Shown: in pieces, positions 1 to 34,536 of the stretch
How positions within the stretch are numbered: the first letter of the stretch is position 1
Layout of the letters: each line of letters opens with the position of its first letter
From: a phage
Assembly (NCBI GenBank): GCA_012145005.1
Contig: GCA_012145005.1_3029.2
Reading direction: 5' to 3' (one strand)
Length of the DNA: 34,536 nt
Translations under genes and position numbers: made by a program
Notes under the pieces: generated by a model
What the model saw: the letters and a program-made list of their open reading frames with translations, nothing else
The model's database searches: none
What the model was told of the DNA's origin: nothing

Positions 1-400
1 CTTTAAAAGCAGAAACTTCAACTTTTTTACTAAAATAATAAATGTTGCGAATATCTTCTTCAAACTTAAATTTAATTTGCTTTAAGCGTCCGATATATTC
101 ACGATAAAACACAAGTGCATCAGCGTCAGAGATGTCACCAATCCAAGCATCTTGGTTAGCAACCAGATTGCTTATAAAAATTAAAGCAAGTTCCTTTAAT
201 TTATATTTTTCTGATAGCTTTTGGAAAAAATACTTATCCCTTCGCTTTTGATAAGCGGCATCAGACACCCGCATGCACCAATTATACTTAATAACATCAT
301 ACTTTCCATTCATATGTTGTTTTATCATTAAGTATAATTTATAAACTGATTTACCATCAATATATCTTTCACCACCAGCAGGCATGCGGAGTTTAATCAT
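1..400 (-). CDS. 59: gene 59 helicase-loading protein, N-terminal 133 codons (3' end lies left of window)
   Basis: ATG at 400..398 overlaps gp33 stop (ATGA); open frame to position 1; N-terminus MIKLRMPAGGERYIDGKSVYKLYL recognised as T4 gp59. Confidence 0.8.
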   Translation of the reverse strand, partial: MIKLRMPAGGERYIDGKSVYKLYLMIKQHMNGKYDVIKYNWCMRVSDAAYQKRRDKYFFQKLSEKYKLKELALIFISNLVANQDAWIGDISDADALVFYREYIGRLKQIKFKFEEDIRNIYYFSKKVEVSAFK

Positions 401-735
401 AGTAGAAAATCTAATGTATTAGTTTTTTCACAACGAACAACAGAAGGACGTAAAAGATTTTCGTCAATAGCTTCTGACTGAATTTTTTCAATTATCCCCG
501 AAGGAATAAATTTAGCAAATTGAGTTTCAGGAATAGAGTTTTCTTCCAAGAATGCTGTCGTAGCTTCAAGATAACTCATTCCAAACTCTTCTACCATTTT
601 TTCAATAATAAATCCATTTTCTTGACGATCAAGAAGCTTTGCTATTTCATCCTTTTCTTTCTTAATTGAAAGTTCTTTTTCTGAAAGACCGGTCTCATCG
701 ACCGGACGAATATCATTTAGAGAAAACTGTGTCAT
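397..735 (-). CDS. 33: late transcription co-activator gp33 (112 aa)
   Basis: Track ORF 397..744 starts at TTG; first ATG at 735 gives MTQFSLNDIRPVDETGLSEKELSIKKEKDEIAKLL, recognised as T4 gp33. Confidence 0.85.
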   Translation of the reverse strand: MTQFSLNDIRPVDETGLSEKELSIKKEKDEIAKLLDRQENGFIIEKMVEEFGMSYLEATTAFLEENSIPETQFAKFIPSGIIEKIQSEAIDENLLRPSVVRCEKTNTLDFLL

Positions 736-982
736 AAAGTTCAACTACCTCTTCAGTTTCAGCTTCAAACACATCACGATTATCTTTATGATACAAAGCT
801 AATAGACGATTAAACATCTTACCATCAACGCCAAGTTCATCTTTGGCACGAATTCGAATATCTTTAATCAGTTCATTATAACCGGAAATTTTCAGTTTAT
901 GATCAGATGCTTCTTTAATAAATTTAGCCAAGTCTTCGCCATGGATAGCTTCATCAAATTCAACCATTTCTTTTTTAGCCAT
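713..982 (-). CDS. dsbA: dsDNA-binding protein DsbA (89 aa)
   Basis: ATG at 982 with GAGGTGA SD; size and position between rnh and 33 as in T4. Confidence 0.8.
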   Translation of the reverse strand: MAKKEMVEFDEAIHGEDLAKFIKEASDHKLKISGYNELIKDIRIRAKDELGVDGKMFNRLLALYHKDNRDVFEAETEEVVELYDTVFSK

Positions 983-990
983 TATTCACC

Positions 991-1908
991 TCAAAATTCA
1001 TTAATGCTATTAGTTAATTTAGAAAGACCCGCTTTTACAAAATATGAATAAATTTTGCCACGCGGTGGTAATTTATATGAATTATAGTAATTCACAATGT
1101 TTGAAGCAATATTATCAGGAATATAATCAAAATCAATTAGAACTAAATTTTCTTTATAACGATTATACTCAGATTCTGAGAGAAGCACCTTAGCTTGCTC
1201 ACGGTCATTAGCAATAGCTTCAACGATTGAAGTTTTCATTGAAGGAGTTCGTTCACCTTCAACTCTGGTAAACCAAAAGTCAGATCGTACTTTAACTGAA
1301 GCAACATTATCCTTTTTGTCACCCTTAAGAATTTTAGTCATACAATCAATTTCAGCAGAACCGCTTTTAATTTTAACCCATTTCTTATGCATCGGTGACC
1401 ATTGCTTAACATTTGGATATTTGTGAAGCTGTGTAAAGTCACCATCCGATGAAATGATTAAAATCTTATGTCCTTCTAAAGAGAACTTTTTAACAAGAAC
1501 AGCAATGTGGTCATCTGCTTCATACTTATCAATATCCATAACAATGTATGGCATATAAGCTTTCAATTCATCTATAACTTTATGGCTGGATTCAAAATAA
1601 CCTTCCCAGTCCCAAGTTGATTCTTCTCGTGCTTTTCCACGGTTTTTCTTGTAATAATACGCGAAATCACGACGCCAGTATCCAGATTTCGCATTATCAA
1701 TACACAGTACAATTTTAGTGTATCCAAGAGTTTTTGCTTTTTTGACATTAAACTTAATTGAGTTCAATATCAAATGACGAACCATTGATAAATTAATTTT
1801 TTCTTTATCTGGAAAGTTTGCCAAAGCAGTTGAAAGCGCAATCTGACTAAAGTCAATTAAGCAGATTCCTTCTTTGTAATCTTCATCCAGCATCATTTCT
1901 AAATCCAT
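991..1908 (-). CDS. rnh: RNase H / 5'-3' flap exonuclease (305 aa)
   Basis: Track ORF starts at TTG 1923; first ATG at 1908 gives MDLEMMLDEDYKEGICLIDFSQIAL, recognised as T4 RNase H. Confidence 0.9.
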   Translation of the reverse strand: MDLEMMLDEDYKEGICLIDFSQIALSTALANFPDKEKINLSMVRHLILNSIKFNVKKAKTLGYTKIVLCIDNAKSGYWRRDFAYYYKKNRGKAREESTWDWEGYFESSHKVIDELKAYMPYIVMDIDKYEADDHIAVLVKKFSLEGHKILIISSDGDFTQLHKYPNVKQWSPMHKKWVKIKSGSAEIDCMTKILKGDKKDNVASVKVRSDFWFTRVEGERTPSMKTSIVEAIANDREQAKVLLSESEYNRYKENLVLIDFDYIPDNIASNIVNYYNSYKLPPRGKIYSYFVKAGLSKLTNSINEF

Positions 1909-1937
1909 ATGAACCTCGTTCAATTAGTGAGATTTCT

Positions 1938-1967
1938 ATTATATACTATCCGAATCTTAAAGTAAAC
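1938..1967 (-). promoter_or_regulatory. early promoter for rnh
   Basis: Minus strand GTTTAC -35, 18-bp spacer, TATAAT -10. Confidence 0.6.
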
Positions 1968-1970
1968 AAG

Positions 1971-1983
1971 TATAAATACTTAT
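1971..1983 (+). promoter_or_regulatory. late promoter for gene 34
   Basis: TATAAATACTTATT about 30 nt upstream of the gene 34 ATG. Confidence 0.7.
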
Positions 1984-2012
1984 TATTGAAAACACAATAG
2001 GAGCCCGGGAGA

Positions 2013-5000
2013 ATGGCCGAGATTAAAAGAAAGTTCAGAGCAGAAGATGGTCTGGACGCAGGTGGCGATAAAATAATCAACGTAGCTTTAGCTGATCGTG
2101 CCGTAGGAACTGACGGTGTTAACGTTGATTACCTAATTCAAGAAAACACAGTTCAACAATATGATCCAACTCGTGGATATTTAAAAGATTTTGTAATCAT
2201 TTATGATAACCGCTTTTGGGCTGCTATAAATGATATTCCAAAACCAGCGGGAGCTTTTAATAGCGTACGTTGGAGAGCATTACGTACTGATGCAAACTGG
2301 ACAACTGTTTCGTCAGGACCTTATCAATTAAAGTCAGGTGAATCAATTTCAGTTAATACTGCAGCAGGAAATGATATCACATTTACTTTGCCAACTTCTC
2401 CAATTGATGGAGATACTATCGTTCTTCAAGATATTGGTGGAAAACCTGGAGTTAACCAAGTTTTAATTGTAGCTCCAGTGCAAAGTATTGTAAACTTTAG
2501 AGGCGAACAAGTACGATCAGTACTAATGACCCATCCAAAATCACAGATAGTTTTAATTTTTAGTAATCGTCTGTGGCAAATGTATGTCGCTGATTATAGT
2601 AGAGAAGCTGTAGTTGTAACGCCTGCAAGTCTCTATCAGGCGCAATCAAACGATTTTATCGTACGTAGATTTACTTCTGCTTCAGCAATTAATATTAAAC
2701 TTCCTAGATTTGCTAATCATGGGGATATTATTAATTTTGTTGATTTAGATAAATTAAATCCGTTATATCATACTATCGTTACTACATACGATGAAACGAC
2801 TTCAGTACAAGAAGTTGGAACTCATTCTATTGAAGGCCGTACATCTATTGATGGTTTCTTAATGTTTGATGATAATGAGAAATTGTGGAGATTGTTTGAC
2901 GGGGATAGTAAAGCACGTTTACGCATTATAACGACTAATTCTAATATTCGTCCAAATGAAGAAGTCATGGTATTTGGCGCGAATAATGGAACAACCCAAA
3001 CAATTGAACTTCAGCTTCCAACTGATATTTCTATCGGTGATACTGTTAAGATTTCCATGAATTATATGAGAAAAGGACAAACAGTTAAAATCAAAGCTGC
3101 CGGTGAAGATAAAATTGCTTCTTCAGTTCAATTGCTGCAATTTCCAAAACGTTCAGAATACCCACCTGAAACTAAATGGGTGACTGTTCAAGAATTAGTT
3201 TTTAATGGCGAAACCAATTATGTTCCAGTTTTACAGCTTGCTTATATCGAAGATTCCGATGGAAAATATTGGGTTGTACAGCAAAACGTTCCAACTGTAG
3301 AAAGAGTAGACTCTTTAAATAATTCTACTAGAGCAAGATTAGGCGTAATTGCTTTAGCTACACAAGCTCAAGCTAATGCTGATTTAGAAAATTCTCCGCA
3401 AAAAGAACTGGCAATTACTCCAGAAACGTTAGCTAATCGTACTGCTACAGAAACTCGTAGAGGTATTGCAAGAATAGCAACAACTGCGCAAGTAAACCAG
3501 GATACCACATTCTCTTTTGCAGATGACCTTATCATCACTCCTAAAAAGTTGAATGAAAGAACTGCTACAGAAACTCGTAGGGGTGTCGCTGAAATTGCTA
3601 CGCAGCAAGAAACAAACGCAGGAACAGATGATACAACCATCATTACTCCTAAAAAGCTTCAAGCTCGTCAAGGTTCTGAATCATTATCTGGTATTGTAAC
3701 TTTTGTATCTACTGCAGGTGCTACTCCGGCTTCTAGCCGTGAATTAAATGGTACAAATGTTTATAATAAAAACACTAATAACTTAGTTGTTTCACCTAAA
3801 GCCTTGGATCAGTATAAAGCTACTCCAACGCAACAAGGTGCAGTAATTTTAGCAGTTGAAAGTGAAGTAATTGCTGGACAAAGTCAGGAAGGATGGGCAA
3901 ATGCTGTTGTAACGCCAGAAACGTTACATAAAAAGACATCAACTGATGAAAGAATTGGTTTAATTGAAATTGCTACGCAAAGTGAAGTTAATACAGGAAC
4001 TGATTATACTCGTGCAGTCACTCCTAAAACTTTAAATGACCGTAGAGCAACTGAAAGTTTAAGTGGTATAGCTGAAATTGCTACACAAGTTGAATTCGAC
4101 GCAGGCGTCGACGATACTCGTATCTCTACACCATTAAAAATTAAAACTAGATTTAATAGTACTGATCGTACTTCTGTTGTTGCTCTATCTGGATTAGTTG
4201 AATCAGGAACTCTCTGGGACCATTATACCCTTAATATTCTTGAAGCAAATGAGACACAACGTGGTACACTTCGTGTGGCTACACAAGTTGAAGCTGCTGC
4301 TGGAAAATTAGATAATGTTTTAATAACTCCTAAAAAGCTTTTAGGTACTAAATCTACTGAAGCACAAGAAGGTGTTATTAAAGTTGCAACACAAACCGAA
4401 ACTGTTGCTGGAACATCGGCAAATACTGCTGTATCTCCAAAAAATTTAAAATGGATTGTGCAGAGTGAACCTACTTGGGCAGCTACTACTGCAGTAAGAG
4501 GCTTTGTTAAAACTTCATCTGGTTCAATTACATTCGTTGGTAATGATACAGCCGGTTCTACTCAGGACTTAGAGCTATACGAGAAAAATAGCTATGCAGT
4601 ATCACCATACGAATTAAACCGTGTATTAGCAAATTATTTGCCATTAAAAGCAAAAGCTGCAGATAGTAATTTATTGGATGGTCTAGATTCATCTCAGTTC
4701 ATTCGTAGGGATATTGCGCAGACGGTTAATGGTTCACTAACCTTAACTCAACAAACGAATCTGAGTGCCCCTCTTGTATCATCTAGTACTGCTACGTTCG
4801 GCGGATCAGTTTCAGCAAATAGTACATTAACTATTTCTAATACTGGAACAGCAACTCGATTGATTTTTGAGAAAGGACCTCAAACTGGAACAAACCCAAC
4901 CCAAACGATGACTGTTAGAGTGTGGGGAAATCAATTTAGTGGGGAATTAGATACAACACGTTCTACCGTATTTGAAGTTAGTGATGAAACATCTAGTCAT

Positions 5001-5882
5001 TTTTATTCTCAGCGCAATAAAGCCGGAAATATAACATTTAATATCAACGGTACAGTAACACCGATAAATGTTAATGCTTCAGGAACATTGAATGCAAATG
5101 GCGTAGCAACATTTGGTAATTCAGTCACTGCAACTGGTGAAATTATTTCTCGAAGCGCAAATGCTTTCCGTGCTATTAACGGAAATTACGGTTTCATTGT
5201 TCGCAATGATGGATCAGTAACGAATTTTATGCTTACTGCATCGGGTGATCAGACTGGTGGATTTAATGGATTACGTCCATTGTCCATTAATAATCAATCT
5301 GGGCAGGTCACAATTGGTGAAAGCTTGATCATTGCTAAAGGTGCTACTATAAATTCAGGTGGTTTAACTGTTAACTCGAGAATTCGTTCTCAGGGCACTA
5401 AAACATCTGATTTATACACCCGCGCTCCAACATCTGATACTGTAGGATTCTGGTCAATTGATATTAACGATTCAGCTACTTATAACCAGTTCCCAGGTTA
5501 TTTTAAAATGGTTGAAAAAACTAATGAAGTGACTGGTCTTCCATATTTAGAACGTGGCGAAGAAGTTAAATCTCCTGGTACACTGACTCAGTTTGGTAAC
5601 ACACTTGATTCGCTTTACCAAGATTGGATTACTTATCCAACAACGCCAGAAGCGCGTACCACTCGCTGGACACGTACATGGCAGAAAACCAAAAATTCTT
5701 GGTCAAGTTTTGTTCAGGTATTTGATGGAGGTAACCCTCCTCAACCGTCTGATATCGGTGCTTTACCATCTGATAATGCTACAATGGGTAATCTTACTAT
5801 TCGTGATTTCTTACGAATTGGTAATGTTCGCATTATTCCTGACCCAGTGAATAAAACTGTTAAATTTGAATGGGTTGAATAA
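2013..5882 (+). CDS. 34: long tail fibre proximal subunit gp34 (1289 aa)
   Basis: ATG with AGGAG SD; N-terminus MAEIKRKFRAEDGLDAGGDKIINVALADR; about 40-aa fibre repeats; TATAAATA late promoter upstream. Confidence 0.95.
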   Translation: MAEIKRKFRAEDGLDAGGDKIINVALADRAVGTDGVNVDYLIQENTVQQYDPTRGYLKDFVIIYDNRFWAAINDIPKPAGAFNSVRWRALRTDANWTTVSSGPYQLKSGESISVNTAAGNDITFTLPTSPIDGDTIVLQDIGGKPGVNQVLIVAPVQSIVNFRGEQVRSVLMTHPKSQIVLIFSNRLWQMYVADYSREAVVVTPASLYQAQSNDFIVRRFTSASAINIKLPRFANHGDIINFVDLDKLNPLYHTIVTTYDETTSVQEVGTHSIEGRTSIDGFLMFDDNEKLWRLFDGDSKARLRIITTNSNIRPNEEVMVFGANNGTTQTIELQLPTDISIGDTVKISMNYMRKGQTVKIKAAGEDKIASSVQLLQFPKRSEYPPETKWVTVQELVFNGETNYVPVLQLAYIEDSDGKYWVVQQNVPTVERVDSLNNSTRARLGVIALATQAQANADLENSPQKELAITPETLANRTATETRRGIARIATTAQVNQDTTFSFADDLIITPKKLNERTATETRRGVAEIATQQETNAGTDDTTIITPKKLQARQGSESLSGIVTFVSTAGATPASSRELNGTNVYNKNTNNLVVSPKALDQYKATPTQQGAVILAVESEVIAGQSQEGWANAVVTPETLHKKTSTDERIGLIEIATQSEVNTGTDYTRAVTPKTLNDRRATESLSGIAEIATQVEFDAGVDDTRISTPLKIKTRFNSTDRTSVVALSGLVESGTLWDHYTLNILEANETQRGTLRVATQVEAAAGKLDNVLITPKKLLGTKSTEAQEGVIKVATQTETVAGTSANTAVSPKNLKWIVQSEPTWAATTAVRGFVKTSSGSITFVGNDTAGSTQDLELYEKNSYAVSPYELNRVLANYLPLKAKAADSNLLDGLDSSQFIRRDIAQTVNGSLTLTQQTNLSAPLVSSSTATFGGSVSANSTLTISNTGTATRLIFEKGPQTGTNPTQTMTVRVWGNQFSGELDTTRSTVFEVSDETSSHFYSQRNKAGNITFNINGTVTPINVNASGTLNANGVATFGNSVTATGEIISRSANAFRAINGNYGFIVRNDGSVTNFMLTASGDQTGGFNGLRPLSINNQSGQVTIGESLIIAKGATINSGGLTVNSRIRSQGTKTSDLYTRAPTSDTVGFWSIDINDSATYNQFPGYFKMVEKTNEVTGLPYLERGEEVKSPGTLTQFGNTLDSLYQDWITYPTTPEARTTRWTRTWQKTKNSWSSFVQVFDGGNPPQPSDIGALPSDNATMGNLTIRDFLRIGNVRIIPDPVNKTVKFEWVE
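3441..3580 (+). repeat. in-frame direct repeats within gene 34
   Basis: ACTGCTACAGAAACTCGTAG occurs at 3441 and 3561, 120 nt apart, matching the 40-aa fibre repeat. Confidence 0.7.
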
Positions 5883-5890
5883 GAGGTATT

Positions 5891-7006
5891 ATGGAAAAAT
5901 TTATGGCAGAGTTTGGACAAGGATATGTCCAAACGCCATTTTTATCGGAAAGCAATTCAGTAAGATATAAAATAAGTATAGCGGGTTCTTGCCCGCTTTC
6001 TACCGCAGGACCATACGTTAAATTTCAAGATAATCCTGTAGGAAGTCAAACATTTAGCGCAGGTCTTCATTTAAGAGTTTTTGACCCTTCTACAGGAGCA
6101 TTAGTTGATAGTAAGTCATATGCTTTTTCGGCTTCAAATGATACTACATCAGCTGCTTTTGTTAGTTTCATGAACTCTTTGACGAATAATAGACTTGTTG
6201 CTATATTAACTAGCGGAAAGGTTAATTTTCCTCCTGAGGTAGTATCTTGGTTAAGAACAGCAGGAACGTCTGCTTTTCCATCTGACTCTGTATTGTCAAG
6301 ATTTGATGTATCATATGCTGCTTTTTACACTTCTTCTAAAAGAGCTATTGCATTAGAGCATGTTAAACTAAGTAATAGAAAAAGCACAGATGATTATCAA
6401 ACTATTTTAGATGTTGTATTTGACAGTTTAGAAGATGTTGGAGCTACCGGGTTTCCAAGAAGAACGTATGAAAGTGTTGAGCAATTTATGTCAGCCATTG
6501 GTGGAACTAATAACGAAATTGCACGTTTACCGACTTCATCCGCGATAAGTAAATTATCTGATTATAATTTAATTCCTGGCGATGTTCTTTATCTTAAAGC
6601 GCAGCTATATGCTGATGCCGATTTACTTGCGCTTGGAACTACAAATATATCTATCCGTTTTTATGATGAATCGAATGGATATATTTCTTCAACACATGCT
6701 GAGTTTACTGGACAAGCTGAGTCATGGGAATTAAAGGAAGATTATGTAGTTGTTCCTGAAAATGCAGTAGGATTTACGATATATGCACAAAGAACTGCAC
6801 AAGCAGGTCAAGGTGGCATGAGGAATTTAAGTTTTTCTGAAGTATCAAGAAATGGCGGAATTTCAAAACCTGCTGAATTTGGCGTCAATGGTATTCGCGT
6901 TAATTATATCTGCGAATCTGCTTCACCTCCAGATATAATGGTACTTCCTACACAAGCATCGTCTAAAACTGGTAAAGTGTTTGGACAAGAATTTAGAGAA
7001 GTTTAA
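5891..7006 (+). CDS. 35: long tail fibre hinge protein gp35 (371 aa)
   Basis: AAGAGG SD; N-terminus MEKFMAEFGQGYVQTPFLSESNSV; position after gene 34. Confidence 0.9.
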   Translation: MEKFMAEFGQGYVQTPFLSESNSVRYKISIAGSCPLSTAGPYVKFQDNPVGSQTFSAGLHLRVFDPSTGALVDSKSYAFSASNDTTSAAFVSFMNSLTNNRLVAILTSGKVNFPPEVVSWLRTAGTSAFPSDSVLSRFDVSYAAFYTSSKRAIALEHVKLSNRKSTDDYQTILDVVFDSLEDVGATGFPRRTYESVEQFMSAIGGTNNEIARLPTSSAISKLSDYNLIPGDVLYLKAQLYADADLLALGTTNISIRFYDESNGYISSTHAEFTGQAESWELKEDYVVVPENAVGFTIYAQRTAQAGQGGMRNLSFSEVSRNGGISKPAEFGVNGIRVNYICESASPPDIMVLPTQASSKTGKVFGQEFREV

Positions 7007-7011
7007 ATTGA

Positions 7012-7037
7012 GGGAGCCTTCGGGTTCCCTTTTTCTT
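7012..7037 (+). terminator. intrinsic terminator after gene 35
   Basis: 7-bp stem GGGAGCC/GGTTCCC with UUCG loop followed by TTTTTCTTT. Confidence 0.6.
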
Positions 7038-7050
7038 TATAAATACTATT
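7038..7050 (+). promoter_or_regulatory. late promoter for genes 36-37-38
   Basis: Exact TATAAATACTATT 19 nt upstream of the gene 36 ATG. Confidence 0.75.
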
Positions 7051-7068
7051 AAAATAAAGGGGCATACA

Positions 7069-7725
7069 ATGGCTGATTTAAAAGTAGGTTCAACAACTGG
7101 AGGCTCTGTCATTTGGCATCAAGGAAATTTTCCATTGAATCCAGCCGGTGACGATGTACTCTATAAATCATTTAAAATATATTCAGAATACAATAAACCA
7201 CAAGCTGCAGATAACGATTTCGTTTCTAAAGCTAATGGTGGTACTTATTTAAATAAAGTAATTTTTAATAAAGGAATGACTGTTCCTGGCGCAGGGTCAG
7301 GCGATAATGGTATTTTTGCTGGTCCTGGTGATAGTGCCACGTATGATACTACAAATATGGATATTGTTTCGTGGTATGGTATTGGTTTTAAATCATCACA
7401 AGGAACAGCAGGTAGAACTGTAGTAATTAACACACGAAATGGAGATATTAGCTCAAAGGGCGTAATTGAAGCATCACAAATCCGTGTAACTTCGTTATCA
7501 CCAGTAAATAATTATGACCTTACGCGGAAAGATTATGTTGATGGAGCAATAAATATTGTTACAGCAAACGCAAACTCTAGGGTATTACGCTCTGGAGACA
7601 CTATGACAGGAAATTTAACTGCGCCAAACCTTTTTTCACAGAATCCTGCATCTCAACCCTCACATGTTCCACGATTTGACCAAATTGTTATTAAGGATTC
7701 TGTTCAAGATTTCGGCTATTATTAA
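7069..7725 (+). CDS. 36: long tail fibre distal connector gp36 (218 aa)
   Basis: AAGGGG SD; termini MADLKVGSTTGGSVIWHQGNF ... PRFDQIVIKDSVQDFGYY; late promoter TATAAATACTATT directly upstream. Confidence 0.9.
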   Translation: MADLKVGSTTGGSVIWHQGNFPLNPAGDDVLYKSFKIYSEYNKPQAADNDFVSKANGGTYLNKVIFNKGMTVPGAGSGDNGIFAGPGDSATYDTTNMDIVSWYGIGFKSSQGTAGRTVVINTRNGDISSKGVIEASQIRVTSLSPVNNYDLTRKDYVDGAINIVTANANSRVLRSGDTMTGNLTAPNLFSQNPASQPSHVPRFDQIVIKDSVQDFGYY

Positions 7726-7733
7726 GAGGACTT

Positions 7734-11859
<4,126 letters not shown>

Positions 11860-11889
11860 TTTGAATAAATATCCTTAAAAGGAGGGTCT

Positions 11890-12546
11890 ATGGCAGCACC
11901 TAGAATATCATTTTCGCCCTCTGATATTCTGTTGGGTGTTCTAGATCGCTTGTTCAAAGATAACGCTACCGGGAAGGTTCTTGCTTCCCGGGTAGCTGTC
12001 GTAATTCTTTTGTTTATAATGGCGATTGTTTGGTATAGGGGAGATAGTTTCTTTGAGTACTATAAGCAATCAAAGTATGAAACATACAGTGAAATTATTG
12101 AAAAGGAAAGAAACGCACGCTTTGAATCTGTCGCCCTGGAACAACTCCAGATAGTTCACATATCATCTGAGGCAGACTTTAGTGCGGTGTATTCTTTCCG
12201 CCCTAAAAACTTAAACTATTTTGTTGATATTATAGCATATGAAGGAAAATTACCTTCAACAATAAGTGAAAAATCACTTGGAGGATATCCTGTTGATAAA
12301 ACTATGGATGAATATACAGTTCATTTAAATGGACGTCATTATTATTCCAACTCAAAATTTGCTTTTTTACCAACTAAAAAGCCTACTCCCGAAATAAACT
12401 ACATGTACAGTTGTCCATATTTTAATTTGGATAACATCTATGCTGGAACAATAACCATGTACTGGTATAGAAATGATCATATAAGTAATGACCGCCTTGA
12501 ATCAATATGTTCTCAGGCGGCCAGAATATTAGGAAGGGCTAAATAA
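11890..12546 (+). CDS. t: holin T (218 aa)
   Basis: GGAGGG SD; MAAPRISFSPSDILLGVLDRLFKDNATGKVLASRVAVVILLFIMAIVWY with one N-terminal transmembrane segment; recognised as T4 holin. Confidence 0.9.
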   Translation: MAAPRISFSPSDILLGVLDRLFKDNATGKVLASRVAVVILLFIMAIVWYRGDSFFEYYKQSKYETYSEIIEKERNARFESVALEQLQIVHISSEADFSAVYSFRPKNLNYFVDIIAYEGKLPSTISEKSLGGYPVDKTMDEYTVHLNGRHYYSNSKFAFLPTKKPTPEINYMYSCPYFNLDNIYAGTITMYWYRNDHISNDRLESICSQAARILGRAK

Positions 12547-12819
12547 TTATTTGTTTGTATACATCTCTAGATATCGATATACACCCTCAAAACCCTCGTT
12601 GAATTCGTCGATGAGGGTTTTCTTATCTTCTTGGGTTAATTCAGAAACAATTTTACGGAATGAATTCTGATTTAATTTTCTACCTTCATGCATTACTCCA
12701 ATCTCATTCAGAAATGCAATAAAATTAGCACGATTCTCAACAATATCTTCTCTGGAAAATTTAATCAAAATAGACGCAACAGTAATAATTTCACGAACTG
12801 TATCAATATTTTTATTCAT
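12547..12819 (-). CDS. asiA: anti-sigma70 factor AsiA (90 aa)
   Basis: MNKNIDTVREIITVASILIKFSREDIVENRANFIAFLNEIGVMHEGRKLNQNSFRKIVSEL recognised as T4 AsiA. Confidence 0.9.
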   Translation of the reverse strand: MNKNIDTVREIITVASILIKFSREDIVENRANFIAFLNEIGVMHEGRKLNQNSFRKIVSELTQEDKKTLIDEFNEGFEGVYRYLEMYTNK

Positions 12820-12831
12820 TAACTATACCAC

Positions 12832-12984
12832 TCAATTAGTTGACTTTGTTATAATATCATCAGACGTTTGTTTTGTAAACTGGTCTGTGTTATTTTCTTG
12901 AAAAATTTTTTCTACGAATTCCTTGAACGACTCACGTTCCTGAGCTACATTATGCTCGATTACTTTTTCAAGATTATGACTCAT
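12832..12984 (-). CDS. small hypothetical protein (50 aa; asiA.5 position), not in ORF track
   Basis: ATG overlaps arn stop (ATGA); translation MSHNLEKVIEHNVAQERESFKEFVEKIFQENNTDQFTKQTSDDIITKSTN; contains the asiA early promoter. Confidence 0.45.
   Translation of the reverse strand: MSHNLEKVIEHNVAQERESFKEFVEKIFQENNTDQFTKQTSDDIITKSTN
12851..12880 (-). promoter_or_regulatory. early promoter for asiA
   Basis: GTTTAC, 18-bp spacer, TGaTATTAT extended -10; lies inside the 50-aa ORF. Confidence 0.55.
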
Positions 12985-13259
12985 TCGAAATAATCTTCAA
13001 TTTCATAATCATGGACATAAATCATTATAGTTTTTAATACATCATCAATACTTTTTCCTGGAGCTGGAATTACGTAAAAATATCCTGCTTTTGAGAGGTC
13101 TTTATAAATTCCAATCAAGAAATCATTATTCTCGAGATGTAGTTCTTCAACTAATTCATTAACAATTGAGTGGTATAAATTTGGTAGAAACTTATACAGC
13201 TTTTCTAGAATATCAATTTTGATTGTGTATTGAACCACAGACTGAGAATCAATAATCAT
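12981..13259 (-). CDS. arn: anti-restriction nuclease Arn (92 aa), McrBC inhibitor
   Basis: MIIDSQSVVQYTIKIDILEKLYKFLPNLYHSIVNELVEELHLENNDFLIGIY recognised as T4 Arn; acidic. Confidence 0.85.
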   Translation of the reverse strand: MIIDSQSVVQYTIKIDILEKLYKFLPNLYHSIVNELVEELHLENNDFLIGIYKDLSKAGYFYVIPAPGKSIDDVLKTIMIYVHDYEIEDYFE

Positions 13260-13336
13260 AGACCTTCCCCTTATGTTTCTGTTTGCGATTAGATTCTTTA
13301 AACGCTTTCTTCTTATCCTTATGGACAGAAGCTTTA

Positions 13337-13561
13337 TTAAAATTGTGTTTTGCGACTAAATTGTTCATAGTGCTGAATTACCTCTCTCAAACACTTGCAT
13401 GTGAATGAAAACTTTTTAGCTACACCACATTCAAATATATGTTCTCTTAAATCACGTGTGTCAGTATATCCCATCTCAACAATAAAATGTCTTATTAGAT
13501 TTTTATCTTTATCATTGAGAGAATTAAAATAATCAGATTTTGAATTAATTTCCCTGGCCAA
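13337..13561 (-). CDS. hypothetical early protein (74 aa if TTG start; 45 aa from first ATG), Cys/His-rich
   Basis: Track ORF with no in-frame ATG near its start; overlaps upstream ORF by 17 nt; start uncertain. Confidence 0.45.
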   Translation of the reverse strand: MAREINSKSDYFNSLNDKDKNLIRHFIVEMGYTDTRDLREHIFECGVAKKFSFTCKCLREVIQHYEQFSRKTQF

Positions 13562-13841
13562 ATTGAATCGCCTTCAGTTGACGTTTTAATTCTTTTATCA
13601 TTTCTTCGTTCATCGCAATATAAAGATCGCGTAAAGCAGGTTTTAGCATTCCATTTACCGGAGAACTAAATGGGCATACATAATCTTTTCCTACAAGCTT
13701 TTTGGTAAATTCCATATCACAAAATTTAAATGCTGGCTCATTCGCATAAATTCCCCAATTAGTTGACATCATTTTATTGGCATATTCCAGTGCCTGAATT
13801 TGATTCATAATTCCATCGATTTGAAACTTTTTAATATTCAT
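13545..13841 (-). CDS. hypothetical early protein (98 aa)
   Basis: ATG at 13841 overlaps upstream stop (TAATG); arn-motA interval. Confidence 0.6.
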   Translation of the reverse strand: MNIKKFQIDGIMNQIQALEYANKMMSTNWGIYANEPAFKFCDMEFTKKLVGKDYVCPFSSPVNGMLKPALRDLYIAMNEEMIKELKRQLKAIQFGQGN

Positions 13842-14302
13842 TAGTAAAGGTCCTCAGAGTAAAGTTCTTTTTCACTACCACCACGTTCAATACGTACTTG
13901 TCCAGCGTAAGTTGCAATAATCATTGCTTCTTCACGTGTCCAATAATTACTATATTGGTCAATAAACCCTTGGTCATCATCACAAACTTGTTGAGTAACT
14001 AATTGAGGTTTAACTACATCTAAAACTTCGGCCATATCTTTAGAATAATGACGAGCACCTGGAATAATAAGAGTTCGTCCATCTTTTAATTTAAAACGGT
14101 TGGCCGCGCAGACAATTCGTCGTTGATACTTTTGGTTTTCATCCCAATATGCAGTCTGCCAACATATTTCAGGAACTTCTTTTAGAATATCTTCTTCTGT
14201 GCATTTATAACCATGCGCTTTAAATTTTTCAGCAAGACTTTCTGGAGTTTCACGAGATAAAGGAACATTCAGCATTTTTAAACGATTGATAAATGGGTTC
14301 AT
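13841..14302 (-). CDS. hypothetical early protein (153 aa)
   Basis: ATG at 14302 with AGGATGG SD, overlaps upstream stop (ATGA). Confidence 0.65.
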
Positions 14303-14628
14303 TTAAACCATCCTTTAATACGTTGCCACAAAGTTTTCTGTTGAGCTTTGTTAACACCAATTGAGCGAATAACTGGTTGAGATTCCTGGAATTCTTTATA
14401 ATCGGCAAGGTAAATTTCGTAAGCTGCATCTGTAAAGGAACTTATCGCTGCCATGAAATTATTGCGAATACCTACTGGAGCATCTTTACTTTCACGAATA
14501 ATCATGTATTTACCAGTCTTAATCTTTACAATAGTTCCAAGATAAGCTCCATGGTACCAAATATCCCAACCCTCTTGAGTAGGTTCTGCACAACGACGAA
14601 GTTCATTGATAATTTCTAACTTGTTCAT
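14299..14628 (-). CDS. hypothetical early protein (109 aa)
   Basis: ATG at 14628 with GAGGA SD, immediately downstream of motA. Confidence 0.65.
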
Positions 14629-14638
14629 TATTTATTCC

Positions 14639-15274
14639 TCACAGTTCAGATGCTACAGTGATTACTGCTTCAATGTTTTCTTCCGAGCGTTTAATGTCAA
14701 GATACACATTACCGTTTTTAGCGATTTTACATGACATTCCGATATCAGTAAATTTCTGAATATGATGTTCCATCATTTTGTATCCAAAAATTCGCATATT
14801 TCCATTGTTGTTAATTTCAAAATTACGAATTCCGTGAGTACGTTTTTCTAAAATAGCGAGATAGTTACTACGATAAGTTTCAACCTTTTTAAGAACAAAT
14901 CCATTTTCATCTAAAAGTTTTAACATGAAGTCTTTATCTTCTTCCATATCAGAAGTAATCTCACGAGCTTTACGAGTTGCTCGTTTTTTCAGTAGTTCCG
15001 GAGCATTTTCCTGTGCGTATAAAGTTGCTGCGTTTGAAATAATATCCTGAGCTTCACCAGTAATGATTAATCCATCACCAGATTTCTCCACCAGGCCTTT
15101 TTTAATCAATACCCCAATATTACTATTAACTACTGCGTTACCTAAATCTGGATGCACCTCACGAACTTCTGCAGCTGTAATGAAATCTTTCTTAGCAATA
15201 GTAATTAAAATCGCAGCAGTTTTTTCATTCAGAACATCGTTAGAAGCTTTGATGATGTAAGTTACTTTAGACAT
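14639..15274 (-). CDS. motA: middle-transcription activator MotA (211 aa)
   Basis: MSKVTYIIKASNDVLNEKTAAILITIAKKDFITAAEVREVHPDLGNAVVNSNIGVLIKKGLVEKSGDG recognised as T4 MotA; early promoter upstream. Confidence 0.9.
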   Translation of the reverse strand: MSKVTYIIKASNDVLNEKTAAILITIAKKDFITAAEVREVHPDLGNAVVNSNIGVLIKKGLVEKSGDGLIITGEAQDIISNAATLYAQENAPELLKKRATRKAREITSDMEEDKDFMLKLLDENGFVLKKVETYRSNYLAILEKRTHGIRNFEINNNGNMRIFGYKMMEHHIQKFTDIGMSCKIAKNGNVYLDIKRSEENIEAVITVASEL

Positions 15275-15290
15275 TTTCTAATCTCCGTAA

Positions 15291-15326
15291 TTCTGTATCA
15301 GTAGTTGATAGTTGTATAGTACCACA
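15291..15326 (-). repeat. dispersed promoter-leader repeat, copy 1 (motA)
   Basis: Minus strand GTGGTACTATACAACTATCAACTACTGATACAGAA. Confidence 0.6.
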
Positions 15327-15345
15327 GTATGCTTTGGTTGTAAAC
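15316..15345 (-). promoter_or_regulatory. early promoter for motA
   Basis: GTTTAC, 18-bp spacer, TGGTACTAT; directly downstream of a terminator hairpin. Confidence 0.65.
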
Positions 15346-15360
15346 CGTTTTGTGAAAAAA

Positions 15361-15394
15361 TTTTAAAATAAAAAGGGAGAGCCGAGGCTCTCCC
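15361..15394 (-). terminator. intrinsic terminator after the motA.1-position ORF
   Basis: Perfect 8-bp stem GGGAGAGC/GCTCTCCC, 4-nt loop, then UUUUUAUUUUAAAA on the minus-strand transcript. Confidence 0.65.
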
Positions 15395-15399
15395 TAAAA

Positions 15400-15549
15400 T
15401 TACTGCATGACTGTGATAACTGTCATGATAACACGTTGAATTCCGAACGCAAGAAGACCTCCTGCTACGGCTGGAACAACACCTAAACCCGTCAGTAAAA
15501 TGCTACCGGATACTAATGCAGCGCTTGTAATACCTATGAATGGACTCAT
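15400..15549 (-). CDS. small hydrophobic protein (49 aa; motA.1 position), not in ORF track
   Basis: ATG overlaps gene 52 stop (ATGA); MSPFIGITSAALVSGSILLTGLGVVPAVAGGLLAFGIQRVIMTVITVMQ; followed by an intrinsic terminator. Confidence 0.5.
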   Translation of the reverse strand: MSPFIGITSAALVSGSILLTGLGVVPAVAGGLLAFGIQRVIMTVITVMQ

Positions 15550-16874
15550 TTGATTTCCTCTAAATCTTTGGTGTATTCTGTAACTACATCAGTAGTTTTC
15601 CAATATTCGTTTTCTTCTTTTTTGGCTTTAGCTTCTTCAGCAAGTTTCTTCGCTTCATCGGAAGTCATATGAAAAATATTCATTCCGACTAGTTTATCAA
15701 CATAAGAAGAATACATATCAATTTTAGAAAGTTCTTCGGTCAGTTCTTTACGAGTTTTACCTTGTACAACAATTTCACCTGAAATTACTTTCTTAATGAA
15801 ATGTGCCTTGGCAAAGGCTAAACGAAATGCCGATTCAGTTTCTTTGATTTTGTTATCAATTCGTTTTTGGACATAAGTTTTACGAACTTCAACGAAGTCT
15901 TTGATTAAATCAACTACGTTATCGTAAACTTGTAGTTTTCCTTTCTCATTAATAACGGTAATATTCTGGGAACGACGCTCAATCAACCCGAAGTCTTTCA
16001 TAATTTTTGCATGGCGTTCTTCTTCGTTATCGCTCAAGGAATATTCTTTACGGAATTTAACTTTGAAGCCAAAACCATGCTCACCACAAGCATCATCCCA
16101 CGTAATGAAGCCTTTATCTTCAAGCGGGTCTAAGATTTTACTCACGTAAGTTTCACGATCATACTTATACGGAATCTCAGTGATATTCATTTGAGTTCGT
16201 GAAGTAAACTTGTACGTTCCACGAATTTCATATTGACCGTCAATTTCAACGACTTCACCACGAAATTCTGGGAATTCTACCTTCGGTTTAGTTACTTTCT
16301 TTCCTTGAAGAGCTTGTAATACAGCTTTCTTAACAGAAGAAACACTATGAGGAAGAATGTAAGTTGCATAACCAGTTGCAATACCGGAAACGCCATTAAG
16401 AAGAACAGTAGGAATAATAGGCAAATAGAAAGCAGGCGGAATGTGTTCTTTATCTTGATGTACTGGAGCATATTCAGTATCTTTATATACGTTATAGAAA
16501 TTTTTACTTACACGAGCAAAAATATAACGACTAGCTGCTGCCTTTTGGACAGTACGAGAACCGAAGTTTCCTTGACCATCTAACAAAGGAAAGTTATTAT
16601 TCCAAGTGTTAGCCATCAAAGCCCCCGCATCTTGTGCAGAGTTTTCACCATGGTGATATCCAAGGTCCGCTACACCACCTGCAATAGAAGCGAGTTTGTG
16701 AAACTTATCTTTATTTCCTCGTGCCAAATCAAGAGCTCGAGCAATAACAAATCGTTGAACTGGCTTAAATCCATCAATCATATTTGGAATAGCACGATTT
16801 TCAACCGTGTACATAGCATAAGCCAATGCTTCATTATCAATGATACTTTTTAAATCGCGATTATTCAGTTGCAT
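15546..16874 (-). CDS. 52: DNA topoisomerase II medium subunit gp52 (442 aa)
   Basis: MQLNNRDLKSIIDNEALAYAMYTVENRAIPNMIDGFKPVQRFV, GyrA-like breakage-reunion domain; recognised as T4 gp52. Confidence 0.9.
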   Translation of the reverse strand: MQLNNRDLKSIIDNEALAYAMYTVENRAIPNMIDGFKPVQRFVIARALDLARGNKDKFHKLASIAGGVADLGYHHGENSAQDAGALMANTWNNNFPLLDGQGNFGSRTVQKAAASRYIFARVSKNFYNVYKDTEYAPVHQDKEHIPPAFYLPIIPTVLLNGVSGIATGYATYILPHSVSSVKKAVLQALQGKKVTKPKVEFPEFRGEVVEIDGQYEIRGTYKFTSRTQMNITEIPYKYDRETYVSKILDPLEDKGFITWDDACGEHGFGFKVKFRKEYSLSDNEEERHAKIMKDFGLIERRSQNITVINEKGKLQVYDNVVDLIKDFVEVRKTYVQKRIDNKIKETESAFRLAFAKAHFIKKVISGEIVVQGKTRKELTEELSKIDMYSSYVDKLVGMNIFHMTSDEAKKLAEEAKAKKEENEYWKTTDVVTEYTKDLEEIK

Positions 16875-16878
16875 AAAT

Positions 16879-17019
16879 TTACCATACTAGTGAATGTAGT
16901 GCCATAATAACATCAGAAATGAAAAGCACGACTTGAATTAATCCAAACATTACTCCATAATATAGTGCTATTAATAAAATAGCAAGGGCTAATGAATAGC
17001 CCAAGATTTTCTTAATCAT
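16879..17019 (-). CDS. small membrane peptide (46 aa), not in ORF track
   Basis: ATG at 17019; MIKKILGYSLALAILLIALYYGVMFGLIQVVLFISDVLMALHSLVW; stop 5 nt before gene 52 ATG. Confidence 0.4.
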   Translation of the reverse strand: MIKKILGYSLALAILLIALYYGVMFGLIQVVLFISDVIMALHSLVW

Positions 17020-17170
17020 TAGTAGATAACAACACAAATGTTAAATATGCACACATACCCTGAGCTAAAGCTTGCGAAAACACACTGCTGGCATCAATAC
17101 AGATAGTTAAAACACATGCTACTATCCAACAAATAAATGAAATAACTCCTAATAATTTTGCAATATTCAT
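17012..17170 (-). CDS. ac: small membrane protein (52 aa), Ac-like (acriflavine-sensitivity position)
   Basis: Track ORF starts at TTG 17200; ATG at 17170 follows GAGGAG SD; MNIAKLLGVISFICWIVACVLTICIDASSVFSQALAQGMCAYLTFVLLSTND. Confidence 0.5.
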   Translation of the reverse strand: MNIAKLLGVISFICWIVACVLTICIDASSVFSQALAQGMCAYLTFVLLSTND

Positions 17171-17180
17171 AATATTCTCC

Positions 17181-17336
17181 TCAACTATTTTTAGAACCAA
17201 TGTACGCGAATAATGATAAAATCGCTAATACGCCCTGAGCTGATGCTTGCAAAAATACTGAAGTTTCTCCAGTTATTACTGTTCCGATGCATAAAAAGAA
17301 CCAACAGAAAAAGGCTATACCGTGAACAAATTTCAT
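17181..17336 (-). CDS. small membrane protein (51 aa), paralogue of the Ac-like ORF; not in ORF track
   Basis: ATG at 17336 with GAGGA SD; MKFVHGIAFFCWFFLCIGTVITGETSVFLQASAQGVLAILSLFAYIGSKNS. Confidence 0.45.
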   Translation of the reverse strand: MKFVHGIAFFCWFFLCIGTVITGETSVFLQASAQGVLAILSLFAYIGSKNS

Positions 17337-17343
17337 ATTTTCC

Positions 17344-17424
17344 TCACTGGCGTCCGAAGACGCCTTTGGTTTTAAGATTGTTACGATAGAACTGCATCAC
17401 ATGTTCGTTATGGAAATTACTCAT
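17344..17424 (-). CDS. stp: Stp peptide (26 aa)
   Basis: ATG overlaps ndd stop (TAATG); translation [26 protein letters not shown] recognised as T4 Stp; not in ORF track. Confidence 0.7.
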
Positions 17425-17882
17425 TAATATGCCTGCAAAACAAATTTAAAGTTATCAGCCAACATACGGTTCATTTCTTCAAGTGTTTGATACTCAGAAT
17501 GATGATTACGAGTAAACGCTAAAGCTAACTGACCTTTTCCAAATCCCGTCGTCAGAGGTTTCATCTTAGAAGCAGGCAGATAAAATACTGTATATGGAAC
17601 ATTGTTATTTGCAATAGTACGTGCAAGCTGAGACCGACGTTGACGAATATGACTTAGAACTGCGCTGAATCCTTGCTTAGAACGCTGATTACCTACATAA
17701 AATCGTGCAGACACACATGGATTACTAAATGGACGACCATCTAATTTACTCACTAAAAAGTAAAATCCAGGTTTAGATAAAATGTCTTTGTGTGGAGTTC
17801 CCAAAAACCACTCACCGCCCTTGATTGTACCAATAACAGTAGCGCCTGCATTATTCAGATCAGTAACAGTCATATATTTCAT
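17424..17882 (-). CDS. ndd: nucleoid disruption protein Ndd (152 aa)
   Basis: Track ORF has a 16-codon read-through extension; ATG at 17882 follows GAGGAAATTA; [35 protein letters not shown]. Confidence 0.8.
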
Positions 17883-17942
17883 ATTAATTTCCTCTAAATT
17901 ATTTTCTACTCCAAGGCCGCATGAATACACGCGGCCATTAAA

Positions 17943-18158
17943 TTAATCGTCGCAGTCGACGCTCAATTCCCAAAACTCTTCTACGGTATAAGTTTCAGTA
18001 TCATTTTCAATACAGAAACGTTCATTACTGTTATTTGTTAAAGTAGCATTAACTGTCGGTTTCTCGCTAGTGCTCTTAAGAGGTGAAATGCGAATTAACT
18101 GATCACCGTTATCTAAACAGAAAATTTCACCAACTTTTACATCTTTAAAGCTTTTCAT
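17943..18158 (-). CDS. hypothetical protein (71 aa)
   Basis: Track ORF upstream of ndd. Confidence 0.5.
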   Translation of the reverse strand: MKSFKDVKVGEIFCLDNGDQLIRISPLKSTSEKPTVNATLTNNSNERFCIENDTETYTVEEFWELSVDCDD

Positions 18159-18166
18159 AATTCACC

Positions 18167-18274
18167 TCAAGGAGTATAAAATCCAAATGCAGTTGTTGAC
18201 CATCCCATCCAATATGGAAAATTTGCACCAATGTAAAACATAAGAATATAAAACCAACCGCTCAGCAAATTCAT
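18167..18274 (-). CDS. small hydrophobic peptide (35 aa), not in ORF track
   Basis: ATG overlaps upstream stop (ATGA); MNLLSGWFYILMFYIGANFPYWMGWSTTAFGFYTP. Confidence 0.4.
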   Translation of the reverse strand: MNLLSGWFYILMFYIGANFPYWMGWSTTAFGFYTP

Positions 18275-18492
18275 CATTTTACACCATTCCAAATTGTTTC
18301 AACCACAGATTTTAAACCATTTTGATGAATATCCATTCCGACTACCGCCATCAAATAGATTCCAACTACAACTGAACCTAAGGCAAAAATCAGCATGAAA
18401 ATGAATAAAGCCGGAAAAATATTATCGAAAAACCATTCAATAAATGTAAAAGCACTACGTTTACGCTTCATATTTTCCTCACATAAATCCAA
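18274..18492 (-). CDS. small membrane protein (72 aa)
   Basis: Track ORF; hydrophobic core IFPALFIFMLIFALGSVVVGIYLMAVVG. Confidence 0.5.
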   Translation of the reverse strand: MDLCEENMKRKRSAFTFIEWFFDNIFPALFIFMLIFALGSVVVGIYLMAVVGMDIHQNGLKSVVETIWNGVK

Positions 18493-18592
18493 AATAAGCG
18501 TTTAATACATCAATCATTAAAACGATTGGGAATATACTCAAAACTATTAGTATTATAACTACATTCCATATAGCTTTAACAATCTTTTTCAT
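18479..18592 (-). CDS. small membrane peptide (37 aa)
   Basis: Track ORF 18479..18691 reads through an early promoter; ATG at 18592 follows GGAGGAACAGAAA; MKKIVKAIWNVVIILIVLSIFPIVLMIDVLNAYFGFM. Confidence 0.5.
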   Translation of the reverse strand: MKKIVKAIWNVVIILIVLSIFPIVLMIDVLNAYFGFM

Positions 18593-18602
18593 TTTCTGTT
18601 CC

Positions 18603-18630
18603 TCCGTAGTTGATAGGGTAATAGTACCAC
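18603..18630 (-). repeat. dispersed promoter-leader repeat, partial copy 4
   Basis: Minus strand GTGGTACTATTACCCTATCAACTACGGA. Confidence 0.4.
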
Positions 18631-18650
18631 GGAAGAACAGTCTTGTAAAC
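18621..18650 (-). promoter_or_regulatory. early promoter for ORF 18479..18592
   Basis: GTTTAC, 18-bp spacer, TGGTACTAT. Confidence 0.55.
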
Positions 18651-18659
18651 AACTTTTTT

Positions 18660-18758
18660 TTAAAAATATTCGTAATAAATGTGAATACCAACTACTACCG
18701 CTGAAACCTGTGCAACCCACCACGCACAAGCAATAAGTACAGAATTCAAAATTTTCAT
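18660..18758 (-). CDS. small hydrophobic peptide (32 aa), not in ORF track
   Basis: ATG overlaps upstream stop (ATGA); MKILNSVLIACAWWVAQVSAVVVGIHIYYEYF. Confidence 0.35.
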   Translation of the reverse strand: MKILNSVLIACAWWVAQVSAVVVGIHIYYEYF

Positions 18759-18841
18759 AATAACCTCATTACAAAAGTAAATGTTAAACAAATTAATGGA
18801 ATACTAATTAACCAAACAAAACACCACCATAATGAACTCAT
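18755..18841 (-). CDS. small hydrophobic peptide (28 aa), not in ORF track
   Basis: MSSLWWCFVWLISIPLICLTFTFVMRLL; stop overlaps next ATG. Confidence 0.35.
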   Translation of the reverse strand: MSSLWWCFVWLISIPLICLTFTFVMRLL

Positions 18842-18869
18842 AGTTCAATCTCAACGATTTTCATTTTAC

Positions 18870-19076
18870 TCAATAATCCGCTAAAAGATCGACGATTGCA
18901 TCACGAAGACACTTATTCGCAATACGTTTAAGAGCAATTTCAGTTTCTGGAGCATTTTGAATAATCATTGAATTCAATTCAGCCTCAGCAAACTGAAGTT
19001 CTTTAACTAATTCAGCTTTATATTTTCCTTGCCCTTTCTTAGCTTTTGCTCGTTTTAATTCAGCTGTAGTAAACAT
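18870..19076 (-). CDS. hypothetical protein (68 aa)
   Basis: Track ORF 18870..19175 reads through an early promoter; ATG at 19076 follows GGAGAATAAA; MFTTAELKRAKAKKGQGKYKAELVKELQFAEAELN. Confidence 0.55.
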   Translation of the reverse strand: MFTTAELKRAKAKKGQGKYKAELVKELQFAEAELNSMIIQNAPETEIALKRIANKCLRDAIVDLLADY

Positions 19077-19090
19077 TTTATTCTCCAAAT

Positions 19091-19120
19091 CCGTATCAGT
19101 TGATAGTTGTATATTACCAC
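19091..19120 (-). repeat. dispersed promoter-leader repeat, copy 2
   Basis: Minus strand GTGGTAATATACAACTATCAACTGATACGG. Confidence 0.6.
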
Positions 19121-19140
19121 AGTCCTTGTGGTATGTAAAC
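19111..19140 (-). promoter_or_regulatory. early promoter for ORF 18870..19076
   Basis: GTTTAC, 18-bp spacer, TGGTAATAT. Confidence 0.6.
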
Positions 19141-19156
19141 CGTTTTGTGAAAATTT

Positions 19157-19714
19157 TTAAATGGAAAGATACCATCCGTTGTAGTTGCTTTTTCTTACAA
19201 CCTTACGAAGGTCTTCTCTGTCACCGATGAACTTCGGAGTGTACTGGATGACACCTGGATGAATTTCTTTAGTGTTGAATATAATTATACAGTCAGCGAC
19301 TTGATGATTTAGAATGGGCCCTAGATTTATTCCAGAACCATATGGATACTCTCCGCTGCATCCCGTTGTTACCGAAATCCAACGCGAGTCAGTTTGATGT
19401 GTCTTAACTTCTACACGAAGCCCGCAGTATCTTGGATGCGCCAATACATCCCATGCGTATGTATACGGGTCATTAACGTCCTCTTGGCCTTTGTTAACAT
19501 ACCCGCTTAGCCAATCTGCTACAAAAAACTCTGCGTACACCGCGATACGGCATCTTTCGATAACTTCTGCTTTATCCTGGTTCGGGTTTTGTTTTAAAGA
19601 GTATCTTGCTGTATCAGCAATTTTGACCTTCATTTCACTAGTCAAATCACTGTTCGATAGGGTAAATGTCGGAATCTGAAATAGTCTCTGTAAACCCGGA
19701 TTCGTTTTCTGCAT
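19157..19714 (-). CDS. denB: endonuclease IV DenB (185 aa)
   Basis: ATG at 19714 with AGGAAA SD; size and position between rIIB and ndd match T4 DenB. Confidence 0.75.
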   Translation of the reverse strand: MQKTNPGLQRLFQIPTFTLSNSDLTSEMKVKIADTARYSLKQNPNQDKAEVIERCRIAVYAEFFVADWLSGYVNKGQEDVNDPYTYAWDVLAHPRYCGLRVEVKTHQTDSRWISVTTGCSGEYPYGSGINLGPILNHQVADCIIIFNTKEIHPGVIQYTPKFIGDREDLRKVVRKSNYNGWYLSI

Positions 19715-19976
19715 TTAGACTTTCCTTTTTACCGCTGAGATAAGCGTTATATACTTTAAGAGTGCCGTAATAAATTCGGTCATTTTCATCTAAAGACTCA
19801 CGGTCAAGTTCATCGAGTTCCTTTTTATCCATGACTATAACATCATTGCAATAAAGAAACCCAAGTTTTTCGTGTCCAAACTCAAATTTATTACAGTACA
19901 CAATATTAGCGTGATGATTACCATGTAGAGAAATTTCTTTTATGTCGGAATCACCGATATTCATACAATAAATCAT
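19647..19976 (-). CDS. hypothetical protein (109 aa)
   Basis: ATG at 19976 with AAGGTGA SD; 3' end overlaps denB start by 68 nt out of frame. Confidence 0.5.
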   Translation of the reverse strand: MIYCMNIGDSDIKEISLHGNHHANIVYCNKFEFGHEKLGFLYCNDVIVMDKKELDELDRESLDENDRIYYGTLKVYNAYLSGKKESLNAENESGFTETISDSDIYPIEQ

Positions 19977-19993
19977 AATTCACCTTAAAACAA

Positions 19994-20009
19994 AAGGGCC
20001 GAAGCCCTT
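19994..20009 (-). terminator. UUCG-tetraloop hairpin after ORF 20013..20207, U-rich on both sides
   Basis: AAGGGC-UUCG-GCCCUU on minus transcript followed by UUUUGUUUU; plus strand also followed by TTATTTTATTT. Confidence 0.5.
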
Positions 20010-20012
20010 ATT

Positions 20013-20207
20013 TTATTTGAATTGTGCAATTCTTTTCTCTAGACACTCAGCATAAGATTTCATTGAGATGAACTGTGAAAGCAGCAGTTCTTGCTCAACT
20101 GCACTAACCGTTAGAAACTTTGCGCTTTCTAAAAATTTGCTCAGTGCATTAATTTTGAGCATTAATTGATCGTATTCTTCTTTTACTCGTGCTTGATAAC
20201 CTAACAT
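20013..20207 (-). CDS. hypothetical protein (64 aa), predicted helical
   Basis: ATG at 20207 with AAGGAAA SD; bracketed by two identical UUCG hairpins. Confidence 0.55.
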   Translation of the reverse strand: MLGYQARVKEEYDQLMLKINALSKFLESAKFLTVSAVEQELLLSQFISMKSYAECLEKRIAQFK

Positions 20208-20221
20208 AATTTTCCTTAGTT

Positions 20222-20237
20222 AAGGGCCGAAGCCCTT
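20222..20237 (-). other. UUCG-tetraloop hairpin between rIIB and ORF 20013..20207
   Basis: Same AAGGGC-UUCG-GCCCUU sequence as at 19994; overlaps rIIB stop; no U-run on the minus strand. Confidence 0.45.
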
Positions 20238-21174
20238 ATTTAAATTGTTCAGTAACGTCTTCAATTACTTCGTATTGGCAGGTACGCATTTTAGCGTCGT
20301 TGTAATCAATCGGAATTGATACTACATCACGAGGATGAACTTTAACTTTTACAACTCGGCTGGTTGAACCACCGAAGTGACGAATATAAGATTTAGAACA
20401 CACATGCAGACCACGAGAACAAGTTTGTGTATCATCGTCATTCACACGAGTACGCGGCATTTTAACTACTTTACCAGGACTGTTATCAAAGGTATTTGAG
20501 TGACAGTCAAAGTAATTGCTGCGAACTACTTTCCAAGCATAGAAGTAACCATCTTCTGTAATTTCAATATCGTTTGCTACCAAGAAATCAAAAAGTCGAG
20601 ATACCGCTTTCTGGCTTGGGTTTTCCAGCAGATTTTCCAAGAACGGAAAATAAAATTCAAAGTTTTCGCCTTTTTCCATCGAATCAAGAATACGATCAAC
20701 CAAACCAGACCGCAATTCAATATTTTGATAGAATAAGCTTCCACCTTCAATTCGAACATCGCCGGAAATATATTTTTCAACAGCGCGACGAACATTAATT
20801 TTTTGTGCCGCTTCTTCCAGCTTATCCGCTACAAGCAGATTGAGAATTTCCTGGAAGTTTGAATGAGTATTAGGCGTTGCATTATAAGTTACACCATCGA
20901 CAGTAATCGAAATGAATTTTTTAGATGCATTCCAAATAATGTCAGATTTAGTAACTGGAGCAATAACTGCATCGCTATTAACTTTAACTGTAATATCACC
21001 GCTAATAGTAACTTTAGGGCGTTTAGCTTCTTCAGCATTTTTCAAAACACGACGGATTGTATCAACCGATACATCTTGCCAATCAGCCAATTCCTGCTGA
21101 GTATAATTACCGCTTGAATACAGTTTAACAATTTCAGCTTGTTCGTTTTTGGTCAGGCATTTAATATTGTACAT
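20236..21174 (-). CDS. rIIB: rIIB protein (312 aa)
   Basis: Size, position adjacent to rIIA, N-terminus MYNIKCLTKNEQAEIVKLYSSGNYTQQELADWQDVSVDTIRRVLKN. Confidence 0.9.
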   Translation of the reverse strand: MYNIKCLTKNEQAEIVKLYSSGNYTQQELADWQDVSVDTIRRVLKNAEEAKRPKVTISGDITVKVNSDAVIAPVTKSDIIWNASKKFISITVDGVTYNATPNTHSNFQEILNLLVADKLEEAAQKINVRRAVEKYISGDVRIEGGSLFYQNIELRSGLVDRILDSMEKGENFEFYFPFLENLLENPSQKAVSRLFDFLVANDIEITEDGYFYAWKVVRSNYFDCHSNTFDNSPGKVVKMPRTRVNDDDTQTCSRGLHVCSKSYIRHFGGSTSRVVKVKVHPRDVVSIPIDYNDAKMRTCQYEVIEDVTEQFK

Positions 21175-21185
21175 AATTTTCCTTA

Positions 21186-23363
21186 TTAGGCCGCAAGGGC
21201 CTTCATAGTTTTAGCGATTTGGGAAACTTCATCATCACTTAAAGAGCTGCGATATCCGATGAAGTCGGAAACAATACGGAATTTCTTGGTAAACTCAGCA
21301 ACCATTTTATCACTGTTTTTTGAAGCATTATTTGATAATACATCAAAAAGATTAGTTACTGTCCAGATGTCATGACCGATGGTATCTTTTCCACCATTAA
21401 AATATACACCGCGCAATGAACTAACTATATTAGCGAGTCGTGTATATTCTTCAGAAACTTCATCTGTACTGAAGTACTTCATCATAAAATCTAGTTCAGG
21501 ATACTTGATAATTTTATCAATATATCGTTGAGCTGAACTTGAATAACCTACATACTTATCATAATCTACATCATCAAAAGCATCTACATATAAATCACGC
21601 AAAGCTTCAAAAATACATTGGCACTGACCGAGTTCTTTTACCTTTTTCTGTAAAAGCGGACGAATAACATAAAATTCATTAATGCCAATAAGATTAGCCA
21701 TACGAATCAAAATATTCATAGATGGATGACAAAGAGATGTAGTACCATCCATAGAGAAAATATCAGAACGATGCATATACGCTACATAACCAGTAATTTC
21801 ATCTGCTTCTGACGTAAGTGTAAATAGTTCCTCTTTTTCCCATCGCCCATCTTTAATTTCAAATTTAAATGCTGTAGCAGCTTTAGGACGAGGAGCTTTA
21901 CTTTTAACTACCTTTGGAATATAGCTTTTAACTAAAGTTTCAATTTCTGACAAATAATGAATGTTAACTTCATCACTTTCAAACATTGTCATAATATCAG
22001 GTAGTAAATCAATCTGCGATTCTACTTCCGGATTAATAAACAGAAGACGTTCATTGTGATGAATATTCAAAGTGTTATTAAATTCACTATCATCTAACGC
22101 GTGGGCTAATCCACGGACAATATTAACACGATTTTTAATATTATCAATAACGATATTAATTTTTGTTGTATTAATACCAAACAGACGATAACTTGATGCA
22201 ACGGCTGAAGTTTCATGACTTTGCTTAATGCGCTTCAGTCGAGGGTCAAGATTTACTTCATACACCACGCCTGCATTACATAACTTACTGTCAGGTTCAA
22301 ACATGCTCTGCATCTTTTTATATGACAGATTTTTAGTCGTGAATTTGACTGAATTACTAATCATATAATCTCGAGCAGAATATCCCATCTTCATCAATTC
22401 ACGATATGTGTGACGGGGAGATGTAGATTCTTTAAATCGTTTTACATCTTCATTAAATGCTTTCTCACTAAGCTCTTTAACTCGTTCAATAATATTTTTA
22501 CGAGTACGATCATCCAATGAAAGAGCTTCACGTGATGGAGCAATATCAAGTGAACCCATTGGAAACTTAATGTAATTCACTTCATTGCGAATGCTTAGCC
22601 AGTTACGGTCTCTAATAACACCATCGATAGGATAAACAATACCGCCATAGATAGCATATAATCCACCACGATCAGGCCAGTATCTTTCTGGATTTACACC
22701 GTAATAATCATCAAAATCCGGAAAATAATCAATTTCACGGTCAAGACCATTAATAATAGCCAAATCTTTGAACGGTCGCATGATATAAGAAACTTCATAA
22801 GCAAAGTTTCTAAAGTCTTTTTCTTCAACTGGAACTACGATTTCAATACCAGTTTTATCATCTGGACCCATTTCTTTCACGAATGTAGGTTTAATTTGTG
22901 GACCATCGCCATCCATGTAAGCTACATAACCACGAATTTCACCTTTATGATACGAAGTAATACTAAACGTATCAGTATAACTAAATGGAGATTTAGAACC
23001 TAAACCAAATCCGCCAATGAAATCGTTAGATTCAGCCTTAGATGAACTGAAGTATGAATTATACAGACCAGGAGAATTATCATCACCCTGAATATCAAAA
23101 TCACTCATACCCGGACCAAAATCTCGGCAAACAAATCGTGGATCTAAACGTCCAGGAACTTGTATGATAAATTTTTCAGGATTTCCATTGAGAGCATGGG
23201 CATCAATCATGTTAGTAATCAATTCACGGACTACTGCGCGAATCTTGTTTGTATACAAATCAGATGATAAGATTTTAAATACTTTAGGAGATGCTGTGAT
23301 GCTAAATGCTTTTGATTTAGAACCATTACCAAGAATTGTTTCTTTTTCAGTGGTGATAATCAT
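21186..23363 (-). CDS. rIIA: rIIA protein (725 aa)
   Basis: Size and position; N-terminal ATPase-like region (LITNMIDAH ... GLGSKS). Confidence 0.9.
21188..21202 (-). other. short GC hairpin between rIIA and rIIB
   Basis: AGGCC ... GGCCT inverted repeat overlapping the rIIA stop. Confidence 0.3.
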
Positions 23364-23373
23364 AATTTCCTCA

Positions 23374-23577
23374 TTAATTCATATTACGCTTAATAACTTC
23401 AGCAACTTCTAGTAGTTCGTCTTTAGTTGCGGTGTCGGATTGAATTTTATCTCTAATATCTTTAAAGCGGTTTTTAAATTCTTCGGCTTCTCCCATGTCG
23501 AAAAAGCGTTGAATGATTCTATATTCTCGATGAACTGCTTTATCAAAAAGTTCTAAATTTACTCTATATGATTTCAT
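23374..23577 (-). CDS. hypothetical protein (67 aa; rIIA.1 position)
   Basis: ATG at 23577 with GAGGATATTGAA SD; early promoter directly upstream. Confidence 0.6.
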
Positions 23578-23602
23578 TTCAATATCCTCATTTGCCCAAT
23601 TA

Positions 23603-23632
23603 ATTATACCACATCCTTGTGGTAAAGTAAAC
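23603..23632 (-). promoter_or_regulatory. early promoter for rIIA.1-position ORF and rIIA
   Basis: GTTTAC overlapping the gene 39 stop, 18-bp spacer, TGGTATAAT. Confidence 0.6.
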
Positions 23633-25449
23633 TACTGGCTCATCCATTCTTTACGAAGGTCAGCATTATCTCCCATGAGCATTTCAAAAAGCTCTTTCCA
23701 ATTCTCAGGAAGTTTAACAACATCATATACTGGATTTTGAATCATCTCACGATATTCAGATTTTTCCAAAGAGCCAAGTCCTTTAATATAACGGATGCTA
23801 TGTTTAGGTAGAGCATCTTTGGCACTCTCATATTCAGCGACTGTATAAAACCATTCTTGTTTTTTACCGACCTGAGCGATGATTACAGGAGTTTTGACAA
23901 AGCGAATTCGTCCTTGCTCAAACAGTTCTGGCCAATTACTAAAAAATCCGAGCAGAGAAGGATAAATGCTTCCTAGACCATCATGGTCAGCATCAGTCAT
24001 AATAGCAATATTATGATAATTCAAGTTTTCGGCTTTTTCACCAAGAACTAATCCAGTGATTGCGCAAATATCAAACAGTTCTTTGTTTTTAAGCATATCA
24101 GCATATGACATACCCCAACTGTTGAGAACTTTACCACGCAATGGATAACCACCGTGAAGTTCTTTATCACGAACATCAATAAGATATCCGATAGCAGAAT
24201 CACCCTCAGTCAAGAAAAGAGTCGTGTCAGCATCTTTACCACAAAGATTCGCTTTAATGTGTTTATGAACCTTAGCTTTAGAAGCCTTTTTAGCTGCTTT
24301 AGTTTCTGCTGCTTTTTCTGCCGCCAATTTACGAGCCAAGGCAGCTTCAATAATTGGCATTAAAATTGCTTCATTGTTTAAAATGGCGCGCGAAATCTTT
24401 TTAGCATCAAGCTGAATATGACTACGAATTTCACCAAATGGAGAAGTCAAACGCTCTTTAGTTTGAGAATCAAATCGCATGTTTTTCATATCACGAACAA
24501 ACATGACGATAGTCAAACATTCTTTAACACGTGCTTTAGTTACATCAATTTTGAACTTACGTTTGATTTGTGGAATAAGGTCTTCACAAATATCATCCAT
24601 AACACAGTCAATGTGATGACCACCATTCTTAGTATGAATGTTATTAACGTATGTTAATTGACGAAAACCATCCGGTGAACGACCAACCGCAATAGAACAA
24701 TTTTCTTGTTCTTGAACAATAGCATGCTCATCATATTGGCGTGCATATTTCTTAAAATTACCCTGAACCTTTTTACCATTAAAGGTAAATTGAATATCAG
24801 GATAAACTACTGCAAGTGTCTGGAGACGATCCAGTGTAATGTCAAGATAAACCTGAGACAGCTCATTAGTTTCAAATGACATAAAATCAGGAATGAAAGT
24901 AACACGAGTTCCTTTCCATTTTCCAGGAATATCTTCCCATGATTTATTTTCCATGCCATTTGAACAACGAACTACAATATTATTTTGACCATCGCCAGTT
25001 TCACCAACAAACATTACAGAAAAAATGTTAGTTAAACTAGAACCAACACCGTTCATACCACCAGTGACGCGTTCTTTATCATCACCGAAGTTACCACCTG
25101 CTTTTGGAATAGTCCAGGCAGCAACAGGACCAGGAATTTCTTCGCCGGTAGGTGTTTTAACCATCGCTTGTGGAATACCGCGACCGTTATCTTCAACTGT
25201 TACTTGATTGTTTTTGATAGTAACATTAATTTTATTCGCGAATTTAAACTTAGTACGAATACCTTCATCTACTGAGTTATCGATAATTTCATCAATAAGC
25301 TTAACAAGACCAGGTACATACTGAACACTTTCCCATTTACCAAACAGAAAGCGCTCATGCATTTCATTAGCAGAAGAGCCAATATACATGCCGCTACGCT
25401 TTTTGATATGTTCAATATCGCTCAGAATTTTAATTTCATTCTTAATCAT
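23632..25449 (-). CDS. 39: DNA topoisomerase II large subunit gp39, uninterrupted form (605 aa)
   Basis: Track start is GTG at 25452; ATG at 25449 follows GAGGA; MIKNEIKILSDIEHIKKRSGMYIGS; GyrB-like ATPase and Toprim (EGDSA) in one reading frame. Confidence 0.9.
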   Translation of the reverse strand: MIKNEIKILSDIEHIKKRSGMYIGSSANEMHERFLFGKWESVQYVPGLVKLIDEIIDNSVDEGIRTKFKFANKINVTIKNNQVTVEDNGRGIPQAMVKTPTGEEIPGPVAAWTIPKAGGNFGDDKERVTGGMNGVGSSLTNIFSVMFVGETGDGQNNIVVRCSNGMENKSWEDIPGKWKGTRVTFIPDFMSFETNELSQVYLDITLDRLQTLAVVYPDIQFTFNGKKVQGNFKKYARQYDEHAIVQEQENCSIAVGRSPDGFRQLTYVNNIHTKNGGHHIDCVMDDICEDLIPQIKRKFKIDVTKARVKECLTIVMFVRDMKNMRFDSQTKERLTSPFGEIRSHIQLDAKKISRAILNNEAILMPIIEAALARKLAAEKAAETKAAKKASKAKVHKHIKANLCGKDADTTLFLTEGDSAIGYLIDVRDKELHGGYPLRGKVLNSWGMSYADMLKNKELFDICAITGLVLGEKAENLNYHNIAIMTDADHDGLGSIYPSLLGFFSNWPELFEQGRIRFVKTPVIIAQVGKKQEWFYTVAEYESAKDALPKHSIRYIKGLGSLEKSEYREMIQNPVYDVVKLPENWKELFEMLMGDNADLRKEWMSQ

Positions 25450-25466
25450 CACTTATCCTCGTTTGG

Positions 25467-25496
25467 TTTCGGGAATATTATACTCCGGTAATCATA
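25467..25496 (-). promoter_or_regulatory. candidate promoter for gene 39
   Basis: Perfect TATAAT -10 but only a weak -35 (CTTTA). Confidence 0.4.
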
Positions 25497-25502
25497 AAGC
25501 TA

Positions 25503-25518
25503 AAGGCCCGAAGGCCTT
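25503..25518 (-). other. UUCG-tetraloop hairpin after the lipoprotein ORF
   Basis: AAGGCC-UUCG-GGCCUU directly after the stop at 25519; moderately U-rich downstream. Confidence 0.45.
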
Positions 25519-25779
25519 TTATTTAAAACGGATAGTCGAATCCTTGAAGAATAGACCAGAACATACGGTTCCTTCTACTTTCTGCCCGGTAGGTCCAATA
25601 GCACGAAATCCAGTATGTTGGAAATCATTTTCAGAGCAACCGAACCAATTGTATCCAGTGATTTCAATATTAGTAAACCCACTTGAAGACAAAACTTTGG
25701 TTGCATTATCAGCATCAGTACATCCTACTAAAGACACTGCTAATACTAATGCCGCGATAGAACGATTAACATATTTCAT
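25519..25779 (-). CDS. predicted lipoprotein (86 aa precursor)
   Basis: Track start is TTG at 25791; ATG at 25779 gives MKYVNRSIAALVLAVSLVGC with lipobox LVGC; mature part has three more Cys. Confidence 0.5.
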   Translation of the reverse strand: MKYVNRSIAALVLAVSLVGCTDADNATKVLSSSGFTNIEITGYNWFGCSENDFQHTGFRAIGPTGQKVEGTVCSGLFFKDSTIRFK

Positions 25780-25783
25780 AATT

Positions 25784-26155
25784 TCACTCAAATTTAATGG
25801 CTTGAAGGAGACTAATAATTCTTAAACGGCTTCTTTCATCTTTAACTGTAAAAGAAAGAGGATCGCCAGATTTCATGGTGATAGTGCATTCAAAACCAAA
25901 ATCTTCAGGAACTTCTTCGAAGAAGTCAAATTCTTCATCATAAATTAAAACATTACTCTGAAAACTGTGAAGAATTTTTCCATCATTTCCAGATGCTGTA
26001 CTAATCATTGTAACATTATGACCTTTCATATCTTCAACGATAAATTCGCTTGTAGATATTACGGCATTAATAGAACCATTCCTATAAATAGAAGAAAGCA
26101 GATATTTCTTTTCTTCACCTTCACGAACACGATATTTCTTACCGATTTTAAACAT
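25784..26155 (-). CDS. hypothetical protein (123 aa)
   Basis: Track ORF starts at GTG 26161; first ATG at 26155. Confidence 0.55.
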   Translation of the reverse strand: MFKIGKKYRVREGEEKKYLLSSIYRNGSINAVISTSEFIVEDMKGHNVTMISTASGNDGKILHSFQSNVLIYDEEFDFFEEVPEDFGFECTITMKSGDPLSFTVKDERSRLRIISLLQAIKFE

Positions 26156-26157
26156 AA

Positions 26158-26334
26158 TCACCCTTTAAGTAAGTCGTAAAATCCACCATTCACATGCTTA
26201 GGAGCAGAAGGCCGACGAGTAGACAGACGATGACATTTAGGACAAACATCATTTTCTCGTTCAGAAATCTTTTTAATTTTTTCATATTCATGCCCGCAAT
26301 CTTCGGATTGGCATTTATAATCATACATTGGCAT
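26158..26334 (-). CDS. FmdB-like zinc-ribbon protein (58 aa), not in ORF track
   Basis: AAGGAA SD; MPMYDYKCQSEDCGHEYEKIKKISERENDVCPKCHRLSTRRPSAPKHVNGGFYDLLKG with two Cys pairs. Confidence 0.5.
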   Translation of the reverse strand: MPMYDYKCQSEDCGHEYEKIKKISERENDVCPKCHRLSTRRPSAPKHVNGGFYDLLKG

Positions 26335-26336
26335 AA

Positions 26337-26756
26337 TTATTCCTTAAAGTGTGCTTTCAACATCTGATACAAGGACCATGCCTGTTCATTATTTTCAATA
26401 GTAACTTTCATGATAGGAAATTCTGTGAAATCTTCTATTTGTTCTTGCTCTTCCTGCTCTTGCTCTTCAGCTGCCTGATATGGATTTTCCACTTCATCAA
26501 AGAACCCAGCTTCACTTTTTGAAAGCCAAATAAAGTCTTCATCCAAAACATCTTTATCAGGAGATAGTACTAAATTTCCAGTAGATGACAAAATTTTAAT
26601 AGGACGCCCAAGAGCGTCCACATCTAAAATTTTAAAAGGATACATACCTAAACGGCGCGCATAGATTCCGTTATTAATATGGTCTTTAATAAAATTTTCT
26701 TGAGCTTGTTTATTTTTAAATTGATACCATTTATTAACTTCAAATTTAATAGCCAT
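26337..26756 (-). CDS. hypothetical protein (139 aa) with acidic EQ-rich segment
   Basis: ATG at 26756; segment [20 protein letters not shown]. Confidence 0.6.
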
Positions 26757-26971
26757 TAATAAATTTCCTTCCAGTAAGTTGTACCGTCTTCAGTGATTTC
26801 ACGGAATACACCATAAATCGGTTGTTTATCACCAACCTTTTCATACACATAAACAGAAGTCAAGTGAGTAAACTTAACGGTATGTTCCTTTTGAACTACT
26901 ACCAAATCTGGATCGAATAATACATCTTCAAATTCGTCATTAGTGCAGTTCTGAACAGTTTTACGTTTCAT
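26756..26971 (-). CDS. hypothetical protein (71 aa)
   Basis: ATG at 26971; promoter-like repeat element upstream. Confidence 0.6.
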
Positions 26972-27064
26972 TACAATTTCCTCATTAATTGAACAGTGGA
27001 GCGATGCGTTTCAGAAGAGTGGCAGCACCTTTGGCAAATTTTCCATTTTATTCTCCAAGTTGTT

Positions 27065-27099
27065 TTCTGTATCAGTAGTTGATATTGATATAGTACCAT
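27065..27099 (-). repeat. dispersed promoter-leader repeat, copy 3
   Basis: Minus strand ATGGTACTATATCAATATCAACTACTGATACAGAA. Confidence 0.6.
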
Positions 27100-27119
27100 A
27101 ATCAACTACTAATGTATAT
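27090..27119 (-). promoter_or_regulatory. candidate early promoter for ORF 26756..26971
   Basis: TGGTACTAT extended -10 inside the dispersed repeat; -35 weak. Confidence 0.45.
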
Positions 27120-27146
27120 AGTTTATGAAAAAAAAAAAATTAAACT

Positions 27147-27644
27147 TTATGCATAGCGAGCTTTGCTATAGTGTTTAATCCAACTTTCAGGAATGACTTT
27201 GTATGTTCCTAAAAATACCGCGTTGTACAACTTAACGCCATCTTCTACCCATTGATCGGTAATGTATGCACACATAGCGCGAGTACGATGTTTTTGAACA
27301 ACCCCTTCCTCATCTTCAGTAAATTCGAATTCATAAGGAGCAACGAACTTAATAGCTTGACCGAGTTTCCACTTAAAGTCTACACCTACGTGCGAAGTAT
27401 CAATCGTTTCAATTCCTTTAGCAGGAACAGCTTTCAAAAACGCAGACTCAAGAAATTTCGCACGAACATAGCCAAACTGAGGTTTAGACTTTCCATCTTT
27501 AGGAATGATACGCACTTTTACTTCAGAATCTTCATCTTTAACACCGTGTTTAAGCTGAATGCTTACAATTTCAACCAATTTTCCTGCTGCTTTAGAGCGG
27601 GATTTATCAGATACACGAGCTAATTCACCAATATTAATAATCAT
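27147..27644 (-). CDS. hypothetical early protein (165 aa); MotB-like by size and position only
   Basis: ATG at 27644; strong early promoter upstream; C-terminal region paralogous to ORF 27721..28263. Confidence 0.6.
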   Translation of the reverse strand: MIINIGELARVSDKSRSKAAGKLVEIVSIQLKHGVKDEDSEVKVRIIPKDGKSKPQFGYVRAKFLESAFLKAVPAKGIETIDTSHVGVDFKWKLGQAIKFVAPYEFEFTEDEEGVVQKHRTRAMCAYITDQWVEDGVKLYNAVFLGTYKVIPESWIKHYSKARYA

Positions 27645-27688
27645 AGTTATCTCTCACTTGTTAAAAAGATTTTATACTCCACAGGACC

Positions 27689-27718
27689 ATTATACTCTGG
27701 TCCCAAGAGTTTGTAAAC
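27689..27718 (-). promoter_or_regulatory. early promoter for ORF 27147..27644
   Basis: GTTTAC, 18-bp spacer, perfect TATAAT. Confidence 0.65.
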
Positions 27719-27720
27719 TA

Positions 27721-28263
27721 TTAATTCAAAATAGCTACCACTGCACTACGAGGTACTACACTAAAATCACCTGCATGAACAACGTTCAGAAGTTCAACAC
27801 CATCTTCAATCCACTGGTCTGTTACCCAACCACAGACCGAAATAAATGGGGTCTTGATAGCTACAGCACGAGTTAGAAGGTCAGTAGGATCGCATTCTTG
27901 GAAGAGGATAAGCTCTGCTTCAAAGACTATAGTTTTAATTACTTCATCATTATCTAATCGTTGTGCTCGAATCACGTAAGCTTTATTCTTATCATGCCAA
28001 TTACTTTTTGAAAAACTTTTAACCACAAACTCGCCTTCACCCAAAACACTGGTCAATGCTTTATAACCCAAACTTAGTTCAGTAGTTTTAATTTCAGTTT
28101 CAACCAGTTTGTAGGTTTTGTCAATTTCGATGGTCCGAGCAGTCATAAAAGTTTCCTTAATTTCTAATGGTTTAACAAGAGTGCCGTACATGCTTGCTAT
28201 ATCCATATCAAATATTTTATCTATAGGATTTGGGGTGTATTCAGGATTATAATTAAATTTCAT
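27721..28263 (-). CDS. hypothetical protein (180 aa), paralogue of ORF 27147..27644
   Basis: ATG at 28263; shared motif C-x-[IV]TDQW[IV]EDGV-x-L-x-N-x-V. Confidence 0.6.
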   Translation of the reverse strand: MKFNYNPEYTPNPIDKIFDMDIASMYGTLVKPLEIKETFMTARTIEIDKTYKLVETEIKTTELSLGYKALTSVLGEGEFVVKSFSKSNWHDKNKAYVIRAQRLDNDEVIKTIVFEAELILFQECDPTDLLTRAVAIKTPFISVCGWVTDQWIEDGVELLNVVHAGDFSVVPRSAVVAILN

Positions 28264-28265
28264 AA

Positions 28266-28766
28266 TTATCTCATTTCAATAAAATCTACAAGTTCAGCAT
28301 GGGATTTGCGGAACATTACTTGGTGTCCGCCAATGATAACTTCATCTTCAGGAACTTCGTATACAGCAAGATAAAACCCTTTAGAAGATAATTCTTCACG
28401 TTCTTCTCGTGTGAACCATCTCATCATATCATATTCACTAGCGAAAGCAAAATGATAAAGAGCTATAAACCATCCTGGAATATGATATTCTACTCCAACA
28501 TAATCTTTCTTGAACTTAGTATTAATTACTATATTAGCGTTTTTAACTAATAGTTTATCTTCATGTGGTACAGGAATTCTTTTATTATCATCACTATGAT
28601 GCATAAAATTAGGTCTGCTATAACCTACCCGTAATAGCCACTCTTCGCTCCATGAATCTATTATACTCCTGTATGGCGTTATTTGAACACAAAGATTTCG
28701 ACGTATTGTTATAGCATCTTCATAATCAAGAATACTAAACGATGATTCAACACGATAAATTTTCAT
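28266..28766 (-). CDS. hypothetical protein (166 aa)
   Basis: Track ORF 28266..28805 reads through an early promoter; ATG at 28766 follows GAGGATAATAAA; MKIYRVESSFSILDYEDAITIRR. Confidence 0.55.
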   Translation of the reverse strand: MKIYRVESSFSILDYEDAITIRRNLCVQITPYRSIIDSWSEEWLLRVGYSRPNFMHHSDDNKRIPVPHEDKLLVKNANIVINTKFKKDYVGVEYHIPGWFIALYHFAFASEYDMMRWFTREEREELSSKGFYLAVYEVPEDEVIIGGHQVMFRKSHAELVDFIEMR

Positions 28767-28793
28767 TTTATTATCCTCAGTAGCTATGGTGTT

Positions 28794-28823
28794 ATAATAC
28801 CACAACTAACCGAGGAAGTAAAC
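28794..28823 (-). promoter_or_regulatory. early promoter for ORF 28266..28766
   Basis: GTTTAC, 18-bp spacer, TGGTATTAT. Confidence 0.6.
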
Positions 28824-28829
28824 AACTTT

Positions 28830-29513
28830 TTATCGTTTTGTTGGAAGAGAAAGAGGATCACACTCTTCCTCTGACGGAGCATCTTCAAGACCCATAGCAT
28901 ATCGCAAAGCATACTTCATCATCAGGATGTCTTTCGCACAGTCATGAATAGAATCATGTGCAACGAATCCATCTAAAGTTCCCTTTGGAAGAGGACATGT
29001 GGTCATATCACGAACAAGAAGAAGTGCTTCAATTCTGGTGCGAATATCGCGTTGATTCCAGAATTTACAAGGTTCTAACTTAAACGTATCAAGCTCATTC
29101 TCGGAAACGCCGTTAAGACGTTGAATATCACGAATGAGATCAACTAAAATTGGAAAATCAAACGACATTCCACGGCACCAGCCTTGAGATTTCCAAGGAT
29201 CGATATTATGCGCATTGATGTAATCATTAAATTTTGCAATACCATCGATAGTGCTTACATCTTCATCTGATGGTGCAATATTTTTTCGAGCTTCAGGAGA
29301 TTGATTTTTCCACCATTCGATAGTGCTTTTAGTAAAAAGACGATGTCCTTTTTGGCTTTTTAAATCAAATTTGATTTTAATGCCACGTGAAACTAATTCA
29401 TCAAATGTTTCAACTACTTCTGGATTAGGGTCAAAGGCAATGACAGCCAAATCAATAACAGCTGCCTTTTCACCGCTTCCCATTGTTTCAAAATCTATAA
29501 TAAAATCAAACAT
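28830..29513 (-). CDS. dexA: exonuclease A DexA (227 aa), DnaQ-like 3'-5' exonuclease
   Basis: MFDFIIDFETMGSGEKAAVIDLAVIAFDP (Exo I motif) and C-terminal H-x4-D; size matches T4 DexA. Confidence 0.85.
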   Translation of the reverse strand: MFDFIIDFETMGSGEKAAVIDLAVIAFDPNPEVVETFDELVSRGIKIKFDLKSQKGHRLFTKSTIEWWKNQSPEARKNIAPSDEDVSTIDGIAKFNDYINAHNIDPWKSQGWCRGMSFDFPILVDLIRDIQRLNGVSENELDTFKLEPCKFWNQRDIRTRIEALLLVRDMTTCPLPKGTLDGFVAHDSIHDCAKDILMMKYALRYAMGLEDAPSEEECDPLSLPTKR

Positions 29514-29788
29514 TAAATTTTCCTCGCTAAATCGCGAATTTGACCTACAGTATAATCTTGGATATAAACTTTATTAATGGGCTCATCAATAAATTTTGCC
29601 ATAGATTCAATATCTTTTTGTATCTCTTCAAGACTGTATACTATCTTTAAAGCTTTTTCGCGAATAGTAACATTATCAGGTCCTGGATTTTCTTGAATGA
29701 CAGCTTTAACATTTGCCATAAGAGATTTAAACTGATGCAAACTTAATTCAATCATTAATAACCGCCTTATAAAGATGGCTAATTTCAC
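29513..29788 (-). CDS. hypothetical protein (91 aa, possibly shorter from an internal ATG)
   Basis: Track ORF; overlaps next ORF by 41 nt; C-terminal half resembles ORF 29748..30008. Confidence 0.5.
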   Translation of the reverse strand: MKLAIFIRRLLMIELSLHQFKSLMANVKAVIQENPGPDNVTIREKALKIVYSLEEIQKDIESMAKFIDEPINKVYIQDYTVGQIRDLARKI

Positions 29789-30008
29789 CTAAAACATAAT
29801 CACTGATTGTAACAGTTTTCACTTCGCCGCAAAAGAATTCTAACGCAATCAAATCTCGTTCAATTTCTTCCAATTGAAGCATTAACTTGCCTGATTCAAT
29901 TTTCACGTTTTTGCGATTTTTACTATAAGCTATTTCATAAATTTCGCTCACTTTATCTTGAAGCAGATAAAACTGGTCTTTAGTTATTTCCACGAATAGC
30001 TTCCTCAA
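29748..30008 (-). CDS. hypothetical protein (86 aa)
   Basis: Track ORF between dda and dexA. Confidence 0.5.
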   Translation of the reverse strand: MRKLFVEITKDQFYLLQDKVSEIYEIAYSKNRKNVKIESGKLMLQLEEIERDLIALEFFCGEVKTVTISDYVLGEISHLYKAVIND

Positions 30009-30240
30009 ATTTAATCAGCAACTTACAGACACTTTCATCTAATGTAATTACAGTATCTGTATTACTGTGATATGATTGTTTTTCAATTCGTTTAATTGCT
30101 AGTATAGTATCACTTATAAGATTAAGCTTATAAAGGAGCTCAGCTCCTGTTACCATAACACTGAGGTTATCTTGCTTATCAGTGTGCTTCTTTATACCAT
30201 CTATTAGACGATTTAAATATTTTGAATTGATGTTAATCAT
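29980..30240 (-). CDS. hypothetical protein (86 aa)
   Basis: Track ORF immediately downstream of dda. Confidence 0.5.
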   Translation of the reverse strand: MININSKYLNRLIDGIKKHTDKQDNLSVMVTGAELLYKLNLISDTILAIKRIEKQSYHSNTDTVITLDESVCKLLIKFEEAIRGNN

Positions 30241-30246
30241 ATATCC

Positions 30247-31566
30247 TCACACATAAAACACATCATAACGACCACGAGTGACACCAACATAAAGAAGCTG
30301 CTGAGCCAATTCAGCATCTGCATAATGAATACAAGGAGTATAGATGAAAGCACGATCTACAGACATGCCCTGAGCTTTGTGGAATGTTGATGCAGGAAGT
30401 GCTTTCACTTTACTAAACTGTGATTTAGCATCCCAAAAATCACTCCACGGAGCTTTTCCACCTTTATTCCAATTTTTATACGTTTCTGCCGTTTTACCTA
30501 AAAATAAGTTAAACTTATACAGCTCTTCATCAGATGAAATTATTTTAATCTTTTCACGATAATATTCATCATCGCCGTAAGTTTCTACTGTTAAATCCCA
30601 ATGACGAATTAGATATTCTCCAGAAACACCACGAGCTTTAACAAATGTTGATGTATACTCTGCTTCTATAATACGAACTAATTGTCCGTTATTAAAAATA
30701 ATTTCTGACACAGGCTTTCCATCAATTTTATATGTTTTAATTAATGGTTCCTGCATTACAATAATTTCACCAACGATAAAATCTTTATCAGTTTCAAAAA
30801 TCTTTTTGCGAATAATGTTATTTAACTTATCAACAGATTTATTCGTAAATGCCATGACGCGATTTTCAAACAAATCATCTAGTGATTTTACGATTGAAAA
30901 ATAATTTACCATAAAATCGCGTAAAGCGGCATCACCGGTAAATCCACGTACTCCATGCCCGTCAACAACTTTATCATAAATCCACTTACCGTTGCGAACA
31001 TCAGTAGCTACATCAATAATAGGAGCATTACTGCGTTTAACTTCAGTGAGTTCACACTGATAAAAATCTTTATGTGTAAAGAACGGGCTGATATAAGCGG
31101 TGTTTTCTCCTGGGTCAACAGGTCTAATTTGCTTATTATCGCCTATTCCAATTATAGTACACCACGGCGGGATAGTTGAAAGCAGAATTTTAAATAGCTT
31201 TCTATCATACATTGACACTTCGTCGCAGATTAATACTCTACATTTAGCTAAATCTGGTACTTCTTTTTGTTCAAAAAGAACGTTTTCTTCATATGTTACT
31301 GGGTTAATTTTAAGAATACTGTGAATAGTACTCGCTTCTTTCCCTGATAGTTTTGAAAGAATCTTTTTAGCCGCATGTGTAGGAGCTGCTAAAATAATGC
31401 CAGTTTCGCCCGTAGATATTAAGGCTTCAATGATGAACTTAGTAAGAGTAGTCTTACCAGTACCAGCAGGTCCATTAATAGTTACATGATGTTTCTTTTC
31501 TTTAATAGCCCTCATAACGATGTTAAAGGCATTTTTCTGGCCTTCGGTCAAATCATCAAATGTCAT
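30247..31566 (-). CDS. dda: Dda DNA helicase (439 aa), SF1B
   Basis: MTFDDLTEGQKNAFNIVMRAIKEKKHHVTINGPAGTGKTT (Walker A) ... GVTRGRYDVFYV; recognised as T4 Dda. Confidence 0.9.
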   Translation of the reverse strand: MTFDDLTEGQKNAFNIVMRAIKEKKHHVTINGPAGTGKTTLTKFIIEALISTGETGIILAAPTHAAKKILSKLSGKEASTIHSILKINPVTYEENVLFEQKEVPDLAKCRVLICDEVSMYDRKLFKILLSTIPPWCTIIGIGDNKQIRPVDPGENTAYISPFFTHKDFYQCELTEVKRSNAPIIDVATDVRNGKWIYDKVVDGHGVRGFTGDAALRDFMVNYFSIVKSLDDLFENRVMAFTNKSVDKLNNIIRKKIFETDKDFIVGEIIVMQEPLIKTYKIDGKPVSEIIFNNGQLVRIIEAEYTSTFVKARGVSGEYLIRHWDLTVETYGDDEYYREKIKIISSDEELYKFNLFLGKTAETYKNWNKGGKAPWSDFWDAKSQFSKVKALPASTFHKAQGMSVDRAFIYTPCIHYADAELAQQLLYVGVTRGRYDVFYV

Positions 31567-31874
31567 CGTAAATTCCCTGCAATTGGTATACTAACAATAC
31601 GCCCAGTATCTAAAATTCGCCGATATAATCTTTGTGTGTCTACATCAGGCTTAACATGTTTAACTTCTATTTTATTAAACCAAAACTTGCGTGGAGTTTC
31701 AACTAATCTCGGAATTCCCATACCTAAAGCTAGTCGATACTGCTCTTTAAGAGTGGTAAATACTTTATCAGCAATCTCCCTTTCAAAAAATACAGCAGGA
31801 CGATGTTCATCAAGCGGAACAGGCACTGCAAATCCATCTTTATCTCTATACACTATCGCATATACATAAAACAT
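31563..31874 (-). CDS. hypothetical protein (103 aa)
   Basis: ATG at 31874; stop overlaps dda ATG (ATGA). Confidence 0.55.
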   Translation of the reverse strand: MFYVYAIVYRDKDGFAVPVPLDEHRPAVFFEREIADKVFTTLKEQYRLALGMGIPRLVETPRKFWFNKIEVKHVKPDVDTQRLYRRILDTGRIVSIPIAGNLR

Positions 31875-31875
31875 A

Positions 31876-32622
31876 TTATCCTCGGATAAGTTTAAAAATT
31901 GAACAATTTAGCGGGTATCCTCTTTTCAGTTTAAGTTTATCAATAAAAGACAAGTTTTGATACCGCTCTACACCTTGAATAATTTTATCACACATATCAT
32001 ATTGCATTTCTGCTTCTGACAACTTTTTCACAGTTTTCCAATCAGAGCCTTTAAGAAGAACGTTCAATTTAACAACTTCAGTGCCTTCTGCTATACGAGA
32101 ACCATCAATACGAGCTTTGAGTGCTACAATCGTTAGCTTAATATCAGAGGTTTGTTTTGATTTAGAAAGCTGAGAAATGTGTTCAATTCGGTTTTCACGT
32201 TTTTTCTGTATAGCTTTAATTTGATTATAAGTCTTTTTGATTTTAGCCCATTTCTTTTCATCTAAATTTAGTTTATGAACTTTTTTCGCAGATGAACGAC
32301 CAATTCGCAAAGCAAATAAATCACGCTTTTCAATCAACTCTTCTAAAGTATAATCAGAACGAAATGTATTGTACTTTTTCTTTACTGCAATAACATTCCC
32401 TTTAATGTATCCAACGTTATTATCAAAACGTTCTAATGATAATTTCTCTCCTTCAATACGATTATCAAAAGGTTCTCCCGAGTAAGCGCAAACTTTCTGA
32501 TCTAAAATGTTCTTAATGTAATTGAAGTCTAAGTTAAAATCTTTAGAACGTCTTTTAGCGGATGCCTGAGTGTGCTCTAGACGACGTGTAATTTTACGAA
32601 TTTGATTTTTAGACAGTTTCAT
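31876..32622 (-). CDS. basic hypothetical protein (248 aa), Srd position
   Basis: ATG at 32622 with GAGAAAAAT SD; Lys/Arg-rich; early promoter upstream. Confidence 0.6.
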   Translation of the reverse strand: MKLSKNQIRKITRRLEHTQASAKRRSKDFNLDFNYIKNILDQKVCAYSGEPFDNRIEGEKLSLERFDNNVGYIKGNVIAVKKKYNTFRSDYTLEELIEKRDLFALRIGRSSAKKVHKLNLDEKKWAKIKKTYNQIKAIQKKRENRIEHISQLSKSKQTSDIKLTIVALKARIDGSRIAEGTEVVKLNVLLKGSDWKTVKKLSEAEMQYDMCDKIIQGVERYQNLSFIDKLKLKRGYPLNCSIFKLIRG

Positions 32623-32652
32623 ATTTTTCTCACGGACGGGTTAACTACTTAT

Positions 32653-32682
32653 ACTATAACATTTTTACTTCAGCTTGTAAAC
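32653..32682 (-). promoter_or_regulatory. early promoter for Srd-position ORF
   Basis: GTTTAC, 18-bp spacer, TATAGT. Confidence 0.5.
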
Positions 32683-32738
32683 AACTTTATGAAAAATGCT
32701 TTAAAACTTTCATGGTATAATGAATCTAAGTCCTTCCA

Positions 32739-33341
32739 TTATAGATTAAATCCTTCAAAATCAAGAGTATAGATAGTGTATGTTGAATACTTTTTATACT
32801 CGTACCTATCCGCAATTCTAAATACACTTCCAGCTGGTATCATTACTTCTTGTTCATCTGAAACTAATTCCATATTACGATAACGATGGCTATCTGGAAA
32901 CTTAAAACTTGGACTATATTCTTTACAACGTAGAGCTTTTATAGCATACTCCTGGAAATTAAATATCATAGGAGCTTTGAATTCAAAAATAACTTGTGTG
33001 TTGTATTCTAATCCAGAAGCAAAATGTAGAGCTATATTTTTATCATATGAAGCTGATACTACTTTATCAAATGTAATAATATCAATTCCTTGATTTAACA
33101 CCTTCTTAGTCTCAACTGGAACACCTCTCCAAAGAGGTTTATCGTTTGGAACCAAACGAGATTTGATTATTTCATTTAACCAAGAATGATCGTCTGGCTT
33201 ATTAGTAATACAATGAATTAAAAGTTCAATTTCGGATAAATTAAATCCTTCAGAAAGTAATTCTTCACGAATAGAAGCACGCACCGATGCATCCATTGAT
33301 TTGATTTTAAAATCTTTTAATTGCATTGCTGAATATTTCAT
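32739..33341 (-). CDS. modA: ADP-ribosyltransferase ModA (200 aa)
   Basis: R-S-E signature (LWRG, VSAS, EQEVMIP); paralogue of adjacent ModB; size matches T4 ModA. Confidence 0.8.
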   Translation of the reverse strand: MKYSAMQLKDFKIKSMDASVRASIREELLSEGFNLSEIELLIHCITNKPDDHSWLNEIIKSRLVPNDKPLWRGVPVETKKVLNQGIDIITFDKVVSASYDKNIALHFASGLEYNTQVIFEFKAPMIFNFQEYAIKALRCKEYSPSFKFPDSHRYRNMELVSDEQEVMIPAGSVFRIADRYEYKKYSTYTIYTLDFEGFNL

Positions 33342-33961
33342 TCAACTACCTCAATATCATACACTTTAAATGTTCCAAATGAATCGTGTAATTTTTCTTT
33401 TGAAATAGAAGTTATTTTATACTTTCCAATTGGAATCATCCATTCTTGTTCACGTACAATCATCATTAAGTTATCAGTACGTTCTGAATCTAATCCATCA
33501 GTATCTTCATATGTATACTTAAACTCAGTATTAGGAGAAGAAAGTATAATATCACTGATATGGTCAGAATAATTAAAAGCTTTATCAGTTTTTAAGCGAA
33601 ATATTATTTCAGTGGAATATTCAACATAAGAAAAACCACACGCTGTATGCAAACTAGTAGTAAATGAATCTACTCTGTTCGTTGAAAACACTTCTCCAAC
33701 TTGTAAATCTTTAATGAGTTCTTTTGTCGATTTTGATATACCACGATATAGCTGATAAGGCGATTTAGTTAAATGCTTTTTAACGATTTTATTCAACTGC
33801 TGATGAAGAGCTTCATTCTTTTTGGCTTCCATACATTGCCAAAGAATTGACTGTTCAAAGTCCGTAAATTTTTCACAGACCTTTTTATACATATCATATT
33901 GAAAATCAACACTTTCAGCTTTTATAGATAACTGTTCAACATCTGCAAGATTAATAATCAT
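33338..33961 (-). CDS. modB: ADP-ribosyltransferase ModB (207 aa)
   Basis: Track ORF starts 4 codons earlier at 33973; ATG at 33961 follows GGAGG; R-S-E signature (LYRG, FSTN, EQEWMIP). Confidence 0.8.
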   Translation of the reverse strand: MIINLADVEQLSIKAESVDFQYDMYKKVCEKFTDFEQSILWQCMEAKKNEALHQQLNKIVKKHLTKSPYQLYRGISKSTKELIKDLQVGEVFSTNRVDSFTTSLHTACGFSYVEYSTEIIFRLKTDKAFNYSDHISDIILSSPNTEFKYTYEDTDGLDSERTDNLMMIVREQEWMIPIGKYKITSISKEKLHDSFGTFKVYDIEVVE

Positions 33962-33987
33962 GATAGCCTCCATATACTTCAGAAGCT

Positions 33988-34017
33988 ATCATATCATTGT
34001 TAGGAAGGAAAGTAAAC
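33988..34017 (-). promoter_or_regulatory. early promoter for modB-modA
   Basis: GTTTAC, 18-bp spacer, TATGAT; about 25 nt upstream of modB start. Confidence 0.55.
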
Positions 34018-34028
34018 AACTTTTTGAA

Positions 34029-34211
34029 TTATTTTGCCCAGGGAGCCCAGGGCGGAGGGTCAAGATGGTATGAAGCTAGTTCTTCTAGAAGAGCATCTGG
34101 GGCTTCAATTCCATAATTCTGTAATACTATACGGTACTCTTTCTTATAATCACTAGAATCATTCTGGATATTCGTAGAATGATTATCTTCTAACATCTCA
34201 AATAAATCCAT
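34029..34211 (-). CDS. hypothetical protein (60 aa)
   Basis: Track ORF upstream of modB; Pro/Trp-rich C-terminus DPPPWAPWAK. Confidence 0.5.
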   Translation of the reverse strand: MDLFEMLEDNHSTNIQNDSSDYKKEYRIVLQNYGIEAPDALLEELASYHLDPPPWAPWAK

Positions 34212-34219
34212 ATTAATTC

Positions 34220-34536
34220 CTAGCGATAAAAACCAAAATGACGATTAGCTTCAATAATCTTTCTTTCTTCTTCGGACATTCTCCAGCGTAGTCCAACATC
34301 AAAATGAGCCCAGACCATCTTAACAAATGCATTTATATCTTTAATATCTTCAATAATGAATGTTTTACTTTTATAAGGTTGACTAGCTAATTTAACTTTA
34401 TCGTCTTCAAACAGGTCAAAAAGACCGTATTCATGAGCTCTTTTATAGCCTTTAATAGTTAAAGCTTCAGAAGAAGAAAACGGTGAATCGGTATTCTGTA
34501 AAATATCTTCAGTATGCTTTATAATTAGAATAACAT
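34220..34536 (-). CDS. hypothetical protein, C-terminal 104 codons (5' end lies right of window)
   Basis: Open minus-strand frame from window end to TAG at about 34220; ends ...RWRMSEEERKIIEANRHFGFYR. Confidence 0.5.
   Translation of the reverse strand, partial: VILIIKHTEDILQNTDSPFSSSEALTIKGYKRAHEYGLFDLFEDDKVKLASQPYKSKTFIIEDIKDINAFVKMVWAHFDVGLRWRMSEEERKIIEANRHFGFYR

Follow-up and report, generated by a model that had tools for sequence, protein, structure and literature searches.

The DNA analysed here, referred to throughout as the window, is a stretch of 34,536 nucleotides which, judged by its sequence, comes from a T4-like phage, a Tequatrovirus that shares about 97% identity with RB27/Aplg8. 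Many Tequatrovirus genomes, Aplg8, RB27 and SH7 among them, matched a 2-kb probe around the repeat that is the subject of this report at 97-98% identity. Comparison with annotated T4 identified rnh, genes 34-38, t, asiA, arn, motA, 52, ac, ndd, denB, rIIB, rIIA, the 39/60 topoisomerase gene, goF, cef, motB, dexA, dda, srd and modA/B in the window, with the early genes on the minus strand. A previous sequence-only reading of this DNA had described three near-identical minus-strand copies of a short repeat and one partial copy, and all four are present where it had placed them (Table 1). The genes behind them are motA (ATG 15274), an ORF of 68 amino acids (ATG 19076; its repeat is called the 19111 copy below), an ndd.4-like gene (ATG 18592; the partial copy) and an 11-codon mini-ORF that precedes cef (ATG 27046).

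Table 1. Features at the four repeat-bearing loci of the window
Feature	Position	Strand	Sequence and details	Basis
Repeat copy 1 (motA repeat block)	15326..15291	minus	TGTGGTACTATACAACTATCAACTACTGATACAGAA; extended -10, -10, discriminator and initial transcribed region; predicted +1 15309	
motA promoter core	15316..15345	minus	-35 GTTTAC 15345..15340; 18-nt spacer ending TGTGG; -10 TACTAT 15321..15316	
motA A/T-rich upstream element	~15346..15373	minus		sequence
Intrinsic terminator stem-loop of motA cassette	15374..15395	minus	AGGGAGAGCCTCGGCTCTCCCT then T-run; 9-bp stem, 6 GC pairs	
RegB/S1 site and Shine-Dalgarno of motA	15276..15286	minus	GGAGATTAGAA; motA ATG 15274..15272; window identical to T4	
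Repeat copy 2 (19111 copy)	19120..19091	minus	GTGGTAATATACAACTATCAACTGATACGG	
19111 promoter	19091..19120 (block)	minus	-35 GTTTAC 19140..19135; -10 TAATAT 19116..19111; predicted +1 19104	
RegB/S1 consensus, 19111 copy	19076..19086	minus	GGAGAATAAAA, exact; last A is first base of ATG 19076..19074	
68-aa ORF, homologue of PST ORF269, not in T4	18870..19076	minus		T4 comparison
8-codon leader mini-ORF	18838..18864	minus	MKIVEIEL*; stop overlaps ndd.6-like ATG (ATGA); in T4 directly after cassette	
Partial repeat copy (ndd.4-like)	18630..18603	minus	GTGGTACTATTACCCTATCAACTACGGA	
ndd.4-like promoter (partial copy)	18596..18650	minus	-35 18650..18645; -10 18626..18621; predicted +1 18614; GGAG 18605..18602	
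ndd.4-like hairpin across -10	18640..18626 and 18610..18596	minus	spacer CTGTTCTTCCGTGGT with leader ACTACGGAGGAACAG	fold
Repeat copy 3 (cef leader)	27099..27065	minus	ATGGTACTATATCAATATCAACTACTGATACAGAA	
cef-leader promoter	27065..27099 (block)	minus	-35-like ATATAC 27119..27114; -10 TACTAT 27095..27090; predicted +1 27083	
cef hairpin across -10	27071..27113	minus	arm ATTAGTAGTTGAT 27113..27101 complementary to core ATCAACTACTGAT 27083..27071	
RegB/S1 consensus and cef mini-ORF	27011..27056	minus	GGAGAATAAAA, exact, 27056..27046; 11-codon mini-ORF 27046..27011; cef 26971..26756	

The top direct-repeat family returned by a repeat search of the window, D1, comprises four copies of 64 nt with 61-81% identity to the reference copy. 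In a scan of the window the core TATCAACTNNTGATAC was matched four times at no more than two mismatches, compared with 0.52 matches expected, and none of 100 shuffles reached four. Alignment of the copies showed a homology of about 90 nt, longer than first reported, that runs from an A/T-rich upstream element through the -35 and the -10 to a Shine-Dalgarno sequence and ATG.

Each copy lies in a promoter of the T4 immediate-early type, GTTTAC-N18-TAcTAT. The published consensus of T4 early promoters has GTTTAC at -35, the extended -10 TGTGGTAtAAT and an A-rich upstream element (Hinton 2010, PMC2988021; Nolan et al. 2006, PMC1524935), and the four window copies match it in sequence, spacing, orientation and position before early genes. 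At the motA, 19111 and ndd.4-like promoters GTTTAC is exact, TGG closes an 18-nt spacer and the -10 is TACTAT or TAATAT; at the cef copy a normal extended -10 is combined with ATATAC at -35. The A/T-rich upstream element is present at about -40 to -60 (for example AAAATTTTTTCACAAAACG). At motA the window promoter is identical to that of T4, where the -10 ends at 163644. The -35, spacer and -10 elements and the comparison with T4 bear out the earlier view of the copies as early promoters, and immediate-early transcription would be expected of them, their T4 orthologues being treated as early promoters in the literature. The repeat is the start-site and short-leader part of known strong T4 immediate-early promoter cassettes, a family dispersed over the genomes of T4-like phages and exchanged by recombination, so that its presence is nothing unusual for this group.

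T4 numbering puts the last T of the -10 at -7 (PMC1524935), and the promoter feature in GenBank entry X75802, which annotates two of the T4 orthologous promoters, ends at the A of ATCAAC. We therefore placed +1 at this A, on promoter geometry and database annotation, for all four copies (Table 1); a literature search for genome-wide mapping of T4 transcription starts found nothing relevant. With +1 in this position the block spans about -14 to +19 and therefore enters the transcript. The proposal that conservation extends past the -10 into the leader is borne out to about 19 nt of transcribed RNA, and the simpler possibility that had been set against it, a block wholly upstream of +1, does not agree with this geometry. 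The usual footprint of RNA polymerase reaches about +20, so the whole block falls inside it.

How much of this conservation belongs to the promoter family as a whole was judged from a consensus recomputed on 33 T4 early promoters aligned on their -10. Positions -6 to +8 read A.accT/ATCAACTA with 0.2-0.8 bit per position, and beyond +8 the information content is at background down to the Shine-Dalgarno region. The sequence CTGATAC(A/G)GA, at +9 to +18, is found in only six of the 33 (ndd.6, motA, e.8, nrdC.10, imm.1 and cef) and is not included in the published consensus; T4 has five exact copies of TATCAACTACTGATAC and one with a 3-nt deletion, all at the same offset from an early -10. There are also short-leader versions in which CTATCAACTAC runs straight into GGAG, namely T4 nrdC.8 and denV, with close variants at ndd.4 and trna.4, and the partial copy of the window is of this short-leader type. 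The first half of the conservation beyond the -10 is, then, family consensus and the second half specific to a subfamily. The sequence-only reading had held that the conservation exceeds what promoter recognition needs. The motif search and early-promoter alignment that it had recommended find the block in six T4 promoters and -6 to +8 shared across the 33; with the whole block also inside the usual polymerase footprint, its claim was overstated.

The same division is seen at the motA promoters of five other T4-like lineages (Mosigvirus, Dhakavirus, Jiaodavirus, Karamvirus and the unclassified Yersinia phage MHG19). CTATCAA or CATCAA is kept in four of the five, and an A/C-rich leader and a Shine-Dalgarno sequence are present in all five (GGAG in four, GAGG in MHG19); the CTGATACAGA extension is absent from all five. 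For the wider distribution of the block we relied on blastn of a 55-nt probe against a phage collection, which found it in 542 phage records, mostly of Escherichia, Shigella, Yersinia and Salmonella hosts, and mostly at 4-9 places per genome among the genomes listed. It was not taken from an exact-pattern scan of viral contigs for CTATCAACTACTGATAC, which gave 30 loci, most of them apparently on unrelated metagenome contigs.

The position of the block at -6 to +18, inside the polymerase footprint, could mean that the initial transcribed sequence has a sequence-specific promoter function, whether in escape, in the response to Alt/ModA-ADP-ribosylated polymerase or as a target of early shut-off. 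Such a function would be consistent with the perfect preservation of +1 to +16 in five T4 copies whose spacers are divergent, and with the retention of the start-site consensus AYCAA across T4-like lineages. It would also find room in what reviews report, namely that early-promoter alignments show further consensus regions, that the elements to which the effect of Alt maps do not include the -35, the TGn or the -10, and that how early shut-off works is unknown (PMC2988021, PMC3014915). However, most T4 early promoters do without +9 to +18, and in OE5505, as in other T4-like lineages, the cassette that drives motA is a different one. We regard a sequence-specific promoter function as a very unlikely explanation for the block. 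Gentz and Bujard in 1985 and Kammerer et al. in 1986 reportedly found that strong early promoters of phage T5 share sequence to about +20, affecting late initiation steps; the T5 sequences differ from the T4 block, and the likeness is in the extent to about +20.

The inverted repeat TATCA...TGATA to which the sequence-only reading drew attention gives the block dyad symmetry at -1 to +14. It is present in two window copies and in five T4 copies, but the spacing of its arms is not conserved: the 19111 copy has lost 3 nt (ACT), so that its arms stand 2 nt apart instead of 5, and both spacings occur in the window and in T4 alike. In RNA the arms could pair as a shared 5'-terminal hairpin, AUCA-ACUAC-UGAU, which would stabilise the mRNA or be recognised by a factor. 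This would be the shared leader structure that had been suggested, and we find it hardly credible. Folded from +1, the AUCA/UGAU hairpin has only 4 bp and -0.6 kcal/mol, a value that 27 of 200 shuffles equal or better, and the 3-nt-deleted copy is unable to form it. The whole leaders have z-scores near zero (0.01, -0.90 and -0.23), and are in this sense unstructured from +1. Across the 33 T4 promoters their own transcripts, taken from +1 to +45, show a little less structure than shuffled sequences do (mean z +0.58, p = 5e-5), and an Rfam scan of the whole window gave no family match.

Read as DNA or RNA symmetry, TATCA-N5-TGATA might instead be the operator of a dimeric regulator, which would give substance to the protein-binding site proposed earlier. 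The dyad itself favours such a reading. The 5- or 2-nt arm spacing argues against it, as does the absence of the block from the motA leaders of other T4-like lineages and its replacement at motA in another Tequatrovirus, and we rate an operator as extremely improbable, together with the related idea that the block is part of the RegB recognition site. Fold energy, the variable distance between the arms and the replacement of the block in relatives were the grounds on which both the 5' leader hairpin and the dimer operator were rejected.

The RNase site that the earlier reading suspected does exist at these loci, outside the block. Durand et al. (2006, PMC1702504) defined the RegB/S1 target as GGAGAAUAAAA, 11 nt counted from GGA; their deletion analysis found that no specific 5' sequence is required, and alignment of the cleaved RNAs showed no conservation elsewhere in a 48-nt window. 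Exact 11-mers stand behind two of the window copies (19111 and cef), and behind the third is the experimentally cleaved motA site, GGAGATTAGAA, which agrees with GGAGRAYARAA at 10 of 11 positions. It is because this site follows the copies that the conservation continues to the ATG. That a known RNase site adjoins the block and that extra 5' sequence speeds the cleavage of motA RNA, named for T4 as a good RegB substrate (PMC1702504), could be taken to include the block in the recognition site. The target nevertheless lies downstream of the block, which is not needed for cleavage, and the block as part of the RegB site was rejected on the published deletion and alignment data (PMC1702504). The same work leaves room for a modest kinetic role of the leader in RegB cleavage.

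The architecture that emerges has been described before. The PeSL (promoter-early stem-loop) cassette of Arbiol et al. (2010, PMC2839356) consists of an AT-rich region, a promoter, a stem-loop, a Shine-Dalgarno sequence and an ATG. Mapping in the same study placed the crossovers that give rise to the mini-circles of RB49 in the interval from the -10 to the SD/ATG. Comeau et al. (2014, PMC4122927) described PeSLs for the PST/T4 pair, including an exchange of ndd.4/.5 for ORF268/269. The window copies have the same architecture of AT-rich region, sigma-70-type early promoter (TTTACW-N17-TAYWAT in the PST/T4 pair), stem-loop that precedes or overlaps the promoter, and Shine-Dalgarno sequence with ATG. 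They are likewise dispersed among small early genes and tied to indels, including the published T4/PST exchange in the ndd region, and the segment flagged by the repeat is the crossover segment of RB49. The stem-loop component is provided at motA by an intrinsic terminator directly upstream of the promoter, in the 19111 copy by the spacer palindrome CCACAaggacTGTGG, and at the cef and ndd.4-like promoters by hairpins across the -10, while a Shine-Dalgarno sequence and start codon close the 3' end of the conserved unit. The copies lie between small early genes at which close relatives differ by indels and exchanges, although several window/T4 indels are not at cassettes. The long-leader subfamily, ATCAACTACTGATAC(A/G)GA, is not a separate entity in the PeSL papers, and mini-circle formation has been shown only for RB49/phi1, not for Tequatrovirus.

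The cassettes are mosaics. Among the six long-leader T4 promoters the mean identity is 0.73 in the upstream element and 0.80 from -6 to +18, compared with 0.37, the background value, in the spacer. The imm.1 promoter agrees with ndd.4 in its spacer (14/14) and with ndd.6 in its initial transcribed region (24/24), and the homology of ndd.6 and imm.1 runs on 12 nt into coding sequence; in frd.3 the upstream element is that of motA, the spacer that of nrdC.10 and the leader a different one. Gene content changes at the same places. Relative to T4, the 68-aa ORF of the window is a 204-bp insertion exactly between GGAGAATAAA/ATG and GAGTAAA/ATGAAAATCG, with its junctions at the 3' end of the cassette (SD/ATG). 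Phage records that contain the ORF number 125, T2 and PST among them; the PST version is likewise preceded by the 3-nt-deleted leader, and in Gaprivervirus VR26 a homologue stands behind an unrelated cassette. At motA, Tequatrovirus OE5505 carries a cassette of the JS98 type, and it has an extra ORF behind a T4-type cassette; Sfk20 has lost the upstream element and the -35, and a metagenomic relative (L049) is without the cef cassette, with the junction at the start of the mini-ORF. In these comparisons gene insertions, cassette swaps and cassette losses have their junctions at cassettes. The mosaic sharing of segments and the junctions at SD/ATG lend indirect support to recombination of the copies with each other, and the suggestion of the sequence-only reading that the repeats mediate recombination between early units fits the mosaics, the junctions and the PeSL literature (PMC2839356, PMC4122927). 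Ongoing concerted evolution or homogenisation of the copies, also considered, is not supported at this time depth, as orthologous copies of T4 and the window are closer to each other than paralogous copies are.

The hairpins across the -10 were studied by folding the segment from -30 to +30, which exists as RNA only in read-through transcripts. The register of the cef hairpin shifts by a few nt between lineages, and each sequence was therefore folded separately, with shuffles, rather than by counting covariation column by column. Strong hairpins whose loop holds the -10, of dG as low as -24 kcal/mol, are frequent in T4 early promoters: z is below -2 in 17 of 33 and below -4 in 12, whereas z below -4 occurs in 0.7% of random 60-nt windows. 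For 9 of the 17 the stem takes in the Shine-Dalgarno sequence. At cef the spacer ATCAGTAGTTGAT is the reverse complement of the repeat core ATCAACTACTGAT (dG -17.9 kcal/mol and z -4.8 in the window; dG -20.1 and z -6.0 in the T4 orthologue), and the ndd.4-like hairpin (dG -22.7 kcal/mol, z -6.7) buries the Shine-Dalgarno GGAG. The differences between T4 and the window, C-G to U-G at cef and U-G to C-G in the ndd.4-like hairpin, keep the pairing. Orthologous cef promoters have different arms (for example GGTGTAGG/CCTACACC and TGGTAGGAGC/GCTCCTACCA), and the hairpin is kept in eight distinct non-Tequatrovirus cef promoter sequences (52-68% protein identity; z -2.0 to -6.4) whose own transcripts fold at about 0 kcal/mol; the more distant cef orthologue L061 has no such hairpin. 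These structures correspond to the stem-loops of RB49 PeSLs, which lie between the -35 and -10 or overlap the -10 and one of which was a strong terminator in a lacZ reporter (PMC2839356).

These observations allow the block to be seen as one arm of a selected hairpin across the -10, formed only by read-through RNA or single-stranded DNA, which would attenuate or insulate upstream transcripts or hide the ribosome-binding or RegB site while the promoter's own transcripts stay open. The complementarity at cef, the buried GGAG, the kept pairing and the similar placement of the RB49 stem-loops are all consistent with this. However, the spacer is not complementary to the block, and z is about 0, in five of the six long-leader copies of T4 and in two window copies, motA and 19111, so that a hairpin cannot explain conservation of the block there. 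The T4-type hairpins also have no following U-runs and so are not canonical intrinsic terminators. Selection on such a hairpin is, we believe, improbable as the reason for the repeat. A wider proposal, which we put forward tentatively and consider unlikely, is that hairpins across the -10 are a general, selected device of T4-like early promoters, the block being a 3' arm that is intact at cef and was copied elsewhere by recombination without its partner. Candidate roles would be attenuation, insulation of translation and protection from RegB. If the proposal were true, the fate of an mRNA (attenuation, translation, RegB cleavage) would depend on whether it started at the embedded promoter or by read-through. 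In a still bolder variant, the conserved start-site motif AYCAA would be the cis-target of early-promoter shut-off. Strong hairpins enclose half of the early promoters of T4, covary across T4-like lineages and are absent from the promoters' own transcripts, and this may merit experiment.

A promoter inside a hairpin is known to control T4 genes e, soc, 49 and I-TevI (reviewed in PMC3014915) by the same logic, in that read-through RNA forms the helix and RNA from the embedded promoter is without the 5' arm. Those are late promoters whose ribosome-binding site is always hidden, whereas the promoters here are early and about half of their hairpins include the Shine-Dalgarno sequence. The reviews consulted here discuss promoter-in-hairpin logic only for a few late-promoter cases.

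We consider it probable that the repeat represents the part from the -10 to the leader in one subfamily of PeSL-type cassettes of T4 immediate-early promoters, and that its conservation reflects generic promoter and leader function combined with shared descent and exchange of segments. A complete cassette comprises a stem-loop, an A/T-rich upstream element, the -35 GTTTAC, the extended -10 TGTGGTAcTAT and the start-site consensus CT/ATCAAC, followed by a short, unstructured and G-poor leader, a RegB/S1-cleavable Shine-Dalgarno sequence GGAGAAUAAAA and the ATG. Host sigma-70 RNA polymerase would fire these promoters immediately after infection, with the block, within the polymerase footprint, giving the start site and the initial transcribed sequence. 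The single-stranded leader would leave the GGAG site open to ribosomes and, later, to RegB and ribosomal protein S1, and RegB cleavage would then inactivate the mRNA. As for the near-identity of the copies, about the first 14 nt past the -10 would follow the promoter-family consensus, and the remainder would be due to common descent and to exchange between cassettes by homologous recombination of the phage. Against this, the identity of five T4 copies from +1 to +16 despite diverged spacers would fit purifying selection on a sequence-specific leader function too. A dedicated block-binding factor is unnecessary to explain the repeat.

The repeat is in this sense already known, since catalogued T4 early promoters and published PeSL cassettes have been re-found in a close relative of T4. 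What the analysis contributes is a separation, beyond the -10, of family consensus (-6 to +8) from shared ancestry (+9 to +18), and a placement of the RegB site relative to the block. It also documents clean, cassette-bounded gain and loss of genes and swapping of cassettes at motA, ORF269 and cef, in keeping with a role of the repeats as junctions for the gain, loss and swapping of small early genes.

Strong hairpins enclose about half of the early promoters of T4 genome-wide. When the 33 T4 early promoters were aligned on the -10 and folded, 12 gave z < -4, as compared with 0.7% of random 60-nt windows, and 17 gave z < -2, with the Shine-Dalgarno/RegB site being paired in 9 of those 17. In these hairpins one arm comes from the -35/-10 spacer and the other from the beginning of the leader, and the -10 lies in the loop. 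The transcripts initiated at the hairpin-bearing T4 promoters themselves are without the 5' arm and are unstructured. At orthologous cef promoters the hairpin is retained and the arm sequences differ. The window carries two early promoters of this type (table).

Features located in the window
Feature	Position	Strand	Remark
Hairpin-type early promoters	27071..27113; 18596..18640	minus	cef; ndd.4-like
8-codon leader ORF	18838..18864	minus	immediately 3' of RegB/SD site
11-codon leader ORF	27011..27046	minus	immediately 3' of RegB/SD site
Stem-loop AAGGGCCGAAGCCCTT	19994..20009; 20221..20238		two near-identical copies, repeat family D17
Topoisomerase large-subunit ORF	23632..25452	minus	single, 606 aa
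Gene 37/38 region	7900..11865	plus	
Further insertions/replacements relative to T4	17183..17332; 19728..19931; 25781..26153; 27833..28278; 30017..30247		

The stop codon of the shorter leader ORF shares the sequence ATGA with the start codon of the ndd.6-like gene, and this overlap suggests that the two are translationally coupled. imm.1 and the ndd.6 leader ORF, 140 kb away from each other in T4, begin their coding sequences with the same 12 nt, ATGAAAATCGCT.

The two AAGGGCCGAAGCCCTT stem-loops lie on either side of the denB.1-like ORF, separated by 228 bp, and both were scored as predicted bidirectional terminator-like sites. The topoisomerase large subunit is encoded by one ORF in the window. 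In T4 (compared at 2793..3911) its place is taken by gene 39, mobA, 60.1 and gene 60, the last of these being translated with a bypass, so that the window lacks about 1.1 kb found in T4. The five further insertions/replacements relative to T4 are 150-450 bp each and several contain small ORFs; early-promoter cassettes were not obvious as their borders in the comparison of the window with T4. Nucleotide similarity to T4 is almost nil in the gene 37/38 region, which encodes the distal part of the tail fibre; this is consistent with an adhesin type differing from that of T4, along the lines of the contrast between a gp38 adhesin and a gp37 tip that has been discussed for PST and T4.

In OE5505 (motA-region locus L043, 440..960) there is an additional 75-aa ORF together with a Dhakavirus-type motA promoter. 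In Sfk20 (the corresponding locus L044, 440..570) a 41-bp deletion has removed the upstream element and the -35, yet the extended -10 and the leader are retained. Judging from these sequences, the region upstream of motA is highly plastic among Tequatrovirus.

Follow-up and report, generated by a model that had tools for sequence, protein, structure and literature searches.

Small hydrophobic peptide genes of the early block between denB and gene 52 in a T4-like phage

Gene content and junctions of the interval between denB and gene 52

The window analysed here (34,536 nucleotides) belongs to a T4-like phage of the genus Tequatrovirus, and its closest match is Shigella phage ESh33 (98% DNA identity). 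An earlier note had described a chain of at least eight tiny-peptide ORFs, coupled and mostly of membrane type, between denB and gene 52. The eight that it sized all lie there on the minus strand, and the ORF map, a shuffle test, pN/pS and hydropathy bear the description out. They are the annotated T4-family genes ndd.6, ndd.5, ndd.4, a 65-aa ndd.2a (DUF7248), ndd.2, two copies of ac, and 52.1 (DUF7396).

Read in the direction of transcription, with every feature on the minus strand, the region opens at the denB end with an early-promoter cassette (19098-19161) that is 81% identical to a copy upstream of motA (15303-15366). It is followed by an RB32ORF266c-like gene (18870-19076) encoding a soluble, lysine-rich protein of 68 aa, and by a mini-ORF of 8 codons, MKIVEIEL (18838-18864), which consists of the start and the last 8 codons of an RB14-type ORF269c fused together and whose stop overlaps the ndd.6 start (ATGA). 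The ndd.6 gene (18755-18841, 28 aa) has a weak Shine-Dalgarno (SD) of its own and overlaps ndd.5 (18660-18758, 32 aa), again by ATGA; both encode single-span peptides. In Ndd.5 there is a lipobox-like LIAC at residues 8-11, but the hydrophobic stretch before it is very short for a lipoprotein. A second early-promoter cassette (18608-18671; GTTTACA, 17 nt, TG-TACTAT) occupies the gap between ndd.5 and ndd.4 (18479-18592), the latter specifying 37 aa with a single span and a basic N-terminus. The long ndd.2a (18274-18471) starts at an ATG with a GAGGA Shine-Dalgarno and gives 65 aa, and its end overlaps ndd.2 (18167-18277, 36 aa, or 35 from the second ATG). Most peptide sizes given in the earlier note hold, except that its 72-aa product, which needs the upstream TTG at 18492, is the 65-aa protein, and that its 35 aa for ndd.2 counts from the second ATG.

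Farther along lie ndd.1 (17943-18158; 71 aa, acidic and soluble), a G+C-rich 9-bp RNA hairpin (17915-17936; -19.4 kcal/mol, z -3.5) with no U-tract after it, ndd for the soluble nucleoid disruption protein (17424-17882, 152 aa), and stp (17344-17424), whose soluble 26-aa product is identical to T4 Stp. The two Ac-family genes come next: a paralogue of 51 aa (17181-17336), which is a one-gene cassette absent from T4 and RB14 and is 43% identical to the other copy, and the orthologue of T4 ac (17012-17170, 52 aa, 96% identity to T4 Ac). The interval closes with 52.1 (16879-17019, 46 aa), and beyond it gene 52 for the topoisomerase II medium subunit (15546-16874) runs into motA.1 (15400-15549), so named in the T4 annotation, whose 49-aa hydrophobic product extends the chain past the stretch that the earlier note had marked. 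A search of 16500-19400 against Rfam at E<=1 gave no match.

Examination of the junctions revealed five overlaps (ATGA at ndd.6/ndd.5, ndd.2a/ndd.2 and 52/motA.1, TAATG at ndd/stp, and 8 nt at ac/52.1) and five short gaps of 7, 8, 7, 10 and 4 nt. The Shine-Dalgarno lies over the upstream stop codon in four of these short gaps, while the 4-nt junction between 52.1 and gene 52 has no evident one. There are two long gaps, one of 67 nt with the early promoter and one of 60 nt, between ndd.1 and ndd, with the hairpin. The genes are thus packed very tightly, but the ATGA and TAATG overlaps said to link most of the genes are a minority of the junctions, the rest being mostly gaps of 4-10 nt. A weak or missing Shine-Dalgarno was found for 52.1, ndd.2, ndd.6 and gene 52. 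With downstream genes packed so tightly, ribosomes could pass from frame to frame. Early-promoter-like cassettes lie within the block at ~19139 and ~18649; counting the copy before motA, the window holds three copies of this cassette of ~64 nt, which flank sub-blocks of the region, and no stem-loop was found beside the two promoters inside the block.

Coding status and membrane character of the peptides

The tiny hydrophobic frames are genuine genes under purifying selection. When ORFs of at least 26 aa with an ATG and an SD-like sequence were collected, the minus strand of the region yielded nine, which occupied 72% of that strand and included six small hydrophobic ones, while 500 dinucleotide shuffles gave on average 1.55 ORFs, 0.28 small hydrophobic ones and 8% coverage (maximum 35%). 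A codon model trained on the long genes of the window preferred the annotated frame in 10 of 12 genes; for ndd.6 the annotated frame was not the best. Among close relatives pN/pS was 0.07-0.30, with small counts per gene (for ndd.5, 4 synonymous against 2 non-synonymous changes) and pairwise comparisons that are not independent of one another. An IMG/VR search with Ndd as anchor brought up no more than five loci, all nearly identical, and for this reason an annotated phage collection was used for comparison. Four further genera were compared, represented by Gaprivervirus, Mosigvirus, a Klebsiella T4-like phage and Winklervirus: homologues of Ndd.4, the DUF7248 protein, Ac and 52.1 were detectable in three or four of them, and those of Ndd.6 in two. 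The homologues in other genera are intact, those of ndd.6 included.

Profile searches corroborate these assignments. All the peptides match PHROG families (E 1e-17 to 1e-30); Ndd.6, Ndd.5, Ndd.4 and Ndd.2 are full-length matches to phrog_8851, 5011, 3098 and 4135 (E 3e-17 to 4e-26), and their position between denB and ndd is syntenic with T4 and RB14. Pfam families were found for two peptides, any other match at E<=1 being at chance level: 52.1 matches DUF7396 (PF24129) over its full length with 80.1 bits, and the ndd.2a product matches DUF7248 (PF23906) over residues 6-63 with 71.9 bits, the gathering cut-off being 27 in both cases. A search of nine peptides against NCBIfam gave no match, and comparison of 52.1, Ac and DUF7248 with PDB sequences brought up no meaningful one. 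In an all-against-all comparison of the peptides the two Ac copies were the only related pair, the others not being mutual paralogues. In T4, 52.1, ac, stp and ndd.2 to ndd.6 all have transcripts of the early class (PMC9697503 Table S2), while the time-resolved proteome records no protein for any of the tiny peptides (Class_P = NA; PMC9697503), so that translation is inferred except for Ac and Stp, for which there is genetics.

Membrane insertion and topology were read from hydropathy and AlphaFold2. The best 19-residue Kyte-Doolittle mean was 2.15-3.06 in seven of the eight peptides, with uncharged runs of 21-31 aa. Ndd.2, which reached only 1.17, lacks charged residues altogether and has many aromatics and glycines. 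The model of the Ac paralogue has helices at residues 2-22 and 27-50 (pLDDT 81.6). The earlier note had called almost all the peptides single transmembrane helices, and seven of the eight do have a hydrophobic span of sufficient length for the bilayer, but the Ac proteins are predicted two-helix hairpins and Ndd.2 is weakly hydrophobic. Hydrophobic spans, charge distribution and helical models agree with membrane character, and the peptides are most likely accessory early peptides predicted to insert into the host inner membrane.

Comparison with T4 and its relatives, and the Ac pair

The T4 (NC_000866) and RB14 annotations match the genes of the window one-to-one: ndd.2, ndd.2a/ndd.3, ndd.4, ndd.5, ndd.6, ac, 52.1 and motA.1 have the same order, strand and junctions, share 95-100% amino-acid identity and belong to the same PHROG and Pfam families. 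T4 differs in having neither the second Ac paralogue nor the ORF266c gene, and RB14 in having ORF269c, of which the window keeps only the 8-codon remnant. In addition, the T4 reference sequence has lost 1 nt from the second codon of ndd.2a, which accounts for its separate ndd.3 and ndd.2a annotations, whereas the 65-aa DUF7248 gene of the window is intact. In its product an N-terminal KRKR precedes a single hydrophobic span (residues 17-46), and the C-terminal motif GLKSVVExIWNG is conserved in four other genera.

That the region varies among T-even phages, as the earlier note held, is confirmed by the gene content, which differs between T4, RB14, T2 and the window, and an exchange of the ndd.4/.5 cassette at the same locus has been published (PMC4122927). 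The breakpoints of the two resolved indels (the Ac paralogue and ORF269c) lie in short repeats around ribosome-binding sites (RBS) and start codons, not in the promoter cassettes. Compared with the PeSL cassettes of T4-type hyperplastic regions (Arbiol 2010; Comeau 2014, PMC4122927), the promoter part is alike, with its three copies of ~64 nt, but no stem-loop adjoins the two internal promoters and both indels break elsewhere.

Both Ac copies match phrog_2501 along their whole length (E 4.9e-26 and 3.7e-25); a Pfam search with them gave no match, while other family members carry PF26944. An alignment of 22 family members shows W12, T19, V27, Q30, Q34 and G35 to be invariant, and both copies retain all six, including the glycine changed in the G38R mutant of Ac; a polar, conserved loop links the two predicted hydrophobic helices. 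The tandem arrangement is a minority one, found in 51 of the 559 phage records that matched, and Ac alleles of close phages share 40-80% identity. Homologues of Ac and DUF7248 were found in T4-like phage contexts only, and bacteria therefore offer no functional hint. The copy at 17012-17170 resembles T4 Ac and T2 pr (PF26944, phrog_2501) in identity and in its predicted hairpin; the window differs in its two divergent tandem copies, and the acridine phenotype is known for T4 Ac only. T4 Ac sensitises infected or Ac-expressing cells to acridines and acriflavine, and G38R abolishes the acriflavine effect and gives resistance (bioRxiv 10.1101/2025.06.30.662393). The same preprint, which covered genes of 93-100% identity and did not discuss the tandem arrangement, is the one source of the proposal that Ac may block AcrAB-TolC efflux. 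The host-transporter-targeting function suggested in the earlier note agrees with this current, unproven hypothesis (bioRxiv 10.1101/2025.06.30.662393; PMC13250531).

If that proposal is right, Ac would share with AcrZ both a size of ~50 aa and a place in the membrane at AcrAB-TolC. AcrZ is an E. coli inner-membrane peptide of 49 aa that binds AcrB; it is a single helix that modulates the pump, while Ac is a predicted hairpin proposed to inhibit it. The two have no sequence relationship, as a search of all PDB chains with Ac, in a set that includes AcrZ-containing pump structures, found nothing at E<=10.

Function of the block

The region from 52 to rIIB was described earlier as holding hydrophobic, predicted membrane proteins, and its deletion in sa-delta-9 lowers the yield to ~50% and removes the T4 stimulation of phospholipid and phosphatidylglycerol synthesis, a phenotype so far mapped to the deletion as a whole, in which denB also lies (PMC6071114). 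A deletion from 52.1 to rIIB is viable (PMC9712115). By these published deletions, T4 requires the block as a whole to stimulate host phospholipid synthesis but can grow without it on laboratory strains. With CRISPRi-ART all genes of the block were scored 'Not Fit', knockdown having no fitness effect, while gene 52 was 'Fit', and knockdown at the 52.1 start left the phage unimpaired (PMC11879866).

We consider it very probable that the peptide chain is the long-annotated, dispensable early-gene block of T4-like phages (ndd.2 to ndd.6, ac and 52.1), lying between gene 52 and denB/rIIB. Its peptides of 28-65 aa represent seven unrelated conserved families (Ndd.6, Ndd.5, Ndd.4, DUF7248, Ndd.2, Ac in two copies, and 52.1/DUF7396), with MotA.1 following gene 52 and the soluble take-over proteins Ndd, Stp, Ndd.1 and ORF266c interspersed. 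Judging from the sequence, the two promoters would produce two polycistronic early transcripts, the peptides would enter the cytoplasmic membrane of the host within minutes of the start of infection, and each may tune some host envelope function. A phenotype is known for Ac alone, which causes acridine sensitivity, most likely by obstructing AcrAB-TolC, as has been proposed in print. Single-gene cassettes probably enter and leave by recombination between the short RBS/start repeats and the repeated promoter cassettes.

A reading that overlaps with this one, and that we regard as rather unlikely, is that the peptides act in defence conflicts, neutralising, or being sensed by, membrane-associated abortive-infection or exclusion systems of the host or a prophage, on the model of their operon-mate Stp against EcoprrI/PrrC. 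The neighbourhood (stp, rIIA/rIIB, arn, denB), the gain and loss of cassettes, the strong divergence of Ac copies and alleles, and the lack of a fitness effect in a defence-poor laboratory host, which is how conditional genes would behave, fit such a role; yet none of the peptides is known to interact with a defence system, and the sole known phenotype, that of Ac, is drug accumulation and not immunity. A function in superinfection exclusion or in lysis timing as antiholin-like peptides, also raised in the earlier note, is improbable and found no supporting evidence. Small single-span early membrane peptides are typical of such factors, the block adjoins rIIB/rIIA, and T4 Imm, Sp and RI are likewise small early membrane or periplasmic phage proteins, but no sequence similarity was detected between these three and the block peptides, and no peptide had Pfam similarity to such families at E<=1. 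The T4 genes for exclusion (imm and sp) and for lysis inhibition (rI, rIII and t) lie in other parts of the genome, and the block is not known to have an exclusion or lysis phenotype. The papers on whole-block deletions mention no rapid-lysis or exclusion defects, traits that were not specifically assayed there (PMC6071114, PMC9712115).

The remaining two explanations set the peptides themselves aside. In one, translation acts in cis: ribosomes would be handed on from frame to frame of the early polycistronic mRNA, which they would protect from Rho or RNases, and would so reach the SD-less genes (52.1, ndd.2, ndd.6 and gene 52), with peptide sequence secondary. Starts that lack an SD are found at stop-start overlaps, T4 and RB14 retain the 8-codon relay mini-ORF ahead of ndd.6 as the window does, and knockdowns are without phenotype (PMC11879866). 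Nevertheless, this is a very improbable account: amino-acid sequence is far better conserved than synonymous sites, family motifs persist across genera (GLKSVVExIWNG, the invariant Q..QG of Ac, and LFISDVI), the missense G38R removes the Ac phenotype, and knockdown at the 52.1 start is harmless even though gene 52 is 'Fit' (PMC11879866). That the frames are chance ORFs in A+T-rich DNA is extremely unlikely. ORFs of 20-40 aa do abound in all frames of the window, and the proteomic and codon-model results for the peptides and ndd.6 point the same way, but the shuffle test, a pN/pS well below 1, intact homologues in other genera and curated Pfam and PHROG families all argue against it.

Taken together, these results place the peptides in a block that, having long been annotated between denB and gene 52, is ordinary for a T4-like phage; the finding is already known, as every peptide is an annotated T4-family gene. 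We tentatively entertain the possibility that the array serves as a set of peptide 'plugs', with a different host inner-membrane machine as the target of each. The Ac paralogues would then differ in the RND efflux pump, or the pump allele, on which they act, DUF7248 would bind a specific partner through a conserved periplasmic GLKSVVExIWNG tail, and one of the uncharacterised peptides would be the long-sought determinant of phosphatidylglycerol stimulation by T4. This idea stems from existing hypotheses and is not revealed by the window. Small phage peptides that target host membrane machines currently attract interest as antibacterial leads and as inhibitors of efflux pumps. The window contributes no new type of element; it offers three modest leads, namely a natural two-allele Ac pair suited to tests of pump specificity, an intact 65-aa DUF7248 gene that should become the reference form instead of the split ndd.3/ndd.2a of T4, and clean cases in which single-gene cassettes were gained or lost at RBS repeats.

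Identity and coding status of the peptide genes

The 2.4 kb around the finding matched 573 phage records, nearly all Tequatrovirus (T4-like). The closest was Shigella phage ESh33 (98% over the full length), so, judged by sequence, the window is a T4 relative rather than T4 itself. The minus strand carries all genes of the region, and the window coordinates of genes, promoters and hairpins given here, apart from those between 19994 and 20247, are those of minus-strand features. The earlier note had described at least eight tiny hydrophobic, coupled peptide ORFs between denB and gene 52 (16879-18841). Comparison with the annotation of the T4 reference, RB14, and ESh33 revealed that each of the eight is a named gene: 52.1 (16879-17019, 46 aa), ac (17012-17170, 52 aa, 96% identical to T4 Ac), a second Ac-family gene (17181-17336, 51 aa), ndd.2 (18167-18277, 36 aa), the long form of ndd.2a, here called the DUF7248 gene (18274-18471, 65 aa), ndd.4 (18479-18592, 37 aa), ndd.5 (18660-18758, 32 aa), and ndd.6 (18755-18841, 28 aa). 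The earlier reading of the DUF7248 protein as 72 aa starts at a TTG further upstream; a start at 18471, where an ATG follows a GAGGA Shine-Dalgarno (SD) sequence, agrees with the RB14 annotation. Every peptide matched a PHROG family (E 1e-17 to 1e-30), and Pfam assigned the 65-aa protein to DUF7248 and 52.1 to DUF7396, both well over the cut-offs. Soluble proteins (Stp, Ndd, Ndd.1, and an RB32ORF266c-like protein) are interspersed among the peptides. Nearby, a 109-aa RB32ORF268c-like ORF (19647-19976), with no equivalent in the T4 annotation, overlaps the denB start. Beyond rIIA, a 606-aa ORF (23632-25452) may encode an unsplit topoisomerase large subunit, which in T4 is split between genes 39 and 60.

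Short hydrophobic ORFs are abundant in A+T-rich DNA (dozens, in all frames), and we therefore counted only ORFs of 26 codons or more whose ATG follows an SD-like motif. Nine minus-strand ORFs passed this filter and together covered 72% of the stretch; six were small and hydrophobic. By comparison, 500 dinucleotide-preserving shuffles gave means of 1.55 ORFs, 0.28 small hydrophobic ORFs, and 8% coverage (maximum 35%); the opposite strand had two ORFs, none small and hydrophobic, and 12% coverage. When codon usage was modeled on 17 long genes from the window, the annotated frame scored best of all six in 10 of 12 genes; it did not for ndd.6 and stp, the latter an experimentally established gene. 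Pooled pN/pS against nine close relatives, from small counts and non-independent comparisons, was 0.07 for DUF7248, 0.08 for ac, 0.13 for ndd.5 and ndd.6, 0.17 for ndd.2, 0.19 for 52.1, and 0.30 for ndd.4; it was 0.05 for ndd, and the direction was uniform across all peptides tested. That the ORFs arose by chance in A+T-rich DNA and are not genes is excluded.

Gene packing, promoters, and RNA hairpins

Stop-start overlaps join ndd.6/ndd.5 (ATGA), DUF7248/ndd.2 (ATGA), ndd/stp (TAATG), ac/52.1 (8 nt), and 52/motA.1 (ATGA). At gaps of 7, 8, 7, and 10 nt, the upstream stop is covered by the SD (TGAGGA...), and 52.1 and gene 52 are 4 nt apart, with no evident SD at their junction. The starts that lack a clear SD (52.1, ndd.2, ndd.6, and gene 52) are those that overlap or closely abut an upstream stop. 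What looks like a 28-nt gap ahead of ndd.6 is a mini-ORF of eight codons, MKIVEIEL (18838-18864), with a stop that overlaps the ndd.6 ATG. It consists of an RB14-type ORF269c start fused to the last eight codons of ORF269c, the remnant of a deletion between two AAATGAAA repeats, and T4 retains it, preceded by a strong SD (GGAG). The chain extends beyond the interval of the earlier note: motA.1 (15400-15549), a very hydrophobic, glycine-/alanine-rich protein of 49 aa, is ATGA-coupled to the gene 52 stop, so that gene 52 has a coupled small ORF of membrane type on either side.

Three early-promoter cassettes of roughly 64 nt, with a mutual identity of 61-81%, lie upstream of motA (15303-15366), upstream of ndd.4 in a 67-nt gap (18608-18671; GTTTACA, 17 nt, TG-TACTAT), and at the denB end upstream of the RB32ORF266c-like gene (19098-19161). 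In each, A/T-rich upstream sequence is combined with GTTTAC, an extended -10, and a leader in which ACAACTATCAACT is conserved. Three stable RNA hairpins occur in the 60-nt gap between ndd.1 and ndd (17915-17936; 9-bp stem, -19.4 kcal/mol, z -3.5), in the stp 3' end directly ahead of the following gene's SD (17349-17364; UUCG tetraloop, z -4.0), and near the 52.1 start (16986-17002; z -2.4). This anatomy fits two early polycistronic units with a putative ribosome relay. Separately, a hairpin element of the form GGGC-loop-GCCC (AAGGGCCGAAGCCCTT, plus-strand reading) is present twice, at 19994-20019 and 20222-20247, with 92% identity between the copies, which adjoin the stops of rIIB and a denB.1-like ORF (20013-20207).

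Membrane character and variation among relatives

The earlier note's description of almost all the peptides as single transmembrane helices was approximately right. Ndd.6, Ndd.5, Ndd.4, DUF7248, and 52.1 contain a single uncharged stretch apiece, 21-31 residues long (best 19-residue hydropathy 2.2-3.1), and AlphaFold2 modeled DUF7248 as a short N-terminal helix and a single long helix (19-64; pLDDT 80.5). The basic N-termini of Ndd.4, DUF7248, and 52.1 suggest, by the positive-inside rule, an N-in orientation. The exceptions are the Ac proteins, with two hydrophobic segments each (AlphaFold2 helices 2-22 and 27-50 from a 22-member alignment, pLDDT 81.6), and the uncharged, aromatic- and glycine-rich Ndd.2, which is not a clear transmembrane helix (best 19-residue hydropathy 1.17).

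We read the interval in Gaprivervirus (VR26, UPEC01), Mosigvirus (SA79RD), the Klebsiella T4-like phage Roth20, and Winklervirus (Kc304), and in each, hydrophobic ORFs of 29-68 aa again follow one another around ndd. Families recognizable in three or four of the four genera sampled are Ndd.4 (MKK..KAIWN...), DUF7248 (C-terminal GLKSVVExIWNG almost invariant), Ac (loop TGETSVFxQAxAQG), and 52.1 (LFISDVI); Ndd.6 is recognizable in two of them. Loss of the frames in close relatives, named in the earlier note as evidence that would count against it, was found as strain-specific cases only. In the window and RB14, among others, the 65-aa DUF7248 gene is intact; in T4 a 1-nt deletion in codon 2 has led to separate annotations of "ndd.3" and "ndd.2a" (L001, T4 NC_000866, 4549-4629 and 4433-4555), "ndd.3" being an out-of-frame reading, which the CRISPRi-ART table lists as a PHROG singleton. 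A few other records have truncated forms of 40-44 aa. In T2 (AP018813), ac and the DUF7248 gene are both interrupted by in-frame stops, and the annotation shows no gene between ndd and gene 52; the ac stop is consistent with that noted for the T2 reference (bioRxiv 10.1101/2025.06.30.662393, the Ac preprint).

In Shigella phage Sf25 gp120 (62 aa; precomputed Pfam PF26889 and PF23906), the N-terminal half of Ndd.4 is naturally fused to the C-terminal half of DUF7248, which implies an in-frame deletion joining two neighboring genes. An annotated 52-aa ORF of UPEC01 (L010, 2877-3035) combines a 26-residue hydrophobic N-terminal stretch with a Stp homologue, which points either to a start called too far upstream or to a variant of Stp anchored in the membrane. 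VR26 (L009, 3193-3357), Roth20 (L011, 2788-2961), and Kc304 (L014, 2638-2811) have, immediately after ndd in the place of stp/ac, one family of 54-57-aa two-segment hydrophobic peptides unrelated to Ac.

The second Ac-family gene lies between stp and ac and is 43% identical to ac. Of 559 matching phage records, 51 have such a pair; most phages carry a single copy. The insert is exactly one gene plus its ribosome-binding site, flanked by TGAGGAnAAT..ATGAA repeats. In RB33, RB51, RB68, and T4_ev151, the annotated ac at the locus is an allele 70-88% identical to the extra copy. Among 5.8 billion proteins, a profile search recovered no more than 26 Ac clusters, all in T4-like phage contexts. In an alignment of 22 family members, six positions are invariant, including the glycine corresponding to T4 G38. 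The Ac preprint analyzed only ac genes of 93-100% identity, and paralogues are unmentioned there.

Possible roles of the peptides

In T4, early transcripts were reported for 52.1, ac, stp, and ndd.2 to ndd.6, whose proteins went undetected while Ndd and Ndd.1 were detected (PMC9697503, Table S2). CRISPRi-ART scored knockdown of each gene "Not Fit" and of gene 52 "Fit" (PMC11879866, supplement), and a re-created 3,254-bp 52.1-rIIB deletion is viable (PMC9712115). The sa-delta-9 deletion, covering 52.1, ac, stp, ndd, ndd.1-ndd.6, and denB, gives ~50% yield and abolishes the T4 stimulation of phospholipid synthesis, notably of phosphatidylglycerol; its authors note a presumed membrane location for several products of the interval (PMC6071114). 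Expression of Ac sensitizes E. coli to acriflavine, and ac deletion or G38R makes T4 acriflavine-resistant (Ac preprint); that Ac blocks AcrAB-TolC is a proposal made there and repeated in PMC13250531. Also at this locus, swapping of ndd.4/.5 for other ORFs via promoter/stem-loop cassettes has been reported (PMC4122927).

That the peptide genes are real, early-transcribed, and membrane-type is established or strongly supported; we infer the membrane insertion of the peptides, their targets, and coupling. The best-supported explanation is that accessory early peptides would enter the host inner membrane, where each would alter an envelope function, and Ac acting on drug efflux is its only worked example; the lipid phenotype is known for the deleted interval as a whole. 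A purely cis role, with the ORFs serving as a ribosome relay, is contradicted by amino-acid-level conservation and the Ac missense phenotype. Counter-defense roles are plausible, given the neighborhood, cassette turnover, and allelic divergence, and are compatible with the envelope explanation. The superinfection-exclusion or antiholin roles raised in the earlier note found no support. What the window newly adds for work on the functions of the peptides is only a natural two-allele Ac pair. The observation of the earlier note was confirmed with corrections and its interpretation supported in part; all essentials of the block are already present in the T4 annotation and discussed in the T4 literature.

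What the first reader, a model, noticed from the sequence alone, without database searches (positions are those of the whole stretch)
17012..17336. Tandem paralogous small membrane proteins (Ac-like pair)
Adjacent ORFs MNIAKLLGVISFICWIVACVLTICIDASSVFSQALAQGMCAYLTFVLLSTND and MKFVHGIAFFCWFFLCIGTVITGETSVFLQASAQGVLAILSLFAYIGSKNS share length, hydropathy and the motif F-x-C-W-x(2)-x-C-x(10)-SVF-x-QA-x-AQG. This looks like a local duplication followed by divergence.
Basis: seen in the sequence. Interest (0 to 1): 0.4.

Follow-up and report, generated by a model that had tools for sequence, protein, structure and literature searches.

The report
Two tandem Ac genes, T4-like phage
This T4-like phage carries two diverged side-by-side copies of the small membrane-protein gene ac (one T4-type, one of the older, more widespread type); the pair is real and already annotated in about 50 related phage genomes, so it is an ordinary finding that also suggests T4's single ac gene may be a deletion derivative.

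Summary

- **The pair.** Two adjacent minus-strand ORFs (17012-17170, 52 aa; 17181-17336, 51 aa) are 43% identical over 40 residues. None of 20,000 shuffles reached that score, even when hydropathy was preserved. Both belong to phrog_2501.
- **Context.** The window is a Tequatrovirus segment with gene order ndd-stp-ac(type 2)-ac(type 1)-52.1-52.
- **Type 1** is the orthologue of T4 Ac (96% identical).
- **Type 2** is the form found as the only ac gene in RB51-like phages. It is also the form closest to the single Ac of Mosigvirus and Jiaodavirus.
- **Distribution.** About 50 of about 526 Ac-carrying phage records have the tandem pair. Aplg8's pair is 100% identical and is already annotated as two "acridine resistance protein" genes.
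- **History.** T4 has one copy. Its junction fits a deletion between the repeated Shine-Dalgarno-ATGAA sequences. T2 and YUEEL01 keep a remnant of type 2 fused to stp. The tandem is therefore ancestral to at least some single-copy genomes.
- **Function (inferred).** Both proteins model as two-helix membrane hairpins. Both keep the family core, including the glycine whose G38R change inactivates T4 Ac. They probably sensitise infected cells to acridines, with efflux-pump blockade as the proposed route. Type 2 has never been tested.

Low novelty, modest interest.

The parts
17012..17170 (-). ac type 1: orthologue of T4 Ac, 52 aa plus stop (MNIAKLLGVISFICW...STND). Its last 8 nt overlap the start of 52.1.
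   Evidence: ORF and translation. 96% identical to T4 Ac, and 100% identical in hundreds of Tequatrovirus records. T4 annotation. phrog_2501, E = 3.7e-25. No nonsynonymous change against dS 0.03-0.18.
17171..17180 (-). 10-nt spacer found only in the tandem arrangement. With the type-2 stop codon it reads AGTTGAGGAGAATATT and carries the Shine-Dalgarno sequence of type 1.
   Evidence: The same spacer survives as part of the deletion scar in YUEEL01 and T2.
17181..17336 (-). ac type 2: second Ac-family gene, 51 aa plus stop (MKFVHGIAFFCW...GSKNS). This is the RB51-like, cross-genus form with the TGETSVF turn.
   Evidence: ORF. phrog_2501, E = 4.9e-26. 100% identical to the second 'acridine resistance protein' of Aplg8. 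76% to the sole Ac of RB51. AlphaFold2 model is a helix-turn-helix, H2-22 and H27-50, pLDDT 76. dN/dS 0.1-0.7.
17337..17343 (-). 7-nt spacer between stp and type 2. With the stp stop codon it reads GTGAGGAAAAT and carries the Shine-Dalgarno sequence of type 2. In T4 this same sequence precedes the single type-1 gene.
17344..17424 (-). stp, 26 aa ([26 protein letters not shown]), the upstream neighbour. Its 3' end contains the hairpin GGCGTC-TTCG-GACGCC.
   Evidence: Identical to T4 Stp. Hairpin.
16879..17019 (-). 52.1, a 46-aa predicted membrane protein (DUF7396), the downstream neighbour. It is not an Ac paralogue.
   Evidence: Pfam PF24129, E = 1.3e-22. phrog_3595. T4 annotation.
15546..16874 (-). 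Gene 52, DNA topoisomerase II medium subunit, 442 aa. Used as the synteny anchor.
17424..17882 (-). ndd, nucleoid disruption protein. Used as the synteny anchor. The start at 17882 is inferred from the length of T4 Ndd.

Best explanation
The locus holds two tandem, diverged members of the T4 Ac family of roughly 50-residue inner-membrane proteins, in a Tequatrovirus genome.

Shown:
- The 52.1-proximal gene (type 1) is the orthologue of the classical T4 ac gene.
- The stp-proximal gene (type 2) is the form that other Tequatroviruses (RB51, ECO78, wV7, Sf23) carry as their only ac gene. It is also the form closest to the single Ac of Mosigvirus and Jiaodavirus.
- The tandem state occurs in about 50 sequenced phages.
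- T2 and YUEEL01 keep a type-2 remnant plus the tandem-specific spacer. At least those single-copy genomes therefore descend from a tandem ancestor.
- T4's own junction is type 2's Shine-Dalgarno sequence and ATGAA joined to the type-1 body. This is what a deletion between the two repeated SD-ATGAA sequences would produce.

Inferred:
- An SD-plus-gene unit of about 166 bp duplicated in a Tequatrovirus ancestor.
- The downstream copy diverged quickly into type 1 and then came under very strong constraint.
- Lineages later lost one copy, the other, or both by short-homology deletion.

Mechanism (inferred):
- Both proteins would be made early, from the same minus-strand gene run as ndd and stp.
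- Each would insert in the inner membrane as a helical hairpin, with both ends cytoplasmic and an acidic turn facing the periplasm.
- Each would use the conserved small-residue face of helix 2 (Q-A-x-A-Q-G) to pack against a partner helix.
- For T4 Ac the known result is acridine accumulation in the infected cell. The current proposal is blockade of AcrAB-TolC efflux.
- Type 2 keeps every family-invariant residue, so it most likely has the same biochemical activity. It may act on a different pump, a different host variant, or as a hetero-oligomer with type 1.
For: - **Paralogy.**
- **Synteny and identity.**
- **T4 has one copy.**
- **Distribution.**
  - Type 1 occurs at 80% identity or more in 460 records.
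  - Type 2 occurs at 60% or more in 95 records, plus 78 weaker hits that include other genera.
  - 51 records cover at least 80% of the pair.
  - The bridging query P0009 gives 576 places in 526 records, so about 50 records have two places.
- **Junctions.** The flanks are identical in tandem, T4-type and RB51-type genomes. T4 reads GAGGAAAATATGAA followed directly by the type-1 body.
- **Scar.**
  - YUEEL01 and T2 carry stp codons 1-18 fused in frame to ...NFGILGSKNS.
  - After the fusion come the stop codon and the tandem-specific spacer, before type 1.
  - The scar class is about 40 records, estimated from evenly spaced rows.
- **Natural double loss.** Sf25.
- **Type 2 is nearer to other genera.** It is 48% identical to Mosigvirus Ac and 45% to Jiaodavirus Ac, against 29% and 34% for type 1.
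- **Selection.** Type 1 has dN = 0. Type 2 has dN/dS 0.1-0.7.
- **Structure.** A two-helix hairpin with two hydrophobic segments and charges only at the ends and the turn.
- **Invariant core.** It includes G35, equivalent to T4 G38. G38R abolishes acridine sensitivity (bioRxiv 10.1101/2025.06.30.662393).
- **Experiments on T4 Ac.** Expression sensitises E. coli to acriflavine, and T4 with ac deleted is resistant. The same view is repeated in PMC13250531.
Against: - No experiment exists for type 2.
- The efflux-pump model for T4 Ac is a proposal from a preprint, without binding data.
- The dN/dS estimates rest on 3-12 substitutions per comparison. The two tandem-lineage type-2 alleles give 0.69 (7 nonsynonymous against 3 synonymous changes), so relaxed constraint on type 2 in tandem carriers cannot be excluded.
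- The RB51-type state (type 2 alone) could be the pre-duplication state rather than a loss.
- T4's clean junction is compatible with deletion but does not prove it.
- The counts include duplicate GenBank and RefSeq records. They are partly extrapolated from sampled rows.
- The AlphaFold model used only 9 aligned sequences and reaches moderate confidence (pLDDT 76, pTM 0.40).
Confidence: 0.8

Rival explanations
1. Allele stacking rather than duplication in place. Types 1 and 2 diverged as alternative alleles, or orthologues in different phage lineages, at one slot. An unequal or illegitimate crossover between co-infecting phages later put them side by side.
For: Both types exist as the sole gene in the same slot with identical flanks. 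Type 2 is as close to Mosigvirus Ac as to its own neighbour. T-even phages recombine freely (established knowledge). T4_ev151, whose name and record suggest a laboratory-evolved T4 derivative, carries a tandem with a different type-2 allele.
Against: The tandem-specific spacer AGTTGAGGAGAATATT is absent from both the T4-type and RB51-type genomes examined. It is present in the T2 and YUEEL01 scars, so the tandem is not a simple join of present-day single-copy forms and predates those lineages. At least three distinct type-2 alleles are linked to the tandem or its scar. No source lineage with type 1 outside Tequatrovirus was found. The nearest relative, P0009, is only 51-54% identical to type 1 and is metagenomic.
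Confidence: 0.15
2. One copy is a decaying, redundant duplicate. Type 2 in tandem carriers would be drifting towards loss and contribute nothing.
For: Most Tequatroviruses have lost it. dN/dS between the two tandem-lineage type-2 alleles is 0.69. The locus is prone to deletion.
Against: The ORF is intact with a strong Shine-Dalgarno sequence. It is at least 95% identical in 48 records. It keeps every family-invariant residue. The same type is the only ac gene in RB51-like phages and in other genera, so it is a working form. All other dN/dS values are 0.1-0.5.
Confidence: 0.1
3. Chance resemblance of two unrelated hydrophobic mini-ORFs caused by shared transmembrane composition.
For: Both are short and very hydrophobic (GRAVY 1.15 and 1.42), a situation in which spurious similarity is common.
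Against: None of 20,000 hydropathy-preserving shuffles reached the observed score (z = 11.2). Both hit one PHROG family at about E = 1e-25. The metagenomic sequence P0009 is intermediate between them.
Confidence: 0.01

Closest known systems
Bacteriophage T4 Ac (gene ac, NP_049877.1, 51 aa; T2 'pr')
   Same: Type 1 is 96% identical, differing by one extra Thr near the C-terminus. It lies in the same place, with its 3' end overlapping 52.1. Type 2 shares the length, the two-helix hydrophobic layout, the family core W...T...V..Q[AS]..QG, and the glycine that is needed for function in T4.
   Different: T4 has a single gene and this phage has two. Type 2 is only about 38-43% identical to T4 Ac, has a TGET turn where T4 has IDAS, is three residues shorter at the N-terminus, and has never been tested for the acridine phenotype.
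The annotated 'acridine resistance protein' pair of Enterobacteria phage Aplg8 (YP_010066046.1 and YP_010066047.1) and about 50 other Tequatrovirus records
   Same: 100% nucleotide identity over the whole 325-bp pair, with the same gene order.
   Different: Nothing. This is the same locus, already deposited and labelled. I found no paper that discusses the second copy.
RB51/RB68/RB33-type Ac, the sole ac gene in those Tequatroviruses, and the single Ac of Mosigvirus and Jiaodavirus
   Same: Type 2 is 71-78% identical to the RB-type proteins. It is 48% identical to Mosigvirus Ac and 45% to Jiaodavirus Ac, with the same TGET(S/T)V turn.
   Different: In those phages the gene stands alone and, in RB51, overlaps 52.1. 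Here it is followed by a spacer and the type-1 gene, and it ends in KNS rather than KND.
E. coli AcrZ, a 49-aa accessory protein that binds AcrB. This is a functional analogy recalled from memory, not tested here.
   Same: A very small inner-membrane protein proposed to act by docking on the transmembrane domain of the RND pump AcrB and changing what is exported.
   Different: As I recall, AcrZ is a single bent helix encoded by the host that aids export of some drugs. Ac is a phage-encoded two-helix hairpin that appears to reduce export. No sequence or structure comparison with AcrZ was run, and no Ac-AcrB contact has been shown.

Membership tests
T4 Ac family (phrog_2501) | Significant full-length match to the family profile | tested here: met
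   Type 1: E = 3.7e-25, residues 1-51 on profile positions 1-50. Type 2: E = 4.9e-26, residues 1-50 on profile positions 1-50.
T4 Ac family (phrog_2501) | About 50 residues forming two hydrophobic helices joined by a short polar turn | tested here: met
   AlphaFold2 model of type 2 has H2-22 and H27-50, pLDDT 76. Hydropathy profiles and charge positions of both copies agree. ESMFold of T4 Ac in the preprint gives two helices joined at D26-A27.
T4 Ac family (phrog_2501) | Position between ndd/stp and 52.1/52 on the early-gene strand | tested here: met
   Window ORFs compared with T4, Aplg8, RB51, OLB35 and KP179 annotation.
T4 Ac family (phrog_2501) | Family-invariant residues, including the Gly (T4 G38) whose substitution abolishes function | tested here: met
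   The core W-x6-T-x7-V-x2-Q-[AS]-x2-Q-G is present in both copies and in all six other members tested. The G38R phenotype comes from bioRxiv 10.1101/2025.06.30.662393.
T4 Ac family (phrog_2501) | Wild-type product makes infection or cells acridine-sensitive, and loss gives resistance | not testable with these tools
   Shown only for T4 and T2 type-1 proteins in the literature. Never reported for type 2.
Pfam PF26944 (attached to two type-2 relatives in the precomputed table) | Match above the Pfam gathering score | tested here: inconclusive
   P0004 and P0007 carry PF26944.1. The local Pfam copy returns no such family for them or for the window proteins, so the model appears to be missing from that copy.
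Small-protein modulators of AcrB (AcrZ-like); considered for mechanism only | Physical binding to AcrB, with the effect depending on acrB/tolC | not testable with these tools
   Proposed for T4 Ac without binding data. There are no solved relatives by sequence or by fold.

The most novel reading that the evidence does not exclude
The tandem pair is the ancestral state of the T-even ac locus, and the two proteins are not redundant. Type 2 would keep the original target. Type 1, the only form ever studied, would be a neofunctionalised copy with a different membrane target, or the two would work as a heterodimer. Classical T4 genetics would then have characterised only a deletion-derived half of the system. 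Carriers of both genes, of one gene or of neither would differ in which host efflux or transport systems they shut down.
Probability: 0.25. Interest if true: 0.4.

Novelty: already known. Interest (0 to 1): 0.2.

Why it matters
- **Naming.** ac is one of the oldest T-even genetic markers, and its natural role is still unknown. The name 'acridine resistance protein' is also backwards, because the intact gene causes sensitivity.
- **Two forms.** The family comes in two forms, and about a tenth of Ac-carrying phage records hold both. Acriflavine selection, or ac used as a mutational target or engineering site, may therefore behave differently in those phages. A single knockout may not give resistance.
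- **Natural comparison set.** The variants found here give a ready-made panel for testing the efflux-pump hypothesis:
  - both genes
  - type 1 only
  - type 2 only
  - neither gene (Sf25)
- **Limits.** This is a refinement of a known small gene family, not a new system.

Tried and rejected
- **RB51 as a chimera.** I suspected RB51's single ac gene was a type-2/type-1 recombinant. Translation shows a full-length type-2 protein, so I rejected this. Sf23 and wV7 do have a type-1-like tail (FWLLNEND), which I did not resolve.
- **Pfam.** No family matches either copy. PF26944, seen in the precomputed table, cannot be reproduced with the local library.
- **Word-indexed homologue search.** It found only 7 close relatives.
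- **Exhaustive profile search.** It found only about six genuine 50%-identity clusters. Two other hits are long proteins (859 and 2254 aa) matching only about 16 profile positions in several repeated stretches, which I disregard. The family is therefore very narrow.
- **Origin of the intermediate P0009.** It is absent from cultured phages (best hit 57%) and from IMG/VR.
- **Solved structures.** There was no hit by sequence and none by Foldseek.
- **Literature on a second ac copy.** I found none. The older acridine paper, PMC1213221, is not held.
- **Counting the scar class by coverage.** Gapped alignments to T4-type genomes contaminated the result, so only a sampled estimate of about 40 records can be given.

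Full report
**What is in the sequence**

The finding lies on the minus strand of a Tequatrovirus (T4-like) segment. The gene order is ndd (17424-17882), stp (17344-17424), a 51-aa ORF (17181-17336), a 52-aa ORF (17012-17170), 52.1 (16879-17019) and topoisomerase gene 52 (15546-16874). The 1.25-kb region is 96-98% identical to hundreds of T4-like phages. The first 25 kb of the window matches tail-fibre to rIIA/topoisomerase regions of Tequatroviruses at about 95%.

Each starts at an ATG behind a strong Shine-Dalgarno sequence.

**Is the similarity real?**

Yes.
- BLASTP gives 43% identity over 40 residues without gaps, E = 6e-10.
- The Smith-Waterman score of 85 was never reached in 20,000 shuffles (mean 24).
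- It was also never reached in 20,000 shuffles that preserve the hydrophobic/polar pattern (mean 25, z = 11).
- Both proteins match one PHROG family, phrog_2501, at about E = 1e-25 over their full length.

The two cysteines are not family features. The core shared by all members examined is W-x6-T-x7-V-x2-Q-[AS]-x2-Q-G. A family HMM finds only these two copies in the window.

**What the two copies are**

T4 itself has one ac gene between stp and 52.1. The 52.1-proximal copy here (type 1) is 96% identical to T4 Ac. It is identical or nearly so in about 460 phage records.

The stp-proximal copy (type 2) is 100% identical to a second gene that Aplg8 and others already annotate as "acridine resistance protein".
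- It is 71-78% identical to the only ac gene of RB51, RB68, RB33, ECO78, wV7 and Sf23.
- It is 48% identical to the single Ac of Mosigvirus and 45% to that of Jiaodavirus.
- Type 1 is only 29% and 34% identical to those two.

Type 2 is therefore the conservative, cross-genus form, and the well-known T4 protein is the divergent one. A metagenomic protein, P0009, is intermediate (51-54% to type 1, 44% to type 2). I could not place it in any phage.

The whole family amounts to about six 50%-identity clusters among 1.84 billion representative proteins.

**How common is the tandem?**

Two independent counts agree on about 50 tandem carriers, roughly a tenth of Ac-carrying records.
- 51 records cover at least 80% of the 325-bp pair.
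- The bridging query P0009 yields 576 places in 526 records, so about 50 records have two places, and the counts leave no room for a third copy in more than a few records.

GenBank/RefSeq duplicates are included in these numbers.

**History of the locus**

The flanks are identical in all arrangements. Each gene in the tandem is preceded by TGAGGA(A/G)AATAT(-/T)ATGAA, so the repeat unit includes the ribosome-binding site.

- **T4.** Its junction is the upstream copy of that sequence joined directly to the type-1 body. A deletion between the two repeats would leave exactly this.
- **YUEEL01 and T2.** These carry stp codons 1-18 fused in frame to the last codons of a type-2 allele (...NFGILGSKNS). 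The stop codon and the tandem-specific spacer follow, and then type 1. That is a deletion scar, so those "single-ac" genomes descend from a tandem ancestor. Evenly spaced sampling suggests about 40 such records.
- **Sf25.** It has lost stp, any type 2 and two thirds of type 1.
- **RB51-type genomes.** They may have lost type 1 through a short AAT microhomology, or they may represent the pre-duplication state. The data do not decide.

Divergence between the copies is old, with dS about 1.3 (saturated). Type 1 shows no amino-acid change against dS of 0.03-0.18. Type 2 shows dN/dS of 0.1-0.7. These figures rest on few substitutions.

**How it probably works**

Shown elsewhere for T4 (and, in older work cited there, T2) type 1:
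- Loss of ac gives acridine resistance.
- Expression of Ac in E. coli increases killing by acriflavine and ampicillin.
- G38R inactivates the protein.

The authors propose that Ac sits in the inner membrane and blocks AcrAB-TolC (bioRxiv 10.1101/2025.06.30.662393; repeated in PMC13250531).

Shown here:
- Type 2 models as a helical hairpin, H2-22 and H27-50, with the turn at G-E-T-S and pLDDT 76.
- Both copies have two hydrophobic segments. Basic residues sit at the N-terminus of both copies, and at the C-terminus of type 2 only. The acidic residue sits in the turn.
- Both keep the Q-A-x-A-Q-G face that contains the functionally required glycine.

Inferred:
- Both termini are cytoplasmic.
- Helix 2 uses its small-residue face to pack against a partner.
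- Type 2 has the same kind of activity as type 1.

Whether the two are redundant, have different targets or pair with each other is open. No solved structure or fold neighbour exists.

**Comparison with what is known, and verdict**

The pair is a member of the T4 Ac family on every feature I could test. The phenotype itself cannot be tested here.

The identical locus is already deposited and labelled in GenBank. I found no paper that discusses the second copy, and the one recent functional study searched only at 93-100% nucleotide identity.

The finding is correct and ordinary. The additions from this work are:
- the two-type classification;
- the frequency estimate;
- the evidence that some single-copy T-even genomes, T2 among them, are deletion derivatives of a tandem, and that T4's junction fits the same history.

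Interest is low to modest (0.2).

Noticed in passing
window 17349-17364: A perfect hairpin, GGCGTC-TTCG-GACGCC, lies inside the last codons of stp, immediately 5' of the Shine-Dalgarno sequence of ac type 2. On the plus strand it scores as a terminator-like site followed by a T-run. It is conserved in T4, RB51 and T4_ev151. Its role (mRNA stability, translational coupling, or an antisense terminator) is unknown.
   Followed up: partly
window 17257-17273 (minus strand): The codons for the conserved TGETSVF turn of type 2 form a 7-bp stem, ACTGGAG-AAA-CTTCAGT, followed by ATTTTT, which the scan flags as terminator-like. The stretch is invariant at nucleotide level in all six type-2 alleles aligned, although their dS elsewhere is 0.2-0.35. 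This may simply be coincidence with protein-level constraint.
   Followed up: no
L008 (T2, PV958097.1), locus about 505-660: In this T2 record the ac type-1 gene has a nonsense codon at position 11 (TCA to TAA). Its stp is a 27-aa fusion with a type-2 remnant. The Ac preprint also shows a stop codon in a T2 sequence.
   Followed up: partly
L009 (Shigella phage Sf25, MF327009.1): A natural deletion runs from about stp codon 17 to about ac type-1 codon 33. This phage has neither stp nor any intact ac gene, so it is a ready-made null for experiments.
   Followed up: partly
L007 (YUEEL01), locus 408-494; also L008: The deletion scar creates a 28-aa Stp variant, [28 protein letters not shown], that keeps the first 18 Stp residues. 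Whether it still acts on the EcoprrI/PrrC system was not examined.
   Followed up: no
window 23632-25452 (minus strand): A 606-aa ORF lies in the region that hit records annotate as the DNA topoisomerase II large subunit. From memory, that is the size expected for an unsplit gp39+gp60. If so, this phage lacks T4's split gene 39/60 and the gene-60 translational bypass.
   Followed up: no
P0009 (metagenomic protein, no locus): MKIIGVLAFCLWVFACIMTITTGESRVFLQALSQGTCAYLTFMILIHDND combines the TGES turn of type 2 with type-1-like helix residues. It is absent from cultured phage records and from IMG/VR. It may mark the lineage in which type 1 arose.
   Followed up: partly
L010 and L012 (Sf23, wV7): These type-2-only phages have a C-terminal tail, FWLLNEND or FWLLNKND, that resembles the type-1 tail FVLLSTND more than the FAYIGSKNS tail of the window's type 2. 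The cause could be an ancestral tail or a small gene conversion.
   Followed up: no
window 18160-18850 (minus strand): A run of very small hydrophobic ORFs lies downstream of ndd. These correspond to the ndd.1-ndd.5 genes annotated in Aplg8 (ndd.1, ndd.2 and ndd.2a in the T4 stretch fetched). The HMM scan shows that none of them is an Ac-family member.
   Followed up: partly

Follow-up and report, generated by a model that had tools for sequence, protein, structure and literature searches.

Tuerk et al. reportedly described, in PNAS in 1988, intercistronic C(UUCG)G hairpins in the mRNA of phage T4. In bacteria, REP and BIME elements are repeated intergenic stem-loops that shield the mRNA upstream of them against 3' exonucleases and at which recombination can take place. 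In T4-like phages, a PeSL (promoter-early stem-loop) is made up of a strong early promoter and a stem-loop terminator, and PeSLs have been implicated in the gain and loss of ORFs, including ndd.4/.5 (PMC2839356, PMC4122927). T4 is reported to recombine at homologies of 2-10 bp (PMC9391042).

Here, we analyzed a pair of hairpins in the window, the whole 34,536-nt stretch of phage DNA under study (contig GCA_012145005.1_3029.2). A sequence-only reading of the window had pointed to a 64-aa ORF bracketed by two identical UUCG hairpins, and had proposed that the pair is either a cassette boundary, with insertion by recombination between hairpins, or the edges of an insulated transcript segment. We found that the two hairpins are of a kind known from T4, that the one following rIIB is conserved across T4-like lineages, and that the gene between them is missing from several lineages in which a single hairpin remains. 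Overall, the type of element is known already, and what its evolution adds is modest.

Genes and hairpins of the interval

The interval is 99.4-99.7% identical to that of wV7-like Tequatroviruses, and the window is that of a wV7-like Tequatrovirus. The gene order is rIIA, rIIB, the 64-aa ORF, a 109-aa ORF (ORF109), and denB, all on the minus strand, so that the name rIIB-denB given to the interval in the sequence-only reading is confirmed by the identities of the genes. The 64-aa ORF is T4 denB.1 (NP_049888). It matches the Pfam family PF21825 (crAss001_48-related protein) over residues 4-61 of 64, with 68.7 bits against a cut-off of 24.8, as well as PHROG 774 (E 2e-22), and tblastn detected it in 662 phage records. 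AlphaFold2 predicted a two-helix hairpin for the protein, with helices at residues 2-26 and 36-61 (pLDDT 94.7). A sequence search of the PDB returned no match, a Foldseek search with the model returned generic helical hairpins only (E above 0.5, none informative), and the searched literature mentions the gene in one genome report only. denB.1 is a real gene, conserved and syntenic.

The 16-mer AAGGGCCGAAGCCCTT, noted earlier at 19994 and 20222, is present at 19994-20009 and 20222-20237, and the two copies do bracket the minus-strand denB.1 and its Shine-Dalgarno sequence. Read directly, the exact repeat is 20 nt long, with 19994-20013 identical to 20222-20241. The copies had been called UUCG-tetraloop hairpins of the kind that terminates or stabilises phage transcripts, and both indeed read GGGC-UUCG-GCCC on the mRNA-sense (minus) strand (Table 1). 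The spacers that hold them are 28 nt (rIIB to denB.1) and 36 nt (denB.1 to ORF109) long. A scan of 19800-20400 against Rfam at E up to 1 gave a chance snoRNA match only, with 18.9 bits against a gathering score of 50.

Table 1 Features of the rIIB-denB interval and related elements in the window.
Feature	Position	Strand	Remarks
T4-type early promoter consensus match	23603..23631	-	Upstream of rIIA, nearest upstream; regex TTKACW-N16-18-TAYWAT
MotA-box/-10 candidate (middle promoter)	21304..21327	-	Within rIIA 3' end, before rIIB; regex consensus only
rIIB, 312 aa	20236..21174	-	Upstream cistron; ORF list and T4 annotation
rIIB stop codon UAA	20236-20238	-	Within 5' arm of upstream hairpin
Hairpin 1 (J1, upstream, after rIIB)	20221..20238	-	UAAGGGC-UUCG-GCCCUUA; predicted fold -10.9 kcal/mol (z = -1.9 against shuffles)
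Shine-Dalgarno sequence UAAGGA of denB.1	20213-20218	-	5 nt before AUG; direct sequence reading
denB.1, 64 aa	20013..20207	-	AUG at 20207-20205; two-helix hairpin protein (predicted)
Hairpin 2 (J2, after denB.1)	19994..20009	-	AAGGGC-UUCG-GCCCUU; starts 3 nt after denB.1 stop; predicted extended fold -15.9 kcal/mol (z = -2.8 against shuffles)
U-tract UUUUGUUUU	19987..19995	-	Directly 3' of hairpin 2 GC stem
ORF109 (DUF7418), downstream cistron	19647..19976	-	Pfam PF24193, E 6e-37; Shine-Dalgarno sequence AAGGUG at 19981-19986
denB (endonuclease IV), last gene of apparent unit	19157..19714	-	ORF list and T4 annotation
Early-type promoter matches	19111-19139, 18621-18649	-	After denB; consensus only
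C(UUCG)G hairpin	7010-7030	+	After tail-fibre gene 5891..7006
C(UUCG)G hairpin	11053-11068	+	After tail-fibre gene 7734..11048
C(UUCG)G hairpin	17349-17364	-	After ORF 17424..17930
C(UUCG)G hairpin	25502-25519	-	Upstream of 606-aa ORF

The window contains six GC-rich C(UUCG)G hairpins, two of them on the plus strand (loops near 7019 and 11059) and four on the minus strand (loops near 17358, 20003, 20231, and 25512). All are located at gene ends in the sense of the flanking genes, and they share a design that consists of a stop codon, an A-rich run, and AGGSC-UUCG-GSCCU. The hairpin upstream of the 606-aa ORF differs from the denB.1 pair by one swapped stem pair only. In 100 dinucleotide-preserving shuffles the expected count of AAGGGCCGAAGCCCTT was 0, a statistic that exaggerates the surprise of the repeat because the window has six such sense-strand hairpins of one design.

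Both denB.1 hairpins have a tetraloop with a C-G closing pair on a short GC-rich stem, and both lie between cistrons in the mRNA sense, as do the C(UUCG)G hairpins of T4. They are ordinary members of the T4 intercistronic CUUCGG family and differ from it in nothing essential; what is particular here is that two identical members bracket one gene, and what is added is that the member after rIIB is conserved, with covariation, across genera. The mechanistic novelty is small, as the UUCG hairpins that close T4 genes date back in the literature to 1988 and T4 itself has these two. The resemblance to REP and BIME elements is an analogy between repeated intergenic stem-loops; the sequence families are unrelated, and the elements flanking denB.1 are much smaller.

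Conservation of the hairpin after rIIB

We sampled the annotated loci of six genera, several Tequatroviruses, RB69, NHEP10, and 49 IMG/VR loci. The IMG/VR loci were found with an rIIB alignment, which was used for wide sampling; a locus search with the 64-aa denB.1 alone led to five loci only. The ORFs were classed by HMMs and the junction sequences were compared (Table 2). A C(UUCG)G hairpin immediately after rIIB was found to be nearly universal in the sampled enterobacterial T4-like loci, and it was kept whether denB.1, DUF7418, or denB came next. The loop was UUCG in about 40 of the 61 loci, always in the mRNA sense, and a few others had variant loops. The stems varied, with at least eight observed (GGGC, GGAGGC, GGGGC, GGGGAC, GGAGAC, GGAGCC, GGGCC, and GGGAC). 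Across 28 distinct loop-anchored sequences, five of the six stem pairs had double compensatory changes, the closing C-G pair was invariant, and 97% of cells were paired, a percentage that is inflated by the choice of these hairpins with a pairing rule. A hairpin of this kind is expected by chance fewer than 0.01 times per 80 nt, and it is the conserved position and loop, set against this rate, that carry the weight of the conservation evidence.

Table 2 Arrangements found downstream of rIIB.
Arrangement	Lineages	Remarks
Hairpin, denB.1, hairpin	Tequatrovirus	Identical stems
Hairpin, denB.1, hairpin	Winklervirus	Stems GGAGAC vs GGCC
Hairpin, denB.1, hairpin	Pectobacterium PM2	Stems GGGC vs GGCC; loops UCAG, GCAA
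Hairpin, denB.1, DUF7418 abutting, no second hairpin	Dhakavirus, Gaprivervirus, Kanagawavirus, Marfavirus	
denB.1, hairpin (downstream only)	Citrobacter Merlin/CF1 group	rIIB stop overlaps denB.1 start
Single hairpin + U-tract, then DUF7418, no denB.1	Mosigvirus (RB69, NHEP10) and three further clades	
rIIB, hairpin, denB	RB49-sized genomes	

The hairpin after denB.1 was present in some lineages only. The U-tract that can follow the rIIB hairpin was gained or lost between lineages while the hairpin itself persisted; in Dhakavirus and Gaprivervirus the hairpin has no U-tract, as is the case for hairpin 1 of the window. This variation suggests that the conserved role of the element may be to protect RNA 3' ends or to cause pausing, and not canonical termination. 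The hairpin after rIIB can thus be described as a deeply conserved, covarying RNA element, with or without a U-tract, whose core role is probably of this kind.

In the Merlin/CF1 group (L053-L055, about 885-906), the rIIB stop and the denB.1 start overlap in UAAUG and there is no hairpin between the two genes. The UUCG hairpin follows denB.1 instead, the mirror image of the arrangement in Dhakavirus and Kanagawavirus.

Identity of the two stems

Of the 12 distinct Tequatrovirus sequences that we sampled, 10 have the identical pair, modern T4 assemblies among them. In the other two (L020 and L024), the loop is UUUG at J1 only. As a general property of these hairpins, identity did not hold up. 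The stems differ in Winklervirus and PM2, four genera have the upstream hairpin only, and the Merlin group has the downstream one only. In the window, identity is confined to the hairpin plus 4 nt, and the similarity of the 40-nt flanks does not exceed that of shuffled sequences (upstream P=0.69, downstream P=0.13). A larger duplication spanning the gene ends, both of which read ..QFK-UAA, was considered and rejected, as the flanks are not significantly similar and each of the two protein families conserves the Q-F residues independently. Because only about ten stem variants occur across lineages, two hairpins of this design would be identical by chance in roughly 1 in 10 cases. The identity may be explained by both hairpins following the standard minimal design of the genome, and an old copying of the hairpin alone is possible.

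We also considered the reference T4 genome as a relative with non-identical hairpins and rejected it, as the 16-mer is complete at each of the two sites in two modern T4 sequences. In NC_000866 (locus L001), one G is missing from the hairpin between rIIB and denB.1 (AAGGCTTCGGCCCTT, 2456-2470) and one C from the hairpin after denB.1 (GGGCTTCGGCCTTTT, 2224-2240). T4T (HM137666) and the assembly OZ035787 have full stems at both sites, and D16359 lacks the G only. The deviations in NC_000866 are sequence errors, probably from old gel compressions in GC stems, and leave the reference T4 sequence wrong by one base in each hairpin.

Presence and absence of denB.1

The sequence-only reading had proposed a comparison of T-even genomes for relatives in which the ORF is absent and one hairpin is left. 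Such relatives were found in Mosigvirus (RB69, NHEP10) and at least three other clades, each of which lacks denB.1 and has a single hairpin. Compared with Tequatrovirus, Mosigvirus has exactly one unit of hairpin plus denB.1 fewer. The 5' side of its junction is the end of rIIB, and the 3' side has the U-tract, Shine-Dalgarno sequence, and AUGAUU flank as in the Tequatrovirus J2 junction. In a neighbor-joining tree of the rIIB C-terminal domain, the denB.1-less Mosigvirus is sister to Tequatrovirus and is the only part of a larger clade without denB.1.

The idea that a cassette had been inserted between the hairpins was not borne out. Because at least eight lineages have denB.1 at the same position, the divergence of the gene tracks that of rIIB (Spearman 0.68), and Mosigvirus is nested among phages that carry the gene, descent with repeated loss is the parsimonious reading, and denB.1 looks old and mostly vertically inherited. 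What stands of the proposed cassette boundary is the hairpin-associated loss of the gene in sister lineages. Within Tequatrovirus, rIIB and denB.1 occur near one to one (498 and 497 records, respectively), which suggests that selection keeps denB.1 in this genus.

The hairpin pair forms a direct repeat of 16-20 bp, 228 bp apart, around denB.1. Recombination between the repeats is a likely route by which denB.1 would have been lost in Mosigvirus, and perhaps in other clades, with one hairpin kept. We searched for a hairpin-by-hairpin deletion junction in Tequatrovirus and found none among the 15 best matches, all of which were two pieces about 325 bp apart; the support for this putative route comes from the pattern between genera. 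The route resembles the short-homology deletions of T4, including those in rII (Kumagai 1993, Wu 1991, Wu 2021, in PMC9391042), and next to the 2-10 bp homologies reported there, a repeat of 16-20 bp should be the better substrate. It differs from them in that the deletion of denB.1 is seen only between genera, with none in Tequatrovirus among the best matches.

Deletions at shorter repeats have occurred next door. ORF109 is internally deleted in T4, T2, Shfl2, and ESh32. In T4 and T2, an in-frame deletion of about 200 nt leaves the 37-aa "ORF37" of D16359, and a further deletion is present in Shfl2 and ESh32. Short direct repeats, TAAAAGAAA/TAAAAAGGAAA and TGATT, are found at the junctions, and the T4 and Shfl2 deletions end in repeats of 5-10 nt. 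The retention of denB.1 despite a perfect flanking repeat of 16-20 bp argues that the helical-hairpin protein is under selection, because shorter repeats have deleted the neighbouring ORF in the same interval.

The locus shares several properties with PeSLs (Arbiol et al. 2010, PMC2839356; Comeau et al. 2014, PMC4122927). The hairpins are intergenic stem-loops, predicted to be stable, that have the look of terminators or attenuators. They occur repeatedly in a plastic region, the presence or absence of a small ORF is tied to them, and direct repeats flank that ORF. Indels between related phages, which are a mark of PeSLs, are seen here as the missing denB.1 beside one remaining hairpin in Mosigvirus and three clades. 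Membership was rejected, as a PeSL has a sigma70-like -35/-10 early promoter within its motif of about 50 bp and the consensus scans found none here. The 28- and 36-nt spacers leave no room for a promoter, and denB.1, the gene between the hairpins, is no ORFan but an old, conserved gene. That denB.1 was apparently lost several times at precisely this hairpin supports the view that gene loss in T4-like phages is guided by terminator stem-loops, including those that lack the PeSL promoter.

One pair of genera, a modest exception to the parallel divergence of denB.1 and rIIB, shows strongly uneven divergence along the locus. Between Kanagawavirus (L010) and Marfavirus (L012), the denB.1 proteins are 85% identical and the rIIB C-termini 69%, and DUF7418 and denB are far more diverged (30-55% nucleotide identity). 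A recent lateral transfer of denB.1 between these genera was considered and rejected, as the nucleotide profile has no step at the hairpin (about 0.8 vs 0.7).

Predicted transcription of the interval

We scanned the sense strand for intrinsic terminators, defined as a GC-rich stem-loop with a U-tract immediately 3' (at least 5 U in 8 nt). Hairpin 2 passes the scan and resembles intrinsic terminators in its GC stem, tetraloop, and UUUUGUUUU. Hairpin 1 differs from them in having no U-tract; it is followed by ACUAAGGA and fails the minus-strand scan. In ARNOLD runs of other annotators both hairpins were called terminators, and MK373786 annotates hairpin 2 as a terminator.

Promoters were searched for with simple consensus patterns, which a weak or atypical promoter could escape, and on the minus strand neither a generic sigma70 scan nor the T4/PST early consensus found a site between about 19140 and 23600. 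A generic promoter scan of the minus strand at 19970-20260 found no promoter-like site, and the T4/PST PeSL consensus TTTACW-N17-TAYWAT had no match at the hairpins, with the nearest matches at 23603 and 19139. As they have no promoter consensus of their own, denB.1, ORF109, and denB appear to depend on read-through. The other proposal of the sequence-only reading, that of an insulated transcript segment, holds in the sense that denB.1 appears to lie in a hairpin-delimited segment of a longer read-through transcript, with no promoter consensus between the hairpins. rIIB itself has been described as being under middle promoter control (PMC9697503).

On this layout, transcription would start from two promoters, the early one of rIIA and the middle one of rIIB, and continue through rIIB, denB.1, the DUF7418 ORF, and denB. 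Hairpin 1 would fold once the rIIB stop codon has been transcribed. With no U-tract, it is most likely a weak pause site or attenuator, and most likely also a barrier to 3' exonucleases for transcripts that end after rIIB. Hairpin 2 with its U-tract would act as a compact intrinsic terminator or attenuator and end most rIIA-rIIB-denB.1 transcripts, and it would have to leak to allow expression of the DUF7418 ORF and denB, neither of which is preceded by its own promoter consensus. Judged from the sequence, the same should apply to both hairpins flanking denB.1, which, unlike full terminators, would need to be leaky because the genes downstream of each lack a promoter consensus. Both would then be attenuators rather than full stops. 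A search of the literature found no 3'-end mapping at these T4 sites.

Alternative explanations

We consider it likely that both hairpins act at the RNA level as members of the T4-type intercistronic C(UUCG)G family. It is very improbable that the near-palindromic 16-mer is instead a DNA-level site, bound by a protein, extruded as a cruciform, or cut by a nuclease, with RNA folding incidental. The sequence is an inverted repeat, and on the plus strand T-rich runs also follow both copies of AAGGGCCGAAGCCCTT. However, UUCG is always on the transcribed sense strand, both in six of six window hairpins and in the UUCG loops of the related loci, and the stems change freely while pairing is kept, which is the signature of an RNA or single-strand structure and not that of a DNA site recognised by sequence. 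A recent history shared by the two hairpins, in which one Tequatrovirus copy was duplicated from the other or homogenised with it by gene conversion, would account for the 20-nt identity, which extends 4 nt beyond the stem. The ..QFK-UAA ending common to rIIB and denB.1 occurs in Tequatrovirus only, and the differing stems of the other two-hairpin genera indicate that function alone does not force identity. We nevertheless find this history doubtful. The flanks have no significant similarity, and the Q-F codons are family-conserved in each gene independently. About ten stem variants are in use, AAGGGC recurs independently in PM2, and a one-pair variant is present at 25502, so that a chance match between two such hairpins is not negligible. 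The two copies also vary independently, as seen in L020 and L024, where UUUG is at J1 only.

A role of the hairpins primarily as recombination boundaries, in a promoter-less version of PeSLs and with hairpin plus denB.1 as a mobile cassette that moves by inter-hairpin recombination, possibly through mini-circles, appears unlikely. The distribution of denB.1 is patchy, its presence or absence always maps beside a hairpin, and all four configurations are seen (hairpin-gene-hairpin, hairpin-gene, gene-hairpin, and hairpin alone). The region is a hyperplastic part of T4-like genomes, PeSL exchange has been proposed for ndd.4/.5 about 1 kb away (PMC4122927), and tandem PeSLs form mini-circles in RB49 and phi1 (PMC2839356). 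The closer similarity of denB.1 than of the rIIB C-termini between Kanagawavirus and Marfavirus would also fit. Against this, the promoter half that defines a PeSL is missing, denB.1 divergence follows rIIB divergence overall, and even the Kanagawavirus/Marfavirus comparison has no sharp identity step at the hairpin. Essentially every Tequatrovirus record has denB.1 despite the perfect flanking repeats, and its occupation of the same slot in at least eight lineages is explained more easily by descent and loss. We put forward, as a tentative possibility, a further reading in which promoter-less UUCG terminator hairpins double as gene-cassette boundaries across Tevenvirinae, with repeated precise excision of denB.1 that leaves one functional hairpin. 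Such excision, by recombination or template switching, would have taken place in Mosigvirus and in three clades (L044, L045, and L046), with further cases possible. If this were true, transcript punctuation would shape which small genes are gained and lost, and the PeSL idea would extend to promoter-less stem-loops and to the classical T-even phages. Action of the hairpins at the RNA level is the reading that we prefer.

Other features of the region

ORF109 is intact in the window and contains an HGNHH motif. Some records label it "endonuclease", with no visible basis. Its 3' end and the 185-aa denB ORF, which are in different frames, share the initial 68 nt of the latter (19647-19714, minus strand). 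RB69 and R5505 annotate denB as a 158-aa protein that starts 3' of the DUF7418 ORF, and the DUF7418 C-terminus ..SDIYP(I/V)E is conserved; on these grounds, the true start of denB may lie 27 codons downstream of the one annotated in T4 style.

A further GC hairpin, AGGCCCUUGCGGCCU in the mRNA sense, is located at 21188-21202, at the extreme end of rIIA and just before the rIIB start. In T4, genes 39 and 60 encode a topoisomerase subunit that is split by a 50-nt bypass. Where T4 has these two genes, the window has a single 606-aa ORF (23632-25452, minus strand), which suggests that this phage carries the unsplit form of gene 39/60.

Follow-up and report, generated by a model that had tools for sequence, protein, structure and literature searches.

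Gene 39 of this phage, which encodes the large, GyrB-like subunit of a type IIA DNA topoisomerase, is a single uninterrupted gene that corresponds to T4 genes 39 and 60 together, and it lacks the T4 coding gap of 50 nt. We put the probability that it is the ordinary, unsplit gene of a Tequatrovirus (T4-like phage) at about 96%. The analysis covered a 34.5-kb stretch of DNA (here called the window) out of a genome of ~165-170 kb, and the features discussed below are collected in Table 1.

A single reading frame encodes the ATPase, transducer and Toprim regions

The ORF listing showed 605 codons and a stop in a single frame on the minus strand, with no internal stop in the gene 39 frame between 23632 and 25449. 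An earlier sequence-only reading had proposed that one 605-aa frame at these positions encodes both a GyrB-like ATPase and a Toprim region; its coordinates proved exact, although the strand was left unstated, and Pfam matches to HATPase_c, DNA_gyraseB and TOPRIM_C bore out the domain content. Given the base composition of the window, the chance of a random frame remaining open over 605 codons is ~1.5e-20. The longest version of the ORF (23632..25452, minus strand) starts with GTG and would encode 606 aa; the ATG at 25449, one codon downstream, yields the 605-aa protein beginning MIKNEIK, with the same start as T4 gp39. A scan of positions 23300-25900 for promoters and terminators found no more sites than in shuffled sequence. 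One strong sigma-70-like promoter match (TTTACT-17-TATAAT, extended TG, 10/12) lies at 23603-23631 on the minus strand, directly past the gene 39 stop and upstream of rIIA.1/rIIA, in this region where promoter-like sites are no more numerous than in shuffled sequence.

Table 1. Coordinates in the window of gene 39, its domains and motifs, its junction site and the gene for its partner subunit
Feature	Position	Strand	Description or basis
Gene 39, uninterrupted	23632..25449	-	Large GyrB-like subunit (605 aa) of the phage type IIA topoisomerase
Shine-Dalgarno GAGG	25457..25460	-	8 nt upstream of ATG 25449; sequence reading
GHKL ATPase domain, aa 47-149	25003..25311	-	Pfam HATPase_c, E=2e-9
Transducer domain, aa 250-384	24298..24702	-	Pfam DNA_gyraseB, E=1.4e-13
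Toprim catalytic-Glu motif LFLTEGDSAIGYL, aa 411-423	24181..24219	-	Motif position; T4 keeps this motif in gp39
Empty MobA insertion site, 64 nt, codon 473 third base to codon 494	23968..24031	-	blastn breakpoints and codon table; 1117-nt mobA/gene 60 cassette in T4
Toprim acidic motif IMTDADHDG, aa 483-491	23977..24003	-	Motif position
TOPRIM_C, aa 519-604	23638..23895	-	Pfam PF16898, E=4.2e-7; encoded by gene 60 in T4
Gene 52, 442-aa GyrA-like DNA breakage-reunion subunit	15546..16874	-	Pfam DNA_topoisoIV, E=1.6e-76

All of the catalytic motifs of gp39 are intact. The GHKL domain contains the N-box and G-boxes expected of an ATPase of this type (EIIDNSVDE, DNGRGIP and GGMNGVGSS), and the transducer carries the QTK loop at aa 329-331, within QTKERL (aa 329-334). 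The full Toprim region is found on one polypeptide and in the same frame, with LTEGDSA at aa 413-419 (the catalytic Glu being aa 415), TDADHD at aa 485-490 (with the DxDxD cluster at aa 486-490), and TOPRIM_C at its C-terminal end. When the sequence of gp39 was compared with those of cellular enzymes, the whole protein aligned with human TOP2A/B, yeast Top2 and ParE, with E-values from 1e-47 to 1e-59. Bacterial GyrB/ParE and the N-terminal half of eukaryotic topoisomerase II share with it the order GHKL ATPase, transducer, Toprim; unlike them, the phage gp39 is a separate short subunit and has no GyrB insertion domain. The T-even phage enzyme is known to relax DNA and not to supercoil it (PMC11461880).

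T4 genes 39 and 60 together tile the single protein

The annotated record NC_000866 was used as the T4 reference. Its gene order is rIIA, rIIA.1, gene 60, 60.1, mobA (a defective HNH endonuclease), gene 39 and 39.1, and the annotation joins gene 60 from two parts, with a 50-nt "translational bypass region" between them at 2803-2852. The genes flanking gene 39 are collinear between T4 and the window. In blastp, T4 gp39 and gp60 tiled the window protein, upholding the proposal that gene 39 is uninterrupted here and has neither the gene 60 split nor the bypass: aa 1-473 of T4 gp39 matched aa 1-473 with 98.5% identity, and aa 27-160 of T4 gp60 matched aa 472-605 with 95.5% identity. By contrast, the window protein had no counterpart of the C-terminal 43 residues of T4 gp39 or of the N-terminal 26 of gp60. 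Similarly, when the engineered T4 gp39-gp60 fusion (8YO3) was used for comparison, gp39 of the window matched two stretches, one on either side of the T4-specific insertion.

The T4 split, at aa 473, falls within Toprim, between the catalytic Glu and the acidic cluster. The sequence-only reading had quoted the motif LFLTEGDSA in support of the Toprim assignment, and this is indeed present, at aa 411-419; however, it lies upstream of the split, so that T4 gp39 has the motif too. The part of the protein that is informative for the unsplit state is the DxDxD cluster together with the C-terminal 115 residues.

At the nucleotide level, blastn aligned T4 1-2793 with window positions 21175-23967, and T4 3911-5661 with positions 24032-25781, leaving 64 nt in the window opposite 1117 nt in T4. 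The T4 insert contains the 43-aa C-terminal extension of gp39, the remnant of the mobA/60.1 HNH endonuclease and the unique 26-aa N-terminus of gp60, and it also includes the 50-nt coding gap, which follows Gly46, together with a diverged version of the stretch that was deleted. The boundaries found here match those published for the MobA element, which is described as having a 64-nt deletion, a diverged "homR" copy borne on the insert and, in the T4 clade, another 9 nt of homR; near-identical parental genomes without the element are described in the same study (Manning & Atkins, bioRxiv 10.1101/2022.08.31.505936). A global alignment of the junction with free gaps scattered the 64 nt in spurious small blocks over the T4 insert, and the blastn breakpoints and codon table were preferred.

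The window junction reads straight through as GAT GGT CTA GGA AGC ATT (D490 G491 L492 G493 S494; codon table), whereas in T4 it reads GAT GGA, then the 50-nt gap, and then TTA GGT TCT. The position corresponding to the T4 gap is after the Gly491 codon, between window positions 23977 and 23976. The T4 copy of this junction stretch carries many synonymous differences from the window, and extends 9 nt beyond the gap. In T4 and a minority of relatives, the cassette replaced 64 nt of the Toprim-coding region with ~1.1 kb; its arrival divided the gene in two, 39 and 60, and introduced the 50-nt bypass element.

The window contains no remnant of the cassette

The insert itself (T4 2794-3910) had no match in the window when T4 1-7000 was used as the blastn query. 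In tblastn, gp60, its N-terminal extension and the C-terminal extension of gp39 matched only the homologous gene 39 stretch in the window, while gp60.1 and the mobA fragment gave no window match below E=1. Rather than being divided into an ORF1 (gene 39 plus the C-terminal extension) and an ORF2 (gene 60 plus the N-terminal extension), the coding region is one continuous ORF, and the window has no gene for an HNH endonuclease (mobA/60.1) separating two halves. Nor does the protein have the "hit-and-run" fused Topo2L form, found in an Aeromonas clade by Manning & Atkins, as it aligned with T2 and T6 gp39 without gaps and showed no similarity to the CTE or NTE.

A bypass element was taken to comprise a 50-nt gap between matched GGA codons for take-off and landing, with UAG after the first and then a stem-loop. 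A search of the window for the take-off and landing sequences, the check that the sequence-only reading had proposed, came out as it had predicted: there was no bypass element at the gene 39 site, and the T4 bypass hairpin GGATAGCCTTCGGGCTATC had no match in the window at up to 3 mismatches. A loose, frame-independent scan of the window by regular expression for GGA-stop-N38-58-GGA returned 13 matches, including one at 23645 that takes in the stop codon of gene 39 and its 3' flank. These were rejected as chance occurrences, as none has the T4 hairpin or falls at the homologous position in gene 39.

The gene 39 protein is nearly identical to those of T2 and T6, and its partner is encoded in the same window

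The gp39 of T2 (AP018813), also of 605 aa, was identical to that of the window at 604 of the 605 residues, F70L being the sole change, and T6 gp39 (PDB 8YLU), which has the same length, was identical at 603 of 605. Both T2 and T6 gp39 aligned without gaps. The nucleotide identity of gene 39 to T2 was 96.1%, and the 3.9% divergence was nearly all synonymous (70 nucleotide changes with 1 amino-acid change in 605), which indicates purifying selection. Relative to T2 and T6, the gene shows neutral sequence variation only, with the same partner, gp52, and the same location between rIIA.1 and 39.1. The T6 protein is represented by cryo-EM and crystal structures (8YLU, 8YO1, 8YO5, 8YOD and 9IMJ).

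Gene 52 is in the same window, 6.8 kb from gene 39, and its product is identical to T4 gp52 at 440 of 442 residues. The topoisomerases II of T2 and T6 consist of two subunits, gp39 and gp52, and T4 topoisomerase alone among type IIA enzymes has three; the ~70 aa inserted in the T4 enzyme project outside Toprim and have little effect on activity, and the T6 enzyme is active in DNA relaxation assays (PMC11461880). The presence of the partner gene in the window, together with the near-identity to the T6 and T2 proteins, argues for a conventional gp39(2)gp52(2) enzyme that is read without recoding. In this phage, gp39 would be translated conventionally to give the GHKL ATPase, the transducer and a complete Toprim with its C-terminal extension, no recoding being needed because the MobA homing-endonuclease cassette is absent. 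Two gp39 and two gp52 subunits would be expected to assemble into a two-subunit type IIA topoisomerase heterotetramer. From the near-identity of gp39 to the characterised T6 and T2 proteins, we infer that this enzyme would relax DNA in an ATP-dependent manner during phage replication, as shown for T6.

The uninterrupted gene is the majority state among related phages

The gene 39 region matched 555 phage records, and the T4 insert was found in 43. A 164-nt probe spanning the junction matched 495 records, and the match was continuous across the junction in 452 of these; the other 43 equal in number the records that carry the cassette. The uninterrupted gene is therefore the majority state, being present in 91% of related records, with the T4-type cassette in ~9% (43/495), and it is probably also the parental state. 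A one-piece gene 39 is already known, having been published for T2 and T6 (PMC11461880; bioRxiv 10.1101/2022.08.31.505936), and is ordinary here. The suggestion that the absence of the split and the bypass marks this phage as lacking the insertion holds in so far as the insertion is absent, but this does not distinguish the phage, as 452 of the 495 related records are alike.

Over 22.5 kb, the closest relatives were Shigella phages Sfk20 and KNP5 and Escherichia phage ECp13, all ~97% identical. With ~97% as the best identity, the source is a Tequatrovirus without an identical record in the collection.

Most of the records carrying the cassette matched the reference T4 insert at 97-98.7% identity over a span of 1106 rather than 1117 nt, i.e., 11 nt shorter, and most annotate an intact "homing endonuclease". 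The comparison of the inserts is consistent with mobA having become a pseudogene specifically in the reference sequence of laboratory T4 (Manning & Atkins, bioRxiv 10.1101/2022.08.31.505936).

Tail-fibre type and the state of gene 39 assort independently

The lack of the insertion had also been said to fit a T2-like tail-fibre module. This is a fair description of gp37 and gp38 in the window: gp38 is of the adhesin type (263 aa; Pfam GP38 PF05268, E=5.7e-72, plus Gp38_N), and gp37, of 1104 aa, ends in a C-terminal Peptidase_S74 intramolecular chaperone domain (Pfam). As evidence on gene 39, however, the fit has no value, because there are counter-examples in both directions. Phage PEC04 (KR233165), which among phage records gave the best full-length match to gp37/gp38 (100% coverage, 91.6% identity), carries the mobA/gene 60 cassette, whereas in Citrobacter phage PhiZZ6 (NC_054900) gp38 is of the T4 type and gene 39 is uninterrupted. 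Every pairing of gp38 type with cassette state occurs, and the two traits assort independently, in keeping with the behaviour of a homing element.

Several other segments of the window differ from T4. For positions 7901-11864, which comprise gene 38 and distal gene 37, there is no similarity to T4 at the nucleotide level, and the best database matches of this gp37/gp38 module (PEC04 and PP01) were only 91-94% identical, which points to a somewhat diverged receptor-binding module. Between 39.1 and 39.2 there is a 371-nt segment (25782-26152) that is absent from T4, with an ORF (25784..26161, minus strand) of 123-125 aa, which is annotated as RB32ORF005c or hypothetical in relatives and has no Pfam match. 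Segments without a blastn match to collinear T4 were also found at 17184-17331, 18872-19073, 19729-19930, 27834-28277 and 30018-30246, overlapped by minus-strand ORFs of 51, 101, 109, 180 and 86 aa, respectively, of which the 180-aa ORF occupies the position of T4 motB.1. These small unmatched segments are typical of the mosaicism of T-even accessory genes. In addition, the 77 nt upstream of motA (window 15291-15367) were 76.6% identical to T4 6576-6650, upstream of motB, and this stretch may be a shared regulatory or intergenic element.

Alternative histories of the locus

The uninterrupted gene might instead descend from an ancestor that did have the MobA/gene 60 cassette and lost it without a scar, either through precise excision or by acquiring an uninterrupted allele in recombination. 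"Hit-and-run" lineages that have lost the endonuclease and the bypass element have been described (Manning & Atkins, bioRxiv 10.1101/2022.08.31.505936); T-even phages recombine freely, and the window is itself mosaic relative to T4; and replacement by recombination with an uninterrupted allele would leave no detectable trace. However, the described hit-and-run cases retain the insert-encoded CTE and NTE, neither of which was detected in the window by tblastn. Moreover, the 64-nt segment is of the parental type rather than the diverged homR copy borne on the insert, and it lies within 105 nt (gene nt 1420-1524, codons 474-508) that are identical to T2. With 91% of relatives uninterrupted, a locus that was never invaded is also the more economical explanation. 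Past loss of the cassette therefore appears improbable, although, if true, it would inform the cycle in which the element is gained and lost.

We give still less credence, to the point of near-dismissal, to the idea that the ORF is non-functional as a single protein, being an assembly artefact or a pseudogene, and that a gene 60-like ORF elsewhere supplies the C-terminal part. The data comprise the window, and a gene 60-like copy could sit in the rest of the genome, but it would be redundant there. The catalytic motifs of gp39 are intact, only 2 of its 605 residues differ from the characterised T6 protein, and its divergence from T2 (3.9%, with 1 amino-acid change in 605) is nearly all synonymous. 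In addition, the same uninterrupted junction occurs in 452 independent genome records. The preferred reading remains that of an intact, one-piece gene, and no observation speaks against it.

Implications

For this phage, the finding means that the topoisomerase II should be annotated as a two-subunit enzyme (gp39 plus gp52) with no recoding event, and it has little importance beyond correct annotation. Because the split gene and ribosomal hop of T4 are due to a mobile element present in ~9% of genomes, their absence says nothing about taxonomy or host range.

As a naturally empty target site, the locus could be of use in studies of MobA homing. Nicking and homing by MobA have been demonstrated in T2, with the nick site ~20 nt upstream of the point at which the bypass element is inserted (Bonocora et al. 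2011, as cited by Manning & Atkins, bioRxiv 10.1101/2022.08.31.505936). The 105 nt around the site are identical to the T2 target, and from this we predict an empty MobA target that would be susceptible in a mixed infection with a phage carrying an intact mobA.

Follow-up and report, generated by a model that had tools for sequence, protein, structure and literature searches.

The open reading frame at positions 26158..26334 on the minus strand of the window, the 34,536 nucleotide stretch of phage DNA analysed here (assembly GCA_012145005.1, contig GCA_012145005.1_3029.2), is by sequence identity and gene order gene 39.2, a known and named gene of the T4 family with a published function. Its product is most probably a GroEL-modulating early protein, as judged from its orthologues in T4 and RB69, named NwgI, and is built from a zinc ribbon and a flexible tail rather than being a transcription factor; a probability of approximately 0.8 is assigned to this reading. 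The window protein shares 91% identity with gp39.2 of RB69 (59 aa) and 81% with gp39.2 of resequenced T4 (58 aa), so that transfer of function from these proteins is well founded. Many T4-like coliphages and Shigella phages match the 1.6 kb surrounding the ORF at 95-99% identity, by which similarity the window is a segment of a Tequatrovirus.

A preliminary description of this DNA had presented the ORF as an unannotated 58 aa member of the FmdB family of putative regulators. The frame and its coordinates were exactly as described. The description of the gene as unannotated does not hold, as 39.2 is already named in hundreds of T4-like phage records; it is annotated under that name in PP01, AR1 and T4, the full label in PP01 being '39.2: FmdB-like transcriptional regulator', and elsewhere appears as 'zinc ribbon domain-containing protein', 'gp39.2' or 'hypothetical protein'. 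The term regulator is an inherited family name, whereas the orthologues that have been studied, those of T4 and RB69, act on GroEL/GroES. The analysis therefore amounts to a correction of annotation, since hundreds of records carry either 'FmdB-like transcriptional regulator' or 'hypothetical protein' for a gene that genetics shows to encode a GroEL modulator. The gene itself being known, the new element is a reading of the entire family as chaperone accessories with the tail as a ligand of GroEL.

Zinc ribbon and C-terminal tail

The translation of gene 39.2 is MPMYDYKCQSEDCGHEYEKIKKISERENDVCPKCHRLSTRRPSAPKHVNGGFYDLLKG. It matched Pfam PF09723 (Zn_ribbon_8) at 45.7 bits (gathering score 34.4, E 6.7e-12) and NCBIfam TIGR02605 (FmdB family zinc ribbon protein) at 44.9 bits (cut-off 31.3), in both cases over residues 1-41, and PHROG 1076 with an E value of 7e-12. 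By these matches the small product belongs to the FmdB / Zn_ribbon_8 zinc-ribbon family, in agreement with the preliminary description, which had recognised the family from the N-terminus and a second pair of cysteines and had proposed an HMM search as a check. The N-terminus, MPMYDYKC, fits the family pattern M-P-x-Y-x-[YF]-x-C. The putative zinc ligands, all on the minus strand, are C8 (26313..26311), C13 (26298..26296), C31 (26244..26242) and C34 (26235..26233). The first pair, C8 and C13, has the spacing Cx4C and is followed after 17 residues by the second, C31-x2-C34. Binding of zinc through C8/C13 and C31/C34 is presumed, in keeping with the predicted fold.

The window protein resembles the families described by PF09723 and TIGR02605 in its MPxYxYxC N-terminus, its two pairs of cysteines and a [KN]GxG[FWY][YF] motif located after the ribbon. 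It differs from them in the first knuckle, which is Cx4C where the family has Cx2C, and in lacking a Ser/Gly-rich low-complexity C-terminus, since it ends five residues past the aromatic motif. Among orthologues of gp39.2 (loci L005, L008 and L034-L041) the first knuckle is variable at its second ligand position, with Cx4C, Cx2C, CxC and CxxH arrangements all represented, and the Krischvirus-type protein apparently has a Cys3-His site.

Modelling with AlphaFold2 from an alignment of 30 sequences gave a mean pLDDT of 76.5, with strands at residues 3-8, 16-20, 28-30 and 37-40 modelled at approximately 85. Residues 1-41 (26212..26334, minus strand), the same span that is covered by PF09723 and TIGR02605, are accordingly predicted to adopt the fold of a four-stranded zinc ribbon. 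From residue 42 onwards the pLDDT lies between 54 and 61, and the C-terminal tail (residues 42-58; 26161..26211, minus strand) is predicted to be flexible. Searching the PDB with the window sequence returned no close solved homologue (best E 0.78), and a Foldseek search of the model against the PDB gave a best E of 0.43, the top-ranked structures being generic zinc ribbons of MCM, RpoP, RbpA and ribosomal proteins.

The tail carries the motif P45-x4-G50-G51-[FY]52-Y53-D54. In a set of 21 distinct orthologues M1, P2, Y4, Y6, C8, R26, C31, C34, P45, G51 and Y53 do not vary, and three of these residues fall within the tail. The family alignment was built from an exhaustive HMMER search, which yielded 155 matches as opposed to the seven close relatives recovered by a word-indexed search, and in it P-x4-GG[FY]YD aligns with KGSGFY or KGSGWY of bacterial family members. 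Over 30 diverse members of the family, sequences of the bacterial KGSGFY type included, G51 shows the same invariance as is seen for the cysteines. This invariance argues that the tail is a conserved functional element and not a linker.

Probable modulation of GroEL and kinship with Ruc

Gene 39.2 was reportedly first selected from RB69 in the work of Ang and Georgopoulos, in which the homologues of T4, RB43 and RB49 are said to have behaved alike. That gp39.2 (NwgI) of T4 and RB69 modulates GroEL/GroES is stated, with reference to Ang & Georgopoulos (Genetics 190:989, 2012), in two later papers (PMC5153855, PMC4396842). According to these papers, T4 deleted for 39.2 does not grow on some groEL mutant hosts, and Mattenberger et al. 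(PMC4396842) describe the deletion as viable on many K-12 strains. The phenotype of the deletion is thus conditional.

The window protein shares with gp39.2 of T4 and RB69 its orthology, its position between goF and gene 39, the zinc ribbon and the GGFYDLLKG tail. It differs by few substitutions. By this resemblance it would act on GroEL as the T4 and RB69 proteins do. Made early, gp39.2 would pre-condition GroEL for the gp31-dependent folding of late proteins by shifting it to an open state that accepts a co-chaperonin, whether host GroES or phage gp31. Such a shift would aid GroEL-dependent folding, in particular that of the major capsid protein, and would let the phage grow where the host GroEL is suboptimal. 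The element in contact with GroEL may be the conserved GG[FY]YD tail. The mobile loop of GroES has the sequence GGIVL, to which the gp39.2 tail bears a similarity; we know of no structure of a gp39.2-GroEL complex. A GroES-like gene was sought in the vicinity of 39.2 in 30 T4-like loci and none was found, as would be expected given that gp31 lies elsewhere.

The only other characterised member of the family is Ruc (Rv0991c) of M. tuberculosis, a zinc-binding, redox-activated chaperone that is co-regulated with hsp60/hsp70 and was presented as founding a 'novel protein family' (PMC7448276); phages and phage homologues are unmentioned in that paper. The N-terminal domain of Ruc, reconstructed from primer sequences for cloning and mutagenesis given in PMC7448276, scored 49.4 bits against PF09723, which places Ruc and gp39.2 in one Pfam family. 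In both proteins the two pairs of cysteines are separated by a 17-residue spacer (for Ruc, Fig. 2 legend of PMC7448276), and both combine a zinc ribbon and an unstructured C-terminus, that of gp39.2 being predicted, with a tie to Hsp60/Hsp70 systems. Pairwise identity between Ruc and the window protein is 24% over 34 residues. The C-terminal half of Ruc is entirely disordered and is needed for holdase activity (PMC7448276), whereas the window protein has a tail of 17 residues, modelled at pLDDT 54-61, with a conserved aromatic motif. Ruc works on unfolded clients together with DnaKJE after oxidation, whereas gp39.2 reportedly works on GroEL itself.

The kinship with Ruc raises an alternative in which gp39.2 would be a redox-activated holdase of the same kind, its cysteines releasing zinc under oxidative stress and the unfolded protein then handing non-native clients to DnaK or GroEL. 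The Pfam domain common to the two proteins, the identical spacing of their cysteine pairs (PMC7448276) and the predicted disorder of the 39.2 C-terminus are all consistent with such an activity, as are the range of tail lengths among homologues of Ruc, 7-61 residues, and the finding that in some phyla ruc is linked to genes for GroES/GroEL (PMC7448276). A tail of just 17 residues bearing a conserved aromatic motif differs, however, from a long hydrophilic low-complexity sequence, and the CxxH arrangement of RB49-type orthologues retains the capacity to bind zinc but speaks against a strict thiol switch. The genetics of gp39.2, as reported in PMC5153855 and PMC4396842, are moreover specific to GroEL/GroES. 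A holdase of the Ruc type is therefore considered improbable, and GroEL modulation is preferred.

Members of PF09723 were also found beside a chaperonin gene in jumbo phages. In Klebsiella phage fENko-Kae01 (ENKO_297/298) and Yersinia phage fHe-Yen9-04 (g260/g261) a PF09723 gene lies directly upstream of a Cpn10/GroES gene, with scores of 39.3 bits for the zinc ribbon against PF09723 and 66.6 bits for Cpn10. The pair was present in six further IMG/VR loci, eight in total, down to 55% identity. The phages that carry it are Eneladusvirus-like jumbo phages of approximately 355-370 kb, and the eight loci are L010 (1501-1994), L013 (1501-2017) and L044-L049; in fENko-Kae01 the zinc-ribbon and GroES genes overlap. 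The jumbo-phage zinc ribbons resemble the window protein in starting with MPLYTYKC, in belonging to PF09723 and in their tie to a chaperonin, in this case by adjacency of the genes. They differ in length (67-69 aa) and in having a tail of the FKGNWF type as opposed to the GGFYD of gp39.2, and their identity to the window protein, approximately 50%, extends over the first 35 residues only.

Kinship with Ruc and the pairing with GroES in jumbo phages suggest a role in protein folding and point away from transcription, although they do not prove a mechanism. Taken together with the action of gp39.2 on GroEL, they suggest that PF09723, a very large family of bacteria and phages, is mislabelled and serves protein folding. 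A more ambitious extension, which is put forward tentatively and is much more likely to fail than to hold, is that the 'FmdB' family consists of accessories to chaperone networks, that the P-x4-G-G-[FY]-Y-D tail of gp39.2 docks into the groove of the GroEL apical domain in the manner of the GroES mobile loop, thereby biasing GroEL to a state that accepts a co-chaperonin, and that the jumbo-phage pairs represent the same two-part system.

The same evidence bears on a widely copied label of the gene, that of a small transcriptional regulator. The family name, as used in PHROGs and in RefSeq annotation ('FmdB-like transcriptional regulator'), is the sole support for this function. The whole protein is accounted for by a zinc ribbon and a 17-residue tail, with no recognisable DNA-binding domain, the literature searched yielded no experimental report of regulation by any member of the family, and both characterised members, gp39.2 and Ruc, work in protein folding. 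Regulation of transcription is thus very unlikely to be the function of gp39.2.

Conservation of the gene and its surroundings

A tblastn search of 50,697 phage records recovered the 39.2 frame in 886, of which 852 had at least 80% query coverage; a protein at least 99% identical to that of the window was present in 216 phage records, and homologues retaining the frame reached down to approximately 36-37% identity. Conservation of the frame in related phages, on which the preliminary description had made its proposal depend, is thus extensive. Comparison of the window gene with its orthologues from other Tevenvirinae (T4, RB69, Bp7 and fPS-90) by the Nei-Gojobori method gave dN/dS ratios of 0.04-0.16 at dS values of 0.5-2.6. 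Gene 39.2 is accordingly genuine, and purifying selection on it is strong.

Gene 39.2 is found just upstream of gene 39 in RB69 (Mosigvirus), RB49 (Krischvirus), RB43 (Pseudotevenvirus), TG1 (Tegunavirus) and Bp7 (Dhakavirus). Gene 39 follows 39.2 within approximately 0.1-3 kb in 28 of 30 IMG/VR loci, which were retrieved with the clade alignment and comprise T4-like contigs only. The genes in between and around are less constant: goF, the 123 aa ORF that follows 39.2 in the window, and 39.1 have been gained, lost or are far more diverged than 39.2 among relatives, as illustrated by one locus (L020) in which 39.2 is 84% identical and goF 36%. T4 lacks the 123 aa ORF that the window phage and PP01 carry between 39.2 and 39.1. 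This ORF occurs in PP01 and many relatives, and distant versions with 38-40% identity are present in Mosigvirus-like contigs.

The persistence of gene 39 after 39.2 in Tequatrovirus and the five genera named above, while goF, the 123 aa ORF and 39.1 come and go, could be taken to mean that gp39.2 assists the phage type II topoisomerase as an accessory factor. In this family, however, gene order is widely conserved, and outside the Straboviridae the homologue adjoins pyrophosphatase/ligase genes (CB7) or GroES (jumbo phages) instead. As the published phenotype is furthermore related to the chaperonin, a role with the topoisomerase carries very little weight beside GroEL modulation. That the ORF arose by chance with a fortuitous pattern of cysteines, as might be supposed of 58 codons in AT-rich DNA with many spurious ORFs, is practically dismissed by HMM scores above curated cut-offs, a frame conserved across 886 records to as little as 36% identity, dN/dS far below 1 and the genetic tests of the T4 orthologue reported in PMC5153855 and PMC4396842.

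The T4 reference differs from other T4 sequences at this position. In the T4 RefSeq entry (NC_000866/AF158101) the annotated proteins are 45 aa (39.2) and 65 aa (39.1) long. When positions 5398-5839 of the NC_000866 locus (L002) were compared with 139-578 of the MT984581 locus (L003), a 341 bp stretch was approximately 4% different and had two extra bases; the difference was seen relative to the resequenced genomes HM137666, KJ477684-6, MT984581, OL964735 and others. In MT984581, the only resequenced T4 genome that was translated, 39.2 is 58 aa and 39.1 is 86 aa with a lipobox. From these comparisons the old T4 entry (M89919, 1992) looks to be erroneous or to derive from a variant stock. Two further records, LR746311 (vB_SsoM_113) and PP987310 (Manna), match 39.2 in two pieces and have annotated proteins of only 47 aa, which reflects either assembly frameshifts or real pseudogenes.

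Local layout and probable early transcription

On the minus strand the gene order is cef, goF, 39.2, the 123 aa ORF, 39.1, a hairpin and gene 39. Gene 39.2 comprises 58 codons and a stop, from ATG at 26334..26332 to TGA at 26160..26158. An in-frame TAA four codons 5' of the ATG leaves 26334 as the sole possible start. The good Shine-Dalgarno sequence noted in the preliminary description was located by reading the sequence as AAGGA at 26341..26345 (minus strand), 6 nt before the ATG and within the last codons of goF. The stop codon of goF (26339..26337) is separated from the 39.2 ATG by 2 nt, and a gap of the same length separates the 39.2 stop from the start codon of the 123 aa ORF (ATG, 26155), ahead of which stands AAAGGG. 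This tight packing of goF, 39.2 and the 123 aa ORF fits translational coupling, and together with the gene order bears out the placing of 39.2 in an early cluster upstream of gene 39. Two overlapping frames, a 44 aa ORF on the same strand (26190..26324) and a 57 aa ORF on the plus strand (26194..26367), were rejected as fortuitous consequences of AT-rich sequence; it is the 39.2 frame that shows the HMM matches and the low dN/dS.

Upstream of 39.2 lie cef (26756..26971, minus strand), which was identified by PF24050 (T4_Cef), and goF (26337..26756, minus strand; 139 aa), which was assigned from the annotation of PP01. Downstream, the 123 aa ORF (25784..26155, minus strand) had no match in Pfam. 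It is followed by 39.1 (25519..25779, minus strand), whose N-terminus in the window, MKYVNRSIAALVLAVSLVGC, resembles the lipobox-bearing signal peptide of a lipoprotein and is missing from the T4 RefSeq version. Gene 39 (23632..25452, minus strand), encoding the large subunit of topoisomerase II, begins after the hairpin. In the window it is a single ORF of 606 codons (605 aa if translation starts at the second codon, an ATG), like its counterparts in RB69 and PP01, and is without the mobA/60.1 insertion that splits genes 39 and 60 in T4. No tRNAs were found in the window and Rfam returned no RNA family over its whole length, while a search for defence systems with PADLOC gave no meaningful match.

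The T4 39.2 transcript has been classed as early, and the protein was undetected in the time-resolved proteome of the same study (Class_P = NA; PMC9697503, Table S2). The small size of gp39.2 and a reference T4 sequence that differs from resequenced T4 may qualify this non-detection by mass spectrometry, and the divergent reference version of 39.2 may itself explain why the protein is absent from proteomics conducted against that reference.

A consensus scan of the window identified a sigma-70-like sequence, TTTACA-17-TATAAT (11 of 12 positions), at 27689..27717 on the minus strand, which could serve as the early promoter of the cluster formed by a motB-like gene, cef, goF and 39.2. It is only a candidate, because the total number of sites in the scan was no higher than in shuffled sequence. 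In Yersinia phage fPS-90 a predicted early promoter is annotated at the corresponding point in the gene order, upstream of the motB-like transcriptional-regulator gene g010c. Just after 39.1 the sequence AAGGCC-TTCG-GGCCTT, followed by a T-rich tail, would form a hairpin (25503..25518, minus strand), and in fPS-90 a terminator is annotated at the matching position. The early transcription unit of 39.2 probably terminates at this hairpin. Within 25477-25518 (minus strand) the hairpin is followed by AGCTTTA, which resembles a MotA box, and approximately 12 nt further on by TATAAT. This layout matches that of a terminator and the middle promoter of gene 39, both of which are annotated at the same place in fPS-90.

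Follow-up and report, generated by a model that had tools for sequence, protein, structure and literature searches.

The window analysed here, 34,536 nucleotides of phage DNA (contig GCA_012145005.1_3029.2), is by its sequence a segment of a Tequatrovirus (T4-like) genome. A query of 2 kb around the motB/motB.1 locus matched 680 phage records, among which Escherichia phage Ec_MI-02 ranked first with 96.9% identity, and the DNA identity of the locus to many Tequatroviruses is 96-97%. The minus strand carries the T4 series of genes goF, cef, motB, motB.1, motB.2, dexA, dexA.1, dexA.2 and dda. A sequence-only reading had picked out two adjacent ORFs as tandem paralogues that end in a common TDQW[IV]EDGV motif. 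Both are present on the minus strand, at 27147..27644 (165 aa) and 27721..28263 (180 aa), and the C-terminal stretches quoted for them are found in both proteins, each followed by a few further residues.

ORF 27147..27644, an early gene at the T4 motB position, is identified by profile matches as MotB, the early DNA-binding, nucleoid-associated-like protein of T4. Its residues 1-165 align with positions 1-162 of the 162-position profile PF17613 (E 3e-100, 333 bits against a cut-off of 25), PHROG 1671 (MotB-like) matches at E 4e-76, and the KOW-like N-terminal domain with its VSxxSRSKAAG signature is present. The gene has the same position, promoter, RegB-site leader and KOW-plus-C-terminal-domain architecture as T4 motB, and the only differences from the 162-aa T4 MotB are a length greater by three residues and a small indel in the hairpin of the C-terminal domain (CTD). 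The closest aligned 162-aa MotB (P0127) is 90% identical. [quoted passage not shown] According to the available text of a later study, it also changes H-NS footprints and raises the expression of H-NS-repressed genes; of the 75 host genes that are expressed more strongly, about 30% are under H-NS regulation (PMC7827196). Non-specific DNA binding and copurification with H-NS/StpA can be inferred for the window allele by similarity to T4 MotB.

ORF 27721..28263 lies between motB.2 and motB on the same strand, exactly at the T4 motB.1 position, and matches PHROG 2333 at E 1.5e-75. T4 MotB.1 (P39415), a protein with no known function (PMC12152347), is encoded at the same locus and is likewise acidic (pI 4.6; the 180-aa protein has pI 4.8). 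Against the MotB profiles the 180-aa protein matches only at its C-terminus: PF17613 covers aa 142-175 (profile positions 120-153; 34.2 bits, cut-off 25) and not the full length, and PHROG 1671 covers aa 123-178 (E 1e-16). The basic KOW-like N-terminal domain is absent, the profile comparison with the MotB N-terminal domain giving 0.1% probability and the protein being acidic. By these matches the ORF is a widespread motB.1 allele that has a domain in common with MotB and is itself no MotB. Its homologues form 232 clusters at 90% identity (sequence identity range 65-99%), a precomputed PF17613 match is found in nearly all of the 120 clusters listed, and residues 1-124 are present in 387 phage records. 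Invariant columns run along the whole length of the family alignment. Rearranged relatives also occur: a 43-aa fusion in which the start of motB.2 is joined to the end of the CTD, and 246-251-aa proteins with two middle domains.

The claim that each gene has its own strong early promoter holds for motB and fails for the 180-aa ORF, which has no intergenic promoter. The 76-bp spacer upstream of motB contains a typical T4 early promoter, GTTTACA-17-TATAAT (27689..27717, minus strand), which matches 11 of 12 consensus positions; the spacer differs from T4 by one base, and in T4 a motB promoter was mapped by primer extension (PMC1702504). The motB leader also contains a putative RegB endoribonuclease target, GGAG followed by an A-rich tract (GGAGTATAAAATC; 27668..27680, minus strand). 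RegB/S1 cuts T4 motB mRNA efficiently at such a sequence (PMC1702504), and the identity to T4 suggests that the site works alike in the window phage. The ATG of the 180-aa ORF (28263) follows the stop codon of motB.2 (28266..28766, minus strand, 166 aa) by 2 nt. A promoter-like match at 28274..28246 was rejected because its -10 hexamer falls inside the 180-aa coding sequence, and a weaker match is found within motB.2 (28687..28660). The nearest early-type promoter lies 5' of motB.2 (GTTTAC...TGGTATTAT; 28794..28822, minus strand), a consensus match that is the likeliest promoter for motB.2 and the 180-aa ORF together. Given this position and the 2-nt gap, the 180-aa ORF is probably co-transcribed with motB.2.

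Extent of the shared C-terminal domain

The similarity between the two proteins reaches beyond the short motif. BLASTP of MotB against the 180-aa protein gave a single notable match, with 16 of 32 residues identical and 24 positive (E 3e-11). The best 32-aa ungapped window has 16 identities; 200 shuffles gave a mean of 8.3 and a maximum of 11. When the MotB profile (A2, 32 homologues) was compared by hhalign with that of the 180-aa protein (A3, 24 homologues), residues 122-158 of MotB paired with 141-177 of its neighbor over 37 columns (98% probability, E 2.2e-13). This core, recovered by both methods, occupies 27171..27281 in motB (RAMCAYITDQWVEDGVKLYNAVFLGTYKVIPESWIKH) and 27733..27843 in the 180-aa gene, both on the minus strand. 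The most conserved element of the CTD is the hairpin G-[WYF]-[IV]-[TS]-D-Q-W-[IV]-E-D-G-V-x-L-[LY]-N. The N-terminal halves do differ, as had been noted: no similarity between those of MotB and the 180-aa family was detectable by BLASTP, by hhalign of the family profiles, or in a control with the N-terminal parts. Together with the gene order cef-motB-motB.1-motB.2-dexA, homology confined to the CTD supports the proposal that the MotB/DexA neighborhood holds a duplicated module whose N-terminal domains differ.

AlphaFold2 models were built with the family alignments (mean pLDDT 80 for MotB and 70 for the 180-aa protein). In the MotB model two five-stranded units, the N-terminal barrel and the CTD, are separated by a disordered linker (69-83); the CTD strands lie at 97-112, 115-134, 137-144, 147-152 and 156-159 (pLDDT 84-96). 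In the 180-aa model, residues 1-41 have pLDDT below 50 and are followed by an alpha+beta domain (~43-124) and a five-stranded CTD. The strands correspond across the core (142-153 with MotB 123-134, 156-163 with 137-144, 166-171 with 147-152, and 175-179 with 156-159). The homologous module is the whole CTD and not the short motif. In MotB it is a beta domain of residues 87-160 (27165..27386, minus strand) with a long beta-hairpin that is missing from the MotB.1 CTD. The MotB.1-type CTD comprises residues 125-180 (27724..27891, minus strand; DPTDLL...TDQWIEDGVELLNVVHAG...), with five predicted beta-strands and a net charge of -4.

In eight bridging proteins (A6), all from metagenome assemblies, a KOW N-terminal domain like that of MotB is joined to a MotB.1-type CTD starting with DPTDLL. 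The hhalign alignment of this family covers 128 columns with the MotB family (E 1.6e-25) and 56 columns with the CTD of the 180-aa family, residues 124-179 (E 9.5e-29). As the bridging family can be aligned both with MotB and with the whole CTD of the 180-aa family, the homologous unit is the complete CTD; by these alignments it spans about 55 aa in MotB.1, as against about 75 aa in MotB. The length of the beta-hairpin varies between families, and MotB, like some of the bridging proteins, has about 20 additional residues there.

The distribution of the domain is narrow. A search with the C-terminal profile (A5) against 1.84 billion cluster representatives matched only 39 proteins, about 27 of which are small proteins with the module at the C-terminus. 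The long proteins among these matches (P0258, P0259 and others, 361-1544 aa) were rejected as family members and treated as short-motif matches; they have 3-8 matched stretches each, all between profile positions 3 and 32, and in P0258 and P0259 it is repeats of the type SGYATEQWVEDKGYLTEHQSL that are matched. In a phage collection the CTD was found in 781 of 50,697 records, at about two copies per genome, and the names are typical of enterobacterial T4-like phages. By these searches the shared CTD is a restricted module.

That MotB and MotB.1 share a conserved CTD and have different N-terminal domains is correct and already known from 2021, and is also reflected in Pfam. The available text of Patterson-West et al. 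(Viruses 2021;13:84, PMC7827196) describes this arrangement, suggests that a duplication gave rise to one of the tandem genes from the other, and sorts the homologues into categories 1-4 with distinct N-terminal motifs. The homologue tables in that text include ECML134_009 and UFV13 g011, which are members P0101 and P0046 of the 180-aa family. Relative to the available text, the present analysis adds the KOW-type bridging proteins with a MotB.1-type CTD, the variable length of the hairpin, the repositioned motif described below, the charge contrast between the two proteins, and the frameshift in the T4 reference.

N-terminal modules and predicted structures

The N-terminal KOW/SH3-like domain of MotB (aa 1-67; 27444..27644, minus strand) is basic, with a net charge of +5. 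At the corresponding end of the 180-aa gene the DNA is unlike that of T4. The window aligns with T4 by blastn at 26301-27833 (90%) and 28278-30017 (93.6%), and the segment between these flanks, 27834..28277 on the minus strand, is without T4 similarity. Thus the N-terminal 144 codons of motB.1 are a replaced cassette.

The relationship to T4 MotB.1 is clear in the CTD. The last 74 aa of the 180-aa protein are 66% identical to full-length T4 MotB.1 (E 5e-31), and the MotB.1-type CTD (DPTDLL ... GWVTDQWIEDGVELLNVVHAG ... VVPRSAVV) is recovered by hhalign at E 1e-33 to 2.7e-31. Upstream, T4 MotB.1 lacks the 42-aa DxDIASMY tail of the 180-aa protein, and the N-terminal 124 aa show no significant similarity unless bridged. 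N-terminal-only profiles of the window-type and T4-type proteins matched at E 6e-10 when the bridging sequence P0342 was included and at 0.6% probability when it was left out, and the best N-terminal-only BLASTP match had E 1e-3. Homology of these N-terminal parts is not claimed, as significance is lost without P0342.

Foldseek aligned the 180-aa model with the whole of T4 MotB.1 (P39415) over 120 columns at TM 0.61. The middle alpha+beta domain (aa 43-124; 27892..28137, minus strand) is predicted to contain a helix (61-74) and strands at 78-86, 95-102 and 108-114, with pLDDT 72-86. The N-terminal domain of T4 MotB.1 has been assigned an LSm-like fold in a GoF / Frd.2 / MotB.1 family (Kim et al. 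2025, PMC12152347), and the window domain, in which bent strands come after a helix, is a structural match to the T4 MotB.1 model; it possibly has the same LSm/SH3-like fold. Profile comparison of the 180-aa family with GoF of the window, a proposed LSm-like relative, gave 0.1% probability.

The CTD is modelled as a small five-stranded beta-barrel. HHpred had predicted an OB fold for the MotB CTD (Viruses 2021;13:84, PMC7827196, available text). The best structural neighbors of both present models are SH3-like barrels (Tudor, KOW, chromo) and not OB folds. These matches are to the models at large, and the CTD itself is compatible with either an SH3-like or an OB topology. Sequence searches of the PDB found no relative with a solved structure, the best match for MotB being Lin2157 at E 0.69, with none for the 180-aa ORF. 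Domains I-II of eIF5A and EF-P and the tandem Tudor and KOW small beta-barrels align structurally at 5-24% identity and have no sequence relationship to the two proteins; the resemblance of the models to them is one of fold, without functional implication.

The low-confidence tail of the 180-aa protein (aa 1-41) has many invariant columns despite its pLDDT below 50. It contains a conserved short linear motif, DMDIASMYGTLVKPLEI (aa 19-35; 28159..28209, minus strand), with the consensus DxD[IV]ASMYGTLxKPL, whose position differs among the CTD-bearing families. In the bridging proteins the motif is flanked by the KOW domain and the CTD; in MotB.1 of the RB68/Mosigvirus type and of some Tequatroviruses it follows the N-terminal domain, and other members have it at the N-terminus. 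Compared with residues 97-112 of RB68-type MotB.1, it shows 87.5% identity over 16 aa (E 1.6e-8), though at a different position.

Age of the duplication and the T4 reference sequence

The preferred reading is that MotB and MotB.1 are ancient paralogues in their CTD only, and that the two genes are alleles of motB and motB.1; from the sequence evidence we give it a probability of about 0.85. The DNA of the two cores is 49% identical and third codon positions match in 11 of 37 cases (30%), a saturated level, which argues for an old duplication held by selection at the protein level and not for recent gene conversion. Recombination or conversion between the neighboring genes might have been suspected, as they adjoin in the same orientation and the motB.1 locus is visibly recombinogenic: it has a cassette replaced relative to T4, and deletions have produced derivatives such as the 43-aa P0260. 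This explanation, which would make the similarity recent, is very improbable and was rejected on the codon evidence: besides the low core identity and third-position agreement, 8 of the 16 identical amino acids are specified by different codons. The MotB-type and MotB.1-type CTDs, moreover, each retain their own distinguishing residues in all homologues aligned.

Scarcely credible, and slightly less probable again, is the possibility that the 180-aa ORF is a decaying remnant, or that the motif arose by chance or convergence without a functional module. T4 can do without the region (PMC1702504), and no laboratory phenotype results when motB.1 is deleted (PMC12152347). Decay is nevertheless contradicted by the intact ORF in the 232 diverged clusters and 387 phage genomes, with its invariant columns throughout. 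Chance is excluded by the BLASTP, Pfam, PHROG and hhalign E-values and the shuffle control, and against convergence stand the bridging sequences, which connect the two CTDs continuously.

Comparison with T4 revealed a frameshift in the reference sequence. The T4 reference reads TGGATTGGAAGATGG, and resequenced T4 genomes and the window read TGGATTGAAGATGG. The extra G falls within the conserved motif and cuts the reference MotB.1 to 119 aa, ending ...WVTDQWIGRWR; the annotation of MT984581 gives MotB.1 as 143 aa with a complete CTD. The insertion is confined to the two reference records. In thirteen near-identical records (99.6-99.8%; eleven from T4, T4T among them, as well as RB55 and RB59) the stretch measures 520 bases against 521 in the reference, and the G is missing on direct inspection of MT984581 and KJ477684. 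The 143-aa MotB.1 is found on 256 contigs and the 119-aa form on 2. Thus NC_000866/AF158101 and UniProt P39415 ("13.8 kDa protein") describe a MotB.1 shortened by a one-base insertion in the middle of the motif. In the 2025 study the plasmid sequence of the motB.1 amber mutant was taken from NC_000866.4 and MotB.1 was reported at 13.8 kDa (PMC12152347), which is what the 119-aa form would weigh; negative results for "MotB.1" therefore need not extend to the natural 143-aa protein. The frameshift is mentioned neither in that paper nor in the available text of the 2021 MotB paper (PMC7827196).

Possible roles of the modules

The two proteins carry opposite overall charge. MotB has a pI of 9.2, with net +5 in residues 1-68 and a CTD of net 0. 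The net charge of the 180-aa protein is -8 and that of its CTD -4; for the shared core the pI is 4.1. Invariant positions in the core mostly hold acidic or aromatic residues (D, Q, W, E, D, G, N). Because the KOW half is basic, the CTDs are neutral or acidic and the invariant residues are acidic or aromatic, a scaffold role for the CTD is preferred over a DNA-binding one. The basic N-terminal KOW half would then be the main source of the DNA affinity of MotB, and the common CTD would be a scaffold or protein-interaction module, for self-association or for a shared partner, and not a DNA-binding surface. The acidic MotB.1 proteins could use this CTD to place a different N-terminal function at the same site, and would not be "transcriptional regulators" that bind DNA in the manner of MotB. 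This assignment of roles is tentative, at somewhat less than even odds; the argument from charge is weak, and stacking of aromatic residues on nucleic acid is compatible with the data.

An alternative, unlikely though not far behind, takes the common CTD as an OB or cold-shock-like nucleic-acid-binding element in both proteins, with the N-terminal domains modulating it. The acidity of the MotB.1-type CTD, of the core and of the whole protein speaks against it, as does the acidic character of the invariant motif D-Q-W-x-E-D-G; the structural neighbors of both models are SH3-like and not OB; and the "regulator" labels attached to these proteins come by propagation from the gene name. A more elaborate variant of the scaffold reading is improbable at present. 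It treats the family as a combinatorial kit of four modules, the KOW-like barrel, the LSm/SH3-like domain, the 15-17-aa motif and the TDQW[IV]EDGV barrel, in which the acidic barrel and the motif would form a docking platform that receives MotB or a nucleoid protein of the host, for instance H-NS or StpA. If this were true, the MotB-H-NS-DNA complex would have partners or antagonists in the acidic MotB.1 variants, which would not be DNA binders.

For annotation, the 180-aa gene is best described as encoding a MotB.1-family protein that has only the CTD of MotB, and not as "MotB" or a "transcriptional regulator". The common CTD in proteins of opposite overall charge, MotB basic and MotB.1 acidic, together with the repositioned motif, would offer a testable route to the DNA-binding half of MotB and to the role of the CTD.

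The motB.1 reading frame in T4 records

The reference genome of T4 (NC_000866.4) carries one surplus G within the motB.1 codons for TDQWIEDGV. The affected gene lies at 7291-7650 of this record (2792-3151 of its section L001), and the site corresponds to 27800-27815 of the window. The surplus G shortens the annotated MotB.1 to 119 aa (UniProt P39415, '13.8 kDa'), whereas resequenced T4 records, which do not have it, encode a protein of 143 aa. The 143-aa form was counted in 256 contigs and the 119-aa form in 2. NC_000866.4 was also the source of the motB.1 amber-mutant sequence in a 2025 paper, where MotB.1 is given as 13.8 kDa, matching the size of the truncated form (PMC12152347).

Flanks of motB and neighbouring early genes

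The motB leader contains the RegB/S1 cleavage signal GGAGTATAAAATC (27668-27680, minus strand), the same signal as that characterised in T4 (PMC1702504). Just downstream of motB, the spacer between cef and motB holds a 20-nt inverted repeat, 80% complementary with a 3-nt loop (27071-27113), and a run of 12 A (27128-27139; 12 T on the coding strand); in the Escherichia phage Ec_MI-02, the closest match to this region, the spacer holds an additional inserted 89-aa ORF. This spacer may function as a terminator or RNA structure, or else be an insertion hotspot.

DexA.1 and DexA.2 are tandem paralogues (29513-30008, minus strand), sharing 26.5% identity over 83 aa (E 8e-9). Between dexA.2 and dda lies another small ORF, the third, of 86 aa (29980-30240, minus strand), with no detectable similarity to either DexA.1 or DexA.2. 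It is missing from T4; Ec_MI-02 has an annotated ORF at the same position. In the window, an ORF of 606 aa (23632-25452, minus strand) takes the place of T4 gene 39 (516 aa) and the gene 60 that comes after it, which suggests that the topoisomerase large subunit is unsplit and lacks the gene 60 bypass arrangement.

Derivatives of MotB.1 and a short motif

A search of 1.84 billion cluster representatives with a profile of the C-terminal domain (CTD) common to MotB and MotB.1 also returned ten long repetitive proteins (P0258, P0259, P0262-P0269), each with 3-8 matched stretches, all confined to profile positions 3-32. The two inspected, P0258 and P0259, contain repeats of the type SGYATEQWVEDKGYLTEHQSL, similar to the TDQWVEDG hairpin; such repeats recall phage fibre proteins. 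The likeness of the ten to the profile is probably a short-motif coincidence.

The motB.1 locus of other phages has rearranged derivatives. In P0260 (43 aa), residues 1-16 of MotB.2 are fused to the C-terminal 27 residues of the CTD; P0242 and P0244 (246-251 aa) are long and contain two middle domains each. These derivatives fit with a 29-aa peptide of RB69 that was described in 2021.

The 180-aa MotB.1 variant of the window carries the conserved short motif DxD[IV]ASMYGTL[IV]KPL at residues 19-35 (28159-28209, minus strand), in a tail predicted to be disordered. The motif recurs with varying placement in other CTD-bearing proteins: it follows a KOW domain in some and the T4-type N-terminal domain in others, and elsewhere it stands at the N-terminus. 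It behaves like a repositionable mini-module.
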